The notes: a model not told the origin generated them from the sequence alone. Shown: positions 1-64,000, counted from the first letter of the stretch. The stretch: DNA of 64,000 nucleotides from Coprobacillus sp. (GCA_021203905.1 JAJQAG010000004.1:129939-193938), one strand, 5' to 3'. Numbers and translations: made by a program.

Positions 1-131
1 CTTCTCTTTTTACAGACACTATCTAATAAAATACTATAAAATAGTATTCTTTTCAATAAAAATATATCTTTTAATTTTATCAAATTAAAGGGTATATTCA
101 GGGTTTTTTCATAGATTTTTAATACATAGTA

Positions 132-1136
132 TTAAATAAGTGTTTGTTGATAAGGAAGGGAGAGATGATGATACGCTTTGATGGTGGCCACTCTTCCCTT
201 CTGGGTTCTATCGATAAATCCTATCTGAATAAGATAGGGTTCATAGACGTCTTCTAGGTTATTAACTTCCTCTCCAATAGCATTAGCGAGTGCTTCCACT
301 CCGACAGGCCCACCTTTAAATCTTTCAATAAGAGTTTTAAGGTAGCGGACATCAACATCATCGAGTCCGATAGCGTCAACCTTAAGAGCCTCAAGAGCTT
401 TTAAAGCATCTTCTTTAGTGATGTGATCTTTTCCTTCGTAGTTAGCAAAATCCCTCACTCTCTTATAAAGACGATTGGCAATTCTTGGAGTTCCACGACT
501 TCGAAGGGCAATCTCGTGGGCGGCATCTTTATCAATACTACATTTAAGAACTTTAGCGGTTCTATTGACAATCTGTTCCATCTCTTCAATGGTGTAAAAA
601 TTAAGTCTCTCCGTAAAACCAAATCTTGTTCTTAAAGGTAAGGAGAGATCACCCGCTCTGGTGGTAGCCCCGATTAAAGTAAAGGGTGGAAGATCGATAT
701 TAATCTCTCTTCCTCCAGAATCTTTTTGGACAACCACTGTGAGTTTAAAATCTTCCATAGCTTCATATAAGACTTCCTCACAAACTCTAGGAAGGCGATG
801 AATTTCATCGATAAATAAAACATCTCCAGGTTCTAAAGAAGTTAAAATTGCCGCTAAATCTCCAGTTTTTTCAATACTTGGACCACTCACAGCGTGGATT
901 TTCGCGTGCATTTCATTGGCAATGACATACGCAAGAGTTGTTTTTCCAAGTCCGGGAGGTCCATAAAAAAGAATGTGATCAAGAGCCTCTTCTCTATGAA
1001 GGGCGGCTCCAATAAAAACCTTAAGGTTCTTCTTGAGAGCATCTTGACCCACATAGTCATCGAGACTTAAAGGACGAAGAGTAACCTCTTCTTCTTTTTC
1101 ACTTTCATTGACATTGGCGTCAAGTAATCTCGACAT
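132..1136 (-). CDS. ruvB: Holliday junction branch migration helicase RuvB
   Basis: 334 aa. AAA+ Walker A motif [12 protein letters not shown] RuvB-like C-terminal winged helix is present. The start lies 1 nt after the ruvA stop. Confidence 0.95.
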
Positions 1137-1137
1137 T

Positions 1138-1689
1138 TTACTTCCTCAATTTCGCTAAAGCGGCTTTTAAGATTTCTTCGGTTGTTCCATTAGGAATATT
1201 AATGGTGGCGAGGGTTCGATCAATCGCCGCTCCCTTAAAGCCTAAACCTTTTAAAGCCTCATAGACTTCATCATAGACACTAGGATCACCTTTAGTTCCT
1301 GTTATCTCTCCCTTTAAGTCGAGAATAATTTGACTCGCGGCTTTAGAACCAATCCCAGGAAGTTTCTTTAAAAAGGCCACATTATTGGCACTGATCGCAT
1401 CCATCACCGCTTCTGGAGTGGTGCTACTGAGAGCACTAATCACAGTCTTTGGACCCAAGCCTTTAACTTTGATAAGAGAGAGAAAGACACTCTTTTCACT
1501 TTCACTTGAGAATCCGACTAGGTATTCTTCATCTTCTTTCACGACATCATAAGTATAGATTTTGACTTCTTCCCCAATGTGATATTCATCAAGGTGAGAA
1601 ACATAAATAGAATAAGCGACATCATGAACATCGAGGATGACTTGATCCCCATCTTTTTCTGCGACAATTCCTTTTAAGTAGTAAATCAT
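1138..1689 (-). CDS. ruvA: Holliday junction DNA helicase RuvA
   Basis: The track ORF runs to 1782, but its first 31 residues are low-complexity. An internal ATG at 1689 gives the canonical RuvA N-terminus MIYYLKGIV and is preceded by an AAGGAGAAAG Shine-Dalgarno. The C-terminal domain has the GIG motif. Confidence 0.88.
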
Positions 1690-1702
1690 TTCTTCTTTCT
1701 CC

Positions 1703-1798
1703 TTAAAACACGAGTACAAAGATAATAATAAGAATGAGGATGACGATGGCGGCCACGAGTCCGGCGACAAGAGCGATATCAAATTTATTCTTATCCAT
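1703..1798 (-). CDS. small hydrophobic peptide of 31 aa, MDKNKFDIALVAGLVAAIVILILIIIFVLVF
   Basis: Not in the ORF track. Its ATG overlaps the obg TAA stop as TAATG. The product is a single predicted TM helix. The locally GC-rich codons reflect Ala/Gly/Val usage. Confidence 0.3.
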   Translation of the reverse strand: MDKNKFDIALVAGLVAAIVILILIIIFVLVF

Positions 1799-3078
1799 TA
1801 TTCAACATATTCGAAGATGAAGTCATCGAGTTGGACTGTATCTCCATCTTTCGCTCCCATTCTTTCTAATTCATCATCCACTCCCACTCTTCTTAAATGG
1901 GAGATGAGTTTGAGCATTCCCTCATCAGTGGAAATGTTACACATTTGATAGTACTTCTCTATTCTATCACCACTGATGACGAAATAATCAGATTTTACTT
2001 TTGTAATTTCAAATTCTTTCTCTTCTTCGCCGAGAGTATAGACCTTGATGGTCTCTTCCTCTTCATCTTCTGTATAAAGAGGGAACATCGGAGTGGTCTT
2101 TAAGGTTTCAAAGCATTTATCGATGAGTTTATCCACTCCCCAGCCTCCTAAAGCGGAGATTTCAATTATCTCTTTTTTCACTTTCTTTCTTAAGGAAGCG
2201 AGTCTCTCTTTACTTCCTTCTTCATCCATCTTTGTGGCGACAAGGATCATCGGTCTCTTAAGAAGACCAAACCCATATTCTTTGAGTTCTTTATTAATGG
2301 TTTTATAGTCTTCATAAGGATCTCTCCCCGTATCAGACATATCAATAAGATGGACAATGACACGACATCTTTGAATATGACGGAGAAATTGTAAGCCTAA
2401 ACCTTTACCAAGATGGGCTCCCGCGATTAAACCAGGAAGATCTGCAGCCACAAAGGAATCATTACCATGTACCACTACTCCTAGGTTAGGCACTAAAGTG
2501 GTAAAAGGATAATCCGCAATCTCGGGTCTGGCGGCGCTTATGACACTAAGAAGAGTGCTTTTCCCAACACTTGGAAGACCCACAAAACCAACATCCGCAA
2601 GAAGTTTTAATTCAAGAACTAAACGTTTTGTTTCTCCAGGCGCTCCATTCTCCGCGACTTTTGGCGCTTTATTGACAGAGGACTTAAAGCAAGTGTTACC
2701 TCTTCCACCACGTCCTCCTTTCGCCACACAGATCATCTTCCCATCTTCGTTTAAATCTCCAAGGAATTCATTATCCTCTTCTAGGTAAACGACTGTCCCA
2801 ATAGGAACATCGACGATGACATCTTTTGCCGCTTTTCCGTAGCGGTTTTCTGGACCTCCATTTTCCCCATCCTCTCCAATAAAGGTTTTAGAATGACGAA
2901 AATTATATAGGGTATTTATTGTTTTGTTTGCTCTGAAATAGATGGATGCGCCACGACCGCCATTTCCTCCACTTGGACCTCCATGAGAGACATATTTCTC
3001 TCGATGGAAGGCAATCATCCCATCTCCACCTTTTCCGCTTCTAACTTCAACTATGGCACGATCGACAAATAATGACAT
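1798..3078 (-). CDS. obg: GTPase Obg/CgtA
   Basis: 426 aa. Glycine-rich Obg fold (GKGGDG...GGPSGGNGGRG), a G domain with GLPSVGKST, and an Obg C-terminal domain. Confidence 0.95.
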   Translation of the reverse strand: MSLFVDRAIVEVRSGKGGDGMIAFHREKYVSHGGPSGGNGGRGASIYFRANKTINTLYNFRHSKTFIGEDGENGGPENRYGKAAKDVIVDVPIGTVVYLEEDNEFLGDLNEDGKMICVAKGGRGGRGNTCFKSSVNKAPKVAENGAPGETKRLVLELKLLADVGFVGLPSVGKSTLLSVISAARPEIADYPFTTLVPNLGVVVHGNDSFVAADLPGLIAGAHLGKGLGLQFLRHIQRCRVIVHLIDMSDTGRDPYEDYKTINKELKEYGFGLLKRPMILVATKMDEEGSKERLASLRKKVKKEIIEISALGGWGVDKLIDKCFETLKTTPMFPLYTEDEEEETIKVYTLGEEEKEFEITKVKSDYFVISGDRIEKYYQMCNISTDEGMLKLISHLRRVGVDDELERMGAKDGDTVQLDDFIFEYVE

Positions 3079-3083
3079 AAGGT

Positions 3084-3113
3084 TATTATACCCATTTTTA
3101 TTCGTATAAACAA
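3084..3113 (-). promoter_or_regulatory. putative sigma-A promoter for a leaderless obg mRNA
   Basis: On the minus strand there is a perfect TATAAT (plus 3084-3089) only 5 nt before the obg ATG. A TTGTTT motif lies 18 nt upstream. No Shine-Dalgarno precedes obg. Confidence 0.3.
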
Positions 3114-3179
3114 AGTTTATTTACGAATAAGTAAACCTGTTTTATCATTAAATCTATAAAGGAAGTTTGTGTTTAAGGA

Positions 3180-3464
3180 TTAGTCTGCGACCACACAGAC
3201 ACATTTCTTTCTTCTTCCCATTCTCTGGTAGTGAACAGTGCCATTAACTAGAGCGAAGATGGTGTCATCTCCACCTTTCTTGGTATTGGTCCCTGGATAA
3301 ATCTTTGTTCCTCTTTGACGGTAAATAATTGATCCAGCATGGCACCATTGCCCATCGGCGACTTTAGCACCTAAACGACGGCCCGCGCTATCACGGCCGT
3401 TCTTGGTACTCGAGGCACCTTTATGGGATGCGAATAATTGTATATCTAATTTAAACATCATCAT
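3180..3464 (-). CDS. rpmA: 50S ribosomal protein L27 with N-terminal propeptide
   Basis: 94 aa. [26 protein letters not shown] matches the Firmicute L27 pro-sequence and its Prp cleavage site. Confidence 0.95.
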
Positions 3465-3480
3465 CGGTTACCACCTTTCT

Positions 3481-3804
3481 TTAATCTATGGTCACCACTT
3501 CACTGACGGAGACATATTGGGGATAACTTTCTTTAATTGTCTTTAGAGAAGTTAACATTGTCTCGATGACCACTTTGTCATGCTCGCTTGGTTCTTCTTT
3601 GGCCACCAAGCTCGCATATCCACTTTCGAGTTGGAGAGAGAATTTATTGCTGTCTTGGAGAGAATTGAATCCTCCAGTGACGATACTTGAGACAGCGGCA
3701 CATATGAGATCTTCACCTTTTTCAGCGCTTCCACTATGACCAGTGACGAGAAGTGTTACCGGAGTGGTGCTATGATTTGAATAGGTGTAGACAACTTTAA
3801 TCAT
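3481..3804 (-). CDS. prp: ribosomal-processing cysteine protease Prp (YsxB family)
   Basis: 107 aa. The conserved [18 protein letters not shown] catalytic His/Cys region is present. The gene lies between rplU and rpmA as in Bacillus, and its start overlaps the rplU stop as ATGA. Confidence 0.85.
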
Positions 3805-4115
3805 TTGGTGTTGATACTTTCAATGACTAAGCATGTGTAGGGCTGACGATGGCCCATGGTTTTTCTCTCATTGGTTTTTGCTCGATAATGGAAAACGCGA
3901 ATTTTTCTTTCTTTGCCCTGTTTTTCCACTGTAGCGGTGACACTAGCGCCACTCACATAGGGTTTCCCAACAGAGTTTTTCTTACCGTCAGAGATGAATA
4001 GCACTTTATCGAGAGTGACACTTGAACCCTCTTCAGCGGGAAGTTTTTCAACATAGACATGTTGACCAACCTCGACACGGACTTGCTTTCCACCCGTTTC
4101 AATGATTGCGTACAT
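3801..4115 (-). CDS. rplU: 50S ribosomal protein L21
   Basis: 104 aa, beginning [17 protein letters not shown] Shine-Dalgarno lies 7 nt upstream. Confidence 0.95.
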
Positions 4116-4262
4116 TACTTGGCCTCCTTATTTTAAATTCACTAAGGACTCGCTATGAAGGTCGAGAAGAATCTCAGTTAGTAAACCTTTTCTAGGCGGT
4201 TGTAGCTAGTGAGGCTAAACAACGCTTGATACTATAACATAGTTATAATATGCCCGCAAGAA
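4116..4262 (-). promoter_or_regulatory. rplU promoter (TTGCGG-17-TGtTATAGT) plus a leader of about 125 nt, possible L21 leader
   Basis: On the minus strand an extended -10 TGTTATAGT sits with 17-nt spacing to a TTGCGG -35. A long structured 5' UTR precedes the L21 Shine-Dalgarno. The L21 autoregulatory leader of Firmicutes is established knowledge, but the fold was not verified here. Confidence 0.35.
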
Positions 4263-4276
4263 GTTTTTTAAGAGGG

Positions 4277-4972
4277 TTAGAGTTTTTTATAGATGATGTC
4301 TTTATTATCCGCAAACGAATAATAACCTTGACCAGAGATGATAATGTGATCGAGAAATTCAATTCCGACTTTTGCACTATCCTCTAAAAGAAGGAAGGTG
4401 AAATTGATATCATAGTCACTCGGTGTGACCACCTTTTGACCAGAGGGGTGATTATGAATAATGTAATACTTTTTCCCTCCTCTCTTTAGTATTTCCCCTA
4501 AAATTTCATTTTCATTCACCGACATATCACTACTGGTTCCTTGGTAGAGATCGCTCTCATGAATGATCCTTCCACTTTTAGAGATGGAGACGACGATAAG
4601 GTGTTCTTGTCCTTCGTCTCGAAATAGGCTTTGGTATTTGTTAATGAGGTATTCTTTGATATCCCCAATCGAGGCACACTCTTGAATCTGATAGTTGTAT
4701 CTTTTAGCGATTTCTATGACCGCGGCAATCTTGGTGGCATTGATCTTATTAATCCCTTCATGGGCCACTAAATCATCCATGGTCATTTCTCCTACTTTTA
4801 CTAGTCCTCCTTCCATTAAAATAGATTGACTTATCTCAATCGCGGACATCTTCTTAGTTCCACTAGAGATAATCAGAGCGACGAGTTCTGTATCAGAGAG
4901 GGCGCTAATCCCATAACGCATGGCTTTTTCTCTCGGTCTGAGTAAAGGTGGGATGTTTTTTATCTTTCCCAT
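4277..4972 (-). CDS. radC: RadC-like JAB/MPN domain protein (UPF0758)
   Basis: HNHPSG JAMM motif and an N-terminal HhH segment LSDTELVALI. The start is set at the ATG at 4972 (MGKIKNIPPLLRPRE), which overlaps the stop of the upstream small ORF as TAATG. The track start at 4993 is an alternative. Confidence 0.85.
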   Translation of the reverse strand: MGKIKNIPPLLRPREKAMRYGISALSDTELVALIISSGTKKMSAIEISQSILMEGGLVKVGEMTMDDLVAHEGINKINATKIAAVIEIAKRYNYQIQECASIGDIKEYLINKYQSLFRDEGQEHLIVVSISKSGRIIHESDLYQGTSSDMSVNENEILGEILKRGGKKYYIIHNHPSGQKVVTPSDYDINFTFLLLEDSAKVGIEFLDHIIISGQGYYSFADNKDIIYKKL

Positions 4973-5154
4973 TAAGCCCACTGAAATTCCCATCCACCAG
5001 GGATGGTGACCTCTCCACTGTTACTGGTGGCAATACGACAGACAAGAGCGGCAACTACCGCTGCGGCAAGGATTGCCATTACTGCGGTAAGAGTTATGGC
5101 TTCACCAACGACCTCTTGACGCATCTCGTCATCATTCATTTTTGTTAGTGTCAT
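4972..5154 (-). CDS. small membrane protein of 60 aa
   Basis: The central stretch ITLTAVMAILAAAVVAALV is hydrophobic. A strong GGAGG Shine-Dalgarno lies 7 nt upstream. The gene is translationally coupled to radC and is preceded by a 24-nt motif shared with the gene at 20633. Confidence 0.45.
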   Translation of the reverse strand: MTLTKMNDDEMRQEVVGEAITLTAVMAILAAAVVAALVCRIATSNSGEVTIPGGWEFQWA

Positions 5155-5161
5155 TCTTTTT

Positions 5162-5186
5162 CCTCCTTTGTCTATATATTCATTAG
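5162..5186 (-). repeat. conserved leader motif copy A: CTAATGAATATATAGACAAAGGAGG on the coding strand
   Basis: Near-identical to positions 21092-21120 (one T indel). It ends in the Shine-Dalgarno of the downstream gene. Confidence 0.5.
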
Positions 5187-5236
5187 TAAGAGATTTCTCT
5201 CTTTTGGGAGAAAAATGTTAAAGAAAAGACACAAAA

Positions 5237-5262
5237 GAAAAAATCACCGAAGTGATTCTCTC
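5237..5262 (-). terminator. intrinsic terminator after valS
   Basis: The minus strand reads AATCACttcgGTGATT followed by TTTTTT. Confidence 0.6.
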
Positions 5263-5285
5263 TTTTATATACAAAGTATATAAAC

Positions 5286-7865
5286 TTACTTTAACTTAGA
5301 GAGCAAGGCCTTGAGATTCTCTTCGTGTTTCTTCTTCTTCGCTTGCTCAAGCTCGACCTTTTCTTTTGGGGCTTTAGAGACAAAACTTGGATTAGAGAGT
5401 AAGCTCTCACATCTATTGATCTCACTCTTAAGATATTCTATCTCTTTTAAGATGGCGTCTTTGTCAGTCTCTTCTTCTACAATTAAGAGATCAAAACTAG
5501 AGAATGTATAGAGAGAACCTTCTTTCTTAGAGATGTTTTTATCATTAATTGTGAGCTCATCTGTAAAGGTAAATCTCTTAAATAAAGGAGTAATATCATA
5601 ACTATATAGACCTTTATAGTTGAGAGAGACGACTAACCCTTGATTGGGAGAGATTTTTCTCTCAATTTTATAGTTTCTCACGACCTTAATAGCACTCACT
5701 AAAGAATCTATGAGTTCATCACTCTCTTTATTAACCCACTTTGCGTGATACTTAGGATAGGTTTCTAAGTTCACACTTTCTCGGTGAGAAGGAAGTGATA
5801 AATAGATCTCTTCACTGATAAAAGGAGTAAAAGGAGAGAGCATTAAAACAATATTCTTAAGGCAATAATAGAGGACTTGATAAGTAACCTCTCTCTCCTC
5901 ACTTTGAAGAGAAACTTTACTCATCTCGATATATGTAGAGCAGAAATCATCGTAGACAAAGTCATAGAGAAGAGAACTCGCTTGATTAAAGTTATAGTGT
6001 TCCATATGGGTGGTGACCTTCTTTGTCACCTCTTCCATCTTATTAATAATCCATTGATTAAGAGGAGATAAGTCTAAACGAGAGAGATTCTTTACTGGTT
6101 TAAAGCCTTCTGGTAAGACACTTAAGACATAGCGTGCGGAATTATAGACCTTATTTAAGTAATTAGAGGCCGCAACGACCTTATTTTCACTATATCTCAT
6201 GTCAAGACCTGCTGCGGTATTCGTGGTAAGGAAATATCGAAGAGCATCCGCACCATATTTATCGATAACCACAAGGGGATCCACTCCATTACCTAAGGTT
6301 TTTGACATCTTTCTTCCTAATTCATCACGACAGAGACCATGAATGATGACATTACGGAAAGGAATCTGGTTATTAAAATGGAGAGATTGGACCATCATAC
6401 GACTGACCCAGAAAAAGATTATGTCATATCCTGTAATAAGAGCGGAGGTTGGGAAATAACGCTGAAATAATGGATCTGTAGTATCAGGCCAGTTTAAAGT
6501 GGCAAAGGGCCAAAGAGCACTTGAGAACCAAGTATCTAAGACATCACTATCTTGTTCGTAGTTATTAATATCTTTTGGGGCCTCTTCACTAACGATGACA
6601 GAGCCATCAATCTTTGAATAATACGCTGGGATACGATGTCCCCACCTAAGTTGACGAGAGATACACCAATCTTCGATATTATCCATCCAGCGGATAAGAG
6701 TATTATTAAATCTTTGTGGGATAAAATTCACTTTCCCTTTACCCTTTTGTGTCTCAATGACTTTTTGGGCAAGAGGTTTCATCTTCACAAACCATTGTTT
6801 GGAAATCATTGGTTCCACAACAGCGCCAGAGCGCTCACTATGTCCCACAGAGTGAGTGATGGTTTCTTCTTTGATAAAATCATCATTATCTATTAGTTCT
6901 TTTAATAAAGCTTCACGACAATCATATCTATCTAGGCCTTGATATTTCCCGCAGTGCTCATTCATCTTCCCATCTAGCGTCATAATCACAGGTTTCTCGA
7001 GATGATATTTCTCCCCAATAAGAAAGTCATTAGGATCATGAGCGGGTGTACATTTCATCACTCCCGTTCCAAAACTAACATCGACATATTCATCACAAAT
7101 TACTTCAATTACTTCTTTATTTGCGGGATTTATCACTTTTTTACCGATATATTTTGTATATCTTTTATCTTTAGGATTCACTACAAGACAGACATCTCCA
7201 AACATGGTCTCGGGTCTTGTTGTGGCCACTGTGAGATATTCATCACTATCCACTAAACGATACTTAAAGTAATACATCTTTCCTAGATCATCGCTATGGA
7301 TAACTTCAACATTACTTAAAGCGGTCATCTGCACTGGATCCCAGTTTATGATCCTCTGTCCTTGATAGATAAGTCCTTCCTTATACATTTGGACAAAGAC
7401 TTTCTTTACCGCTTTTTGCATCCCCTCATCAAGGGTGAATCTTTCCTTAGAATAATCAAGGCTTAATCCAAACTTCTTCCACTGCTCATGAATGCTAGAT
7501 GCATACTCATCTTTCCATTGCCAAGCGTAGGTTAGGAATTCATCACGACTTAAATCATGAGGATTAATCCCACTATTTCTGAGTTTCTCACTGACTTTAG
7601 CTTCAGTAGCAATACCCGCATGATCCATTCCTGGAAGGAATAAGACATCATATCCTTTCATTCTTTTATAGCGGCAGATAATATCTTGTATGGTCGTGTC
7701 CCAAGCATGTCCTAAATGGAGTTTTCCGGTCACATTAGGGGGAGGAATAACGATGGAATATGGTTTCTTAGTGAGATCACCACAAGTAAAATAACCTTTC
7801 TGACACCAGGTTTCATACTTCCCTTCTTCCACTTTTTTTGGATCGTATCTTTTATCCATAACCAC
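5286..7865 (-). CDS. valS: valyl-tRNA synthetase
   Basis: 859 aa. HIGH-type motif region (GKLHLGHAW) and KMSKTLGN. A C-terminal coiled coil is present. Confidence 0.97.
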   Translation of the reverse strand: MVMDKRYDPKKVEEGKYETWCQKGYFTCGDLTKKPYSIVIPPPNVTGKLHLGHAWDTTIQDIICRYKRMKGYDVLFLPGMDHAGIATEAKVSEKLRNSGINPHDLSRDEFLTYAWQWKDEYASSIHEQWKKFGLSLDYSKERFTLDEGMQKAVKKVFVQMYKEGLIYQGQRIINWDPVQMTALSNVEVIHSDDLGKMYYFKYRLVDSDEYLTVATTRPETMFGDVCLVVNPKDKRYTKYIGKKVINPANKEVIEVICDEYVDVSFGTGVMKCTPAHDPNDFLIGEKYHLEKPVIMTLDGKMNEHCGKYQGLDRYDCREALLKELIDNDDFIKEETITHSVGHSERSGAVVEPMISKQWFVKMKPLAQKVIETQKGKGKVNFIPQRFNNTLIRWMDNIEDWCISRQLRWGHRIPAYYSKIDGSVIVSEEAPKDINNYEQDSDVLDTWFSSALWPFATLNWPDTTDPLFQRYFPTSALITGYDIIFFWVSRMMVQSLHFNNQIPFRNVIIHGLCRDELGRKMSKTLGNGVDPLVVIDKYGADALRYFLTTNTAAGLDMRYSENKVVAASNYLNKVYNSARYVLSVLPEGFKPVKNLSRLDLSPLNQWIINKMEEVTKKVTTHMEHYNFNQASSLLYDFVYDDFCSTYIEMSKVSLQSEEREVTYQVLYYCLKNIVLMLSPFTPFISEEIYLSLPSHRESVNLETYPKYHAKWVNKESDELIDSLVSAIKVVRNYKIERKISPNQGLVVSLNYKGLYSYDITPLFKRFTFTDELTINDKNISKKEGSLYTFSSFDLLIVEEETDKDAILKEIEYLKSEINRCESLLSNPSFVSKAPKEKVELEQAKKKKHEENLKALLSKLK

Positions 7866-8057
7866 TCCTAGAAGAAATAAAAAACGTCCATCTTAAGGAC
7901 GCTCATCACGCGGTACCACCTTAATTCGCTACACCGTAACGCACTTCATTTATTGTTTTGTTCTCCAAAGCGACCTTCGTTATACTTCTTCACCAGGCTT
8001 CCACCATCCCCAGCTCTCTATACAAGATGGATATAACTACTCCTCTTCTTCACCGAA
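7866..8057 (-). promoter_or_regulatory. T-box leader of valS
   Basis: On the minus strand the T-box sequence AATTAAGGTGGTACCGCGTGA (plus 7909-7926) is followed by the terminator CGTCCttaagatGGACG and TTTTTT (plus 7879-7901), directly before the valS Shine-Dalgarno. Confidence 0.8.
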
Positions 8058-8064
8058 CACTCTT

Positions 8065-8093
8065 ATTATAATAAGAGAACAACCTTAATTCAA
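8065..8093 (-). promoter_or_regulatory. promoter of the valS T-box leader (TTGAAT-17-TATAAT)
   Basis: The -10 box lies inside the perfect 18-bp palindrome CTCTTATTATAATAAGAG (8058-8075). Confidence 0.5.
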
Positions 8094-8127
8094 TATCTCA
8101 AATATCAAATACATGATATTTAAAAGT

Positions 8128-8150
8128 CCCACAAAGTGGGACTTATATTA
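8128..8150 (-). terminator. intrinsic terminator after the XRE-family gene
   Basis: GTCCCACaaaGTGGGAC is a perfect 7-bp stem, followed on the minus strand by TTTTAAAT. Confidence 0.55.
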
Positions 8151-8196
8151 TATATAATGTCGGGAAACACATATATACATTTAATTAAGCTTTAGC

Positions 8197-9210
8197 TTAC
8201 TTTGTCCTCGCCCTATCAGAAGCTAAACGATAAGGATTCTCGTTCTTTGCGACTAAATGGATGGTGTCAACATGCTTATAGGCACGATGGACCGCTACTG
8301 GGAAAGCAAAGATTGAGAAGAGAGCGGAAACAAAGAACGCGGCAAGGAAAGCCACGATAACAAACAAGAGACTTACAAGGAAGAAGAATAATTTAATCGT
8401 AATTAAGAAGATTATTCCTCCTACTGACCAGCCAAAGATTACTCCTGGCATCCTCACAAATCCCCAGCTTGCAACCTCTGTAAACATCTCACCCACAAAG
8501 GTATTATCCACACCCACAGTGAAGACAAATGCAAGCATGACATACGCTCCGGCAATACTTCCGATGCAAAGTCCTAAGCAGAGACCGAGATTATCGTGCT
8601 CGGCAATACCGGCAACTAGCATCGCCACAAAGGTGATAGAAGCAAGGGTAATTGCCCAAGCCCAGGATCTCTTTCTTCTTCTTAGATGCTTTGATTTCTC
8701 ATTCGCAATCCAGTTTTCTCTTCTCTTCATGAAGCAATCGTCACAAAGAGTCCAACCTTTTCTTCCACCTTTCCCTGTGGTGGATTTCTTGACATGCATA
8801 GTTTCGCCTTCAAGAATTGGTTTTTGACAATCATCACAAACACCAATTTGTCTCTTTGTGAGTTGCTGATATAGCTCTTCATCAATGACTCTTGTGGGAG
8901 CACTTCCTTGTGGCGCCGCTTGACTAGTAGCGGGCGCACTTGTAGTTTGACCACTGCTCACAGGGCTTTCTCCTACAAGGGCACTTGCCGGTGATGTCGG
9001 TGTTACAGCTGTTTTTGTGGAGTATAAGTCATCAATCGTGACATTAAAAATTTTCGCGAGTTTCGCCACAGTATCGAGATCTGGTTCGCTATTACCAGTC
9101 TCCCATTTAGAAACCGCTTGTGTAGTTACGTAAAGCTGACTCGCGAGATCGCTCTGCGAGAGATTATGAAGCTTACGATAGTATTGGATTCTTTCCCCTA
9201 TCTGTGACAT
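8197..9210 (-). CDS. membrane-anchored XRE-family HTH transcriptional regulator with a central Cys4 zinc-ribbon-like motif
   Basis: The N-terminal HTH_3 region reads YYRKLHNLSQSDLASQLYVTTQAVSKWETGNSEPD. It is followed by a low-complexity linker, then CDDCQKP...CDDCF, then about four C-terminal TM helices. Confidence 0.8.
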   Translation of the reverse strand: MSQIGERIQYYRKLHNLSQSDLASQLYVTTQAVSKWETGNSEPDLDTVAKLAKIFNVTIDDLYSTKTAVTPTSPASALVGESPVSSGQTTSAPATSQAAPQGSAPTRVIDEELYQQLTKRQIGVCDDCQKPILEGETMHVKKSTTGKGGRKGWTLCDDCFMKRRENWIANEKSKHLRRRKRSWAWAITLASITFVAMLVAGIAEHDNLGLCLGLCIGSIAGAYVMLAFVFTVGVDNTFVGEMFTEVASWGFVRMPGVIFGWSVGGIIFLITIKLFFFLVSLLFVIVAFLAAFFVSALFSIFAFPVAVHRAYKHVDTIHLVAKNENPYRLASDRARTK

Positions 9211-9279
9211 AACTCACCTCCTAGTTGATAGCATAAATATAAAGCGAAAGAGATAATAATGTAAATAATTTAACCTAAA

Positions 9280-9316
9280 ATCAACTAACGGTTGATAGAA
9301 ATCAACCATTGGTTGA
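9280..9316. promoter_or_regulatory. two adjacent palindromes, ATCAACtaacgGTTGAT and TCAACCAtTGGTTGA, candidate operator
   Basis: Both share TCAAC/GTTGA half-sites and lie 70-105 nt upstream of the XRE regulator start. A third GTTGATAG half-site sits next to its Shine-Dalgarno at 9216-9223. Confidence 0.4.
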
Positions 9317-9328
9317 CACCTTTATAAG

Positions 9329-9907
9329 TTAAAGGACACTCTCAATCATTCCTTTTAGAGTGGAGAGGGACTTTCTATCGCTAGAACTAGTAAAAAGATA
9401 TTGGGTGTCTTTTCCCACTTGATCAAGACTTTTTAGACAGGCGACTTTCTCCTTTTGGGTGAGCTTATCAGCTTTGGTAAAGACGATGATAAAGGGGATG
9501 TGATAGTAATTGAGATAGTCAATCATCTCTAAATCAATATCTAAGATTCCCCTTCGACTATCAATGAGAAGAAAAGTACATTTTAGGGTTTTTACTTTTT
9601 CAAAATAAGAGGTCATCAAGCAAGCAAAAATCTCAGCTAGCTTGACACCTTTTGCGGCGTATCCATATCCCGGAGCGTCCACTAAATAGAATGCATGATC
9701 GACATCAAAGTAGTTTAAAAGCGTCGTCTTGCCAGGAGTCGAGGAAACCTTCGCTATCCCCTTGTTTTCCACTAAAGCGTTAATGAGGCTACTCTTCCCG
9801 ACATTAGAACGGCCAACAAAAACCACCTCTTTACTATAAAGAGATGGCTTATTGGTCACATCGTTAACACTTTTAACAAAAGATGTATTTCGAAAATTAA
9901 TCATCAA
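9329..9907 (-). CDS. engB: ribosome biogenesis GTP-binding protein EngB/YsxC
   Basis: 192 aa. G1 motif GRSNVGKSSLINAL. The gene sits immediately downstream of lon as in Bacillus. Confidence 0.9.
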   Translation of the reverse strand: MMINFRNTSFVKSVNDVTNKPSLYSKEVVFVGRSNVGKSSLINALVENKGIAKVSSTPGKTTLLNYFDVDHAFYLVDAPGYGYAAKGVKLAEIFACLMTSYFEKVKTLKCTFLLIDSRRGILDIDLEMIDYLNYYHIPFIIVFTKADKLTQKEKVACLKSLDQVGKDTQYLFTSSSDRKSLSTLKGMIESVL

Positions 9908-12232
9908 TTATTGAATGAATGCTGTGGCGACAGCATCATCCACAGTGGTCATAAACTTAATGGTTAAGTTATCTTTGACCTCATCAGGAAGTTCTTCAAC
10001 ATCCTTCTTGTTTTCTTTTGGAACGATGATGGTTTTAATCCCACTTCTTAGGGCTGCTAAGGACTTCTCACGAAGTCCACCGATAGGAAGAGCGTGACCT
10101 CTTAGAGTCACCTCTCCTGTCATCGCCACATCAGGATTAACGGGTTTGCGACTGAGACAAGAGATGATTGCTGTGGTAATGGCGACACCTGCACTTGGGC
10201 CATCTTTAGGAACCGCTCCTTCAGGAACATGGATATGAATATCGTTGTTCTCAAAGATATCGGGATCAATCCCGTATTTCTCAGCATTGGCTTTCACATA
10301 ATCAAGAGCGATTGAGCAGCTCTCTTTCATGACGTCACCAAGGTTTCCAGTAACGACAAATCCACCCCTTCCTTTGAAGTAGTTAACCTCGATTGGAAGG
10401 ATTTCTCCACCATATTGAGTGTAGGCTAAACCAGTCACCACTCCAATCTGCTGTTCTGGTTCCTTCTTACTCTCTTCAAAGATTTCGGTGCCGAGATATT
10501 CAACGACTCTCTTTTCATCGACATCGACATGTTTAATTGAAGGATCTTTGACAATAGAAACCGCAATCTTGCGGAGACAAGAAGCAATTCTTCTCTCTAG
10601 CTCACGAACACCCGCTTCTCGTGTATAGTAACGGATGATATATAGATAGGCATCATCACTAAAAGAAACTTGTTCAGTGGTTAAACCATTGAGTTCCACT
10701 TGCTTCTGATATAAGTGCTCTTTGGCAATCATGAGTTTCTCATATTCGGTATAAGAAGAGAGTTCAATGAGTTCAAGTCGATCTCTTAAAGGATCAGGAA
10801 TATCTTCAAGGCTATTCGCAGTGCAGATAAATAAGACATCGCTTAAATCATAGGGTTCTTCAATGAAGTTATCGTTAAAGGCATTATTTTGTTCAGGATC
10901 AAGCACTTCAAGAAGCGCACTACTAGGATCACCATGATAAGAATTGGCGAGTTTATCGATTTCATCGAGAAGGAAGACAGGGTTATTCGCGCCTGCTCTC
11001 TTCATCCCGCTGATGATTCTTCCAGGCATCGAACCGACATAAGTTCTTCTATGACCTCTAATCTCCGCTTCATCACTGATACCACCTAGGGAGGCTTTGA
11101 CAAACTTACGACCAAGAGCTCTTGCAATGCTCTTACTTAAAGAGGTCTTACCACATCCCGGGGGACCATAGAAACAGAGAATCGGGGATTTGAGATTTCC
11201 CGTCAACTGTTTGACTGCGAGATACTCAATAATTCTCTTTTTGGGTTCTTTAAGACCATAGTGGTCTTCATCAAGAATCTTCTCGACATTATCAAGATTA
11301 TCGTTATCTTCGGTTTTTTGATACCAAGGAAGAGAGAGAAGAGTGTCTAAATAAGAAAGCACTAAAGCGCCTTCCAAACTTCCTTGAGGCATCATCTCAT
11401 ACTTCTTCGCCTCGGCGTGAACTTTGGCTTTGACGTTCTCTGGATAAGGATTCTCATCCGCTTTCTTGACGTAAGCGTCGATGTCATCTCCTTCTCCTTC
11501 GTCCTCTCCAAGTTCTTTCTTAATGGCTTTAAGTCTTTCTCTTAAGAAGTAGTCTCTTTGACTCTTTTCCGTGCTCTCTCTAATTGAAGATTGAATATCT
11601 TTTTCTATCTCTGTTTGTTGTTTTTGAGAGAGAAGTCCATCGGTGACTAAATCACAGAGAGATTCAATATCTTCCGCTTCGAGTATCGCTTGCTTTCTCT
11701 CCGTGGGGAGAGTTAAAGCGCCCGCAATCATATAGCAAAATAAGTCAGCATTTTTAATTCTTCCAAGGGAATTAAGATTCTCTCTGGGCATGGTGGACAT
11801 GACATCAGGCATAGATTCCATAAGGGATGTTAAGGAATCGATAACCGCTTTCCCTTTCGCATCATCGAAAGGATGGAGTTTCACCACTGTCCCTTCACAG
11901 ACAAAGAACCCATCTTCATTCATAAAGACATTCTCTAAGGTGACCTTATCAAGAGGTTGCATTCTCACTTTAAGGTTCTTGCCTTTAGGAGAAGTTGAGA
12001 CAATCTTACATAATGTCGCACTTTTATAGACATCATCACCGGTGACCTCTTCAAGGTCACTGCTATACTGGGTCGTCACAAAAATAAGGGAATCGCTGCT
12101 CTCTTGCGCCGCTTTTATCGCGTTGAGAGAGATATCTCTACCCGCATCAATATTGGTGGTAACACCAGGATAAAGCACCACGCTCTTAGTGACTAAGAGT
12201 GGGAGTATCATTTTTTCGTCTTGTTCAGCCAT
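9908..12232 (-). CDS. lon: ATP-dependent Lon protease
   Basis: 774 aa. LON N-domain, AAA+ motif [10 protein letters not shown], and protease domain with PKDGPSAG. Confidence 0.97.
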
Positions 12233-12265
12233 TGTTATACCTCCTTACTAATTAAGACACTTATA

Positions 12266-13546
12266 TTAGTCATTCTCACGATATAACAAATCTTCAATAC
12301 GAGTAAATCTCACTTGGCTGCGGAATTGTTCAACTTGAGAAGCTAGAGCTTCTCTGACTTGATCAATTTCCATATGATAGGCTTCCGCCATCTTGGCGTA
12401 TTCAAACTCAAGATCGGCGTCTTCAATGACAATATCTTCAATTTGACCAATCTTGTCTAAGATAAAGAAGTTGGTGACGTTCTTCGTCGCTCTCTCACGG
12501 AGTTGAGCCATGAATTCATCTTCACTTTGACCAACGATTTGGAGATATGACTCAAGGTCAAAACCAGATTGGGCCATCTGCTCTTCCTGACTCTCTCTCA
12601 TAGAGTCCGTCTCTTGATCAATAATTTCATGAGGAATATCAATAGAAGAATGACTAATAATCTCATCTAAGACTTTACCAATGTAGTCACTCTTGAGTTT
12701 GTTGCTCTTCTGTTGAAGAAGATCTTGTTTAGTGTGCTCCCTAAATTGCTCAACCGTCTTAATGCCGTCATGGTTAAGACCTTCAATAAAGGCATCAGTT
12801 AATTCTGGTAATTGTTTGGTTTTCACTTCGTGAACATCTGTGTGAAACACGGCGTTCTTACCCGCGAGATTCTCCACATATTGTTCAGGGAAGGTAATCG
12901 CGACATCGACATGTTGATCAGGCTCCACGCCGACAAGTTGTTCTTCAAAACCCGGAACAAAGGATTGAGAACCTAATTCGAGTTCATAGTTGGTAACTGT
13001 CCCCCCTTCAAAAGGTTCTTCTTCACCCTCAAGGACTCCTACGGCATCGATGACGACGACATCGCCTAATTCCGCTTTACCCTCTTTAATTACAAGAGTA
13101 GCGTTCTCGCTTTGAGTCTTCTTGAGGCTCTCTTCCACTTCTTCATCACTGACTGTGGCTTCTTCTTTGCCCACTTCAAGGCCTTTATAAGGACCGATTT
13201 CAATGATGGGTTCAGTGGTGACCATAAACTTCATGGCTAACTCATCGTTAGAGCATTTTGTCACCATGACATCAGGTGAGGCAAAAGGATGAACATCCTC
13301 TTTTTTAATGGCCTCCACAAAGAGATCATTAATGATGGAGCTAATGGCTTCGTTCCACACTTTACTATCACTAATCTGTTCTTTGACGAGGTTTTGGGGA
13401 GCTTTGCCTTTTCTAAAACCTTTGATTTCGACATCTTTTGCGAGTTTATCAAAAGCTTTCTTTTGGGCGCCTCTCCACTGCTCGGCGTCAACCTCAACTT
13501 CAAGTTCAAGATGAGTATTATCTGTTTTTGTTACTTTGGTTTCCAT
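12266..13546 (-). CDS. tig: trigger factor
   Basis: 426 aa. Ribosome-binding GFRKGKAP motif, then PPIase and C-terminal domains. Confidence 0.95.
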   Translation of the reverse strand: METKVTKTDNTHLELEVEVDAEQWRGAQKKAFDKLAKDVEIKGFRKGKAPQNLVKEQISDSKVWNEAISSIINDLFVEAIKKEDVHPFASPDVMVTKCSNDELAMKFMVTTEPIIEIGPYKGLEVGKEEATVSDEEVEESLKKTQSENATLVIKEGKAELGDVVVIDAVGVLEGEEEPFEGGTVTNYELELGSQSFVPGFEEQLVGVEPDQHVDVAITFPEQYVENLAGKNAVFHTDVHEVKTKQLPELTDAFIEGLNHDGIKTVEQFREHTKQDLLQQKSNKLKSDYIGKVLDEIISHSSIDIPHEIIDQETDSMRESQEEQMAQSGFDLESYLQIVGQSEDEFMAQLRERATKNVTNFFILDKIGQIEDIVIEDADLEFEYAKMAEAYHMEIDQVREALASQVEQFRSQVRFTRIEDLLYREND

Positions 13547-13619
13547 GTTTTACCTCCAGGTTCACACACAAATATATTGTATTATAAAAATTAATTTTTA
13601 TACAACCCCTATTTGAGAT

Positions 13620-14552
13620 TTAAAAATTCTCACTACTCTCTTTAATTTTATTGATTAAAGTTAAGACTTTATCAGGGTTGGCATTCCACATTCCCACGAT
13701 GTTTTCAAGAGTTAACTGATCATCAGTTTGCATATAATCTCTTGCGACAATATGAAGAGCGCATCCAAGGTTAGATAGTTCATCACTCTTACTTGAGGGG
13801 AAATAATAGAGATAGTAAAGGGGATAGAGTGATAAAGCGATATTGACCAAGGAAGAATCATTGATATTCGATTGAAGGGAATACGCTAGCTTCCTCAATT
13901 CTTCTCCTCCCCTTAAGACTTCGTAATCTTTTAAGGTCACAGTGATACTTTGATTATCCTTATTAGAGAAGGTAATATCCTTACTGTATCCTTTGGATAC
14001 AAGAGTGAGAAGGGCAAACATACGGACACTATAAGAGAAAGTAGAAACACAGAGATTAAGAAGGGGATCAATACAATCGAGGAAGTTATTCTCATCCACT
14101 TCATTCATCGTCGAGATAAGTTCACTCTCATCTCGAGAGGTGGTTAAGATTGAGGCAATCTCATTGCCGCTCTTTTTCTGCATGCTCTCGTAGTATTCTT
14201 TCTCTTTTTGCTTTATCTCCTTTGGATAGGATTGAAGCATCTCTTCCACTTCTTGACTCTCATATGGGAGAGTGGCATAGAATTCCATTCTCTCTTCCGC
14301 TTCTTGAAAGAGATTAGCGGCGAGAAGAGATTCAATGTTGGTCTTGATAAGAAGAGAGAGTCTCTCTTTAAGGATGTCAAACTTCTTATCGATGAGCTTT
14401 CTCGCCTCTTCAAATTGGGCGGTGGCGTATAAAGAAAGAAGGCGACAGAAGAGGAAATCAATATCATCATTTCCTTCAGTGGCCTTTAAAACAAGGTCAT
14501 ATTGACCCTTCTCTAAGAGAGAATATAAGTTATCAAATTCTTGTTTTTCCAT
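13620..14552 (-). CDS. hypothetical protein, acidic and helical
   Basis: 310-aa ORF with good coding statistics. No motif recognised. Confidence 0.6.
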   Translation of the reverse strand: MEKQEFDNLYSLLEKGQYDLVLKATEGNDDIDFLFCRLLSLYATAQFEEARKLIDKKFDILKERLSLLIKTNIESLLAANLFQEAEERMEFYATLPYESQEVEEMLQSYPKEIKQKEKEYYESMQKKSGNEIASILTTSRDESELISTMNEVDENNFLDCIDPLLNLCVSTFSYSVRMFALLTLVSKGYSKDITFSNKDNQSITVTLKDYEVLRGGEELRKLAYSLQSNINDSSLVNIALSLYPLYYLYYFPSSKSDELSNLGCALHIVARDYMQTDDQLTLENIVGMWNANPDKVLTLINKIKESSENF

Positions 14553-14608
14553 TATATCTAGTAGTTTTTTAGTATATTTATATATAACCCACTCTCTTAA
14601 AAAAAGAG

Positions 14609-14685
14609 TGGCGCCCTCGAGGCGACTCGAACGCCTGACCCACAGCTTAGAAGGCTGTTGCTCTATCCAACTGAGCTACGAGGGC
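14609..14685 (-). tRNA. tRNA-Arg (anticodon TCT)
   Basis: The reverse complement folds as a cloverleaf: acceptor GCCCTCG/CGAGGGC, T-loop TTCGAGT, anticodon loop CTTCTAA. U33 and A37 are present. The discriminator is G and CCA is encoded. Confidence 0.9.
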
Positions 14686-14700
14686 ACGGACACTTTCTTT

Positions 14701-14729
14701 ATATTAAACATCTATGATGTTAAATGCAA
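14701..14729 (-). promoter_or_regulatory. promoter of tRNA-Arg (TTGCAT-17-TAATAT)
   Basis: -35 at plus 14724-14729 and -10 at plus 14701-14706 on the minus strand. It sits about 15 nt upstream of the tRNA 5' end. Confidence 0.5.
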
Positions 14730-14734
14730 TTCTT

Positions 14735-16489
14735 TTATGAGGTGTGAAATAAGTTATAAAGGTTAGTGGCAACATCTTTAGGAAGGATCTCTTCTAGGTC
14801 GCTTAAAGTGGCGTTATGAAAGAGTTCTAGACTTGGATAAAGAGCGAGAATTTTCTCTTTTCTCTTCTCTCCAATCCCACTTATTCCATCTAGATATGAC
14901 TTTGTCATATGCCTAGCCCTTGTCTCATGATGATACTTAATCGCAAAGCGATGGACTTCATCTTGCATCCTTGTAAGTAGGAAGAAGAGAGATTCATCCT
15001 CAATAGTGATGACTTGGTTATCTAAGGTCACTATTCCTTTGGTGCGGTGCCTCTCATCCTTATAGAGTCCATAGATAGGAATATCTAAACCTAAAGTACT
15101 GAGTACTTTAGCACCGACTTCTAGTTGGGTGATACCCCCATCCACAAAGATGAGATCAGGACGTTCTGTCTCTTCACTGATCATCCTCTTATATCGTCTG
15201 GTCATAATCTCTTCCATATCTTTGAGGTCATCTCTCGCATCGTCTTCATTGAGTTTGTACTTTCGATACATTGAGGGGCACTTCTCTCCATTGATAAAGA
15301 CCACCATGACACCCACAGGATCACTACCCGCAATATGGGAATTATCAAACATCTCAATTCTTGTGGGAAAAGAAATATGGAGGAGATCCGCTAACTTAGT
15401 AAGAAGCTCTTCTTTCCCCTCATCGATGCGAGCACTTAAGAAGTATTGATCAAGAGCGTTATTCGCGTTCTCTTTCGCTAGAACCACTAAATCATATATC
15501 GGCCCTTTTGACTTATTGGTGATATTACAAGAAAGGTAAGATTCTAATTCTTCAATCACACGATCGTTATTTATAACGATTTCTTTCGGAAGAGGATGAG
15601 ATTGATAATACTGTAAGATGAGGTCAGCGACCTCTTCTTCTTGGTTTAGAAAGGTTTCGACGACAAAAGACTTTTTGGCGAGTAACACTCCATTGACATA
15701 AGAGAAGATAACTAAAGATAAGAGGTTCTCCCTCGTAGAGAAGGCAAAGATGTCACGATTGAGCTTATCTTTCATCTCGACATTTTGCTTCGCACTGATA
15801 TGATCGATAGAATCAATGATATCTTTATATTCTTGAGCGAGCTCATAATTCATGGAGGCGCTCGCTTCTTTCATCTTATTTTCGTATTCTCTTCTTTCCT
15901 TGGCGGTGTCTCCACTTAAAAAGCGTCTGATTTCTTCAATCATCTCTTTATAGGTAGATTCTTCAATCTTATTGATACAAGGAGCGAGACACTGCCCTAG
16001 ATGATAATAAAGACAAGGAGAAGAGGGAATTCTCTGACATTTCCTCAAAGGAAAGATCTTATTAAGTAAATCTAGGATTTGGTGGATATTCGCACCACTA
16101 GGGAAAGGTCCAAAGTAATAGTAACTAGGATTCTCAGTATTTCTTTTAATCGTGAGATAGGGATCTTCTCCCTTTTTTAAAGCGATATAGGGATAGTGAC
16201 TATCATCTTTAAGGAGGATGTTATATTTCGGATGATGATGCTTAATAAGATTCATCTCTAAGACGAGGGCTTCTTTCTCATTCTCCGTGATAATCGTATC
16301 AAAGTGATGAGCTTCACTCGCCATCTTGGCGACTTTCCCATATTGCTCACGAAGGAAGTATTGACTCACTCTTTTATATAAGTCTTTAGCCTTTCCAATA
16401 TAGATAATCTTATTATCCTGGTTATACATTAAATACACTCCAGGGAGGTGTTTGAGATTAGAAATACAAGAGGCGATTAAATCAGTCAT
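14735..16489 (-). CDS. uvrC: excinuclease ABC subunit C
   Basis: 584 aa. GIY-YIG N-terminus (GVYLMYNQDNKIIYIGKAKDL), UvrBC and endonuclease domains, and a C-terminal HhH. Confidence 0.95.
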   Translation of the reverse strand: MTDLIASCISNLKHLPGVYLMYNQDNKIIYIGKAKDLYKRVSQYFLREQYGKVAKMASEAHHFDTIITENEKEALVLEMNLIKHHHPKYNILLKDDSHYPYIALKKGEDPYLTIKRNTENPSYYYFGPFPSGANIHQILDLLNKIFPLRKCQRIPSSPCLYYHLGQCLAPCINKIEESTYKEMIEEIRRFLSGDTAKERREYENKMKEASASMNYELAQEYKDIIDSIDHISAKQNVEMKDKLNRDIFAFSTRENLLSLVIFSYVNGVLLAKKSFVVETFLNQEEEVADLILQYYQSHPLPKEIVINNDRVIEELESYLSCNITNKSKGPIYDLVVLAKENANNALDQYFLSARIDEGKEELLTKLADLLHISFPTRIEMFDNSHIAGSDPVGVMVVFINGEKCPSMYRKYKLNEDDARDDLKDMEEIMTRRYKRMISEETERPDLIFVDGGITQLEVGAKVLSTLGLDIPIYGLYKDERHRTKGIVTLDNQVITIEDESLFFLLTRMQDEVHRFAIKYHHETRARHMTKSYLDGISGIGEKRKEKILALYPSLELFHNATLSDLEEILPKDVATNLYNLFHTS

Positions 16490-18773
16490 TAAAAGTCACC
16501 ACTGTCGCTCCCATGGAACCCTCATAATCGTTTCCATATCGATAGGAGAGACCTTTCTTCGTCTTTAAATAATCCCACACGGCTTTTCTTAAAGCTCCCG
16601 TTCCATAACCATGGATAATCCTTACGCTCTTTAATTTATGTAGTATTGCCTCATCGAGGTATTTATCAAGAGCGGCAATCGCTTCATCCGTGCGGTAACC
16701 TAAAAGATTAATCTCACTCGGCATTGATCCAGTTATCTTCTTATCGATATTAATACTAGAGACCACTCTTTGTTCTCCTTCTTCTTCTTTTTTCGTGTTT
16801 TTAAGTGGGGCTTTTACACTCATCCCTTCACTGGTAAGAATAGTTAATGTTTCTCCTTTTATCGCTTTCACTCTTCCTTTTAAGGAGAGAGAAGGAATCG
16901 AGACATAATCTCCCACATGAATATCATCATCAAACTCTTCATCATCTTCATTCTCTCTTAAAGCGTTGACTCTCCCTTTCGCTTGAATGACATCGTTGAG
17001 TTTAACTTCTCTCTTATTAAGATCCTTCATAATCTCATTAAGTTCTTCTTCGGTGCCTTTTAAGAGCTGTTCTTTCTCTTCTTTAACTTCTTCTAGTAAG
17101 AGAGACTTTCTTCTTTCAAGAGTCTTCTTCTCGTTATTTAATTCCTTTTCTTTTTTCTCTAAATCTTGTTGTTTCTCATTTAATTGTTTAGAAAGATTCA
17201 TATTAACCACTAACTGGTTAGTGAGCTCATCGAGCATTTGTGCGCTCTCGCTCTCTCCACTTCTCTCTTTAGCGGCTTGGACAATATCTTGTTTAATGCC
17301 AAAGCGAGACGCTACCTCAAAGGCATAACTCTTTCCAGGTACTCCTTGAACAAAGATATAAGTGGGTGAGAGTTCTCTCTCATCAAATAGCATCATTCCA
17401 TTACTAATCCCCTCTTGTTGGTAGGCATATTCTTTAAGTCCTGAGAAGTGAGAAGAGATTAAACAAAACACTCCTTTAGAGTGAAGATAACTAACAATAG
17501 AGATGGCTAAGGCTTCTCCCTCTTTTGGATCGGTACCTGTTCCTAGTTCATCGATAAGCACTAAATCATGACTGGTGACATGATTAAGAATCTCACTGAT
17601 ATTTGACATGTGAGCGGAAAAGGTTGAGAGATTATCACTTAAAGACTGTTGATCTCCAATATCAATATAGATGTGATTAAAGTAGGAGAGTTTTCCCTCT
17701 TCAACAGGAATCATCAACCCACATTGATTCATATAGATAAGAAGACCAATAGTCTTAAGAGAGACAGTTTTACCTCCCGCATTAGGACCAGAGATAATAA
17801 TGATTTGATTATCTTTATCAAGAAGAAAGGAGTTAGCAACGACTTTCGTGGGATCAATCAAAGGATGACGGGCTCTTTTTAAGGAGATGACTTTTTCCTT
17901 TTCTAGTGATAGCAAAATGGATCCACTCTTTTTCCCATACTTCGCCTTGGCTTGGAGAAAATCAATCTCCCCAATCACCGAGTTATTATGAATAATCTCT
18001 TCTTCTTGTAAGAGACACATATTGGTAAGTCTTAATAAGATCTTTCTCTCTTCACTGGCTTCCTCAATTTTAAGTGCGGTGATGTCATTATTAAGTTGGA
18101 CAATCTCTAAAGGTTCAATAAAGGTGGTGTTGCCAGTTTGTGAGATATCATAGACTATCCCCGAGATTTTATTCTTATACATGGTCTTAATAGGTAAGAC
18201 ATAATGACCATCCCTCATCGTCATATTCTCATCACTTAAAAGAGAAGAATACTTATAAGAAATCTTGGTGATGGTGTCATTTAATTCTGTTTCTTTGCTT
18301 TTAATTTTCTTTCTAATCTGGGCAAGGTCCACTGACGCAGTATCTAAGATTGTTAAAGCGTTACTGATAGTCTTTTTAATCTCTTTCATTAAAGAAGAGA
18401 GATCTGAGAAAGAATCAATTAAAGAGGTGAGATAAGGATAATCTACTTTCTCCACTTTTTTATAGAAGGTGATAATCTCATTACTAAGAACAATATCATC
18501 ATAGATATTCATTAAATCTTGAGGAGTTAGAAGTCCTGATTTATGCGCGATATCGATGATTTTAATCGCGGATTTAGACATACTTAAGGGAAAAAGAGAG
18601 TGCTTTTCATTAAGATTAATCATCTCTTGTAGTTTCTCTTTTTCTTTTATAAGTTCTTCTTTTGAAAGCATGGAAAGAGAAGAGATTCTCTCTTTTCCCA
18701 CTTCCGTTGTGGCCTCAAAAGAGACACTCTCGAAAATATCACGAACTTGAAAAGTAGATATCAAATCTTGCAT
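16482..18773 (-). CDS. mutS2: endonuclease MutS2 (MutS domains plus C-terminal Smr)
   Basis: 763 aa. Walker A GPNAGGKT, a long coiled-coil linker, and a C-terminal Smr domain. Confidence 0.95.
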   Translation of the reverse strand: MQDLISTFQVRDIFESVSFEATTEVGKERISSLSMLSKEELIKEKEKLQEMINLNEKHSLFPLSMSKSAIKIIDIAHKSGLLTPQDLMNIYDDIVLSNEIITFYKKVEKVDYPYLTSLIDSFSDLSSLMKEIKKTISNALTILDTASVDLAQIRKKIKSKETELNDTITKISYKYSSLLSDENMTMRDGHYVLPIKTMYKNKISGIVYDISQTGNTTFIEPLEIVQLNNDITALKIEEASEERKILLRLTNMCLLQEEEIIHNNSVIGEIDFLQAKAKYGKKSGSILLSLEKEKVISLKRARHPLIDPTKVVANSFLLDKDNQIIIISGPNAGGKTVSLKTIGLLIYMNQCGLMIPVEEGKLSYFNHIYIDIGDQQSLSDNLSTFSAHMSNISEILNHVTSHDLVLIDELGTGTDPKEGEALAISIVSYLHSKGVFCLISSHFSGLKEYAYQQEGISNGMMLFDERELSPTYIFVQGVPGKSYAFEVASRFGIKQDIVQAAKERSGESESAQMLDELTNQLVVNMNLSKQLNEKQQDLEKKEKELNNEKKTLERRKSLLLEEVKEEKEQLLKGTEEELNEIMKDLNKREVKLNDVIQAKGRVNALRENEDDEEFDDDIHVGDYVSIPSLSLKGRVKAIKGETLTILTSEGMSVKAPLKNTKKEEEGEQRVVSSINIDKKITGSMPSEINLLGYRTDEAIAALDKYLDEAILHKLKSVRIIHGYGTGALRKAVWDYLKTKKGLSYRYGNDYEGSMGATVVTFND

Positions 18774-18780
18774 AGGAATA

Positions 18781-18818
18781 AGTTTAGCACATATTTTTAA
18801 TTTAAAATATGCTAAACT
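18781..18818. promoter_or_regulatory. 38-bp imperfect palindrome AGTTTAGCAcATATTTTtaaAAAATATGCTAAACT
   Basis: It fills most of the 51-nt divergent gap between the mutS2 start (18773) and the rnhC start (18825). Arms are about 15 bp with one bulge. Confidence 0.4.
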
Positions 18819-18824
18819 AGAGGC

Positions 18825-19694
18825 ATGGCAAGTGGCTACTTAACACTCTTAGTCAATGAAGATGAAAGAGAAAAAATCACCACTCTTTTCGCTGACTATG
18901 AAAGACAATGTGGAGAGGTATATTGCACTCACCACTACGAAAGAGAGGGTTATCAAGTAAAACTCTATCAATCGAAAAAAGGAGATAAACTCGTGATTCA
19001 AGGACCAGATCCTATCGAGTTTCGCAATAAATATCTCTCTTTTATTGATGTGTGGGCGTGTGAAGAGAGTCAAATTGGAAGTGATGAGGTAGGAGTGTGT
19101 GATTTCCTTCTCCCTTTAGTGGTGGTTTCTGTCTATCTTGATAAAAAAGATGTCAGTAAGATCGAAGAATATGGAATAAGAGATAGTAAGAAACTCTCTG
19201 ATAGTTATATCCTCTCTATTGGTCCAAAGCTTGTTAAAGAATTTGCTTTTTCGAAGTTAACAGTCTCTAATGAAAAATACGATGAATTAGTGAGAGGGGG
19301 AGAAACCACTCACACGATTAAAGCGAAGCTTCATAATCGTGCTATCGGAAATATTCATAAACAATTCCCACAGTGTGAAAATATCTTTCTTGATCAATTC
19401 GTGAATGAGAAAAAATACTTTGAATATCTAGAAAATGAAGAGGAAGTTGAAAGGAATATCTCCTTTTTAACAAAGAGTGAGACCTACTATCCGAGTGTCG
19501 CTTTAGCTAGTGTCATCGCTCGATACTCTCTTTTATTGGAAAAGAAAAAACTCGAAGAGAAATATCACATGACTTTCCCAGCGGGAGATGGGAAAGAAGC
19601 GGATAACGCCACAAAGAGATTTGTAGCGAGATATGGAAAGGAAGAGTTACATAAAGTAGCAAAAACCACTTTTAAGAATTTCAAAAATATTTAA
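18825..19694 (+). CDS. rnhC: ribonuclease HIII
   Basis: 289 aa. The N-terminal RNase HIII-specific domain is followed by an RNase HII-fold core carrying IGSDEVGVCDF (the DEDD motif region). Confidence 0.85.
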   Translation: MASGYLTLLVNEDEREKITTLFADYERQCGEVYCTHHYEREGYQVKLYQSKKGDKLVIQGPDPIEFRNKYLSFIDVWACEESQIGSDEVGVCDFLLPLVVVSVYLDKKDVSKIEEYGIRDSKKLSDSYILSIGPKLVKEFAFSKLTVSNEKYDELVRGGETTHTIKAKLHNRAIGNIHKQFPQCENIFLDQFVNEKKYFEYLENEEEVERNISFLTKSETYYPSVALASVIARYSLLLEKKKLEEKYHMTFPAGDGKEADNATKRFVARYGKEELHKVAKTTFKNFKNI

Positions 19695-19705
19695 GGAAGA
19701 TAGAT

Positions 19706-20608
19706 ATGCTTATCCATGTTAGTGACGAGGTACAAGAAGCCCTAGATAATCATCAACCAGTGGTCGCTCTAGAGACCACTATTATTTCTCATGGGATGCC
19801 CTATCCCACAAATGTCGAGACCGCCCTTAAAGTGGAAGAGACAATTCGTTCTTTTGGAGTGGTTCCCGCCACTATCGGTATCATTGATGGGATTCCCACT
19901 GTGGGTATGAACAAAGAACAAATTGAAGAGTTTGGAACCAGAAAAGGAATTAAGAAAGTCTCAAGAAGAGATTTAGCGAGTGTCTGCGCAAATAAACAAT
20001 GGGGCGCCACGACTGTCAGTGGAACCATGATTATCGCCAAAGAAGCGGGGATTAAAGTCTTTGTCACCGGAGGAATCGGTGGGGTGCATCGTGGAGCGGA
20101 AACCACCATGGATATATCTGCGGATCTAGAAGAGCTCGCGCAAACAAATGTTGCCGTTGTTTGTGCGGGACCAAAAGCTATTCTTGATTTAGGATTAACC
20201 CTAGAATACTTAGAGACAAAAGGGGTGACAATCGTTGGTTATCAGACCAATGAACTCCCCGCTTTTTATACAAGAGAAAGCGGCTATCCTGTGGATGTTA
20301 AATGTGACAGCCCAAAGGAGATTGCGGATCTCATTAAGATGAAGAATGAATTGCATCTTGAAGGGGGAATGCTCATCGCTAATCCAATCCCTCAAGAATA
20401 CGCGATGAATAAACTTGTGATGGACTACGCTATTGATCAAGCCATAGAAGAAGCAAACGAGAAAGGAATTAAGGGGAAAGACTTAACGCCATTTCTCCTC
20501 TCTCGAATTAGTGATATCACTGGGGGAGAGTCTCTTGAAAGCAATATTCACCTCATTATGAATAATGCTGTCCTTGGAGCACAACTAGCCCTTGAATTAG
20601 AAAAATAA
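19706..20608 (+). CDS. psuG: pseudouridine-5'-phosphate glycosidase
   Basis: 300 aa. IndA-like motif VALETTIISHGMPYPTN. Confidence 0.85.
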   Translation: MLIHVSDEVQEALDNHQPVVALETTIISHGMPYPTNVETALKVEETIRSFGVVPATIGIIDGIPTVGMNKEQIEEFGTRKGIKKVSRRDLASVCANKQWGATTVSGTMIIAKEAGIKVFVTGGIGGVHRGAETTMDISADLEELAQTNVAVVCAGPKAILDLGLTLEYLETKGVTIVGYQTNELPAFYTRESGYPVDVKCDSPKEIADLIKMKNELHLEGGMLIANPIPQEYAMNKLVMDYAIDQAIEEANEKGIKGKDLTPFLLSRISDITGGESLESNIHLIMNNAVLGAQLALELEK

Positions 20609-20632
20609 ATCATTTTATTCCTTTTTTAGAGG

Positions 20633-21085
20633 TTATTTGGATGATTCGTCATCCTTTTTTGCTAATTTATTCATCCAAAAAGGAACCTGAAAATAGGAGG
20701 CTTCATCCATATTCATCACAAAGCCATTCACCGTGAAGTTTTTCTTGATGTCTCCCTTTTTAAAGGTGAGAGTGTAAAAACCAAGCACCACTCTTTCAAT
20801 CCCCCCAAGATTGATAAAGTGATAACCCATAAGTCTCTTTTCTATTTCTTCTTTCTCCTTCTCATCAAGACAGAGGGAGTAGTCATATTTAAGAGAGTTA
20901 TATTCCCTGAGATAACTATCGACATCTCTTGAAGTGGGAGACATAAATAGTTCTCCGGTTTCTTCGTTTTTATCAACGAGAAGAAAGGGTTCATCATCGG
21001 TCTGATAAATATAGTTTCTTCCCCTGAATTTAGCGGTCAGTAAATAACGACCTTTTAAAAGATAAAAGTTCCCAATTTCTAACAT
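20633..21085 (-). CDS. hypothetical protein
   Basis: 150 aa. GGAGG Shine-Dalgarno 6 nt upstream. It is preceded by the shared 24-nt leader motif. Confidence 0.6.
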   Translation of the reverse strand: MLEIGNFYLLKGRYLLTAKFRGRNYIYQTDDEPFLLVDKNEETGELFMSPTSRDVDSYLREYNSLKYDYSLCLDEKEKEEIEKRLMGYHFINLGGIERVVLGFYTLTFKKGDIKKNFTVNGFVMNMDEASYFQVPFWMNKLAKKDDESSK

Positions 21086-21091
21086 AAAAAA

Positions 21092-21120
21092 CCTCCTTGT
21101 CTATATATTCATTAGGGAGG
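21092..21120 (-). repeat. conserved leader motif copy B: CCTCCCTAATGAATATATAGACAAGGAGG on the coding strand
   Basis: Near-identical to positions 5162-5186. CCTCC and GGAGG flank an 18-nt loop and could sequester the Shine-Dalgarno. Confidence 0.5.
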
Positions 21121-21148
21121 TTTAATGCTAATCTCGGACATCAAATTA

Positions 21149-22063
21149 TTAGTCACTGTTAAAAGGTTCGAGTGAATCGAGAATATTTTTAAAATATTCT
21201 GGGAGAGGACTATTAAAGGTCATCTCTTCTTTTGTAGTGGGATGAACAAGGGTTAACTGGTAGGCATGAAGCATCTGTCCATTGGGGCTGAGAGGTTTAA
21301 CATTCTTTTCACCATATAAAGGATCACTTTCAATGGGATAACCAAGATAGGCAAGGTGCACTCTAATCTGGTGAGTACGGCCGGTCTCTAGATCACATTT
21401 AATAAGGGTGTGACTCTTATATCTTTTAACCACTTCAAAGTAGGTCACCGCGCTTTTACCCCCTCTGACCACCGCTTGTTTCATGGGATACTTTTTATCT
21501 TTATCAATGGGTAAATCAATCTTCGCTTTATTCTCCTTAATGTTTCCTCTCACCAGAGCATAGTAACTTCTTCTCATCGTGTGATCTTCAAGTTGCTGTG
21601 AAAGAAAGGCATGAGCATAGTCATTCTTCGCCACACAGACGAGTCCAGAGGTATCTTTATCGATGCGGTGGACAATCCCAGGACGAAGATCCCCGTTTAA
21701 AGTGGAGAGTTGAGCGAAATGATAGGCAAGAGCATTGGCCATGGTGTGGGTCTCATTACTGATTCCAGGGTGCACTACCATACCCTGAGGTTTATCCACA
21801 ATGATAATGTCATCATCCTCATAGACAATATTAAGGGGAATATCTTCTTTAAGAAGAGTGACTTCTTTCTCGACCTCTTCCACACTGATTTCATCATCAA
21901 GTTTAGTGATATAAGAAGGTTTGACTTTAGTGTCATTAACTAACACTCCCCCTTCTTTAATAAGTGTGGCAATACTACTTCTGGACATATTAGGAAAAGA
22001 TAAGGCCAAGGCCTTATCAATTCTCATATCTTTAAGGTAATCGTCAACTTTTACTCTTTCCAC
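21149..22063 (-). CDS. rluD: RluA-family 23S rRNA pseudouridine synthase (RluD-like)
   Basis: 304 aa. N-terminal S4 domain and catalytic HRIDKDTSGLV. Confidence 0.9.
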   Translation of the reverse strand: MERVKVDDYLKDMRIDKALALSFPNMSRSSIATLIKEGGVLVNDTKVKPSYITKLDDEISVEEVEKEVTLLKEDIPLNIVYEDDDIIIVDKPQGMVVHPGISNETHTMANALAYHFAQLSTLNGDLRPGIVHRIDKDTSGLVCVAKNDYAHAFLSQQLEDHTMRRSYYALVRGNIKENKAKIDLPIDKDKKYPMKQAVVRGGKSAVTYFEVVKRYKSHTLIKCDLETGRTHQIRVHLAYLGYPIESDPLYGEKNVKPLSPNGQMLHAYQLTLVHPTTKEEMTFNSPLPEYFKNILDSLEPFNSD

Positions 22064-22913
22064 GAGAGGTCTTCTCCTCTATGGTTTCTTTAGTTGGGGT
22101 CTCTACGGGGGCGACTACAACGTCCTCAACCTTTTCTTCTTCTTTTGGATTTGTGGATTCCTCTCCATGTATTAAAGCGTCCATCTGAGCTTGATGAAGC
22201 GCCACTTCGCTCTTAGCTTTCTCTTCTTTCTCTTTCTTACTTTGTTTTCCGTCCCAGACAAAGAGCCAAATGATAAGCATAATCACTCCGACGACTAAGC
22301 AGGCATCCGCCCAGTTAAAAGTGGGGAACTCATAATTTCCAAAGTGGAAAGCAATCCAATCAATCACTCCACGAGTGCTCCCACTGACACCTAAATAGGA
22401 GGAAGTATAGAAGGCTCGATCAATCAGGTTTCCAATACAGCCCGCAAGAATAATCATGCAACAAGCTCTCGCAAATTTGGGAATCTTTTTATATTTGACT
22501 GCAAAAACAGTAATGATTACTACTGCGGCAATAACACTAATACCAACAAAAACAATGATATTTGCAGTGTAATTACCAGTATCTATTCCAAAAGCCATCC
22601 CATCATTGATGACATATTTTACCCCAAGGAAGTTATTAATAAGCCAGATCTCTTCGCCTTCACTGCTATAGTAGTAAGGAACATAGTCCTTAATTAAAGT
22701 TTTGGTGACGATATCGATAATAAACATCAAAACGAAGAGCCAAATAAAAGACTCGAAGATCCACTTCCAAGTAGCATCCCATTTAGGATGTTTCTTGACA
22801 GTAGCGGTTACTTCTTGTTCGGAAACCTGTGCGCTCTCTACGGGTGTGGTTTCAATAGGAGTTTCTTCCTTGACTTTCTTTGGCATTACTTTTTCTCCAT
22901 GAGATGATGACAT
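22044..22913 (-). CDS. lspA: lipoprotein signal peptidase II with long charged N- and C-terminal extensions
   Basis: Core motifs NNFLGVKYVINDGMAFGI and IDRA..GxVxDWI are present. The start is ambiguous: a TTG at 22922, an ATG at 22913, or an ATG at 22886 that overlaps the ileS TAA stop as TAATG. Confidence 0.8.
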   Translation of the reverse strand: MSSSHGEKVMPKKVKEETPIETTPVESAQVSEQEVTATVKKHPKWDATWKWIFESFIWLFVLMFIIDIVTKTLIKDYVPYYYSSEGEEIWLINNFLGVKYVINDGMAFGIDTGNYTANIIVFVGISVIAAVVIITVFAVKYKKIPKFARACCMIILAGCIGNLIDRAFYTSSYLGVSGSTRGVIDWIAFHFGNYEFPTFNWADACLVVGVIMLIIWLFVWDGKQSKKEKEEKAKSEVALHQAQMDALIHGEESTNPKEEEKVEDVVVAPVETPTKETIEEKTSRGKSKS

Positions 22914-25621
22914 CTTGGGCAAAGATATGAATCTTTCTCTACCTCTATGGCGTCATAATCATAGTTCCAACATCTCTCACAATAGTGTCCACTATGACGA
23001 TGGACATCAATGATTGAGTGGTTATATTCATCTCCTTTAATTTCTTCTTTATAGATATTAAATCCGGAGACGACAAAGAGATTCTTTAAATCTTCTTTGT
23101 TTATTTTATCAAATAAGTGGGAAATATTTACATCTTTTATGAAAATATTTACTTCCGCTTCTTGACTAGAACCAATAGTTCCTTTTTCTCTCTCCACTTC
23201 AAGTGCCTTTAAGACTTCACTTCTTAAAGCCTTAAAGAGTTCGTATTCCAAGAGAAGAGCGTCATCCACTTCCCCCTCTTTTGGAAAGTCGAGCAATTGG
23301 ACATATTCCTCTCTTTTCCCAGGAAGATTCTTATTAAATTCGTCCATGGTGAAAGGAAGAATAGGATTAAGTAATCTTAAGATAGATTCTGAGACGAGAT
23401 ACATCACTGATTGCATCTGGTTCCTTCTCTTTGAATCTTTTTCATCACAATATAAAGTGTCTTTAGCAATATCTAGATAGAAGGAAGATAAATCACTAGA
23501 AAGGAAAGTCGTAATATAACTCATTCCGTTCGCGTAGTTATATTCATCAAAACTCTTTCTCACTTCTCTCTCGACATAGTGTAAACGATTAAGGATATAG
23601 GTATCCACAAGGGTAAAATCACTAGTAGTATTCTTGGGATCAAAGTCCACAAGATTCCACGACATAAACTTTAAAGTATTACGGATTTTACGATAGACTT
23701 CACTTACTTGTTTAATGATATCTTCACTCATTCTCACATCGCTTTGATAGTCGATTGTCCCGCAGTAAAGACGAACGACATCGCTACCATACATATCTAT
23801 CACTTTAAGTGGGTCAGTACCATTACCTTTAGACTTAGACATCTTCTCCCATTTTTCATCCATGATAAACCCATGGGTGACCACGGCATCATAGGGGGCG
23901 TGACCATAGACTGCGGTCGAGATAATAAGGGAAGAATTAAACCATCCACGATACTGATCGCTCCCTTCTAAGTAGAGATTTGCGGGGAAATTTAAACCTT
24001 TATCGACGATATTGTACATAAAGGAAGAACCACTATCAAACCACACATCCATGATATCGACTTCCTTAGTAAATATCCCGTGGGGAGAATGAGAATTTTT
24101 ATAGCCTTTAGGGAGTAAATCTATCGGGTCTTTTTCATACCATACATTTGACCCATTTTCTCTCACTAATTTAATAATATTATCAAAGACTTCTTTCTCA
24201 ATAATGGGAGTCTTATCTTCACAGTAAATAATGGGGATAGGAACACCCCACGCTCTCTGACGAGAGATACACCAATCGCTACGATCTTTAATCATATTGA
24301 CCATTCTTACTTCTCCCCAACTTGGGTACCATTTTACCTTATGAATTTCATTTAGAAGCTTCTCTCTAATGGGTTCAATTGAGCAGAACCATTGATCCGT
24401 CGCTCTAAAGATTAAAGGTTTATTAGTTCGCCAATCATGAGGATAGGAGTGAATAAAGGTTTCATGTTTTAAAAGATGTTGATTCTTCGCGAGAATATCA
24501 AGAACGACATCATTTCCTTTCTCGTAGAATAAACCACTTAACTCTGCTCCGACACTCTCATCAAAATATCCCTTCTCATCCACTGGGCAATAAGGTTCAA
24601 TCCCATATTTTTGACAGACAATAAAATCATCCACACCATGTCCACCAGCGGTATGGACAAATCCCGTTCCAGCGTCATCGGTAACATGAGTTCCAAGAAT
24701 AATGGGAACTACTCTCTCATAGAAAGGATGAGAACATTTAACAAGTTCCACTTCTTTTCCCTTAAATTCCCGAATGAGTTTCACATCTTTAAGATTAAGT
24801 TCATTCACTAATTTATCTTTTAGAGAAGTAAGGAAGGCTAAGTTTCCTCTGTTTGTACAATACACTCCATAAGTAAAATCTGGATGAGCGGATATCGCCA
24901 TATTTGCAGGTAAGGTCCATGGGGTGGTGGTCCAAATAACCACTTGATCACCTTTGTTTAAGATGCCATTTCCTTCAATGACATCAAAGGCCACATAGAT
25001 AGAGTGGCTTTCAACATCTTTATATTCAATCTCTGCTTCTGCTAAAGCGCTTTCACTACTCGGGGACCAATAGACAGGCTTAAGGCCTTTATAGATAAGA
25101 CCATCAAGCGCCATCTTGGCGAAACACTCTAGCTGGCTAGCTTCGTATTCTTTTAAAAGGGTGAGATAAGGTTTCTTAAAATCTCCCACGACTCCTAAAC
25201 GTTGGATTTCTTCTTTTTGTCTTTCCACTTGCTCCAAAGCATAGTCTTTACATTGGTCACGGAACTGGACAATAGGTGTGGTCTTTCGATTGATTCCCAT
25301 CGCTGTGACTTTATTTTCAATAGGGAGACCATGGGTATCCCAACCAAAGACAAAGGGTGTTTGATAACCACACATATTCTTATAACGGATGGTGATATCT
25401 TTAAGCACTCGATTAAGCATATGCCCACAGTGCATATCTCCGTTAGCGTAGGGCGGTCCATCATGGAGAGTGTACTCTGGACACTCTTTTCTTTTCTCCA
25501 TCATTAAAGAGTAGAGATCCTCATCTAACCACTTCTTGATAAGAACTGGTTCTTTAGAAGGGAGGTTTCCTCTCATCTCAAAATTACTTTTATTCATCAG
25601 TAAGGTGTCTTTATAATCCAT
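22886..25621 (-). CDS. ileS: isoleucyl-tRNA synthetase
   Basis: 911 aa. HMGH-type motif region, KMSKSKGN, and a C-terminal Zn finger CERC...CPRC. Confidence 0.97.
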   Translation of the reverse strand: MDYKDTLLMNKSNFEMRGNLPSKEPVLIKKWLDEDLYSLMMEKRKECPEYTLHDGPPYANGDMHCGHMLNRVLKDITIRYKNMCGYQTPFVFGWDTHGLPIENKVTAMGINRKTTPIVQFRDQCKDYALEQVERQKEEIQRLGVVGDFKKPYLTLLKEYEASQLECFAKMALDGLIYKGLKPVYWSPSSESALAEAEIEYKDVESHSIYVAFDVIEGNGILNKGDQVVIWTTTPWTLPANMAISAHPDFTYGVYCTNRGNLAFLTSLKDKLVNELNLKDVKLIREFKGKEVELVKCSHPFYERVVPIILGTHVTDDAGTGFVHTAGGHGVDDFIVCQKYGIEPYCPVDEKGYFDESVGAELSGLFYEKGNDVVLDILAKNQHLLKHETFIHSYPHDWRTNKPLIFRATDQWFCSIEPIREKLLNEIHKVKWYPSWGEVRMVNMIKDRSDWCISRQRAWGVPIPIIYCEDKTPIIEKEVFDNIIKLVRENGSNVWYEKDPIDLLPKGYKNSHSPHGIFTKEVDIMDVWFDSGSSFMYNIVDKGLNFPANLYLEGSDQYRGWFNSSLIISTAVYGHAPYDAVVTHGFIMDEKWEKMSKSKGNGTDPLKVIDMYGSDVVRLYCGTIDYQSDVRMSEDIIKQVSEVYRKIRNTLKFMSWNLVDFDPKNTTSDFTLVDTYILNRLHYVEREVRKSFDEYNYANGMSYITTFLSSDLSSFYLDIAKDTLYCDEKDSKRRNQMQSVMYLVSESILRLLNPILPFTMDEFNKNLPGKREEYVQLLDFPKEGEVDDALLLEYELFKALRSEVLKALEVEREKGTIGSSQEAEVNIFIKDVNISHLFDKINKEDLKNLFVVSGFNIYKEEIKGDEYNHSIIDVHRHSGHYCERCWNYDYDAIEVEKDSYLCPRCHHLMEKK

Positions 25622-25876
25622 ACTCTCTCCTTAAAAAGAAATAAAAAGCATCCATATCTAAGGACGCTTTCGCGCGGTACCACCTTAGTTCTAGAGAACC
25701 CTCTCTAGCGCTTCATTAGCCTAATAACGTTTAGAAAACGGAGACTTACTCTTAGTTCAGTACTCATAAGAAGGAGTGATATCTATACATCTCTTTCTTG
25801 TTGACCTTTCCATCCACTGCCAACTCGCTGTAAGGGGGTGATATATAAACTTGTCTCCTAATTGCTTACTAACAAG
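25622..25876 (-). promoter_or_regulatory. T-box leader of ileS
   Basis: On the minus strand the T-box sequence CTAAGGTGGTACCGCGCGAAAGCGTCC (plus 25671-25688) is followed by a terminator hairpin and TTTTTATTTC, then the ileS Shine-Dalgarno. Confidence 0.8.
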
Positions 25877-25882
25877 CAAGAT

Positions 25883-25911
25883 TATTATAGAAATAAAGTT
25901 TCTATAACGCA
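25883..25911 (-). promoter_or_regulatory. promoter of the ileS leader (TTGCGT-17-TATAAT)
   Basis: Perfect -10 at plus 25883-25888 and -35 at plus 25906-25911 on the minus strand. Confidence 0.6.
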
Positions 25912-25990
25912 AGGAAGTTTATAAATAGTATTAGACAGACTATGCTCTAATATCGATAAGTATGTTCCACTTTTAAGCAACTATTTTGCA

Positions 25991-26392
25991 GTGGCAACCC
26001 CAGATTACAGAACTTATCAAGATATGAACGATAATGTAATCCGTTACAACACTTACAGGAATCGATGGATTGGTGCGTATCTACAAGAACGGGGAATCAA
26101 AGTCATTCCAACCATTGGGTGGGGTAGTAAGCAAACCTTTAAGTATGCCTTTTCCGGGGTGGAAAAAGGAAGTGTCGTGATTGTCTCCACAATTGGTTGC
26201 CAAAAAGTTAAGAAAGATTTTATAAGGGGGTATAACAAGATGCGAAAAGTTATTAAACCATCGATAGTTATCGTTTATGGGAAACTAATCCCAGGAATAA
26301 AAGGCAAAATCATAAATTTTGCTTATGAAGACGCATTTTTAGGACATGATATATCCAATCATATCGAAAATATCAAAAAGGGGGTAAAATAA
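25991..26392 (+). CDS. hypothetical protein, island gene 1, possibly a fragment
   Basis: 133 codons, Lys/Ile/Gly-rich. It is open only from a GTG with no recognisable Shine-Dalgarno. The in-frame upstream region is open back to 25925 with no ATG. Confidence 0.4.
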   Translation: MATPDYRTYQDMNDNVIRYNTYRNRWIGAYLQERGIKVIPTIGWGSKQTFKYAFSGVEKGSVVIVSTIGCQKVKKDFIRGYNKMRKVIKPSIVIVYGKLIPGIKGKIINFAYEDAFLGHDISNHIENIKKGVK

Positions 26393-26394
26393 AC

Positions 26395-26805
26395 ATGGGT
26401 GGACGAGGAGCATTTGCCGATTCTAACAATCAAAATTTCACCTTTGTTGAAGGTGGCCAAACTTACCGAACAATTAAAAAATATAAAGGGTTTGAAACAA
26501 TCGAAAAAATTGATCAAACCAAAAATACTGCTATCCCTTTTTATTCCCATTCTGGAAGCAACATATATGTAGTAGTCCAACAGAATAAGATTAAAAATAT
26601 AACAGTGTACGGAGAAAACCACAATGTAGTTACAAGTATTGATTTTTACAAAAAGCACCACGGAGTGATTCCCCATACGCATCCTCATGGGATTCATACA
26701 AATGATGGACCCGGAATCCCACCAACAGAAGAAGAATGGAAGTTGATACGATACATCAAAAAGAAAACGAGGTTAAAATGTTTCAATGATCAAAGCACCA
26801 ATTAA
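26395..26805 (+). CDS. hypothetical protein with His-rich motif HTHPHGIH, island gene 2
   Basis: 136 aa. The ATG lies 2 nt after the gene-1 stop, with an AAGGGGG Shine-Dalgarno. Confidence 0.55.
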   Translation: MGGRGAFADSNNQNFTFVEGGQTYRTIKKYKGFETIEKIDQTKNTAIPFYSHSGSNIYVVVQQNKIKNITVYGENHNVVTSIDFYKKHHGVIPHTHPHGIHTNDGPGIPPTEEEWKLIRYIKKKTRLKCFNDQSTN

Positions 26806-27283
26806 TTATTATGGCGAATGCAAATCAATTAATATCTTCTATGACTACTACTATCCACTAAAGAGTGTTGAAGATTTTTGCAATGTCTGCATGGTTTTTG
26901 AGTACGATGGTGTCCTCTATCTTCTAGATGAGGAGATGGTGGATCCAGACATATTTCCTAACAATAAAAATGACGGATGCGATTACTCCATGAGAAGAAT
27001 CTACCGCTTGAAGTTACAAGACGACGGAACTTACCAAAGAACTTTACTTGCTACATATAGAACACTAGCAAAAGTCCTCACGGAATGGAAAGTAGACGGT
27101 GTCCCCTTAGAATCCATGTTTGGAATGGACAATATGAGAGTAATCGAAATGTATTCTCGAGAGTATCGAGAAGAAAACACACTAAACTTTAAAGAATATG
27201 CCGAGAGGTATAAGAGAAATAATGAACCAAACGACAAAAAGACCAAAAAACACAAAAAGAAATGGTGGGAAAAATTGCGATGA
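26786..27283 (+). CDS. hypothetical protein, island gene 3, paralogue of gene 4
   Basis: 165 aa with a Lys-rich tail. It overlaps gene 2 by 20 nt. Confidence 0.6.
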   Translation: MIKAPINYYGECKSINIFYDYYYPLKSVEDFCNVCMVFEYDGVLYLLDEEMVDPDIFPNNKNDGCDYSMRRIYRLKLQDDGTYQRTLLATYRTLAKVLTEWKVDGVPLESMFGMDNMRVIEMYSREYREENTLNFKEYAERYKRNNEPNDKKTKKHKKKWWEKLR

Positions 27284-27663
27284 CAGACAATCACTTTGAT
27301 TCACTAGATGAATTCTACAATTTATACTATGAACGCCGCCCTTATCCTGGACCCGATTACATGGATATGGATTTCTATTACAAAGGAAAGTTTTATTGGT
27401 ACATGGAAGAAGGCATCATGAGAGAAGATTTTCCAAATTTATACCACGATGGGGGAGATTATGCCGTTAGAATTGCTTATGAATTGATACCAGAAGATGG
27501 GAAGCCGATGTCGAAAGAAAAGTACGATTTTACAAAGTGCAAGTGTATATTATTAGGAAAATATCGCTTGATGGAGGATATTCTCAATGATTGGATAATC
27601 GATGGGAAGCCATTTAAAGATGTCCTCATTGATAAAGAGACACATATTTACGATATTAGATAG
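27280..27663 (+). CDS. hypothetical protein, island gene 4, paralogue of gene 3
   Basis: The start is reassigned to the ATG at 27280 (MTDNHFD), which overlaps the gene-3 TGA as ATGA and is preceded by a GGTGGGA Shine-Dalgarno. It shares the motifs Y.G..Y...EE, DFPN and DG.DY..R..Y.L with gene 3. Confidence 0.6.
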   Translation: MTDNHFDSLDEFYNLYYERRPYPGPDYMDMDFYYKGKFYWYMEEGIMREDFPNLYHDGGDYAVRIAYELIPEDGKPMSKEKYDFTKCKCILLGKYRLMEDILNDWIIDGKPFKDVLIDKETHIYDIR

Positions 27664-27671
27664 TTCCTATT

Positions 27672-27709
27672 AAAAAAAAAGGTGGCTGGGCCACCTTTTA
27701 TTTATTGTT
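27672..27709. terminator. bidirectional intrinsic terminator
   Basis: A9 followed by GGTGGCtggGCCACC followed by TTTTATTTATT. It serves both the plus-strand island and ftsZ on the minus strand. Confidence 0.65.
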
Positions 27710-28808
27710 TCAAGAAAGAGGGGAGAATGTTAGATTTATCTAACTCCTCCTTCTCTTCACTCTTTTCTGGCTCACTCTCTTCAATGGGAGCCTCCTCAAT
27801 AGTAGGACGAGTAATTGGATCCACAAGCAAGGGTTGAGAGAAATCCATCTCTTGTTCAAAGTCCGCGGCAATGACACTGACGATGATTTCATCATCGAGT
27901 TGATCATTAATGCTCACTCCAAACTTGATATCAATATCTCTTCCCGCGGCTTCGATAAGATATCTCACCGTATCTTGAGCATCAAAGAGAGAGACATTAG
28001 TGCCACAAGTCACAGAGACAATGGCGCGTCTTGCTCCAGCAACACTGGCTTCTAGTAAAGGAGAGGAGATGGCGCTTAAAGCGGCGTCTTTTGCCCGATT
28101 AGGTCCTTTTCCATAACCACTACCAATGAGTCCCACTCCAGAATGTTGAAGGGTATTTCTCACATCCGCAAAATCGAGGTTGATAACTGCGGGGAGTAAG
28201 ATGAGATTCACCACTGTCTTCACAGATTGCGATAAGACTTTATCGCTTTCCGCAAAAGCACTAGGAATAGGAATTGTTCCCACATTTCTAAGGAGTTGAT
28301 CGTTAGAGACGACAATAATTGAGTCGACATTTTCTTTAAGTTTATTTAAGCCATCGATGGAGTTATTGATCCTTGTCTGTCCCTCAAAGGTAAAAGGACG
28401 AGTGACAATGGCCACGACTAGCGCACCTGCATCTTTCGCGATACGAGCGACCACCGGAGCGGCGCCTGTACCAGTGCCACCACCCATACCGGCAGCGATA
28501 AAGACAAGATCCGCACCATTAACCATCTCTCTAATGGCGTCAGCGCTCTCTTCTGCGGCTTTTTCTCCGACTTCAGGAACACCCCCGGCTCCTAAGCCTC
28601 CCGTCGTGTTCTCTCCTAAAACTGTCCTATTTGATGCTTTAGAAGAGGAGAGAGCTTGTTTATCAGTATTCAAAACATAGAAGGTGACATTAGCAATTTC
28701 ATCATCAATCATACGATTGACAGCATTGCTTCCTGCTCCCCCCACACCAATGACGACAATTTTGCATGCGGGTTCAAAATTATCTAAGTCATAGTTCCCA
28801 CTAGCCAT
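27702..28808 (-). CDS. ftsZ: cell division GTPase FtsZ
   Basis: GGGTGTG tubulin signature. The start is set at MASGNYD (ATG at 28808) with a GGAGG Shine-Dalgarno. The track ORF extends 22 codons upstream into ftsA. Confidence 0.95.
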   Translation of the reverse strand: MASGNYDLDNFEPACKIVVIGVGGAGSNAVNRMIDDEIANVTFYVLNTDKQALSSSKASNRTVLGENTTGGLGAGGVPEVGEKAAEESADAIREMVNGADLVFIAAGMGGGTGTGAAPVVARIAKDAGALVVAIVTRPFTFEGQTRINNSIDGLNKLKENVDSIIVVSNDQLLRNVGTIPIPSAFAESDKVLSQSVKTVVNLILLPAVINLDFADVRNTLQHSGVGLIGSGYGKGPNRAKDAALSAISSPLLEASVAGARRAIVSVTCGTNVSLFDAQDTVRYLIEAAGRDIDIKFGVSINDQLDDEIIVSVIAADFEQEMDFSQPLLVDPITRPTIEEAPIEESEPEKSEEKEELDKSNILPSFLKQ

Positions 28809-30030
28809 TGTTACGACCTCCTTTAGAAGATGTACGTGTTCCAGTAGGATTGGCTGCTGGACGAGTATCTTCATAAATATTCTTATATTTAGAGTTTGTT
28901 AAAACTGCTCCTAAGACATTGTAGAGATTGGGTTTTCTCGCTCCTAAACTCGTGGGTACGGGAGTGGTGATATTCTTTGAACTCACTATCGGAGAGAGAT
29001 AGGAGACGAGTCCATTAAGACGGGCTCCACCCCCGATTAAGACCATCGGGAGAGAGCGGTAAAAGTCTTTCTCTTCCTCTTCATAACCCGCGAGTAAGAC
29101 ATCTATCGTCGTATTGAGATGATTGATGAAGGTTTCAAGTTCTTCTTTGACAAGATCATTTAGTTCAGAAGCATAACAGACCTTCCCCTCTTCGCTTGTA
29201 TAGATGGGAACTTGGAAACGCATTTGCTTCTTATCATAGCCATAGAGACATTTAAGCTCTTCGGCTTTTTCCATAGAAACACTAAGATGATGAGCGATAT
29301 GTCTCGTAATACTATTCCCACCCCAGGCAAACTGTTGAGAGGAATATAGCACTCCATCGCCAATAAGAGAAACAGTAGTCATCTCTCCACCGATATCCAC
29401 TAAGAAGTAAGCACTAGGGGTTGTGGGTTGAGTAGCGAGTAGTTCGCAAGCGGCAAAAGGTGCCACTACCATTCGAGAGATAGATAATCCCGCTTCAAGA
29501 ACCGCTCTACGATAACTATCAATAAGAGGGATGGGGAGAGTGTGAAGTTTCGCTCGCATGGTTAGTCCCGTAGAAACTAAACCAATAGGAGGGGTTATAT
29601 ACTCCTTCCCATCATCGACAATGAAGGTGTCAGGGATAATATCCACACAATCATTATTGAGTTCCGCCGGAAATTTATCTTTTCTAATCAAAGCGTATAA
29701 GTTCTTAATATCTATCGTATCGATTCTTCCTTCTGGAGAGACAATCGTCGTGAACTTATCATTGTTAAAGACCACAAGACCATTAGGAGGAAGCACTAAG
29801 ATAACCTCTTGAACGAGGACCGAGATCTTTGCATCAGGATCTTCAAACTTGGTTAAAGAACTAATCTCTTTGACAAGTTTGGCTTTATCAACGATGGAAC
29901 CATTCTCGATGACACCAGAAAGAGGTTTCTCCTTCACATAGATAACATACACTTGTCCTTCATTTTCAAAACCTTCAAGAAGTTTGAGAGATGAATCCGA
30001 AATTTCAAGAACAAAGACAGGTTTTTTCAT
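28801..30030 (-). CDS. ftsA: cell division protein FtsA
   Basis: 409 aa. Actin-like ATPase fold with an SHS2 insert. It lies immediately upstream of ftsZ. Confidence 0.88.
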   Translation of the reverse strand: MKKPVFVLEISDSSLKLLEGFENEGQVYVIYVKEKPLSGVIENGSIVDKAKLVKEISSLTKFEDPDAKISVLVQEVILVLPPNGLVVFNNDKFTTIVSPEGRIDTIDIKNLYALIRKDKFPAELNNDCVDIIPDTFIVDDGKEYITPPIGLVSTGLTMRAKLHTLPIPLIDSYRRAVLEAGLSISRMVVAPFAACELLATQPTTPSAYFLVDIGGEMTTVSLIGDGVLYSSQQFAWGGNSITRHIAHHLSVSMEKAEELKCLYGYDKKQMRFQVPIYTSEEGKVCYASELNDLVKEELETFINHLNTTIDVLLAGYEEEEKDFYRSLPMVLIGGGARLNGLVSYLSPIVSSKNITTPVPTSLGARKPNLYNVLGAVLTNSKYKNIYEDTRPAANPTGTRTSSKGGRNNG

Positions 30031-30165
30031 ACTGCTATTTTATAACTTTCGACTAATATTATACAAGAAATTAGTAAAATCATAAAATATAATTTTATAG
30101 TCTACTAAATATCTACTATTTTTCAACTTTTAAAAGTGGTCAGGCCCCACACTACTACGATGATC

Positions 30166-30210
30166 GAAACAAAAGAAAAACCCCATACATAAGGGGGATA
30201 GTACGGGGTT
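30166..30210 (-). terminator. intrinsic terminator between ftsL and ftsA
   Basis: The minus strand reads AACCCCGTACtatcccccttatGTATGGGGTT followed by TTTTTCTTTTGTT. The stem is 10 bp with one G.U pair. Confidence 0.5.
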
Positions 30211-30333
30211 AGAGGCAGGAAGACACCTGTCTTAAGGAGGTTATATTATAACAACATTTCTGTCGATATAATTAACTTACATTACCAGTATTTTAACATT
30301 GATATTTTATCTCGTCAATACCTAAAAATAACC

Positions 30334-30552
30334 TTATTCATCAAATGGGGATTCGTAAGATAAAACATCAATAGAAGAGGTTTCAAGATTCTCCACGACT
30401 TCTGTGTGAACAGTCGAGGTTTTGTTATTTGAAAGATATGTAGGGATAGTGATGATAGCGCCGATTGAAACGAACAATAAAGTAATGAAACTGATGTTTC
30501 TTAAGCGATAGTAGCTTGCGGTCCTGTTGTACTTAATAAGTTTGTCTTTCAT
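30334..30552 (-). CDS. FtsL-like single-TM cell division protein
   Basis: 72 aa from the ATG at 30552 (MKDKLIKY). The helix ISFITLLFVSIGAIITI is hydrophobic. Its position between rsmH and ftsA matches ftsL in division and cell wall (dcw) clusters. Confidence 0.5.
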   Translation of the reverse strand: MKDKLIKYNRTASYYRLRNISFITLLFVSIGAIITIPTYLSNNKTSTVHTEVVENLETSSIDVLSYESPFDE

Positions 30553-30562
30553 CGTGTTTCCT

Positions 30563-31501
30563 CTACTTTCTTTCAATCACTCTTAGCTTTGCGCTCTTAC
30601 ATCTGGGATTAGCTTCCACCTCTTCTTCACTCGGGGTGATCACCTTATTGTTGATTAACCTATAATCAACATCCCTATTTATCTGCGGTCCATTGATTCT
30701 ATCTCCTTGGACGACGGCATACTTTCTAAATGTTTGTTTCACTATCCTATCTTCTAGGGAATGGAAGGATATTACTGCAAGTCGGCCACCACTATCTAAG
30801 AATGGCAAGACCTTCTCTAAGGTTTCTCTTAGGACATTGAGTTCATCGTTTACTTCAATACGGAGAGCTTGAAATACTTGTTTAGCGGGATGACCGGGTT
30901 TAGATAACTCCTTACTGGGCTTGCTCTTTTTAATGATCTCTACGAGTTCAAGTGTGCTTTCAATCGGTTTCTTTTCTCTTTCTAGGACAATGTTTCGAGC
31001 AATGCTTGAGGAGTATTTCTCTTCTCCATATTCTTTGAATATCTGGGTGAGTCTCTCTTGCGAATAGGTATTAACAACTTCTCTTGCGCTCAAGGGATTG
31101 TCTTTATCCATTCTCATGTCAAGAGGTCCATCTTCTCGATAAGAGAAGCCTCTCTCACTCTCATCAAACTGGTTTGAGCTGACCCCAAGATCCATAATCA
31201 CTCCATCGACAGAAGTTGTTCCTAACTCCTTTAAGATGGTGTCAACATGGACGAAGTTATCTTTGATAAGGGTGAATTTCTTTGAGATGTGATTAAGTCT
31301 CTCACTAGAGGCTTTTATCGCCTCTTCATCTTGATCAACCCCGATAAGATAACCTGTCGTGAGACTCTCAAGGATTCGTGAAGCATGTCCTCCTCTTCCT
31401 ACGGTGAGATCAAGATAGATTCCTTCGGGCTTAACTTTTAAGAGAGAAATAGTCTCCTCAACTAGGACTGGTAGATGTCCGTAATCCTTATCACTCGCCA
31501 T
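30563..31501 (-). CDS. rsmH: 16S rRNA m4C1402 methyltransferase RsmH (MraW)
   Basis: SAM motif DLTVGRGGHA. The start is trimmed to MASDKDYGHLPVLV (ATG at 31501). The track ORF overlaps mraZ by 143 nt. Confidence 0.9.
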   Translation of the reverse strand: MASDKDYGHLPVLVEETISLLKVKPEGIYLDLTVGRGGHASRILESLTTGYLIGVDQDEEAIKASSERLNHISKKFTLIKDNFVHVDTILKELGTTSVDGVIMDLGVSSNQFDESERGFSYREDGPLDMRMDKDNPLSAREVVNTYSQERLTQIFKEYGEEKYSSSIARNIVLEREKKPIESTLELVEIIKKSKPSKELSKPGHPAKQVFQALRIEVNDELNVLRETLEKVLPFLDSGGRLAVISFHSLEDRIVKQTFRKYAVVQGDRINGPQINRDVDYRLINNKVITPSEEEVEANPRCKSAKLRVIERK

Positions 31502-31922
31502 GATCAATGAGTTCACCTGCGACTTCTTCATAAGAAGAATCAGCTTCTTTTTCGTATTCGAGATACTTCGTACGATCCCAAATTTCAATGTGGTCCACCA
31601 CTCCAAGGATGAAAATATCTTTTCCGATTCCATACCTGGTGATGAGGGCAGTGGGTATCGTCACTCTTCCAAGCTTATCAACCTCTAGTTCATAGGTAGA
31701 AGAGAGTTGGGTTCTTATGTAAGAGCGGCTCTCCTTCTTTTGAAAAGGAAGAGAGTTTATTTCGGTAATTAAGTTATTAAATGCTTCGGCGCTATAAAGA
31801 GAAAGCGCTCCATCATATCCCTTCATGATATAAAGAGGAGAGGAGACCTCTTCTCTCATCCTTTTAGGGATGACAATGCGGTTCTTTTCATCAAGTGAAT
31901 GTTCATAACGACCAAAAAACAT
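31491..31922 (-). CDS. mraZ: transcriptional regulator MraZ
   Basis: The start is set at MFFGRYEHSLDEKNRIVIP (ATG at 31922). Two DxxxR repeats are present. Confidence 0.9.
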   Translation of the reverse strand: MFFGRYEHSLDEKNRIVIPKRMREEVSSPLYIMKGYDGALSLYSAEAFNNLITEINSLPFQKKESRSYIRTQLSSTYELEVDKLGRVTIPTALITRYGIGKDIFILGVVDHIEIWDRTKYLEYEKEADSSYEEVAGELIDHGE

Positions 31923-31927
31923 ATTTA

Positions 31928-31951
31928 CCACTTTTTCCCACTTTTTACCAC
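31928..31951 (-). promoter_or_regulatory. three direct AAAGTGG repeats at 10-bp spacing, putative MraZ operator
   Basis: The minus strand reads caAGTGGtaaaAAGTGGgaaaAAGTGGtaaatATG. The repeats sit in the 5' UTR directly before the mraZ start codon. Confidence 0.6.
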
Positions 31952-31959
31952 TTGACTAT

Positions 31960-31989
31960 ATTATAAATAGCATTTTAAAAGTTTGACAA
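31960..31989 (-). promoter_or_regulatory. mraZ promoter (TTGTCA-18-TATAAT)
   Basis: Perfect -10 at plus 31960-31965 and near-consensus -35 at plus 31984-31989 on the minus strand. Confidence 0.55.
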
Positions 31990-32055
31990 CACTTATTTTG
32001 ATAAAAATAAAAAGCCCTCCAAAAGGAGAAGCTATGTTACAGATGAGAAGATTGG

Positions 32056-32547
32056 TTATAAGTCGAGATTATCTAAGACATCAAAGGGAGATGATTTATC
32101 TTCTTCTCTCTCTTTCTCTAGTTCATCTTCTGTTAAGACTCGATAACCTTTTCCACCTTGAGGGAGGCTCGCTCCTGGTTTGTGGAGATGGAAAGGAACT
32201 GTCGCCACAATGATGGAGTGGATGACATCATCGAGATTGATATCTCCATTCTTTTCTATCGTATCAATCCCCTCTTCTTCGTTTCCATTAAAGGAGAAGA
32301 TAAAATCTTCTTTCTCTTTTCCATGATACTCCACCTCTTCTAGGGTATAACTACAAGGAGCAAGAGCCACAAACTTGACACTCACGGTAAGATAAAGTAG
32401 TTCCCCCACTTTGGTGACATCAACATCAGCGTGACAACTCCTTACCCCTAATATATGGACGGGATCAAACTGCTCTGACTTAAAAGAAGGGTCATAAGAA
32501 ACCCTTTCTTTTTCATTTTCTTTATATGTATAGAAGTTGATTTTCAT
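32056..32547 (-). CDS. YceD/DUF177 family protein
   Basis: 163 aa, acidic, ending SPFDVLDNLDL. A Cys pair is present. Confidence 0.7.
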   Translation of the reverse strand: MKINFYTYKENEKERVSYDPSFKSEQFDPVHILGVRSCHADVDVTKVGELLYLTVSVKFVALAPCSYTLEEVEYHGKEKEDFIFSFNGNEEEGIDTIEKNGDINLDDVIHSIIVATVPFHLHKPGASLPQGGKGYRVLTEDELEKEREEDKSSPFDVLDNLDL

Positions 32548-34940
32548 TAGCTACGAAGCACCGCTTTAAAACGACGATTTAATTCAAACTTAATATTGTC
32601 TTCAACTTGTGTCACTTCTTTATCTTCTAGGGTGTGAGTGTCACTTCCATAAGTAATAGTAATGGCGACACTCTTAGTGCCGCTCGCAATCCCCTTTCCT
32701 TCATAGACATCAAAGACTTCACAAGAGGTGACAATCCCGTTAGCGGTCTTAGTAATAAGATGAAGGAGTTCTTGACTAGTGACCTCTTTTGAGACAATAA
32801 GAGCGAGGTCGTGACTAATAGTGGGATATTTAGAGATCTTTTCCATCTTCGTGGTGCTGACCTTAAGAGCAAAGATATCATCAAGAACGACCTCAGCGAG
32901 TAAAACATTATTCTTTCCAAGGTCGTATTTAGTGATGGTCGTTGGATGAAGCTCTCCAAAATAACCAATGGTCTTACCAGCGATGGTGATAAGAGCGCTC
33001 TTTCCTGGATGGAGCTCCTCCACTTGATCATTACTAACAATCTTATAACGGCTAGCGTCCACTCCTAAGGTTTCAAAGATTCCACAAACAAGTCCTTTCA
33101 AGTCATAGAAGTCATAAGGACGAGTGACGAGAAGTCCTTGTTCATGTTTATCATTAACAAGAGCGATACATAAATGATGAGTATAGCTATTCTTTGTGGT
33201 TATCTCACTAATTTCAAATAGGGCCATATCCTTGGTTTGACGAGAGATGTTATAAATAACATTCTTCATCATGGAGTGGGCTAAACTCGTTCTTACCACC
33301 ACATGATCGTCTGTGAGGGGATTCATCACTTTATAAGCATCATGATCAAAGATGGTAGTAAAGGTTTCGTCGTACTCTTTCTCACTTAATAAAGTGTAAG
33401 AGAGACACTCATCTAAACCTTGATTTAAAAGATAATCACTAACAAGGTTAATCTTGATGGCACTTTCACTTAAAGAACCCTCACTACTCTCAAAGGTGGG
33501 AAGAATAGAGGGCACGTGCTCATAACCAAGGAGACGAATGACCTCTTCACTAAGATCTTCCCATCTCTCAATATCAAGACGATAGCTGGGGACAGTACAG
33601 ATAAACTTATTCCCTTTATCCGTAACTTTAAAGTTGAGTCTCTCAAGAGCTCCTTTAATCTCCTTAGGAGAGAAAGAAGTGGCAAGACGAGAATTTATCT
33701 TTTCATAAGTGGTTTCAATTTGAATGGGTTTTTCTTTTTCACTTTGATAAATGATAGTTTGCGAGAATTGCTCTCCCCCACAGAGTTGTTTAATTAAACT
33801 CGAGGCATAATCAATGACAAATTCAGACTGAAAGTGATTGGTCCCTTTCACAAAGCGAGAGGAAGATTCACTACTTAAACCAAGTCTCGTGGAAGTATGT
33901 CTAATCGTCACCGCATAGAAAGAGGCCGCTTCAATAACAATGTCTGTGGAACCACTATCAACCGCACACTCTAAAGAACCCATCACTCCACCGAGACACA
34001 TTGCCCTCTCTTTGGAGCAGATACAAATATCTCCTTTGATGACATCATATGATTTAGTGTCAAGAGCGACAAAGCTTCCTTCATAGTCATCTCTCGCCAC
34101 AAGTTTTCTCTCGGGGAGTTTATTAACATCATACATGTGTAATGGTTGACCGGTAATAAGCATGACATAGTTACCGATATCGACAATATTATCAATGGAT
34201 CTCACTCCCATCGCCATGAGATATCTCTGCATCCATAAAGGAGATGATCCAGATTTAATTCCTTTAATTTCTTTGCCACTGAATTGAGGGCATTTTTCTG
34301 TTTCAGAGCCCACTTTAAAGTCGGTTTTATAGGTTTCAAGATGTTCGACTTTTATAGGATAAGTAGGACGAGAGAAGATTGCTCCCGCTTCTTTAGCGAT
34401 ATTTAAGATCGAGAGAAGATCAGGACGATTCGCTAAAACTGAAAGAGAGAGAACATAATCATCTAAAAGAAGATAATGTAAGACATTCTCTTCTCCCACT
34501 GGAGCAGCACTATCAAGTTCAATAATTCCCTCTAAATCTTTATCACTTAAATACTTACGATCAAGGCCAAGTTCAAGATAGGAGCAGCACATCCCGTGAG
34601 ATTCCACTCCTCTAATAGTGGATTTACCAATCTTTCCACCGATTAATTCACAGCCTTCAAGGGCCACGACCACTTTAAGTCCACTTCTTACGTTAGGAGC
34701 ACCGCAGACAATTTGTTGGGTGCCATATTTCTGACCAAGATTGACACTTAAAACATGAAGATGAGTGCCTTCTATCTCTTCACAAGTTAAGACTTCTCCA
34801 ATACAGAGTTTTGTGCCATACGCTAAAGGTCTAGTCCCTTCCACTTCAATGCCCGCAAAGGTAAAACCATGGGCAATCTCTTCGACGCTTAAGCCCTCTA
34901 AATCCACAAACTGTTTTAAACAATTAAGAGAGACTTCCAT
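32547..34940 (-). CDS. pheT: phenylalanyl-tRNA synthetase beta subunit
   Basis: 797 aa. tRNA-binding, B3/B4, B5 and FDX-ACB domain order. Confidence 0.95.
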   Translation of the reverse strand: MEVSLNCLKQFVDLEGLSVEEIAHGFTFAGIEVEGTRPLAYGTKLCIGEVLTCEEIEGTHLHVLSVNLGQKYGTQQIVCGAPNVRSGLKVVVALEGCELIGGKIGKSTIRGVESHGMCCSYLELGLDRKYLSDKDLEGIIELDSAAPVGEENVLHYLLLDDYVLSLSVLANRPDLLSILNIAKEAGAIFSRPTYPIKVEHLETYKTDFKVGSETEKCPQFSGKEIKGIKSGSSPLWMQRYLMAMGVRSIDNIVDIGNYVMLITGQPLHMYDVNKLPERKLVARDDYEGSFVALDTKSYDVIKGDICICSKERAMCLGGVMGSLECAVDSGSTDIVIEAASFYAVTIRHTSTRLGLSSESSSRFVKGTNHFQSEFVIDYASSLIKQLCGGEQFSQTIIYQSEKEKPIQIETTYEKINSRLATSFSPKEIKGALERLNFKVTDKGNKFICTVPSYRLDIERWEDLSEEVIRLLGYEHVPSILPTFESSEGSLSESAIKINLVSDYLLNQGLDECLSYTLLSEKEYDETFTTIFDHDAYKVMNPLTDDHVVVRTSLAHSMMKNVIYNISRQTKDMALFEISEITTKNSYTHHLCIALVNDKHEQGLLVTRPYDFYDLKGLVCGIFETLGVDASRYKIVSNDQVEELHPGKSALITIAGKTIGYFGELHPTTITKYDLGKNNVLLAEVVLDDIFALKVSTTKMEKISKYPTISHDLALIVSKEVTSQELLHLITKTANGIVTSCEVFDVYEGKGIASGTKSVAITITYGSDTHTLEDKEVTQVEDNIKFELNRRFKAVLRS

Positions 34941-35980
34941 TACGATACCTTCTTTTTAAATTGTTCGAGGAAACGTACATCATTAGTGTAGAATCTCCTG
35001 ATATCATCAATGCCATACCTAAGCATGGCCACTCTTTCAATCCCAATTCCAAAGGCAAATCCACTATAAACCTCTGGATCGTAACCATTTATTTTAAGAA
35101 CATTAGGATGAACCATCCCTGCTCCTAAGATTTCAATATAACCATTCTTACACATAGAGCAACCCTTGCCCCCACAATTTCCACAAGAGACATCAACCTC
35201 CACACTCGGTTCGGTAAAGGGGAAGAAAGATGGACGGAAGCGGACTTCTCTCTTTTCTCCAAACATCGCTTTGGCAAAAACCTCAAGAGTGGCTTTAAGA
35301 TGAGCCATATTAATTCCCTTATCCACCACTAAACCTTCGATTTGAGCGAATTGATGAGAATGCGTCGCATCATCATCATCTCTACGATAAGTCTTCCCTG
35401 GGCAAATAATCTTAAAGGGTTTCCCTGCTTTTTCTTCCATCACCCTCGCTTGAATGTTAGAGGTTTGACTACGGAGAAGTAAGTTTTCATTTATGTATAA
35501 AGAATCCTGCATATCTCTCGCGGGATGATCTTTAGGAATATTCAATCTTTCAAAATTGTAGAGGTCACTCTCTACTTCTGGTCCTTCTTTAACTTCGTAT
35601 CCCATCTTAAGGAAGATATCGGCAATTTCATCACGGATGATATAGAAAGGATTCTTCGCTCCAATGCTATTACCTCTTCCTGGAAGAGTGATATCAAGTT
35701 TCTCGTGGGCAAGTTTTTCATTGAGCTCTTCAAGAGTTATTTCTTCTGACCTTGACTCAAAAGCGGAGGTTAACTCCTCTCTTAAACGAGATAAGAGACT
35801 TCCGTACTCTCTTTTTTCCTTATCAGAGAGAGAAGGAAGTTGACTGGTTAAGAGAGCAAGTTCTCCTCTTTTTGCAAAAAAGCGATTACGAAAAGTGGTG
35901 ATATCCGCACTCGAGACAATCTTACTTAACTCTGCAAAAGCAGTCTTTCTTAATTCTTCAATGTTATCTTTTAAACTCAT
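34940..35980 (-). CDS. pheS: phenylalanyl-tRNA synthetase alpha subunit
   Basis: 346 aa. Class II motifs are present (FRPSFFPFTEPS, GxGxGxER). Confidence 0.95.
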   Translation of the reverse strand: MSLKDNIEELRKTAFAELSKIVSSADITTFRNRFFAKRGELALLTSQLPSLSDKEKREYGSLLSRLREELTSAFESRSEEITLEELNEKLAHEKLDITLPGRGNSIGAKNPFYIIRDEIADIFLKMGYEVKEGPEVESDLYNFERLNIPKDHPARDMQDSLYINENLLLRSQTSNIQARVMEEKAGKPFKIICPGKTYRRDDDDATHSHQFAQIEGLVVDKGINMAHLKATLEVFAKAMFGEKREVRFRPSFFPFTEPSVEVDVSCGNCGGKGCSMCKNGYIEILGAGMVHPNVLKINGYDPEVYSGFAFGIGIERVAMLRYGIDDIRRFYTNDVRFLEQFKKKVS

Positions 35981-36028
35981 ACCTTGTTATTTTATCATAC
36001 AAGAGTTTTATAAAAAACTAGAAATTTT

Positions 36029-36757
36029 TTATAACTTTGTGCCATTTATAAAATAAAACATGACAATTCCCGCACAGACTGCAACATTAAGGGAATCGAT
36101 GTCATTCATTTTGATACTGATTCTTCTATCCGCGAGATTAACTACTTCCTCACTCACTCCATGGGCTTCGCTTCCAAAGACTAAAAGGTAGGGTTCTTTC
36201 ACTCTCGTATCCACAAGGGTATCTTCATTGAGGGGAGTGGTCACATAAATAGTATGGGTGCGTTTATAATCTTGAACGGATCCTTGCTTAATGGGGAGGG
36301 AGAAGATAGCCCCTTTTGAAGCGGAAACAACCTTAGCGTTATAGATAGAAACACAATCACTTGAGAGCACTACTCCATCAAAACCAAGAGCGAGAGCAGT
36401 CCTTAAGATAGTTCCCATATTTCCTGGATCTCTGACACCATCAAGATAAATGAGCTTATCTTCCTTACTGAAAGGAACCTCTTCCATCTTAGAAATAAAA
36501 ACCACTTCTTCATTATTGACTAAAGAAGAGATCTTTTCTAAGACATTAGTGGGTACGACAATTTGTTCAATATCCCCAACATTTTCTAACTCTTTTGTGG
36601 TAAAAATCGTTTCCACCACTCCTTGTTTAAGTGCCATTTCCAGATTGAATTTTCCTTCACACAAAAACTTCTTTTCGCTTTTGGCAAAAGAAATATTCTT
36701 AAGCTTAACAGTGTACTTAATTAAAGGATTAGTAAGAGAAGTAATTTCTTTAGTCAT
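36029..36757 (-). CDS. SpoU/TrmH-family RNA 2'-O-methyltransferase (YsgA-like)
   Basis: 242 aa. Motif LDGVRDPGNMGTILRTALALG. It lies upstream of pheS as ysgA does in Bacillus. Confidence 0.85.
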   Translation of the reverse strand: MTKEITSLTNPLIKYTVKLKNISFAKSEKKFLCEGKFNLEMALKQGVVETIFTTKELENVGDIEQIVVPTNVLEKISSLVNNEEVVFISKMEEVPFSKEDKLIYLDGVRDPGNMGTILRTALALGFDGVVLSSDCVSIYNAKVVSASKGAIFSLPIKQGSVQDYKRTHTIYVTTPLNEDTLVDTRVKEPYLLVFGSEAHGVSEEVVNLADRRISIKMNDIDSLNVAVCAGIVMFYFINGTKL

Positions 36758-37397
36758 TGCGGATTCCTTTTTTCAAACTCTTCTGTATTTCCCGATAATT
36801 TGGACAATACTTATACACGATATTATAGAAGTTTTGGGAGTGGTCAAAATAGAAATAATGGGCTAATTCGTGAACGATAACTGTGTCAATAATCTCAGGA
36901 TCATAATGAACAAGCATCATCGCAAAAGTTAAAGTGTGAGTCTTAAGAGAGTTCGTGCCCCATCTAGTCTTCATCACTCTCACTCTTACATTATATGGCT
37001 CTTTGATAGACATTAAATCCTCGTAATAGTTCACTCTTCCCACTAAATATTCCTTAAACATCTTCTTAAGTTTCCTATCAAGTTCTTCCTTTGATTCATA
37101 TTCAATGGAGGGATAATTAGTAAAATCGATGGAACCATTAGGAAGAGTTAAATCCGCTTTACGACCAAAGATATAGATAAATTTGTCAGTGTATAAAACT
37201 TGTGCTTCCGCTTTATCAACGAGCTTTCTCGCAAACTTATCAAGACCTTCGCGGATCTTCTTTTCACTTGTTAAATAAGGACAGGTTACTTTGAATTTTC
37301 CATCAAAAAATCTGTAGCGGATGCTCTTCATTTGTTTGGGGTAAATATTGACGATATAATCCACTCCATCAAGGCTATAAGTAATCTGATTTTTCAT
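36750..37397 (-). CDS. YgjP-like metal-dependent hydrolase (DUF45/M48 superfamily)
   Basis: 215 aa with HELAHYFYFDHSQNFY. Confidence 0.75.
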   Translation of the reverse strand: MKNQITYSLDGVDYIVNIYPKQMKSIRYRFFDGKFKVTCPYLTSEKKIREGLDKFARKLVDKAEAQVLYTDKFIYIFGRKADLTLPNGSIDFTNYPSIEYESKEELDRKLKKMFKEYLVGRVNYYEDLMSIKEPYNVRVRVMKTRWGTNSLKTHTLTFAMMLVHYDPEIIDTVIVHELAHYFYFDHSQNFYNIVYKYCPNYREIQKSLKKGIRND

Positions 37398-37450
37398 CGC
37401 TTTATTATAACTTGATTTGACCTTTAATTTATATATAAAATTAAGGAGCG

Positions 37451-37915
37451 ATGAAAAAAGAAAAAATCCTTATCTCCTCTTGTTTGGTGGGCGATAAAGT
37501 TCGCTACGACGGGAGAAGTAATCAAGTGGATTCTCTTGATGAACTTCTCGAGAAGTATGAACTCGTCCCTTTTTGTAGTGAAGTTGAAGGAGGATTACGT
37601 GTTCCTCGAGCTCCGAGTGAAAGAGAAGGAGATAGAGTAATTAACTCCTTAGGTAAAGATGTCACAAAGCAATACCACCTTGGAGCGGAGAGGGCTTTAA
37701 ATATCTGTAAGTATTTAGGAATCACGAAAGCGATTCTTAAAGATAAGTCTCCCGCTTGCGGAGTGTATGAAATCTATGATGGAACCTTTGCCCACAAAAA
37801 GAAAAAAGGCGAGGGCACTACCACCGCCTTACTTCGAGAAAACGGCATCACTGTCTATAGTGAAAAAGATATCCCTCAATTACTTAATAATTCGAATTTT
37901 GACGCTGATGATTAA
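37451..37915 (+). CDS. DUF523-family protein (TudS-like)
   Basis: N-terminal ILISSCLVGDKVRYDG matches the DUF523 Cys motif. Confidence 0.6.
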   Translation: MKKEKILISSCLVGDKVRYDGRSNQVDSLDELLEKYELVPFCSEVEGGLRVPRAPSEREGDRVINSLGKDVTKQYHLGAERALNICKYLGITKAILKDKSPACGVYEIYDGTFAHKKKKGEGTTTALLRENGITVYSEKDIPQLLNNSNFDADD

Positions 37916-38375
37916 CTTGCATCTTTTTAAGATAAGCTTCAATTAATTCATCCATTTCAAATCCGAGGGGATGGATAAGAGAGAGAAAACAACTAAAGGC
38001 CTTCATATAGGTCCTTTCATTTTGTTTTTTAAGGAAAGAAAGAACAAGATCATAGAGATGGAGGAAGTGTTGGTTCACATCATCTTTATCCTTACTATAG
38101 GGAATATGGTAACTCTTCACTCCAATATCGATGCCAAGAGAGAGAAAGAAATGCACTCCATCACTATATTCGTCAAGAACTCTTTCTTTGCTCTCGCTGC
38201 CTTTATTGCTCCAATATTTAAAGCATCTTGTGGAATTAATGAGTTCCCCAATTTCCACAAGCAAAGCAAGGAGCCTTCTCGTCCTCGTTGAGGCATAAGT
38301 GACATTATGCCTTTCACAAATTTCCGTATCTAAGTTCTTTTGAAGAGCATAGAGAGAAGAGAGATCAACTTCCAT
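37884..38375 (-). CDS. all-alpha NTP pyrophosphatase, dimeric dUTPase-like
   Basis: 163 aa with LLALLVEIGELINSTRCFKYWS, which resembles the dUTPase_2 family. Its 3' end overlaps the convergent DUF523 gene by 32 nt. Confidence 0.5.
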   Translation of the reverse strand: MEVDLSSLYALQKNLDTEICERHNVTYASTRTRRLLALLVEIGELINSTRCFKYWSNKGSESKERVLDEYSDGVHFFLSLGIDIGVKSYHIPYSKDKDDVNQHFLHLYDLVLSFLKKQNERTYMKAFSCFLSLIHPLGFEMDELIEAYLKKMQVNHQRQNSNY

Positions 38376-40789
38376 TAGTCATCCCCCGTCACCTTGTGGA
38401 GGTGCCAAATATCTTGGACGTATTCTTCAATGGTACGATCACTAGTGAAGTAACCACTATTGGCGACATTCATTAAGCACATCGTTGCCCACTTATCATG
38501 GTTAGCGTAGAGCTTTTGAATCTTTTCATTGGCAGTGACATAAGCATCAAAATCTTTGAGAATGAAGTAGTTATCACGACCATTCATAATCTCATCAAAG
38601 ATCATTCTGAAGCGGTCTTGATGATAGAAGCACCATGGTCCATTAAAGAGAGAATCAAGAACGTTTTTAATGCGATAATCACTATTATAGATATCCCATG
38701 GATCATATTTTCCAGAGTTAGCTAACTCCTCTACTTCTTGCGCGGTTAAACCAAAGATGACAGCGTTATCTTTTCCGCAGGCATCGACAATCTCGATATT
38801 CGCTCCATCAAGAGTGCCAAGAGTAACTGCTCCATTCATCATAAGCTTCATATTAGAAGTTCCACTGGCTTCTTTACCAGCGGTTGAAATCTGAACGCTG
38901 ACATCGCTTGCGGGGATAATGAGCTCCGCAAGGGTGACACCATAGTTCTCAATAAAGACCACTTTGAGATACTTATTGGTTTCTTCATCCGCATTAACGA
39001 CATCCGCTACCGCTAAGATTAACTTAATAATCTCTTTAGCGTATTCATAACTTGGCGCCGCTTTTGCGCCAAAGAAGAAGGTCATAGGATGAGGTCGATA
39101 TGAAGGATCATCTTTCATCTTTTGATAGAGGTACATGACATAGAAAATATTTAAGAGTTGTCGCTTATAAGCATGGAGTCTCTTAATCTGGACAATAAAG
39201 ATAGAATCAGTATCGACATCAATGCCATTATGTTGTTTGACATACTCCGCTAATTTGACTTTACTATCGTGCTTAATTTCTTGAAAATCCTTCAAAACTT
39301 CCTTATCTTTAGCGAATTTCTCAAAATCTTTAATCTTACTAAAGTCTGTAATCCAGTCCTCTCCAATACATCTTGTAATGAGATCTGCTAGTTCGGGATT
39401 AGCATTTAATAACCACCTTCTATGGGTGACACCATTGGTCTTGTTATTAAATTTAGTGGGGTAGTATTCATTAAAATCTTTAAAGGTAATTTGTTTTAAG
39501 ATGTTGGTGTGGATTGAGGCCACACCATTAACGGAGAAGGCGGTGACAATGGCAAGATTACACATATGGATTTGTCCATCTTTAATAATCGCCATGCTCT
39601 GTTTCTTTTCTTCGGAAACATGCTTCTCAGTAAGCTCAATCATGAAGCGACGATTAATCTCTTCAATAATCATATAGACACGAGGAATAAGGGTCTGGAC
39701 ATATCTCACTGGCCACTTCTCAAGGGCTTCTGGCATCACTGTGTGATTGGTAAAGGCCATGCAGTGGGTGACCTCTTTCCAAGCATCATCCCACTCCATA
39801 TTGTAGTCATCGAGAAGAATTCTCATCATCTCCGGGATGGCAAGGATCGGATGGGTATCGTTGAGTTGGAAAACATATTGATCGCTGATGCCCACCACGG
39901 TTCCGTGATGCTTATAATATGATTTCACTGTGGATTGCACTCCCGCCGAGACAAGGAAGTATTGTTGACGGAGTCTTAAAAGTTTCCCGTGCTCGGTCGT
40001 ATCATCAGGATAGAGACCATGACATAACTCTTCAATTGAGTGTAAATACTCCTCAAAAGAAGTGTTTTTAGGAAGATTTTCAGTTGAGGGCTCCGCATTC
40101 CATAGTCTTAAATAGTTAGTAATTTGATTACGATATCCGACGACAGGAACATCATAAGGAACCGCGGTGATATGAAGAGCGTTACCCGTCTTCATCCCAT
40201 ACGTTCCATCAGGTTTAAGATAGCTTTCAGGGTTTCCATAGAACTGGACATCGACCGCATATTTTATTCTTCTTATCTCCCAGACATTCCCGTTGGTGAG
40301 CCATTGGTCAGGAAGTTCTTCTTGTCTTCCTTGATCGAGTTTCTGACGGAAGAAACCATAGTGATAACGAATCGTGTTACCATGACCGATATAGCCCAAA
40401 GAGGCAATCGAATCGAGGAAGCACGCAGCGAGACGACCAAGTCCACCATTACCGAGACCCGCATCACTCTCAAGCTCTTCGAGTTCATGAATATTAATTC
40501 CTAAATCTTTGAGTCCATCTTTCGCCACTTGATAGATGCCAAGATTTTGCATATTGTTCACTAAAAGTCTGCCAATAAGGAATTCCATAGAGAAATAAAT
40601 AAGGGTTCTCTCGTGTTTACTCACAGTGAGATTATGAGTTTTGACATAGTCAACATTCGCGTAATCTCTCACCATTTCCCCTAAGATTTGATATTGCTCG
40701 GTGGCGTGAGAGTTATAGACATCCACGCCATATCTCTCAATCATTCGTCGAGTAAACTCTTCCTTAAAATCATTTTTACTATCAAACAT
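38375..40789 (-). CDS. glgP: glycogen/maltodextrin phosphorylase
   Basis: 804 aa. The PLP site EASGTSNMK is present. Confidence 0.95.
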   Translation of the reverse strand: MFDSKNDFKEEFTRRMIERYGVDVYNSHATEQYQILGEMVRDYANVDYVKTHNLTVSKHERTLIYFSMEFLIGRLLVNNMQNLGIYQVAKDGLKDLGINIHELEELESDAGLGNGGLGRLAACFLDSIASLGYIGHGNTIRYHYGFFRQKLDQGRQEELPDQWLTNGNVWEIRRIKYAVDVQFYGNPESYLKPDGTYGMKTGNALHITAVPYDVPVVGYRNQITNYLRLWNAEPSTENLPKNTSFEEYLHSIEELCHGLYPDDTTEHGKLLRLRQQYFLVSAGVQSTVKSYYKHHGTVVGISDQYVFQLNDTHPILAIPEMMRILLDDYNMEWDDAWKEVTHCMAFTNHTVMPEALEKWPVRYVQTLIPRVYMIIEEINRRFMIELTEKHVSEEKKQSMAIIKDGQIHMCNLAIVTAFSVNGVASIHTNILKQITFKDFNEYYPTKFNNKTNGVTHRRWLLNANPELADLITRCIGEDWITDFSKIKDFEKFAKDKEVLKDFQEIKHDSKVKLAEYVKQHNGIDVDTDSIFIVQIKRLHAYKRQLLNIFYVMYLYQKMKDDPSYRPHPMTFFFGAKAAPSYEYAKEIIKLILAVADVVNADEETNKYLKVVFIENYGVTLAELIIPASDVSVQISTAGKEASGTSNMKLMMNGAVTLGTLDGANIEIVDACGKDNAVIFGLTAQEVEELANSGKYDPWDIYNSDYRIKNVLDSLFNGPWCFYHQDRFRMIFDEIMNGRDNYFILKDFDAYVTANEKIQKLYANHDKWATMCLMNVANSGYFTSDRTIEEYVQDIWHLHKVTGDD

Positions 40790-40840
40790 AAGTGATCCTC
40801 CTTTCCAAAATAAAAAATAGGATGAATAGTTTGGTATTAA

Positions 40841-42700
40841 TTATTTAACTTTTTTAAAGATACACGCGGCAAGAGTGCCAAGCTTAATAGTGATGTGATA
40901 GGGTTTTCCTTCACTACCACCTAAACCAGTGGTAAGGGGGAGACCATTATATTGGTTCCACCCACCATAGACATCTTTATCACTATTAAAGATTTCTTCG
41001 TACTCCCCCTCTTCTATGACGGGAATGTCATAGTCGGGGTAAAACTCTGTCGTCATATTAAAGACAAACACCAAGAGATCATCATCCACTTTTCTTTGGA
41101 AAGCAAAGACAGATTGATCTCTGTTATCCACCATCAACCACTGGAAATGAATGGGATTATATTCTTCCCAGTACATGGCTTTTTCATGACAATAAATTCT
41201 ATTTAAGTCTCTTACAGTTCTTGAGACAGAATCATGCTTTGGATAAGACTTCAGATTCCAGGGGAGAGATTTATTTTCATTCCACTCATCAAAGGAACCG
41301 AGTTCGTTACCCATGAAGTTGAGTTTTTTACCAGGATGTGCAAACTGATAAGTATATAAGTTCCTTAATATGGCAAACTTACAATCATAGTCACCCCAGA
41401 GTTTATTAATAATAGTTCCCTTTCCATGCACGACTTCGTCGTGACTAAGGGGAAGAAGGAAGTTATCAGAATAGAAATATGCCATCGAGAAGGTGAGTTT
41501 GTTGTGGTCATATTTCTTATATATCGGATCAAGAGAGTAATACTTAAGGGTGTCGTTCATCCATCCAAGGTCCCACTTATAATCAAAGCCAAGACCTCCT
41601 TGATCTGTGCCTTTGGTCACCAAAGCGTAGTCACTCGAATCTTCCGCAATCATCATCACGGTGTCGTGAGCGATATGCATCTTCCCATTGAGTCTTTTAA
41701 TAAACTCCACCGCTCCTTCATTAAGGCCGTTACTCTTATCCCCATTATAGAAGATGATATTAGAGACCGCGTCCACTCTAATACCATCAAAGTGGTAATA
41801 ATCAACAAAGAAGTTCATCGCACTCATAAGGAAGCTTCTCACTGGATCTTTTCCAAGGTCAAATTGGAGGGAACCCCAAGGAGAAACTCTCCATCTATTT
41901 GAATATTCAAATAGTTTTGTGCCATCAAAATCCGCAAGAGCCCACTTATCGTTAGCGAAGTGAACAGGAGCAAAGTCTAAGATGACTCCGATATTAGCCT
42001 GATGTAAACGATCAATTAAAGACATTAATTGGAAGGGGTTTCCATACCTTGAATCCACTGAATAGAAACCTGTGGCTTGATAGCCCCAGCTTCCGTCAAA
42101 GGGATATTGAACAATCGGCATAATCTCAATATGGGTAAACCCATGTTCTTGAATATAAGGAATAAGATAATCCGCGATTTCTTCATAGGAGAGGACATGA
42201 CCATCCATAGCTCTCCCTTTCCAACTTCCAAGGTGCATTTCATAGATTGACATGGGTTGATCAAAGTTACGACTTCTTGACGCTAACCAAGGATCATCAT
42301 GCCACATGAAGTTATTGATATCGAATAACCTGGAACAAGTTCCAGGACGGAGTTCACTATAAAAAGCGAAAGGATCCGCACGATCAACATAGTTCCCTTT
42401 CGCATCTTTAAAATGGAATTTATATGATTGATAACTCACGAGGTGAGGAACAAAGACTTCCCACACTCCGCAGTCATCAACTTTGTGCATCTTATCTCTT
42501 CCGACATCCCACTCATTCCACTCTCCAATGACAGAGACGTCACTCGCACATGGAGCGTATAATCTAAATACAACACCATCTTCTTGGTCAAGTTTCACAA
42601 AGTGGGCACCAAAATACTTGTATGCCTCAAGTGTCTGACCCATAAGGAAGTCGTAAAGTAAACCAAATGCCATATTTAGAAACGAATGATTGAATATCAT
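40841..42700 (-). CDS. glgB: 1,4-alpha-glucan branching enzyme (GH13)
   Basis: 619 aa. N-terminal CBM48-like region and GH13 catalytic motifs (GFDGIRVDAV, EDSS). Confidence 0.9.
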   Translation of the reverse strand: MIFNHSFLNMAFGLLYDFLMGQTLEAYKYFGAHFVKLDQEDGVVFRLYAPCASDVSVIGEWNEWDVGRDKMHKVDDCGVWEVFVPHLVSYQSYKFHFKDAKGNYVDRADPFAFYSELRPGTCSRLFDINNFMWHDDPWLASRSRNFDQPMSIYEMHLGSWKGRAMDGHVLSYEEIADYLIPYIQEHGFTHIEIMPIVQYPFDGSWGYQATGFYSVDSRYGNPFQLMSLIDRLHQANIGVILDFAPVHFANDKWALADFDGTKLFEYSNRWRVSPWGSLQFDLGKDPVRSFLMSAMNFFVDYYHFDGIRVDAVSNIIFYNGDKSNGLNEGAVEFIKRLNGKMHIAHDTVMMIAEDSSDYALVTKGTDQGGLGFDYKWDLGWMNDTLKYYSLDPIYKKYDHNKLTFSMAYFYSDNFLLPLSHDEVVHGKGTIINKLWGDYDCKFAILRNLYTYQFAHPGKKLNFMGNELGSFDEWNENKSLPWNLKSYPKHDSVSRTVRDLNRIYCHEKAMYWEEYNPIHFQWLMVDNRDQSVFAFQRKVDDDLLVFVFNMTTEFYPDYDIPVIEEGEYEEIFNSDKDVYGGWNQYNGLPLTTGLGGSEGKPYHITIKLGTLAACIFKKVK

Positions 42701-42810
42701 TCTCTACTAAAAGTATAATGAGAACGGGTCAAATTTCATACTAAAAATTAATCTAAGATAATTTTTTATATGAGATGTGATATAGTAAAGAAATTAGAGA
42801 CGAGGTAGTT

Positions 42811-44025
42811 ATGGCAAAAGTAATGACAATCAATTCCGGAAGCTCCACTGTAAAGTTTAAACTTTACGAAATGCCGGAAGAAAAAGTTTTATGTTCAGGA
42901 AACTGTGAAAGAATCGGTGAAAAAACCGGAATTTTCACCTTTAAATGGGGTGATCAAAAAGAAGTCGATGACAAGATTGTCTTTCCCACTCACGGAGAGG
43001 CCGCTCAAAAGGTGATTGCCACCATTAAAGAAAAAGGAATTATTAAAGACTTTAGTGAAATAGAAGCCATTGGTCATCGTATCGTCCAAGGTGGTAAATA
43101 CTTCAGTGAGAGTGCTCTCTTTACAGAGGAGAACGAGAAGCTCATTGAATCTCTTATTCCTCTCGCTCCTCTTCATAATGCCGCACATTTAGCGTGCTAT
43201 CGAGCTTTTAAGGAAGTCTTACCCGATACTCCCGCCATTGCGGTCTTTGATACTGCGTATCATCAATCTATGGAAGAAGAGGATTATCTCTTTGCCATTC
43301 CTTATGAATTAAGTGAGAAATATAGCATCAGACGTTATGGAGCCCATGGCACCAGTCATCAATATCTCGCTCAAGAATGTAAGAAATACTTAGGTAAGAA
43401 TAAAGATCCCAAGATTATTACTTGTCATATTGGTTCAGGTGCCTCTATCACCGCGACAAGAAACTATAAATGTGTAGCCACTTCTATGGGACTTACACCT
43501 TTAGGGGGCATCATGATGGGGACAAGAACTGGAGATATGGATCCAAGTGTCTTTAATTATCTTGTTCAAGTCACTGGTCAGAGTGCGGAAGAGGTCTATC
43601 AGATGCTCAATAAGAAATCTGGCTTACTCGGTGTCAGTCAAATCTCTAATGATTCGAGAGATGTCTACGCGGCATTTGAAGCGGGTGACCCCAGAGCCAT
43701 TAGAACGATTAAACTCTTTAATCGACGTATTGCCGACTACATCGGACAATACTATGTCCGTCTAGGAGGATGTGATATCCTTGTGTGGTCCGCGGGAATT
43801 GGAGAGAATGAACCGAGGACAAGAAGAGATGTCTGTCGTCTCCTCCACGATTCTCTTGGAGTGGAGATTGATGAAAAACTCAATGAGACAATCCACGGCA
43901 CAGAAGCTGTCATCTCCACAAAGAAGAGCAAGATTAAGGTTGTGGTTATCCCCACAGATGAGGAAGTGATGATTGCTAGAGATGCCTTAAGAATTGCTAC
44001 CTCCTTAAAAGAAGGAAAGAAATAA
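42811..44025 (+). CDS. ackA: acetate kinase
   Basis: 404 aa. Begins MAKVMTINSGSSTVKFKLY. ASKHSA fold. Confidence 0.95.
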   Translation: MAKVMTINSGSSTVKFKLYEMPEEKVLCSGNCERIGEKTGIFTFKWGDQKEVDDKIVFPTHGEAAQKVIATIKEKGIIKDFSEIEAIGHRIVQGGKYFSESALFTEENEKLIESLIPLAPLHNAAHLACYRAFKEVLPDTPAIAVFDTAYHQSMEEEDYLFAIPYELSEKYSIRRYGAHGTSHQYLAQECKKYLGKNKDPKIITCHIGSGASITATRNYKCVATSMGLTPLGGIMMGTRTGDMDPSVFNYLVQVTGQSAEEVYQMLNKKSGLLGVSQISNDSRDVYAAFEAGDPRAIRTIKLFNRRIADYIGQYYVRLGGCDILVWSAGIGENEPRTRRDVCRLLHDSLGVEIDEKLNETIHGTEAVISTKKSKIKVVVIPTDEEVMIARDALRIATSLKEGKK

Positions 44026-45020
44026 TGGCGAAAGAAAAAAGCGAAATTCAAAAGTATCAAAACCGATATAGTGAGCAATACAAACATATTCTCTCTAAAA
44101 TTGAGCAATACGATAATATCGTCATCTTCAGGCATATAATGCCTGACTATGATTGTCTTGGAACGCAAATTGGTCTTTATACATGGATAAAAGATAACTA
44201 TCCACATAAGAATGTAAAGATTGTTGGGGATAATCATGTGACCTTTACTCCAAGACTCTTTCCCGTGATGGATGTTTTACATGATGGAGATTTTGAGAAA
44301 CCATTTCTCGCTCTTATAGTGGATGCCTCTAATGCCTCAAGAGTGGCGGATCCAAGATGGGAGAAAGCGGAATATAAGATTAAGATTGATCATCACCCTG
44401 ATGTGGAGAACTTCACTGACTATAAATTAGTGGATGACAAGATGGTCGCTTGCGCGGAACTGCTCTGTAATATGCTCTTTGGCGTAAAACATAAAGTGAT
44501 GAGTGAAGAAGCCGCCAAATACTTCTTTATTGGAATCATAGGCGACTCTGGAAGATTACAGTATCCTTCCACGACTGTCCATACCTTTGAGATTGTGGAA
44601 AAGTTAATGAGATGTGGGATAAATATTGATAAGATTTATCAAAACATGTATGTGAAGAAAATTGAAGATCTCAACGTTACCGCTTACATCTTAAATCACT
44701 TCACAGTCAGCGACCATGGTGTGGCCTATTATATCCTTGATCTTGAAACCCAGGATCGTCTTCATATCACCACTGAAAGAGGGAAGGAGAATGTCAATCT
44801 CTTCTCTAACATTGATGGCATCAATGCCTGGTGCTCAATCACAGAAGATGGGAAAGATCACTGTTGGAGAGTCTCAATAAGAAGCAAAGAGAAAGCCATT
44901 AATGGTGTGGCGGCGATGTTTGAAGGCGGAGGTCATGACCATGCCTCCGGGGCAAAACTTTGGTCTTTGGATGATCTACCAAGACTTATAGAAGAACTCG
45001 ATAAACTCTTTATTGAGTAA
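44025..45020 (+). CDS. nrnA: DHH/DHHA1 phosphoesterase NrnA (oligoribonuclease/pAp phosphatase)
   Basis: 331 aa. DHHPD and GGGHDHASGA motifs. Confidence 0.85.
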   Translation: MAKEKSEIQKYQNRYSEQYKHILSKIEQYDNIVIFRHIMPDYDCLGTQIGLYTWIKDNYPHKNVKIVGDNHVTFTPRLFPVMDVLHDGDFEKPFLALIVDASNASRVADPRWEKAEYKIKIDHHPDVENFTDYKLVDDKMVACAELLCNMLFGVKHKVMSEEAAKYFFIGIIGDSGRLQYPSTTVHTFEIVEKLMRCGINIDKIYQNMYVKKIEDLNVTAYILNHFTVSDHGVAYYILDLETQDRLHITTERGKENVNLFSNIDGINAWCSITEDGKDHCWRVSIRSKEKAINGVAAMFEGGGHDHASGAKLWSLDDLPRLIEELDKLFIE

Positions 45021-45040
45021 GAATAAAACAAGAAGCAAAA

Positions 45041-45069
45041 ATACCTTTATCACAAAAAGGTATTTTTCT
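45041..45069 (+). terminator. intrinsic terminator after nrnA
   Basis: ATACCTTTatcacaaAAAGGTAT followed by TTTTTC. Confidence 0.55.
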
Positions 45070-45103
45070 TTATAAGAAAAGGTAGAGAGTTTATAATAAA
45101 CTT

Positions 45104-48100
45104 ATGTTTACACCCTTAAGAATTATTACTGGTTATACTTTTCTTTCTAGCGGTTTATCGGTTGATAAAACTGTTGGATATTTAAAGAAAACCAATTATC
45201 TCGGAGCGGGCATTTGTGACCGTGGGGTTTTATATGGTTTAGCAGAGTTCTATCACCTCATGAAAGGCATTGATAAAAAACCCATTGTGGGTATAGAACT
45301 CGTCATTGATTCTTTAGTGTGCGCGATTTACATCATTAGTGAAGAGAGCTATCGCGATATGTGTCAATTAAGCGCACTGCTCGATGAGTATGAAGTCTCC
45401 TTAAAAGACATTGAAAGATTCACGAAGAACTCCCTTGTCGTGATCGATACAAGCACAGATTCTTTCCAAGCCTTGTTTGAGAATGACCTAGAGATGAGAA
45501 AGAAACTTCTCTCTTTTTCAAAAGCCTTTAAAGAATGCTATTTAGGAATCGAAGTCATTAGCAAAGAAGATAAACTTAAAGCGGATCGCGTCAGAAAGTT
45601 TGCTCGTCAATATCCCTATCCTTTAGTGGCTTTCCCTAAGATCCGCTACAAAAAAGAAGAAGACGCCATCTCAATTAAGATCGCAGAGGCTATAAGAGAT
45701 AGTGCTAATCTTGAAGAGAAAAGTGCTACTGGAGAAGAGTGCTTCCACGATGAAAGTTATTATCAGCAAAGATATACAAAAGAAGAAATTGATAACACGG
45801 AGAAGATTCTTTCTTCCTCTACTTTTGATTACTTTATGAAGAGAGGAAAAATGATCCATTATTCCGATGAAAGCGATAAAAACCTTTTAAAAGAGAGGGC
45901 TTTTAAAGGACTAGAAAGTAAAAACCTTGCAAATCAGGAATATGTCGAGAGATTAAACTATGAACTCGAAGTTATTGAAGAAATGGGCTATAACGACTAC
46001 TTTTTAGTGGTGGCCGATTATGTGAGATATGCGAGAGAAAATCATATTCTAACCGGTCCTGGAAGAGGTAGCGCGGGTGGTTCTCTTGTCGCCTATGCCC
46101 TGGGGATTACCACAATTGATCCCATAAAGCATAGTTTGAGATTTGAAAGATTTTTAAATAAATCTCGTAAGTCCATGCCAGATATCGATGTCGATTTCGC
46201 GGATAATCGTCGTGATGAAGTCGTTGAGTATGTAAGAGAGAAGTATGGAAAGAATCGAGTAGCTAATATCGTTACTTTCCAAACTATTGGCGCGAAGCAA
46301 GCTCTAAGAGATATCGGAAGAGTCTATCAATATAAAAACTCCCATATCGATCGACTTTGTAAAATGCTTGGGAAAAGCGATGTTAGTTTAAGAGAGAGCT
46401 ACCTCACAAACAAGATATTTAAAGAAGAGGTTGATCGCGATAAGTATGTCTTAGAGATTGTCACCTTAGCCTCTAAGATTGAAGGTCTTCCCCGACAAAG
46501 TGGCCAACATGCCGCGGGTATTGTTTTAAATGATGAACCCCTAGAGAACGCTATCCCCATCACTAAGGATTTTGATGGTAACTATATTGTCCAATATGAG
46601 ATGACATACCTTGAAGAAGATGGATTCTTAAAGATGGATTTTTTAGGACTAAAGAACCTCACTATTATCGATAACTGTGTCGCTCTCATCAACAGAACTG
46701 AACATCTCCATCTCGATCCCTTTAATCTCGATTGGGACAAGAAAGAAGCATATGAAGTTATCTCTCGCGGAGAGACCATGGGTCTCTTCCAGATAGAAAG
46801 TGAAGGTATGCTTAAATCAATAAGAGAAATCCAACCAACCTGTTTTGATGATATCGTCGCCCTGCTCGCTCTCTTTAGACCTGGACCCATGAGCTCTATC
46901 CCTATGTACGCAAAAAGAAAGAAAGGTTTAGAGAAAGTCACCTATCTCTCTAAAGATATGGAAAGGATTCTTGCTCCAACCTATGGAATTATCGTCTATC
47001 AAGAACAGATTAACGAAATCGCTACCACTATGGCGGCTCTTAGTCCTGATGAAGCGGATAATTTTAGAAGAGCAGTCTCGAAAAAGGATGCCACCAAAAT
47101 GGTGGGTCTTGAGAGAGAATTCATCGAAGGAGCAAAGAAAAATGGTTATAGCGAAAAAGATAGTAAAGAGACCTTTAAGCTCATCGAAAAGTTTGCAGAA
47201 TACGGATTTAATAAATCACATGCTGTAGGTTATGCAGTGGTAACGGTTGAGATGGCGTACCTTAAAGCCTTATACCCCTTACAATTCTATGCTTGTATCC
47301 TTGATAGCACCTCAGGTAGCGATCCTAAGTTCAACCAATATCTTGTGGAGATGAGAAAGAACAATTACAATGTCGCTCTTCCTTCTATTAACTACTCCAC
47401 GGCGAGATTTGAAATTAAAGATAATACTCTTCTTTATCCATTAACTGGAATTAAAGGACTTAATGTCCCTAATGCCTACGATATCTTAAGAGAAAGAGAA
47501 ATCAACGGAAAGTTCGAAGACTTCTATTCGTTTGTGACGAGAATGTTCCCCTACCACTTCACGGAAAACATGGTCACTAAACTTATTGATGCAGGAGCCT
47601 TTGATGAGATGAATCCTTCTCGTGCTTCTTTAAGAGCGTCAATTCTCTATGCTTTCCAACTTGCTAAACTCTCCGTTGGAGAGAATGGACAACTTACTTT
47701 AGGATTATCTCTCCCGAAACCCAAGATTATCGTCGATAAAGATGACTTAAAAGACAATCTCGAGAGAGAAAAAGAATGTTTAGGGACAAATCTCTCTAAG
47801 AGTCCACTCTCTTATAGACAAGATTTACTTGCCGCTAATGAGGTCACACCTCTTGAAAAGGTGACGGCCTATAATAAGACCTATAATGTCGCGGGAATGG
47901 TTCTCTCAGTAAAAAAGATAACCACTAAGAATAAACAGAATATGGCATACATTAAGATCTTTGATGATGTCACTGAACTAGAAGTCACTGTATTCCCATC
48001 ACTATATGAGAAAGTCTTTGATTTACTCACTAACTACAATTGTCTCCTTATTAGAGGAAAGAAAGATCAACAATCCTTTATCGCGGAGGACATTAAACTA

Positions 48101-48118
48101 TTAGAGGAGAGCATCTAA
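45104..48118 (+). CDS. dnaE: DNA polymerase III alpha subunit, DnaE type
   Basis: 1004 aa. N-terminal PHP region, polymerase core with GRGSAGGSLVAYALGIT, and a C-terminal OB domain. Confidence 0.9.
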   Translation: MFTPLRIITGYTFLSSGLSVDKTVGYLKKTNYLGAGICDRGVLYGLAEFYHLMKGIDKKPIVGIELVIDSLVCAIYIISEESYRDMCQLSALLDEYEVSLKDIERFTKNSLVVIDTSTDSFQALFENDLEMRKKLLSFSKAFKECYLGIEVISKEDKLKADRVRKFARQYPYPLVAFPKIRYKKEEDAISIKIAEAIRDSANLEEKSATGEECFHDESYYQQRYTKEEIDNTEKILSSSTFDYFMKRGKMIHYSDESDKNLLKERAFKGLESKNLANQEYVERLNYELEVIEEMGYNDYFLVVADYVRYARENHILTGPGRGSAGGSLVAYALGITTIDPIKHSLRFERFLNKSRKSMPDIDVDFADNRRDEVVEYVREKYGKNRVANIVTFQTIGAKQALRDIGRVYQYKNSHIDRLCKMLGKSDVSLRESYLTNKIFKEEVDRDKYVLEIVTLASKIEGLPRQSGQHAAGIVLNDEPLENAIPITKDFDGNYIVQYEMTYLEEDGFLKMDFLGLKNLTIIDNCVALINRTEHLHLDPFNLDWDKKEAYEVISRGETMGLFQIESEGMLKSIREIQPTCFDDIVALLALFRPGPMSSIPMYAKRKKGLEKVTYLSKDMERILAPTYGIIVYQEQINEIATTMAALSPDEADNFRRAVSKKDATKMVGLEREFIEGAKKNGYSEKDSKETFKLIEKFAEYGFNKSHAVGYAVVTVEMAYLKALYPLQFYACILDSTSGSDPKFNQYLVEMRKNNYNVALPSINYSTARFEIKDNTLLYPLTGIKGLNVPNAYDILREREINGKFEDFYSFVTRMFPYHFTENMVTKLIDAGAFDEMNPSRASLRASILYAFQLAKLSVGENGQLTLGLSLPKPKIIVDKDDLKDNLEREKECLGTNLSKSPLSYRQDLLAANEVTPLEKVTAYNKTYNVAGMVLSVKKITTKNKQNMAYIKIFDDVTELEVTVFPSLYEKVFDLLTNYNCLLIRGKKDQQSFIAEDIKLLEESI

Positions 48119-48119
48119 T

Positions 48120-50723
48120 ATGGCAAAGCTCATACTCGTTGATGGTAATTCCTTATTGTTTAGAGCATTCTACGCTACGGCATACTCTTCTCCTAATGGG
48201 ATTATGAGAACTTCTAGTGGTGTCCCCACAAACGCAATCTTCTCTTTTAGTGCGATGATTAATCGCATCTTAAAGGATCTTAATCAAGGGGACTATTTTA
48301 TGGTGGCTTTTGATGCGGGTAAAAAGACCTTTAGGAATGAAGAGTTAGAAACCTATAAAGCGAATCGAAAAGCCGCACCAGACGAGCTTGTCAAGCAATT
48401 CCCCATTGCCAGAGAATTCCTTAAAGCTCTCAATATCTTTCAATTTCAAGAAGAGGGGTATGAAGGGGATGATATTATTGGTTCGCTATCTTCGATAGCG
48501 GAATCACAGAATATCAAGACCATTATCTATACTTCAGATAGAGATTTCCTTCAATTAGTGAATGACAAGATTAACGTCAATATCCTTATTAAGGGGATGA
48601 GTGATACAGAATTATATGATACCCAAAAAGTCTATGACAAATATGGGTTTGGACCAGAGTTTATACCAGACTACAAAGGATTAAGAGGTGACAGTGCAGA
48701 TAACCTAAAAGGCATCAGTGGCGTGGGTGAAAAGACCGCTTCAAAACTTATTGAAACCTATGGTGACTTCGATAGTATCGTGAAGGCCATGGAAAATGAT
48801 ACTTCTAAGGTTGGCCAATCAATCATCGCAGAGCAAGATCAAGGAAGACTCTGTAAACAACTTGGTATCATAAGAAAAGATATTGAATTACCTTTTGACC
48901 TTAAAGATACACTTTATGAGGGCTACTCTTTTAATCACATTAAAGAGTTCTGTGATAAGTATGAGCTTAAGACCTTTCTCAATCGTCTCATTAATAAATG
49001 GAAGAGAGATGATGAAGAGGAGGAGATGGTTGTTTCTGATATTAGTGAACTCGATACCAAAGATGTGAATGAGATTGGAATTGCTATCGATCTTGAAGAT
49101 GAAGAGGATTACTACAACTCCCCTATTCTTGGGGTGGGATTACATATTAAAGATAAGAACTTCTATGTCGATATCCCCACACTTAAAAAGACAAAAGATC
49201 TTCTAGATCTTTTAAGAAACGAAAATGTCAAGAAATACTGCTACGATTATAAATGCATAAAGGTGGCCCTATCCACGCAAGGAATTGAGATTAATGGATT
49301 AGCATTTGATATCTTAATTGCCACCTATCTCCTTGATACCTCTCTTAATAAGAATGCTGAACATATCTTCTCTTACTTTGGAGAGAATATCTCATCGAGA
49401 AAAGATAACACCATGTCGCTTCTTGATATGGATAACTCCTTAACCACTACCAAGATTGCCTACTTTAGTTATAAGCTCGCTCCTAAAGTGGTCACTGATC
49501 TCTCGATTAGTAAGATGCTAGATTTATATAATGATCTCGAATTACCACTTGTTGATACCTTAGCCAATATGGAAATAGAGGGTTTCCCACTAGATAGAGG
49601 AGAGCTAGAAGAATATGGGAAGCAATACCAAGAGATAATTAACGAGAAAGAGCAAGAGATATACCAATTAGCGGGTAAGGAGTTCAATCTTAATTCTCCA
49701 AAGCAACTCGCGACTCTATTGTTTGAAGATCTTGGACTCTATGATAGAAGCGGAAATGGTTCCACTTCAGTAGAGAATCTCAATGAAATCAGAGAGGAAC
49801 ATCCTATCATCCCCGCGATACTAGAATATCGAAAGTACTTTAAACTCCTCTCTACCTATGTCAATGGCTTGACCGCTCATATCAGAGAGGATAATAAAAT
49901 CCACGCTCAATTTAACCAAGCTCAGACCCAGACAGGAAGATTATCATCTTCTAATCCCAACCTTCAAAACATCCCTGCCAGAGATGAAGAAAGTAAGTTT
50001 ATAAGAAAAGCTATGCACTATGAAGATGAGAATCTAGAGATATTATCTCTAGACTACTCGCAAATTGAATTACGAGTGCTCGCGCATATGTCAGGATGCC
50101 AAACCATGATAGATATCTTTAATTCAGGTTTAGACATTCATGGAGAAATGAGTAAAAGAATCTTCCATCTTGATGGTGAACCCACAGCGGAGCAAAGAAG
50201 AAAAGCTAAAACAGTAAACTTTGGTATCATCTACGGAATAAGTGATTGGGGTTTAGCGGATCGTCTTTCTATCCCTTTAAAAGAAGCCAAAGAAATCATC
50301 ACTTCCTTCTATAAGGAATTCCCAGAAATAGAAGCCTATCTTAATAAGATTAAAGAAGCCGCTAATAAAGATGGTTATGTCTCCACAATTATGGGAAGAA
50401 GAAGATATTTATCGGGAATTAATGATAGTAACTACCAAGTAAGAGAATTCCAAAAGAGAGCGGCGGTCAATGCTCCAATACAAGGTAGCGCCGCGGATCT
50501 TATTAAAACCGCAATGGTGAAATGCGAAAAGGCTTTAAAAGAAAAAGGACTTGAAACGAAGATGATCCTTCAAATCCATGATGAGCTTATCTTTAAGGTC
50601 CCAGTTAAAGAAAAAGAAATCGTCTTACCACTTCTTAAAGATATCATGTCAAATGCCTTAAAACTCAATGTTCCCTTAGAGGTAAACGGAGGCTTTGGCA
50701 AGGATTGGTATGAAGCAAAATAG
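48120..50723 (+). CDS. polA: DNA polymerase I
   Basis: 867 aa. 5'-3' exonuclease N-terminus and Pol A motifs DYSQIELRVLAH and RRKAKTVNFGIIYG. Confidence 0.95.
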   Translation: MAKLILVDGNSLLFRAFYATAYSSPNGIMRTSSGVPTNAIFSFSAMINRILKDLNQGDYFMVAFDAGKKTFRNEELETYKANRKAAPDELVKQFPIAREFLKALNIFQFQEEGYEGDDIIGSLSSIAESQNIKTIIYTSDRDFLQLVNDKINVNILIKGMSDTELYDTQKVYDKYGFGPEFIPDYKGLRGDSADNLKGISGVGEKTASKLIETYGDFDSIVKAMENDTSKVGQSIIAEQDQGRLCKQLGIIRKDIELPFDLKDTLYEGYSFNHIKEFCDKYELKTFLNRLINKWKRDDEEEEMVVSDISELDTKDVNEIGIAIDLEDEEDYYNSPILGVGLHIKDKNFYVDIPTLKKTKDLLDLLRNENVKKYCYDYKCIKVALSTQGIEINGLAFDILIATYLLDTSLNKNAEHIFSYFGENISSRKDNTMSLLDMDNSLTTTKIAYFSYKLAPKVVTDLSISKMLDLYNDLELPLVDTLANMEIEGFPLDRGELEEYGKQYQEIINEKEQEIYQLAGKEFNLNSPKQLATLLFEDLGLYDRSGNGSTSVENLNEIREEHPIIPAILEYRKYFKLLSTYVNGLTAHIREDNKIHAQFNQAQTQTGRLSSSNPNLQNIPARDEESKFIRKAMHYEDENLEILSLDYSQIELRVLAHMSGCQTMIDIFNSGLDIHGEMSKRIFHLDGEPTAEQRRKAKTVNFGIIYGISDWGLADRLSIPLKEAKEIITSFYKEFPEIEAYLNKIKEAANKDGYVSTIMGRRRYLSGINDSNYQVREFQKRAAVNAPIQGSAADLIKTAMVKCEKALKEKGLETKMILQIHDELIFKVPVKEKEIVLPLLKDIMSNALKLNVPLEVNGGFGKDWYEAK

Positions 50724-50731
50724 AGGTTAAA

Positions 50732-52123
50732 ATGCCAGAGTTACCAGAAGTCGAAACAATTCGCAATATCTTAAAATCCATTGTGATTGGAAAAACCATT
50801 TCAAACGTGGATGTTTTTCGTGAAAAAACTATTTTAAGTGATGTGAATGAATTCAAAAATAATTTAGTGGGAGCCACGATAAAAGATATAGAGAGAAAAG
50901 GGAAATTTCTCATCTTTGTTTACGACAATAATTACGCTTTACTCTCTCACCTACGCATGGAAGGAAAGTATTATCTCTTAGAGGAAGAGACACCAAATAC
51001 TAAGTATGCTAGAGTGGTCTTTCACTTTACAGATAACACCAAATTGTGCTTTGATGATTCGCGATGCTTCGGGATTATGAAATTAGCAAAAACAGCGGAA
51101 ATTTACGAAGAAAAAGAATTAAAAAGCTTAGGATTAGAGCCTTTTGAAATTTCTGATGTCGATTTTTTGATGAAACGGAATAAGAAAAGTAATAAACCCA
51201 TTAAGTCAACCTTGCTAGATCAAACTCAAATTGCTGGTCTTGGGAACATTTATGCGGATGAAGTTCTCTTCTATAGTGGTATTAACCCACTAGAAAAAGC
51301 GAAAGATATAACTAAAGATCAATGGAAAACGATTATTAAAAATGCCGTTATTATTTTAAATAACGCGATTAAAGATGGAGGCAGTACAGTGCATTCCTAT
51401 CACCCCGCTGATGGAATTGACGGCAATTTCCAAACAAAATTAAAAGCGTACGGAAAACGAGGAGAAAATTGTCCCAATTGTGGACACGAATTGTATTATA
51501 AAAAGATTAATGGACGAGGCTCTACTTATTGCCCGATGTGTCAAAAGAAGCAACACCCGCCTATCTTTGTTGGTTTAACTGGTCCTATCTCTAGCGGAAA
51601 ATCTGTTGTTCTTGAAATATTCAAGAGAGAAGGTTGCTCTGTTCTTTCATGCGATGAGGTGGTTCATGAGTTATATAAACAACCAGAGGTTATTACAAAA
51701 ATCTCCTCTATCACGGGCTTAAAATTTGGAAATGAAGTTGATAGAAATGCTTTACGAGAATACACAAACGGCAATCTTAAGGCTCTAAAACGCATTGATA
51801 ATTACATCCATCCTCTTGTGAGAAAGTATGTAAGCGAATTTCTTGATGAAGCCTGTGGTAGCGCTGTTGTGGAAGTTCCACTTCTTTTTGAAAGTCATTT
51901 CCAAGATCTATTTGATTACATTGTCGCAGTTTCTATCTCTAAAGATAGGCAGTTAAAATACCTTAGAGCGAGAGAAGAGCATTTTGAAGAAATGCTTGAA
52001 TTAAACGGAAAAGAAAACACCTTCTACACAGAGAAGGCGGATTATGTCATAAAAAATGACGGAGATTTAGAACAACTTTCGAAGGAAGTTAAGACTTTTC
52101 TTCGTAAAGTCCAGCGAGATTAG
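50732..52123 (+). CDS. mutM-coaE: formamidopyrimidine-DNA glycosylase fused in-frame to dephospho-CoA kinase
   Basis: The N-terminus reads PELPEVE and the Fpg domain ends in the Zn finger CPNC...CPMC. This is followed directly by the CoaE P-loop IFVGLTGPISSGKS. There is no stop between the two domains. Confidence 0.8.
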   Translation: MPELPEVETIRNILKSIVIGKTISNVDVFREKTILSDVNEFKNNLVGATIKDIERKGKFLIFVYDNNYALLSHLRMEGKYYLLEEETPNTKYARVVFHFTDNTKLCFDDSRCFGIMKLAKTAEIYEEKELKSLGLEPFEISDVDFLMKRNKKSNKPIKSTLLDQTQIAGLGNIYADEVLFYSGINPLEKAKDITKDQWKTIIKNAVIILNNAIKDGGSTVHSYHPADGIDGNFQTKLKAYGKRGENCPNCGHELYYKKINGRGSTYCPMCQKKQHPPIFVGLTGPISSGKSVVLEIFKREGCSVLSCDEVVHELYKQPEVITKISSITGLKFGNEVDRNALREYTNGNLKALKRIDNYIHPLVRKYVSEFLDEACGSAVVEVPLLFESHFQDLFDYIVAVSISKDRQLKYLRAREEHFEEMLELNGKENTFYTEKADYVIKNDGDLEQLSKEVKTFLRKVQRD

Positions 52124-52979
52124 AAACCACAATCTCATGGTCACAATCAAGAGCAATAAGATCGACGAGATCTTTTGCTTTGTATCGAGAATCTTTACTC
52201 ACAGTAATATAGTGTTCAAATAATTCATTAAAGGAGAACTTTGAAACATAAATTGTTTCAAGTTGTCTCTCATTTCTAAACTTAATAATCTTTTTGATGA
52301 TTTGATCACGGATGTAATCATTCGCAAATTCTTCTCCAAAATTATCCAAGACGAGAAGATTACAGCGGGAGTATCTTTTAATCATCTCTTCTCTCTCTTC
52401 TTCACTAGCTTTATTCATTTCGTTAATGCGGTAGACACTATCAAGATAGCAGATTTTGTCCACTCCATCTTTAGCGATTTCATTCGTAATCGCGGTGGCT
52501 AGATATGACTTACCAGTATTCTCCGCTCCTTGAATATAAGTAGACTTACGATCAAAGTAGGCTCTTTGAATGGCATCATATCTCTTCTTAGAGGTATCAA
52601 GATTTCCGGTCTTAATATCAAGAATGTCCCACTCTTGGGGATAATCTCTAAGAATGTATCTTGTATTTAGTGTGGTTAACTTAAGGATTTGTTGGCAGGG
52701 AATAAATAGTTCTTCCACCACTCCAGAGTGAACTTTGATATTACTGGTGACAAAGCTCTCTTTCGAGCACTTTTCAATTCCAGGACATTTGGAACAAATT
52801 AAATGATCACAGACATAGTCATAAACACTGTAAATATATTCATCAAGGAGCTTCTCATCAAGATTAGCGGGTAATGGAACTTCTTTTTCGTGCTTTTTAA
52901 TAAAAGCTTTCATCGAAGCAATTTGCTTGGTGTCTCTTTTTATTCCTAATTCATCGATGTTGATATTAATCTTTTCCAT
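52089..52979 (-). CDS. dnaI: primosomal helicase loader DnaI
   Basis: 296 aa. AAA+ Walker A GAENTGKSYLA and Walker B LLVLDNFGEE. An N-terminal Zn-binding domain is present. Confidence 0.85.
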   Translation of the reverse strand: MEKININIDELGIKRDTKQIASMKAFIKKHEKEVPLPANLDEKLLDEYIYSVYDYVCDHLICSKCPGIEKCSKESFVTSNIKVHSGVVEELFIPCQQILKLTTLNTRYILRDYPQEWDILDIKTGNLDTSKKRYDAIQRAYFDRKSTYIQGAENTGKSYLATAITNEIAKDGVDKICYLDSVYRINEMNKASEEEREEMIKRYSRCNLLVLDNFGEEFANDYIRDQIIKKIIKFRNERQLETIYVSKFSFNELFEHYITVSKDSRYKAKDLVDLIALDCDHEIVVSNLAGLYEEKS

Positions 52980-54228
52980 GGCTTATTGAGTTGATGAGAG
53001 CGTCCCAATCCTCCTTACTGATTTCATCGTCTTCTTCCTCACCTTTCTTAGAAGGAGTATGAGGAGAAGGAAGTTTAGTGGTCGTGTTATAAAGATACTC
53101 AAAAGCATCTTTTGCACAAGTGCATTTCTGTCTCTTTAGTGAGGCTCCTACCTTATCAAGGTAGGAAAACTTAAGAATGTTATTACAACGATCAAGGGTA
53201 AATTCAATTAAAGCGTTTAAGACTGAATTCGCTAAACCATACTTCATAGAAATATAGTTAATGGCTTTGATATCTGAGTCTGCGGGGGTGGTATAACCTT
53301 GTAAACGAGAGAGGTAATCAGTGGGTGAAAGGGTTTCACAAGTGTTGATCTTCTCTCCTAGTTCTGTTGTGGAGGAAACCTTATCACCACTTGATTTCTC
53401 CTTGGGAGTGTACATCACTCTATCGTGATGATAGAGAAGGATTTGACTAAGTAAGGTGTCAAAGTCCACTCTCTCACCTTTTGGTTTCTCACTATCGTAG
53501 ATCTTAAGGAAGATCTCCGCTCCTTGTTCTTCTTGAATTCCATTAAGAGTGAAGAGGGAGACAAGGCGATTGAGTTCGTCTCTTGTTAGAGCGTCTTGAT
53601 AATAGGCATAACCCCCATTCTTCTCTTTAACAAACTGGAAGAAGAGATCAACATCAAATTCAGAAACTATGTTTCTGGTACGGCGACTCTTCATCTTTTT
53701 ATTGTGGGAAGTCGTAATATCAAACATCGCACTATCAATATCCGCGATCCCAAAGGCTTCTTGGAAATTAGAGGTGATGTCATCGCCTTCATCATGACCT
53801 TCACTAAGATAATATAAAGACTTAATTCTCTCCGCTTCATCTTTTCCAAGAGAACTTTCAAAAAGAGAACTTCGATAGGGATCCACAAAGAATTGACTAG
53901 GAACGACAGGGGCTCTTAATTCATAGTGGTAGATGCTCGCTCCATTAGTGGTTTCAAGTTTTGTCTTAAGAAGTCCAATCCCTTCTAGTTTTTCTCTTGC
54001 ATCCATAAAGGTTTGAGAATTCATCTTGAGACGATTCCAAAAGTTTTCGTGAGTGGATAAGGAGAAGACTTCTTGATTTCTTGCTTCCGCCATAAAAGAA
54101 AAATATAAAGCCACGGCTTCATATCCAATAATGGGTTGATAGAGATTAACAAGAGTCTCTCGATCGTAGTCCGCAACGAGAGAACCAAATCTCACACTAA
54201 AGTAATCTTGTCCACTTACTATTACCAT
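52966..54228 (-). CDS. dnaB: replication initiation/membrane attachment protein, DnaD-domain DnaB of the Bacillus type
   Basis: 420 aa with a DnaD-like C-terminal region. It lies immediately upstream of dnaI and overlaps it by 14 nt. Confidence 0.7.
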   Translation of the reverse strand: MVIVSGQDYFSVRFGSLVADYDRETLVNLYQPIIGYEAVALYFSFMAEARNQEVFSLSTHENFWNRLKMNSQTFMDAREKLEGIGLLKTKLETTNGASIYHYELRAPVVPSQFFVDPYRSSLFESSLGKDEAERIKSLYYLSEGHDEGDDITSNFQEAFGIADIDSAMFDITTSHNKKMKSRRTRNIVSEFDVDLFFQFVKEKNGGYAYYQDALTRDELNRLVSLFTLNGIQEEQGAEIFLKIYDSEKPKGERVDFDTLLSQILLYHHDRVMYTPKEKSSGDKVSSTTELGEKINTCETLSPTDYLSRLQGYTTPADSDIKAINYISMKYGLANSVLNALIEFTLDRCNNILKFSYLDKVGASLKRQKCTCAKDAFEYLYNTTTKLPSPHTPSKKGEEEDDEISKEDWDALINSISHGKD

Positions 54229-54289
54229 ACCCTCTTATTATCTAGAAAAGAAAAGGACTATTCAACCAATAATGTTTACATTATTTGAC

Positions 54290-54390
54290 GGTGGAAAACT
54301 TCTCCACCATCTAATTGTGAATAAGTGTTCCACCAAATAAGGCTTTTATGAGTCCTCTTCACATTTATCCACATTTCATTTTGTGCATAA
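54290..54390. promoter_or_regulatory. cluster of DnaA-box-like 9-mers upstream of dnaB-dnaI
   Basis: A perfect TTATCCACA lies at 54365-54373 and an inverted TGTGCATAA (8/9) at 54382-54390. TTCTCCACC and the reverse complement TTTTCCACC (7/9 each) lie at 54290-54308. Confidence 0.35.
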
Positions 54391-54479
54391 CTTTTTCTCT
54401 CCCCTTTGAAATTATTTAAATAATTTACAAAAGGAGAGCGGTAATATACACTATTAGATAGTAAAGGACACGTCTAATT

Positions 54480-55439
54480 ATGGGAAAAAGAATCGCTATT
54501 TTAACTAGTGGAGGTGACGCTCCAGGAATGAATGCGGCAATCAGTGCCATTGTGAGAAAAGGCCTTGATTGTGGGCATGAAATGTTTGTGGTCTACGATG
54601 GTTTCTTAGGCCTCGTCAATGGAGATATCAAACAAGTGGATCGAAAGTTTGTCTCCGGAATCATCAATAAAGGTGGCACTGTGATTAGAACCGCCCGTTA
54701 TCCTGAGTTTGCGGATGTCAGAGTCCAAAAGAAAGCCGTTAAAGTACTTGAAGAAAATAAAATAGATGTCCTCATCGGTATTGGAGGAGATGGAACCTAC
54801 CATGGTCTTTTAGGTCTCCACAATTGTGGAGCGAAGGTGATTGGTCTTCCTGGTACTATCGATAATGATATTGCCACTAGTGATGAAACCATAGGCTTCA
54901 ACACCGCTCTCAACACCATCTGTGATGCCCTTGAGAAATTAAAAGATACTTCCTCTTCTCACTGCCGTTGTGCGGTTGTGGAAGTCATGGGTCGTTATTG
55001 TGCAGATCTTTCAATCTACGCTGCGATTGCAGAGAGTGCGGAGTGTTTAGTGTGTTATGACCACATTATGCCGGATGAAGAATTATTTGAAAGAATTAGA
55101 AAAGTTAAAGAGAGAAAGAGTCACTGCTTAGTGGTGGTTAGTGAGAACTTGCTCGATATTAATGAACTCGCGAATAAGATTGAAGAAGCGACAGGATTTG
55201 AGGCAAAACCAGAAGTTTTAGGTCGTCTCCAAAGAGGTGGAGATCCATGTCCTCAAGATCGAATCTTAGCCGCGAGACTTGGTTGCTATTCCATTGATTT
55301 AATCAACCAAGGTGTCAGTGGAGTGGTTGTCGGCACCAAGGGAACTGAAGTTGCCGCAACAGGAATTAAAGAGGGCTTCGAGCTTCCTCGTACTGATCGT
55401 ACCTCCTATTTTGAAATTGCCGATGTGCTTGGAAAATAA
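54480..55439 (+). CDS. pfkA: ATP-dependent 6-phosphofructokinase
   Basis: 319 aa. Motifs GGDAPGMNAAI and GLPGTIDNDI. Confidence 0.95.
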   Translation: MGKRIAILTSGGDAPGMNAAISAIVRKGLDCGHEMFVVYDGFLGLVNGDIKQVDRKFVSGIINKGGTVIRTARYPEFADVRVQKKAVKVLEENKIDVLIGIGGDGTYHGLLGLHNCGAKVIGLPGTIDNDIATSDETIGFNTALNTICDALEKLKDTSSSHCRCAVVEVMGRYCADLSIYAAIAESAECLVCYDHIMPDEELFERIRKVKERKSHCLVVVSENLLDINELANKIEEATGFEAKPEVLGRLQRGGDPCPQDRILAARLGCYSIDLINQGVSGVVVGTKGTEVAATGIKEGFELPRTDRTSYFEIADVLGK

Positions 55440-56291
55440 ATGAAACAAGTAATCTCACTCGATATTGGTGGAACAAATTTACGGGCCGCTTTAGTGGATA
55501 GTGATTACCATATTCTTAATGTGGTAAGAATGCCAAATCGTTGCTATGGAGATAAGAAGAAATTCTATAGTAATGTTATTGAAATCATCCAACAACTAGA
55601 GCCAGATTTTGATGATGTCATCAATATCTCTTTAGGAGTTCCAGGAAGAGTAAGAAACGATGGTTTTATTGAAGGACTCGCTAATGTGGGAATTAGTGAT
55701 ATCAACCTGGTGAGAGTCTTAAATAGAAAGTTTCATAAAGATGTCTACATCCGTAATGATGCGGAGATGGGTCTTCTTGCGGAAGCCGTTTTAGGCGAAG
55801 GAAAAGGCTATGATGGAGTGTATTTCATCACCATTTCCACAGGAATTGGAGGCGCTTTTGCCTTTAAGGGGCACCTTAAAAACTATGGTAAAGAGATTGG
55901 TCATATCCCAGTCTTAATTGATGATAACTACTACGAGTTGGAAAAGATGTGCTCAGGAGAGGGGATTAAGAGACTTTGTAAACTATATGATTTAGATGTG
56001 AGCTCAGCGTCAGAATTCTTCTCGATGGTGAGAAGTAGTGAGAAGAAGTCTCTTGTGGTCTTTGAAAAGTGGCTTGAGATCTTCTCACGTCTCCTTCGTT
56101 ATGTTAAAAGAGTCTATAATCCAGATATCTTTACCTTTACTGGAGGAGTCTTTAAAAACAAGGATTTAATCTTTTCTAGATTAAAAGAAATGAATCCTGA
56201 CTTAAATATGGTAGAATGTTATTTTAGAGAGGACGCGGGACTTATCGGTTCTGCGGTCTACGGATTTAGTCAAATGGAGGAAGAAGAATGA
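55440..56291 (+). CDS. ROK-family sugar kinase
   Basis: 283 aa. N-terminal ISLDIGGTNLRAALVD. The start abuts the pfkA stop. Confidence 0.75.
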   Translation: MKQVISLDIGGTNLRAALVDSDYHILNVVRMPNRCYGDKKKFYSNVIEIIQQLEPDFDDVINISLGVPGRVRNDGFIEGLANVGISDINLVRVLNRKFHKDVYIRNDAEMGLLAEAVLGEGKGYDGVYFITISTGIGGAFAFKGHLKNYGKEIGHIPVLIDDNYYELEKMCSGEGIKRLCKLYDLDVSSASEFFSMVRSSEKKSLVVFEKWLEIFSRLLRYVKRVYNPDIFTFTGGVFKNKDLIFSRLKEMNPDLNMVECYFREDAGLIGSAVYGFSQMEEEE

Positions 56292-58057
56292 AAATAGTCT
56301 TACACGATGGAAGTATCAAAGAAGTTGATCAAAATTCCACAGAAGCTTTTAACACTCTAAATCACTCCACCGCTCACCTCCTTGCCGAGGCTGTTTTAGC
56401 CCTATATCCTGATGCAAAACTCTCGATAGGCCCTAGTATTGAAGAGGGCTTTTATTATGATATCGATTTTGGAGACACTCCCTTTAGCGAAGATGATTTA
56501 GCCCCAATTGAAAAGAAAATGAAAGAAATATCCGCGAGAGGATATGATATTAAATACATGACTATGACCAAAGCGGCGGCTTTGGAATACTTTAAAGACA
56601 ATCCTTATAAGGTGGAACTAATCACTAATCTCAGTGATGGGGATATTACCGCTTTTAGACAAAATGATTTTATAGATCTTTGTCGAGGACCACATGTCTT
56701 AAATAGTAACTTGATTAAGCACTTTAAGCTCACCTCTGTCGCCGGAGCATACTGGAGAGGTGACAGCCACAATAAACAACTTACAAGAATCTATGGCACC
56801 AGTCATTTTAGTGAAGAGTCTCTTCAAAACTACCTCACCCTTGTAGAGGAAAGAAGGAAGAGAGATCATCGAGTTCTTGGCAAACAACTCGATTTATTTA
56901 TGCTCTCGGAATACGGTCCTGGATTCCCCTTCTGGCTTCCTAACGGAATGGTAATTCGTACAGAAATCGAGAATTTAATCAAGGAAATGCTAAGAAAATA
57001 CGATTATCAGTTAATTTCCACACCAATTGTATTAAGTAAAGAATTATGGGAGACATCAGGTCATTGGGACCACTACCAAAAGAATATGTATCTCACTCAT
57101 GTCGATGAGAGAGAGTTTGCCATTAAACCAATGAACTGTCCTGGAGCCATCCTCGTCTATAACTCCACTCTCCACTCCTATCGAGATTTACCAGTGCGAT
57201 TAGCGGAGTTAGGACTAGATCATCGTCATGAAGCGAGTGGTGCTCTCAATGGTCTTTTTAGAGCGAGAGCCTTTACCCAAGATGATGCTCATATCTTTTG
57301 CACCAGTGCCCAGCTAAGGAGTGAAATCACCCGATGTGTGAAGTTCTTTGATGAAGTCTATTCTCTCTTCCATCTTGATTACACTGTGGAATTATCCACC
57401 CGACCAGAGAAAGATTATATCGGTTCCGTGAGTGTCTGGAATAAGAGTGAAAAAATTCTTGAAGACGCCATAAAGAAAACAGGAAAACCTTATGAAATCA
57501 ATCCTGGAGATGGAGCGTTCTATGGACCAAAACTCGACTTTAAAGTGAGAGATAGCATGAATCGAGTGTGGCAATGTGGCACTATTCAACTCGATATGAA
57601 TCTCCCTCATCGTTTTGGATGTAGTTATATTGACGCCAGCGGGAATAAGGTTGAACCCATTATGATTCATAGAGCGTGCCTTGGTTCTATCGAGAGATTT
57701 ATTGGGGTGCTCATCGAGCACTTCGCTGGAGCCTTCCCCCTTTGGCTCGCACCAATCCAAATAGCAATCCTTCCCGTTAATAACGAGTTCCATTTAAGAT
57801 ACGCAAAATCACTAAAGACAAGTTTAGAGAAACTTGGTTTTAGAGTGAGTCTTGATGAGAGCGAAGAGAAGCTTGGTTATCGTATGAGAAATGCTCAGAT
57901 GAAGAAAATTCCCTACACTATCGTTATCGGAGATAACGAGGTCACAAATAAAACCTTAACTTATCGCACATATAAGGATAAAGAACAGGTCACTGTTCCC
58001 GTTGGTGATTTTAAGAAGAAGATTAAAATCGAAAGAGACCAAAGAAAACTCAATTAA
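56288..58057 (+). CDS. thrS: threonyl-tRNA synthetase with a vestigial N-terminal TGS domain
   Basis: 589 aa. N2 editing domain (HSTAHLL), class II core, and anticodon-binding domain. Only about 15 residues precede N2. The start overlaps the ROK gene stop as ATGA. Confidence 0.93.
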   Translation: MKIVLHDGSIKEVDQNSTEAFNTLNHSTAHLLAEAVLALYPDAKLSIGPSIEEGFYYDIDFGDTPFSEDDLAPIEKKMKEISARGYDIKYMTMTKAAALEYFKDNPYKVELITNLSDGDITAFRQNDFIDLCRGPHVLNSNLIKHFKLTSVAGAYWRGDSHNKQLTRIYGTSHFSEESLQNYLTLVEERRKRDHRVLGKQLDLFMLSEYGPGFPFWLPNGMVIRTEIENLIKEMLRKYDYQLISTPIVLSKELWETSGHWDHYQKNMYLTHVDEREFAIKPMNCPGAILVYNSTLHSYRDLPVRLAELGLDHRHEASGALNGLFRARAFTQDDAHIFCTSAQLRSEITRCVKFFDEVYSLFHLDYTVELSTRPEKDYIGSVSVWNKSEKILEDAIKKTGKPYEINPGDGAFYGPKLDFKVRDSMNRVWQCGTIQLDMNLPHRFGCSYIDASGNKVEPIMIHRACLGSIERFIGVLIEHFAGAFPLWLAPIQIAILPVNNEFHLRYAKSLKTSLEKLGFRVSLDESEEKLGYRMRNAQMKKIPYTIVIGDNEVTNKTLTYRTYKDKEQVTVPVGDFKKKIKIERDQRKLN

Positions 58058-58083
58058 CATCACTTTCAAAGTGGGAGGAAAGA

Positions 58084-60000
58084 ATGCTTCAACAGATTAC
58101 TCTCTCTTGTCTATTACTTATCGGAAACATGGCGGGTCTCACTGCCTCTTTTTTTACAAATGATGACGAAATGTATAGAGAAGGGTGTTGCCTTATTGAT
58201 GCACCGTATGCGAGTTGCCTTGATAATGAAAGAGAGATTACGGGGGTTGATGAAACATACATTCTCACTGTAAGTGAAGAGGTTAACTCTCTTACCTATC
58301 GAGGAGAGGTGACACTCCTCGAGTATACGATTAAAGAGGGAACAGAAGTTACATGCCTCTTGACTGATTTTATTGATTTAGGAAATATCATCTTTGATTT
58401 TTATCATGATGAAGAGTACATCGCTTCCTACGCTTTGTACTTTGCTAGAGATGACGAAGGGGCCTTTTATTCAAGCGGGAGAAGCCTTGACTGTGCAAAA
58501 TCTCTCGCGGGTCAAGAACTCGGTTATGTTTTTCTTGCGAGTGAAGAAGAGCCAGAAGAAGAGTTAGAAAGCGAGACTTCAAGTGGTCACCGAACCCATG
58601 GAAAGATCTATGGCTACTTTAAGTGGATGGACGATGATGAACAGATTCATCCACTTGTGGGAGCAAAAGTAAAATTAAAAGTAAGAGGAAGCTTCTATAG
58701 TGAAACAACCTATACAGATGATAATGGTTACTACTGTTTTGAGTATAGTAATGTTTTCTACTATGGCTCAGGAATGGCAACAGTTACCTTAAGTTTAGAG
58801 AATGATCTTATTAAAGTTAAAAACTCAAATGTCTATGCCTATAAATACAAACTACAAAAAAGAGATGTTACCTATGAACTATCACAAACCTTCTCCCCTG
58901 AACAAGATGGTGATTTTGGAAAGGCGGCATCAATCTTTCAAGGATTCTATTGCTTTTCCAAAGTAGCGAAAGAATTTGACTACAAGAATAAATTATCTAA
59001 GATTTCCATTATTTATCCTTCTAGTCGGGTGATGTTAATGTCGTTCATGTGGGGAGAAAGAAAAATCGAGGTGGCCAACTATATAGAGAAAAGTGGCTAC
59101 CCAAAAGCCTATGCCTCGTGGGATTCATTTGGGCATGAATATGCTCATTTTGTATGCGCTCGCTACGGATTCTTTTCTTGGTCATCTTCTAATATAGCCC
59201 ACAACAGCATCATAAATCGTATTGAATTGATTATCTTAAATGATGGTGACTCCGCGAGAAAAGCAAAAAGAGTCTCCACTCGTTTGGCGTTTAATGAAGC
59301 CTGGGCCGCCACTTGGTCGGTATTAATTCAACAGTACTTTGATGATGAATGGAAAAGTGTCGCCACAGTGGGAGATAGTTGCTATACCAACTCTTCGGGA
59401 GTAGATGATGATTTTGATGACTATGACACTGACCACCCCGAAAGATATGGGGATAGTGAGGAGTTAGCTCTCTCTAAGATTCTCTATAAACTCGCCACTT
59501 TTGAAACCGATGAATATGATAAATTTTCCCTGGGATTTGAAGAGTTTTGGAGAATTTCTTACGAAAATAAGACAAAGTCTCTCTATGATTTTATCGATGC
59601 GATGTATGAGCAAGGATATAGTAAGAGTGATCTTGGACTTTTACTTGGTCAATTTAATGTCACCCCAAATAAAATCCAAATCACTAATTACTATTTAGAT
59701 ACCTGCCCTACATTAACTTGGTCAGCTTATATGGGAACAGCATACTTTAACTATAATCGTTTTGATATCTATTTCCTTGATGACAATGGAAACGAGATCC
59801 TAAAAAAGAAAGTCAAATCACATGGAGAAGTTACTTGTTCCTACACCTTAAAAGAAGAGGATTGGCAATTAATTCTCGATTCATGTCAAGAGTGCTTCTC
59901 TATCAATATGGTGGTGTGGCAAACAACTTATCGAGATACTGGGGGTTATTATACAGAAACCTTTAGTTATGATCTACCCACTCAATACTATTATCAATAA
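58084..60000 (+). CDS. secreted HExxH...ExxA protein, putative zinc metallopeptidase, paralogue 1
   Basis: 638 aa. N-terminal signal/anchor, acidic linker, a carboxypeptidase-regulatory-like beta-sandwich (PLVGAKVKL...TDDNGYYCF), then WDSFGHEYAHFV and NEAWAA. A GGGAGG Shine-Dalgarno sits 26 nt after thrS. Confidence 0.65.
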   Translation: MLQQITLSCLLLIGNMAGLTASFFTNDDEMYREGCCLIDAPYASCLDNEREITGVDETYILTVSEEVNSLTYRGEVTLLEYTIKEGTEVTCLLTDFIDLGNIIFDFYHDEEYIASYALYFARDDEGAFYSSGRSLDCAKSLAGQELGYVFLASEEEPEEELESETSSGHRTHGKIYGYFKWMDDDEQIHPLVGAKVKLKVRGSFYSETTYTDDNGYYCFEYSNVFYYGSGMATVTLSLENDLIKVKNSNVYAYKYKLQKRDVTYELSQTFSPEQDGDFGKAASIFQGFYCFSKVAKEFDYKNKLSKISIIYPSSRVMLMSFMWGERKIEVANYIEKSGYPKAYASWDSFGHEYAHFVCARYGFFSWSSSNIAHNSIINRIELIILNDGDSARKAKRVSTRLAFNEAWAATWSVLIQQYFDDEWKSVATVGDSCYTNSSGVDDDFDDYDTDHPERYGDSEELALSKILYKLATFETDEYDKFSLGFEEFWRISYENKTKSLYDFIDAMYEQGYSKSDLGLLLGQFNVTPNKIQITNYYLDTCPTLTWSAYMGTAYFNYNRFDIYFLDDNGNEILKKKVKSHGEVTCSYTLKEEDWQLILDSCQECFSINMVVWQTTYRDTGGYYTETFSYDLPTQYYYQ

Positions 60001-60070
60001 CCAATATTGCGAACAATATTGTTGAATATAATCTCTATAATTTTAGATAATATAAAGAGGAGTTATACGA

Positions 60071-62014
60071 TTGTTTCGTCAGTTATTGCTTTCTTGTCTT
60101 TTAGTGGTTAGTTCTCTCTCAGGGATGGTGACAACCTCTATTTTTACTAACTCCTACGAATACGATAGTGGTGATTACATTTGTGATGACTCTCCTTATG
60201 TGAGTTGCCAAGATAATGAGAGAGAAGTAACGAATAAAAAAGAATCCTATGTTTTTGTGGCGAGTCAAGAAATTGACAGTGTCAAATGGGAGGGAGAGGT
60301 CACCCTTAGCCACTACGAAATAAGAAATGAAAATGAAATGACTGCCATTGTCACTAATTATATCGATCAGGGAGAAATTACGTTCCACTTCTACTATCAA
60401 AAGGAATACGTCTGCTCCTATGCTTTATATTTTGCTTGTAGTGAAGATGGAACATTCTATTCCAGCGGAAGGACACTCGATTGCGCAAAAATGCTTGCGG
60501 ATCAACAAGTTAACTACACCTTTTTAAGTAATGATGAAGAAGAGGAAGATGAACTTGTCACTATAGAAGAGAGCACTTCCTTTGGTTTTGGAACCCATGG
60601 TAAGGTCTATGGGTGGTTCCACTGGTGTGGCGATGATGGTGAATCCTATCCCCTTGTAGGAGCGAGGGTCACCTTAAGAATTGGGGGGAGTTGGTATAGT
60701 CAAGTCACCCATACAGACGAAGATGGATATTATTGCTTTGAATATCAAAAGGTTTGGTATTTAGGAAGCGGTCGTCCAACAATCACTCTCCGCCTTCAAA
60801 ACGAGAAAATAAAAGTGAAATCTTCAGGAGTCTATGCCTATAAGTTTAAGATGGCGGAAAAAGACACGACGATGGAGTGTTCGCGAACCTTCACCATTGA
60901 AGAAGATGGAGATTTTGCCAAAGCCGCAGCTCTTTTTCAAGCGGGTTATCTCTATTCTAATTTTGCCTTTGAACATGACGAAGGTGGCATTCTCAAATCA
61001 TGTAAAATAAGATATCCTTCGAATTATGACACTATCTGTTATACCGAAAACATTCGAAGAATAAATATCCCTAATACCATTAATGAAAACTCACCCTCTT
61101 GTTACATGGCGTGGGATACAATTGGGCATGAGTATTGTCATCATGTCCAGGCTTGTCACAAAATAGATCATGTTAGTAAGCACCACAATTCTGCTTATAA
61201 CGACATCGACTATCTCATTGATCGATCTTATTCGACCATGAATAAAGTCAAACATGAGGGAACGACTCTCTCTCTCGATGAGGGATTTGCCACTTATTGG
61301 GGAGTGGTAGCCCAACAGTCCTTTGACCCTAGATGGTGGTATGTCCCCACAGTGGGAGATGCATCCTACACCTCAAGTGGGGGCGCCAATTATAGTTTAG
61401 ATGTCTATTACGATTCCCAAAGCCGTAACCTTGGAGATTGCCAAGAGAGAGCAATTGCTAGAATTCTATATAAGCTCACTTCCGATAAGATTGATACCTA
61501 TGACCGCTTTGCCCTTGGTTTTGATACCATCTGGGAACTCTATGAAAAATATTTACCCACCACCATGAGTGAGTTTATTAACATTCTCTATGAGCAAGGT
61601 TATGACAAATATGATCTTGGACTCTTGCTTGGTCAGTATGGTGTCACCCCGAGTAGCATGAACATCACAAATAATAGCTATGATACATGCCCTACATATA
61701 CGTGGTCGACCTCTTCTGGGAGTAAATACTTCCAATATAACGAATTTGACTTTGTCATCCTCTCTAATGAGGGAGAAGAGTTAATAAACCACCATTTCGT
61801 CTCCGATAATGATGAAGACACCTATTCTTACACTCTCAGTGAAGAAGAGTGGCAACTCATTCAGAATTCCACTTCCCAGTTGTACTATGCCTATCTGGTG
61901 ATGTGGCAAACTGATGATTTTGTCACCGGAGGTTACTATTCAAACTTATATACCTTCTATCTTCCAAGACGGATTGTGATTATTCCGAGACCCGGGGATC
62001 TGATTATCACTTAA
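60071..62014 (+). CDS. secreted HExxH...ExxA protein, putative zinc metallopeptidase, paralogue 2
   Basis: 647 aa, co-linear with paralogue 1 throughout. Motifs WDTIGHEYCHHV and DEGFATYW. TTG start with a GAGGAG Shine-Dalgarno. Confidence 0.65.
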   Translation: MFRQLLLSCLLVVSSLSGMVTTSIFTNSYEYDSGDYICDDSPYVSCQDNEREVTNKKESYVFVASQEIDSVKWEGEVTLSHYEIRNENEMTAIVTNYIDQGEITFHFYYQKEYVCSYALYFACSEDGTFYSSGRTLDCAKMLADQQVNYTFLSNDEEEEDELVTIEESTSFGFGTHGKVYGWFHWCGDDGESYPLVGARVTLRIGGSWYSQVTHTDEDGYYCFEYQKVWYLGSGRPTITLRLQNEKIKVKSSGVYAYKFKMAEKDTTMECSRTFTIEEDGDFAKAAALFQAGYLYSNFAFEHDEGGILKSCKIRYPSNYDTICYTENIRRINIPNTINENSPSCYMAWDTIGHEYCHHVQACHKIDHVSKHHNSAYNDIDYLIDRSYSTMNKVKHEGTTLSLDEGFATYWGVVAQQSFDPRWWYVPTVGDASYTSSGGANYSLDVYYDSQSRNLGDCQERAIARILYKLTSDKIDTYDRFALGFDTIWELYEKYLPTTMSEFINILYEQGYDKYDLGLLLGQYGVTPSSMNITNNSYDTCPTYTWSTSSGSKYFQYNEFDFVILSNEGEELINHHFVSDNDEDTYSYTLSEEEWQLIQNSTSQLYYAYLVMWQTDDFVTGGYYSNLYTFYLPRRIVIIPRPGDLIIT

Positions 62015-62195
62015 AAGGGGGCACTCAACATCTGAAATTAAATAGACGAATGATAGGTGTTGACACATTATTGTTAATAATGTAAACTAACAATCGCAAT
62101 AGATAGAAAGTAGAGGCACCCGCTTCTCACCAGATCGATAAATCGGTTGGTCAATCGCTATTATGAAATACTTACTTATATTCATAAGATGATTA

Positions 62196-62223
62196 CGGGT
62201 GCGGCTACGCATCCGTTTTATTT
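62196..62223 (+). terminator. leader attenuator/terminator of the infC-rpmI-rplT operon
   Basis: CGGGTGCGgctaCGCATCCG followed by TTTTATTT, directly before the infC Shine-Dalgarno. Confidence 0.5.
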
Positions 62224-62237
62224 AGGAAGGAGATGAT

Positions 62238-62804
62238 ATTATCCCAGGCAATTACAATGGTGGTTCAAATAAGAATAGCAACCCACAGAAACCTAACAGA
62301 GATTTAGTAAATGAAGCTATCCACTTCTCCAAAGTCTTGGTCATTGGACCAGAAGGAGAAAGTTTAGGAGAGATGAGCGCTCAAGAGGCCCTAGATAAAG
62401 CCAGTGAGTATAACCTTGACTTATACTGTGTCGCCGCTAACGCTAATCCCCCAGTGTGTAAAATCTTAAATTACAATAAGTTCCGCTACGATCAGAAACG
62501 TAAGGAAAGAGACCAGAGAAAGAACCAGCACATTGTGGAGATAAAAGAGATTCAACTCACCCCTCAAATTGGAATCCATGATCTAGAAATCAAAGCCAAG
62601 AGAGCGAATGAATTCCTTCTTGATGGAAACCGCGTCAAGATTAGAGTGATGTTTAGGGGAAGACAACTATCCCATGTTGATGTGGGTCAAGAAACCTTGG
62701 ATAAATTTCTTGCCTTAGTAAGTGAAAATGGAGAGTTAGAAAAGGAGCCAGTTCTTGATGGAAGATGGCTCAATGGAGTAATTATTCCAAAAAAGAAGAA
62801 GTAA
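62238..62804 (+). CDS. infC: translation initiation factor IF-3, probable AUU start
   Basis: The IF3 N- and C-domains are present (the track begins only at VIGPEGE). The frame is open from 62226. An AGGAAGGAG Shine-Dalgarno sits 5 nt before an in-frame ATT at 62238. No in-frame ATG or GTG is available. Confidence 0.8.
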   Translation: MIPGNYNGGSNKNSNPQKPNRDLVNEAIHFSKVLVIGPEGESLGEMSAQEALDKASEYNLDLYCVAANANPPVCKILNYNKFRYDQKRKERDQRKNQHIVEIKEIQLTPQIGIHDLEIKAKRANEFLLDGNRVKIRVMFRGRQLSHVDVGQETLDKFLALVSENGELEKEPVLDGRWLNGVIIPKKKK

Positions 62805-62818
62805 GGAGAATATGAAAG

Positions 62819-63013
62819 ATGCCAAAAATGAAAAGTAAAAAGGCTCTTACAAAAAGAGTCAAAGTGTCCGGCACTGGGAAAATCATGAGACATCATGCTT
62901 ATACCAGCCATAATGCCCACTCTAAAACAACCAAACAAAAGAAGCAGCTCTCTCAAGCCGCAGTGATGGATAAGACCGATGTCAAGAGAGAGAAAGAGCT
63001 CATTCAGAAATAG
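62819..63013 (+). CDS. rpmI: 50S ribosomal protein L35
   Basis: 64 aa, MPKMKSKKALTKR. Confidence 0.95.
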   Translation: MPKMKSKKALTKRVKVSGTGKIMRHHAYTSHNAHSKTTKQKKQLSQAAVMDKTDVKREKELIQK

Positions 63014-63025
63014 GAGGCATAAACC

Positions 63026-63370
63026 ATGAGAGTAAAAGGTGGAACTGTTTCCCGTAACAGAAGAAAAAAGACATTAAAGAGAGCCAGTGGATACTACGGA
63101 AGTAAGCACTTGCTCTATAAGACCGCTCATGAGCAAGTGATGCATTCACTTCACTATGCCTATCGTGATCGTCGTCTTATTAAGAGAGACTTTAGAAAAC
63201 TCTGGATTAAGAGAATTAATGCCGCGTGCCGTTTAAACGGAATCTCCTATTCCGTGTTCATGCACGGACTTAAAACTAACGGCATTAACATCAATAGAAA
63301 GATGCTCTCAGAAATGGCAATTAATGATCCCGCCGGATTTAAAGAGCTCGTTCAGATTGCTAAAAAATAA
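63026..63370 (+). CDS. rplT: 50S ribosomal protein L20
   Basis: 114 aa, [15 protein letters not shown]. Confidence 0.95.
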
Positions 63371-63390
63371 CTTCTCTAAAGTTAAAGAAA

Positions 63391-63418
63391 AAAAGACACA
63401 GCGATGTGTCTTTTTTTC
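63391..63418 (+). terminator. intrinsic terminator after rplT
   Basis: AAGACACAgcgaTGTGTCTT followed by TTTTTT. A-rich on the other side, so it probably also serves the convergent thiI. Confidence 0.7.
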
Positions 63419-64000
63419 TTAATTAATGATTTCTACCTCAGCTTTTTCAATGGCGGTTTTTATCATCGCCTCATAATCAATTTTAGCTTCAAATTTTCTT
63501 ATTTCATCGAGTTTTGGAGCAGTTTTTGGATTTTTTGGAGCGAATATTGTGCAACAGTCTTCAAAGGGGCGAATGGAGATATCATAGGTTTTGATGTGCT
63601 GTGCTACTTTGATAATCTCAAGTTTATCCATGACCGCAAGTGGACGAATAATAGGGAAGTTGGTTACCTCATTTATCGCTTGTAGAGAATCGAGGGTTTG
63701 AGAGGCCACTTGACCCACACTCTCTCCGGTGGCAATGACTTTACAATGTCTCTCTCTAGCGACTTTCTCTGCAATTCGATACATCATCCTTCTCATGATG
63801 GTGATGCAATAGCTCTCATCAATGTTTTTATAAATCGCTTCTTGAATCTCCGTAAAGGGGATAATTGTGAGACGAATCTGACTTTGGTATTTCGTTAGAG
63901 TTTTAAGTAGGTCTCTAATCTTATAGATAACTCCGACATTAGTGTAGGGAGGAGAAGCAAAATGAATACACTCAAGAGTGATGCCTCTTCTCATAAGTAA
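63419..64000 (-). CDS. thiI: tRNA 4-thiouridine synthase ThiI, C-terminal part, truncated by the window end
   Basis: PP-loop ATPase C-terminus with ATGESVGQVASQTL. The ORF is still open at the window edge. Confidence 0.8.
   Translation of the reverse strand, partial: LLMRRGITLECIHFASPPYTNVGVIYKIRDLLKTLTKYQSQIRLTIIPFTEIQEAIYKNIDESYCITIMRRMMYRIAEKVARERHCKVIATGESVGQVASQTLDSLQAINEVTNFPIIRPLAVMDKLEIIKVAQHIKTYDISIRPFEDCCTIFAPKNPKTAPKLDEIRKFEAKIDYEAMIKTAIEKAEVEIIN

Follow-up and report, generated by a model that had tools for sequence, protein, structure and literature searches.

An inherited in-frame fusion of Fpg/MutM with dephospho-CoA kinase in Coprobacillus sp. and related Bacilli

The DNA glycosylase Fpg/MutM and dephospho-CoA kinase (CoaE) are familiar from solved structures as stand-alone proteins. 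The Fpg chains of known structure (Lactococcus lactis, 1tdz and 1pji; Geobacillus stearothermophilus MutM, 1r2y and 1l1t) are about 270 aa long and end a few residues past the last zinc-finger cysteine. The nucleophile of Fpg is its N-terminal proline, which is exposed once Met1 is removed. CoaE, which catalyses the final step of CoA synthesis, has been solved as a separate chain from Thermotoga maritima (2grj), Legionella (4ttp), Thermus thermophilus (1uf9), Haemophilus influenzae (1jjv) and E. coli (1vhl). The dephospho-CoA kinase (DPCK) fold is also found joined to other domains. Human CoA synthase, COASY, is a PPAT-DPCK fusion, and together with mycobacterial CoaE, which carries an additional C-terminal domain (6n39, a 415-aa chain), it indicates that the fold tolerates an N-terminal partner and extra domains. 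Those fusions pair CoaE with another enzyme of the CoA pathway or with a domain whose function is unknown, whereas the protein described here pairs it with a DNA-repair enzyme.

A second set of related systems consists of overlapping or coupled mutM-coaE gene pairs, as in Lactobacillales, Staphylococcus, Acholeplasma and others. Such pairs lie downstream of polA and match the fusion in gene content and order. The two genes of a pair occupy distinct frames and CoaE is a separate protein, whereas in the fusion the frames are merged for good and the coaE start is gone. "DNA glycosylase / Dephospho-CoA kinase" is among the conserved frame-transition clusters reported by GeneTack, and reporter experiments in that study suggested that these clusters may give both coupled initiation and a fused product arising by frameshift (PMC3711429). 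In a review of phytoplasmas, the functions of MutM and CoaE are both given to Fpg-annotated genes in all four phytoplasma genomes. Going by that review's description alone, these genes look as would be expected of a fused gene named only for Fpg; phytoplasmas belong to the Acholeplasmatales, whereas the protein encoded here is labelled Coprobacillus sp. No literature describing or characterising an Fpg-CoaE fusion was found beyond the phytoplasma remark and the GeneTack cluster. The fusion is nevertheless already present in public data, in precomputed Pfam domain lists and in one passing mention in the literature.

The locus lies in a 64,000-nt stretch of Coprobacillus sp. DNA (the window), in which a single ORF of 463 codons encodes both enzymes. 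Its features and those of its neighbours are as follows.

45104..48118, + strand: dnaE, DNA polymerase III alpha (Pfam DNA_pol3_alpha, finger, HHH_6 and PHP), the first gene in a tightly packed string.
48120..50723, + strand: polA, DNA polymerase I (Pfam 5_3_exonuc_N, 5_3_exonuc, DNA_polI_exo1 and DNA_pol_A), directly upstream of the fusion gene.
50723..50726, + strand: Shine-Dalgarno (SD)-like GAGG, 5 nt upstream of the fusion ATG and sharing the final base of the polA stop codon; context AAATAGAGGTTAAAATG.
50732..52123, + strand: the complete mutM::coaE fusion gene (ORF, Pfam and NCBIfam), with the exact protein, P0001, present in NCBI nr and in a Logan assembly.
50732..51547, + strand: Fpg/MutM module, residues 1-272 (Pfam, NCBIfam, PDB sequence match, AF2 superposition and invariant residues).
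51548..51565, + strand: linker KKQHPP, residues 273-278; six residues with no stop, frame change or usable internal start.
51566..52120, + strand: CoaE module, residues 279-463 (Pfam CoaE and TIGR00152 above cut-off; aligns to solved CoaE chains).
51581..51604, + strand: CoaE P-loop GPISSGKS, residues 284-291, matched in the alignment by GGIGSGKT, the P-loop of H. influenzae CoaE (1jjv).
Spanning the linker: predicted tryptic peptide QHPPIFVGLTGPISSGK, residues 274-290, from a stretch that has no start codon.
52089..52979, - strand: dnaI-like AAA+ gene (ORF; weak IstB_IS21 match), convergent with the fusion gene.

The ORF has an ATG start and a TAG stop. Its product begins with MPELPEVE and continues through the zinc finger CPNC...CPMC (cysteines C247, C250, C267 and C270) and KKQHPP into IFVGLTGPISSGKS, giving an Fpg part of 272 residues and a CoaE part of 185 residues with the 6-residue linker between them. 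At the junction the DNA reads TAT TGC CCG ATG TGT CAA AAG AAG CAA CAC CCG CCT ATC TTT GTT, followed by GGT TTA ACT GGT CCT ATC TCT AGC GGA AAA TCT, which translates as YCPMCQKKQHPPIFVGLTGPISSGKS; no stop or frame change was found across the Fpg/CoaE junction in the window DNA. The upstream genes are closely packed, with 1 nt between the dnaE stop and the polA start and an 8-nt spacer between polA and the fusion gene. On the other side, the 3' end of the dnaI-like gene overlaps the final 35 nt of the fusion gene, an overlap that measures 29 nt and 26 nt in two orthologous loci (L081 and L083). polA is the upstream neighbour of the fusion in the window and in all six orthologous loci L081-L086, and the gene order in orthologous loci is dnaE-polA-fusion, followed by the convergent dnaI-like gene, a dnaB-like gene, pfkA and thrS.

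Evidence that the first half of the protein is an intact glycosylase comes from domain models, structure and residue conservation. Pfam Fapy_DNA_glyco matches residues 1-116 (1.3e-33) and H2TH matches residues 133-221 (5.6e-25), while zf-FPG_IleRS at residues 244-272 scores 20.3 bits, just under its cut-off of 21.3. The NCBIfam equivalog TIGR00577 (fpg) covers residues 1-271 over the whole model (1-276 of 276) and scores 294.8 bits where 203.3 is the cut-off. L. lactis Fpg 1tdz matches residues 1-272 end to end in a PDB sequence search (1.2e-57), and the Fpg part of an AlphaFold2 (AF2) model superposes on MutM 1r2y with a target-normalised TM-score of 0.94 and an rmsd of 1.7 Å. P2, E3, K58, R111, N172, R262 and the four cysteines are invariant in 65 diverse fused proteins (alignment A2) and likewise in an alignment of 27 sequences (A1), and M76 and F113 are invariant or almost so in both; M76, R111 and F113 make up the intercalation triad of MutM structures. 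The module thus resembles stand-alone Fpg in retaining PELPEVE, K58, M76/R111/F113, H2TH, the Cys4 zinc finger and R262, and differs in that the chain runs 191 residues further. With a full-length equivalog match, Pro2/Glu3/Lys58, H2TH, a Cys4 zinc finger with its Arg, and the Fpg fold all present, residues 1-272 are by sequence a complete Fpg/MutM, and 8-oxoG/Fapy glycosylase and AP lyase activity is predicted.

The second half is similarly well defined. Pfam CoaE matches residues 279-447 (2.3e-21; 76.7 bits against a cut-off of 27), and NCBIfam TIGR00152 (dephospho-CoA kinase) matches residues 280-454, spans positions 2-187 of the 188-position model and scores 93.9 bits (cut-off 65.55). For both halves, the Pfam and NCBIfam E-values are far beyond chance. 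Residues 279-460 align end to end with the five solved CoaE chains named above. The P-loop residues G284, G289 and K290, together with D308, are invariant in A1 and in the 65 fused proteins. At position 291 all A1 sequences have S, and the wider family has either S or T; the residue aligned with D308 in H. influenzae CoaE (1jjv) is D33. The P-loop itself, GPISSGKS (GKIASGKS in the clade), differs from the usual GGIxSGKS of CoaE. Unlike stand-alone CoaE, the domain lacks its own initiator Met, and its beta-1 strand starts 6 residues after the zinc finger. Given an equivalog score above cut-off, a P-loop of the form GxxxxGK[ST] and the conserved Asp, residues 279-463 are a complete dephospho-CoA kinase as far as sequence can define one, and would be expected to phosphorylate dephospho-CoA with ATP. 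A decayed CoaE domain was considered and ruled out by the invariant catalytic residues and by a dN/dS of 0.12 for the CoaE part. The original prediction described one 463-codon ORF holding a complete Fpg and then a CoaE domain, and on this point the ORF list, Pfam and NCBIfam agree.

A P-loop kinase tethered beside a DNA-binding zinc finger raises the question of whether the CoaE-like domain could have lost CoA synthesis and taken on a new task, such as that of a kinase for the nucleic-acid ends that Fpg produces. The beta,delta-elimination reaction of Fpg leaves phosphorylated ends that need further processing, which would provide a role for such an enzyme. The conservation just described makes this highly improbable. 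The TIGR00152 equivalog score is above its curated cut-off; the P-loop, D308, EVPLLFE and the C-terminal N442 motif are all retained; and the domain is clearly orthologous to the coaE found 3' of mutM in relatives. Moreover, domain HMMs found no second mutM or coaE within the 64-kb window, so that the fusion gene is the only coaE there.

The preferred reading is a vertically inherited fusion that encodes two working enzymes, and additional evidence for it came from the conservation of the architecture. Fused Fpg and CoaE Pfam domains are present in 120 of the 120 best homologues drawn from NCBI, ENA, JGI and Logan assemblies (46-84% identity, 456-492 aa). A profile search built from 65 more distant fused proteins gave the same result for its best 120 matches. 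An exhaustive phmmer search was also run against 1.84 billion cluster representatives at 50% identity; among the best 150 representatives, 117 were fused with both domains near-complete, down to 32% identity, and the fused family is therefore large and old. The single ORF running from Fpg to CoaE, in which CPxCQ is followed by a short linker and the coaE start is absent, was seen in the window and in loci L001-L005 and L081-L086. Orthologous loci from independent sources agree: an orthologue with 84% identity (P0002) is found in two other genome assemblies, and a homologue with 49% identity (P0056) is found on 15 contigs from separate samples, in each case with the same gene order.

The pattern of substitution points the same way. 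Comparing the window with L081, the locus of the 84% orthologue, gives dN/dS values of 0.06 (Fpg part) and 0.12 (CoaE part); with dS at about 1 these ratios are rough, although their direction is clear. Across the junction (codons 262-295), the same two sequences differ by 17 synonymous and 2 non-synonymous changes with the frame kept. Judged from these differences, the junction is under strong purifying selection.

A loss of the mutM stop through sequencing or assembly error had been raised as the alternative to a true fusion, and it could also take the form of a 1-nt indel that wrongly joined two genes. Such an error is conceivable because mutM and coaE overlap in relatives, where a single nucleotide could join them, and among the distant "fused" representatives there are singletons on short contigs that could themselves be errors. 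However, all close and mid-distance homologues, drawn from many independent assemblies, share this fusion and its junction register, the frame is held across the synonymous junction differences from the 84% orthologue, and the coaE start-codon context is gone. Because of this conservation, the orthologous loci and the selection on the junction, a lost stop is unable to explain the fusion, and an artefact can be regarded as extremely improbable. The comparison of orthologous loci that had been proposed as a check is the one reported above, and the prediction of a true in-frame fusion stands: mutM::coaE is a real, inherited single gene. The accompanying description of the protein as unusual holds relative to model Firmicutes. 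It does not hold within a large clade made up of Erysipelotrichales-like genomes and genomes of uncultured Bacilli, where the fusion is the normal state and was already represented in NCBI nr; the fusion is common in this gut-bacterial group and ordinary for the lineage.

A continuous ORF could still yield two proteins, if CoaE were freed by internal initiation near the junction or by proteolysis of the linker. Two observations are consistent with this possibility. Codon 269 in the window is an in-frame ATG, and reporter constructs of separate-gene relatives gave downstream initiation as well as a frameshift product (PMC3711429). Eight fused loci with DNA (the window, L001-L005, L081 and L083) were examined for an SD-like motif no more than 18 nt upstream of an in-frame ATG, GTG or TTG in the region from the zinc finger to the P-loop, and no such motif was found in any of the eight. 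In two of these loci, L002 and L004, the junction region contains none of these start codons in frame. Initiation at M269 was ruled out, as the residue is not conserved (position 269 is I, R, V, K, N, C or L in other homologues) and the codon is not preceded by an SD. The linker is merely 6 residues long and modelled as ordered, and no sign of its cleavage is apparent in the sequence and model data. Release of a separate CoaE is thus very unlikely. Since none of the eight loci has an SD-preceded start at the junction, the fusion, with CoaE at its C-terminal end, appears to be the only form in which CoaE is translated.

The origin of the fusion can be considered in the light of gene arrangements in relatives. 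Domain HMMs and ORF maps were applied to 80 species-representative genomes sampled among the matches listed, at no more than 43% identity. The genes are fused in at least 5 loci of this sample, one in an Erysipelotrichales assembly and four in assemblies labelled Bacillales or Bacilli, and are separate but abutting or overlapping in at least 19. The genes share an ATGA overlap in Streptococcus and Solobacterium. In an Acholeplasmataceae assembly, in L042, in Alkalibacterium and in Enterococcus, coaE starts 25-29 nt inside the zinc-finger codons of mutM, and in Staphylococcus, Sporosarcina, Izemoplasmatales and others the two genes are a few nt apart. Overlaps in the separate-gene relatives range from 1 to 29 nt. 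At least about 15 loci in the sample have the genes ~0.5-0.9 kb apart; the spacer holds an intervening ORF in Bacillaceae and Paenibacillus loci, and measures 0.5 kb in Streptococcus minor. Among the sampled matches listed, mutM without coaE within 4 kb was seen in a few Bacilli and Erysipelotrichaceae assemblies and in non-Firmicutes. The expectation that polA, mutM and coaE are adjacent yet separate in most Firmicutes is therefore borne out among the sampled genomes.

These arrangements suggest that the ancestor of the fusion was the old Firmicute pair mutM-coaE, with stop and start codons abutting or overlapping. One small change near the mutM stop could have placed coaE in frame and removed its own start. 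A base substitution would suffice where the two frames agree, and a 1-nt indel in the overlap would be needed where they differ. The order of the domains is constrained by the chemistry of the first enzyme. Because the nucleophile is the N-terminal proline, Fpg must be N-terminal in any fusion, and since Fpg needs this proline free and the CoaE fold tolerates N-terminal partners, Fpg followed by CoaE is the only workable order.

Whether the two genes merged once or several times was considered using a neighbour-joining tree of the concatenated domains. The window, L001-L005 and approximately 60 representatives fall in an all-fused part of the tree, and elsewhere fused sequences interleave with taxa that have overlapping genes. 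While this pattern hints that fusion may have arisen repeatedly and independently, the star-like tree lacks bootstrap support, and of 10 interleaved fused proteins checked, 8 are singletons on one contig. Recurrent fusion is not claimed for these reasons.

The domain content and the inheritance of the gene are most simply accommodated by a passive bifunctional protein with two autonomous active sites, and this reading is very probably correct. The gene would produce one polypeptide of approximately 53 kDa carrying two independent enzymes, and CoaE would be made in a 1:1 ratio with Fpg from the dnaE-polA-mutM::coaE string. The fusion would then mostly fix co-expression in a compact genome, with no new function.

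The relationship between the two domains in space bears on a second possibility, that of a functionally coupled enzyme in which a fixed geometry allows one activity to regulate or assist the other. Binding of nucleotide or CoA could modulate Fpg, for instance, or repair of oxidative DNA damage could be tied to the supply of CoA. CoA is a major low-molecular-weight thiol in some Firmicutes. An AF2 model built on A1 has a mean pLDDT of 89.3 and a pTM of 0.84 for the two-domain chain; the block containing the linker (residues 271-280) averages a pLDDT of 92, and the sole weak stretch is residues 221-240, which can be interpreted as the flexible loop with which Fpg caps the lesion. The 27 homologues compared, with 46-84% identity, share a linker of identical length. 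Its constant length, its pLDDT and the pTM of the whole chain are a hint, in part from a model, of a fixed domain arrangement that may go beyond passive co-expression. No chain covering both modules was found among the PDB sequence matches.

Two further observations are in favour of coupling. The adjacency of mutM and coaE has been kept widely in Firmicutes and their relatives, and CoaE is up 9.5-fold in a B. subtilis GO-system mutant, in a study that also discusses CoA as an antioxidant (PMC10968225). However, the rise in CoaE could be a polar effect of disrupting the upstream mutM. The linker sequence is weakly conserved (35% identity), the range of linker lengths among more remote fused proteins, approximately 2 to 14 residues, argues against one obligatory geometry, and separate proteins serve most relatives. 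Functional coupling is thus an unlikely, though not negligible, alternative to the passive bifunctional protein. A more specific version, applying to the clade of the window, is that the kinase is held rigidly against the zinc finger of Fpg, such that ATP, dephospho-CoA or CoA would tune repair, or the repair load would tune CoA. This proposal, which draws on the structural model, is a little less likely again.

A practical consequence of the fusion concerns annotation. The protein itself, P0001, is listed in NCBI nr under the name [quoted passage not shown], and all named homologues are called Fpg or "bifunctional glycosylase/AP lyase", with the CoaE half left out of the names. Because the public names refer only to DNA-formamidopyrimidine glycosylase, automated metabolic reconstructions will wrongly call the last step of CoA synthesis missing. 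The reconstructions at risk are those of gut Bacilli and Erysipelotrichales genomes, and the phytoplasma literature contains the same confusion.

The locus is also a clean natural case of translationally coupled, overlapping genes collapsing into a fusion protein, and it shows a mechanistic constraint on domain order, imposed by the free N-terminal proline of Fpg. It would represent a new kind of biology only if the two activities prove to be coupled. If that were so, a docked kinase would provide a direct physical link from redox metabolism to base-excision repair, and coupling between repair and CoA would explain why the adjacency of mutM and coaE has been retained so widely in Firmicutes.

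In four relatives that carry mutM and coaE as separate genes, the only plausible start of coaE, which encodes dephospho-CoA kinase, lies 25-29 nt inside mutM, among its zinc-finger codons and in a different frame, and none of these loci has a start codon adjoining the P-loop:

L017 844-877, coaE start within mutM zinc-finger codons
L042 4779-4815, coaE start within mutM zinc-finger codons
L010 4810-4849, coaE start within mutM zinc-finger codons
L038 4810-4846, coaE start within mutM zinc-finger codons

The GeneTack paper (PMC3711429) marked sites of this long-overlap type as possible frameshift or coupling sites, and the overlaps in these four relatives are of the same kind as the sites flagged there.

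Two other sampled genomes show a broken mutM and a reversed gene order, respectively:

L066 3965-4828, mutM in three consecutive ORF pieces, Spiroplasma endosymbiont of Zeiraphera isertana
L014 3995-6058, CoaE-like ORF (3995-4594) upstream of an Fpg ORF (5231-6058) on the same strand, Bacillus toyonensis

The Spiroplasma pieces cover HMM positions 1-87, 94-145 and 151-271, and this mutM is apparently a pseudogene. The gene order in B. toyonensis is reversed relative to all other sampled loci. Among proteins from the phmmer search of 50%-identity representatives, P0252 (579 aa) and P0268 (517 aa) are Fpg proteins bearing long C-terminal extensions. The match of P0252 to the query is confined to the Fpg part, and the zinc-finger-to-P-loop junction of the fused family is absent from both proteins, which may represent other types of Fpg fusion.

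At its 3' end, the mutM::coaE fusion gene overlaps a convergent dnaI-like AAA+ gene, and a terminator-like hairpin lies nearby:

52089-52123, 35-nt coding overlap between the 3' ends of the fusion gene (+) and the dnaI-like gene (-)
L081 6358-6386, matching 29-nt overlap
L083 6382-6407, matching 26-nt overlap
52018-52039, - strand, terminator-like hairpin followed by a T-run (consensus match only)

Since the overlap is present in the window and in both orthologous loci, L081 and L083, it is conserved. With the coding ends overlapping, there is zero intergenic room for terminators between the two genes. The hairpin and T-run lie in the CoaE coding sequence, ~50 nt beyond the stop of the dnaI-like gene; judged from sequence, the convergent transcript could end there, inside coaE. 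RNA features in the window came to just these two:

4135-4211, - strand, ribosomal protein L21 leader (Rfam RF00559; 39.7 bits, gathering score 36)
14609-14685, - strand, single tRNA-Arg(TCT)

Upstream, the fusion gene is closely packed with two polymerase genes:

45104-52123, dnaE, polA and mutM::coaE, with 1 nt between the first two genes and 8 nt between the last two

These short spacers suggest that the three genes form a single transcription unit. If so, the replicative and repair polymerases would be transcribed together with a glycosylase and an enzyme of the CoA pathway.
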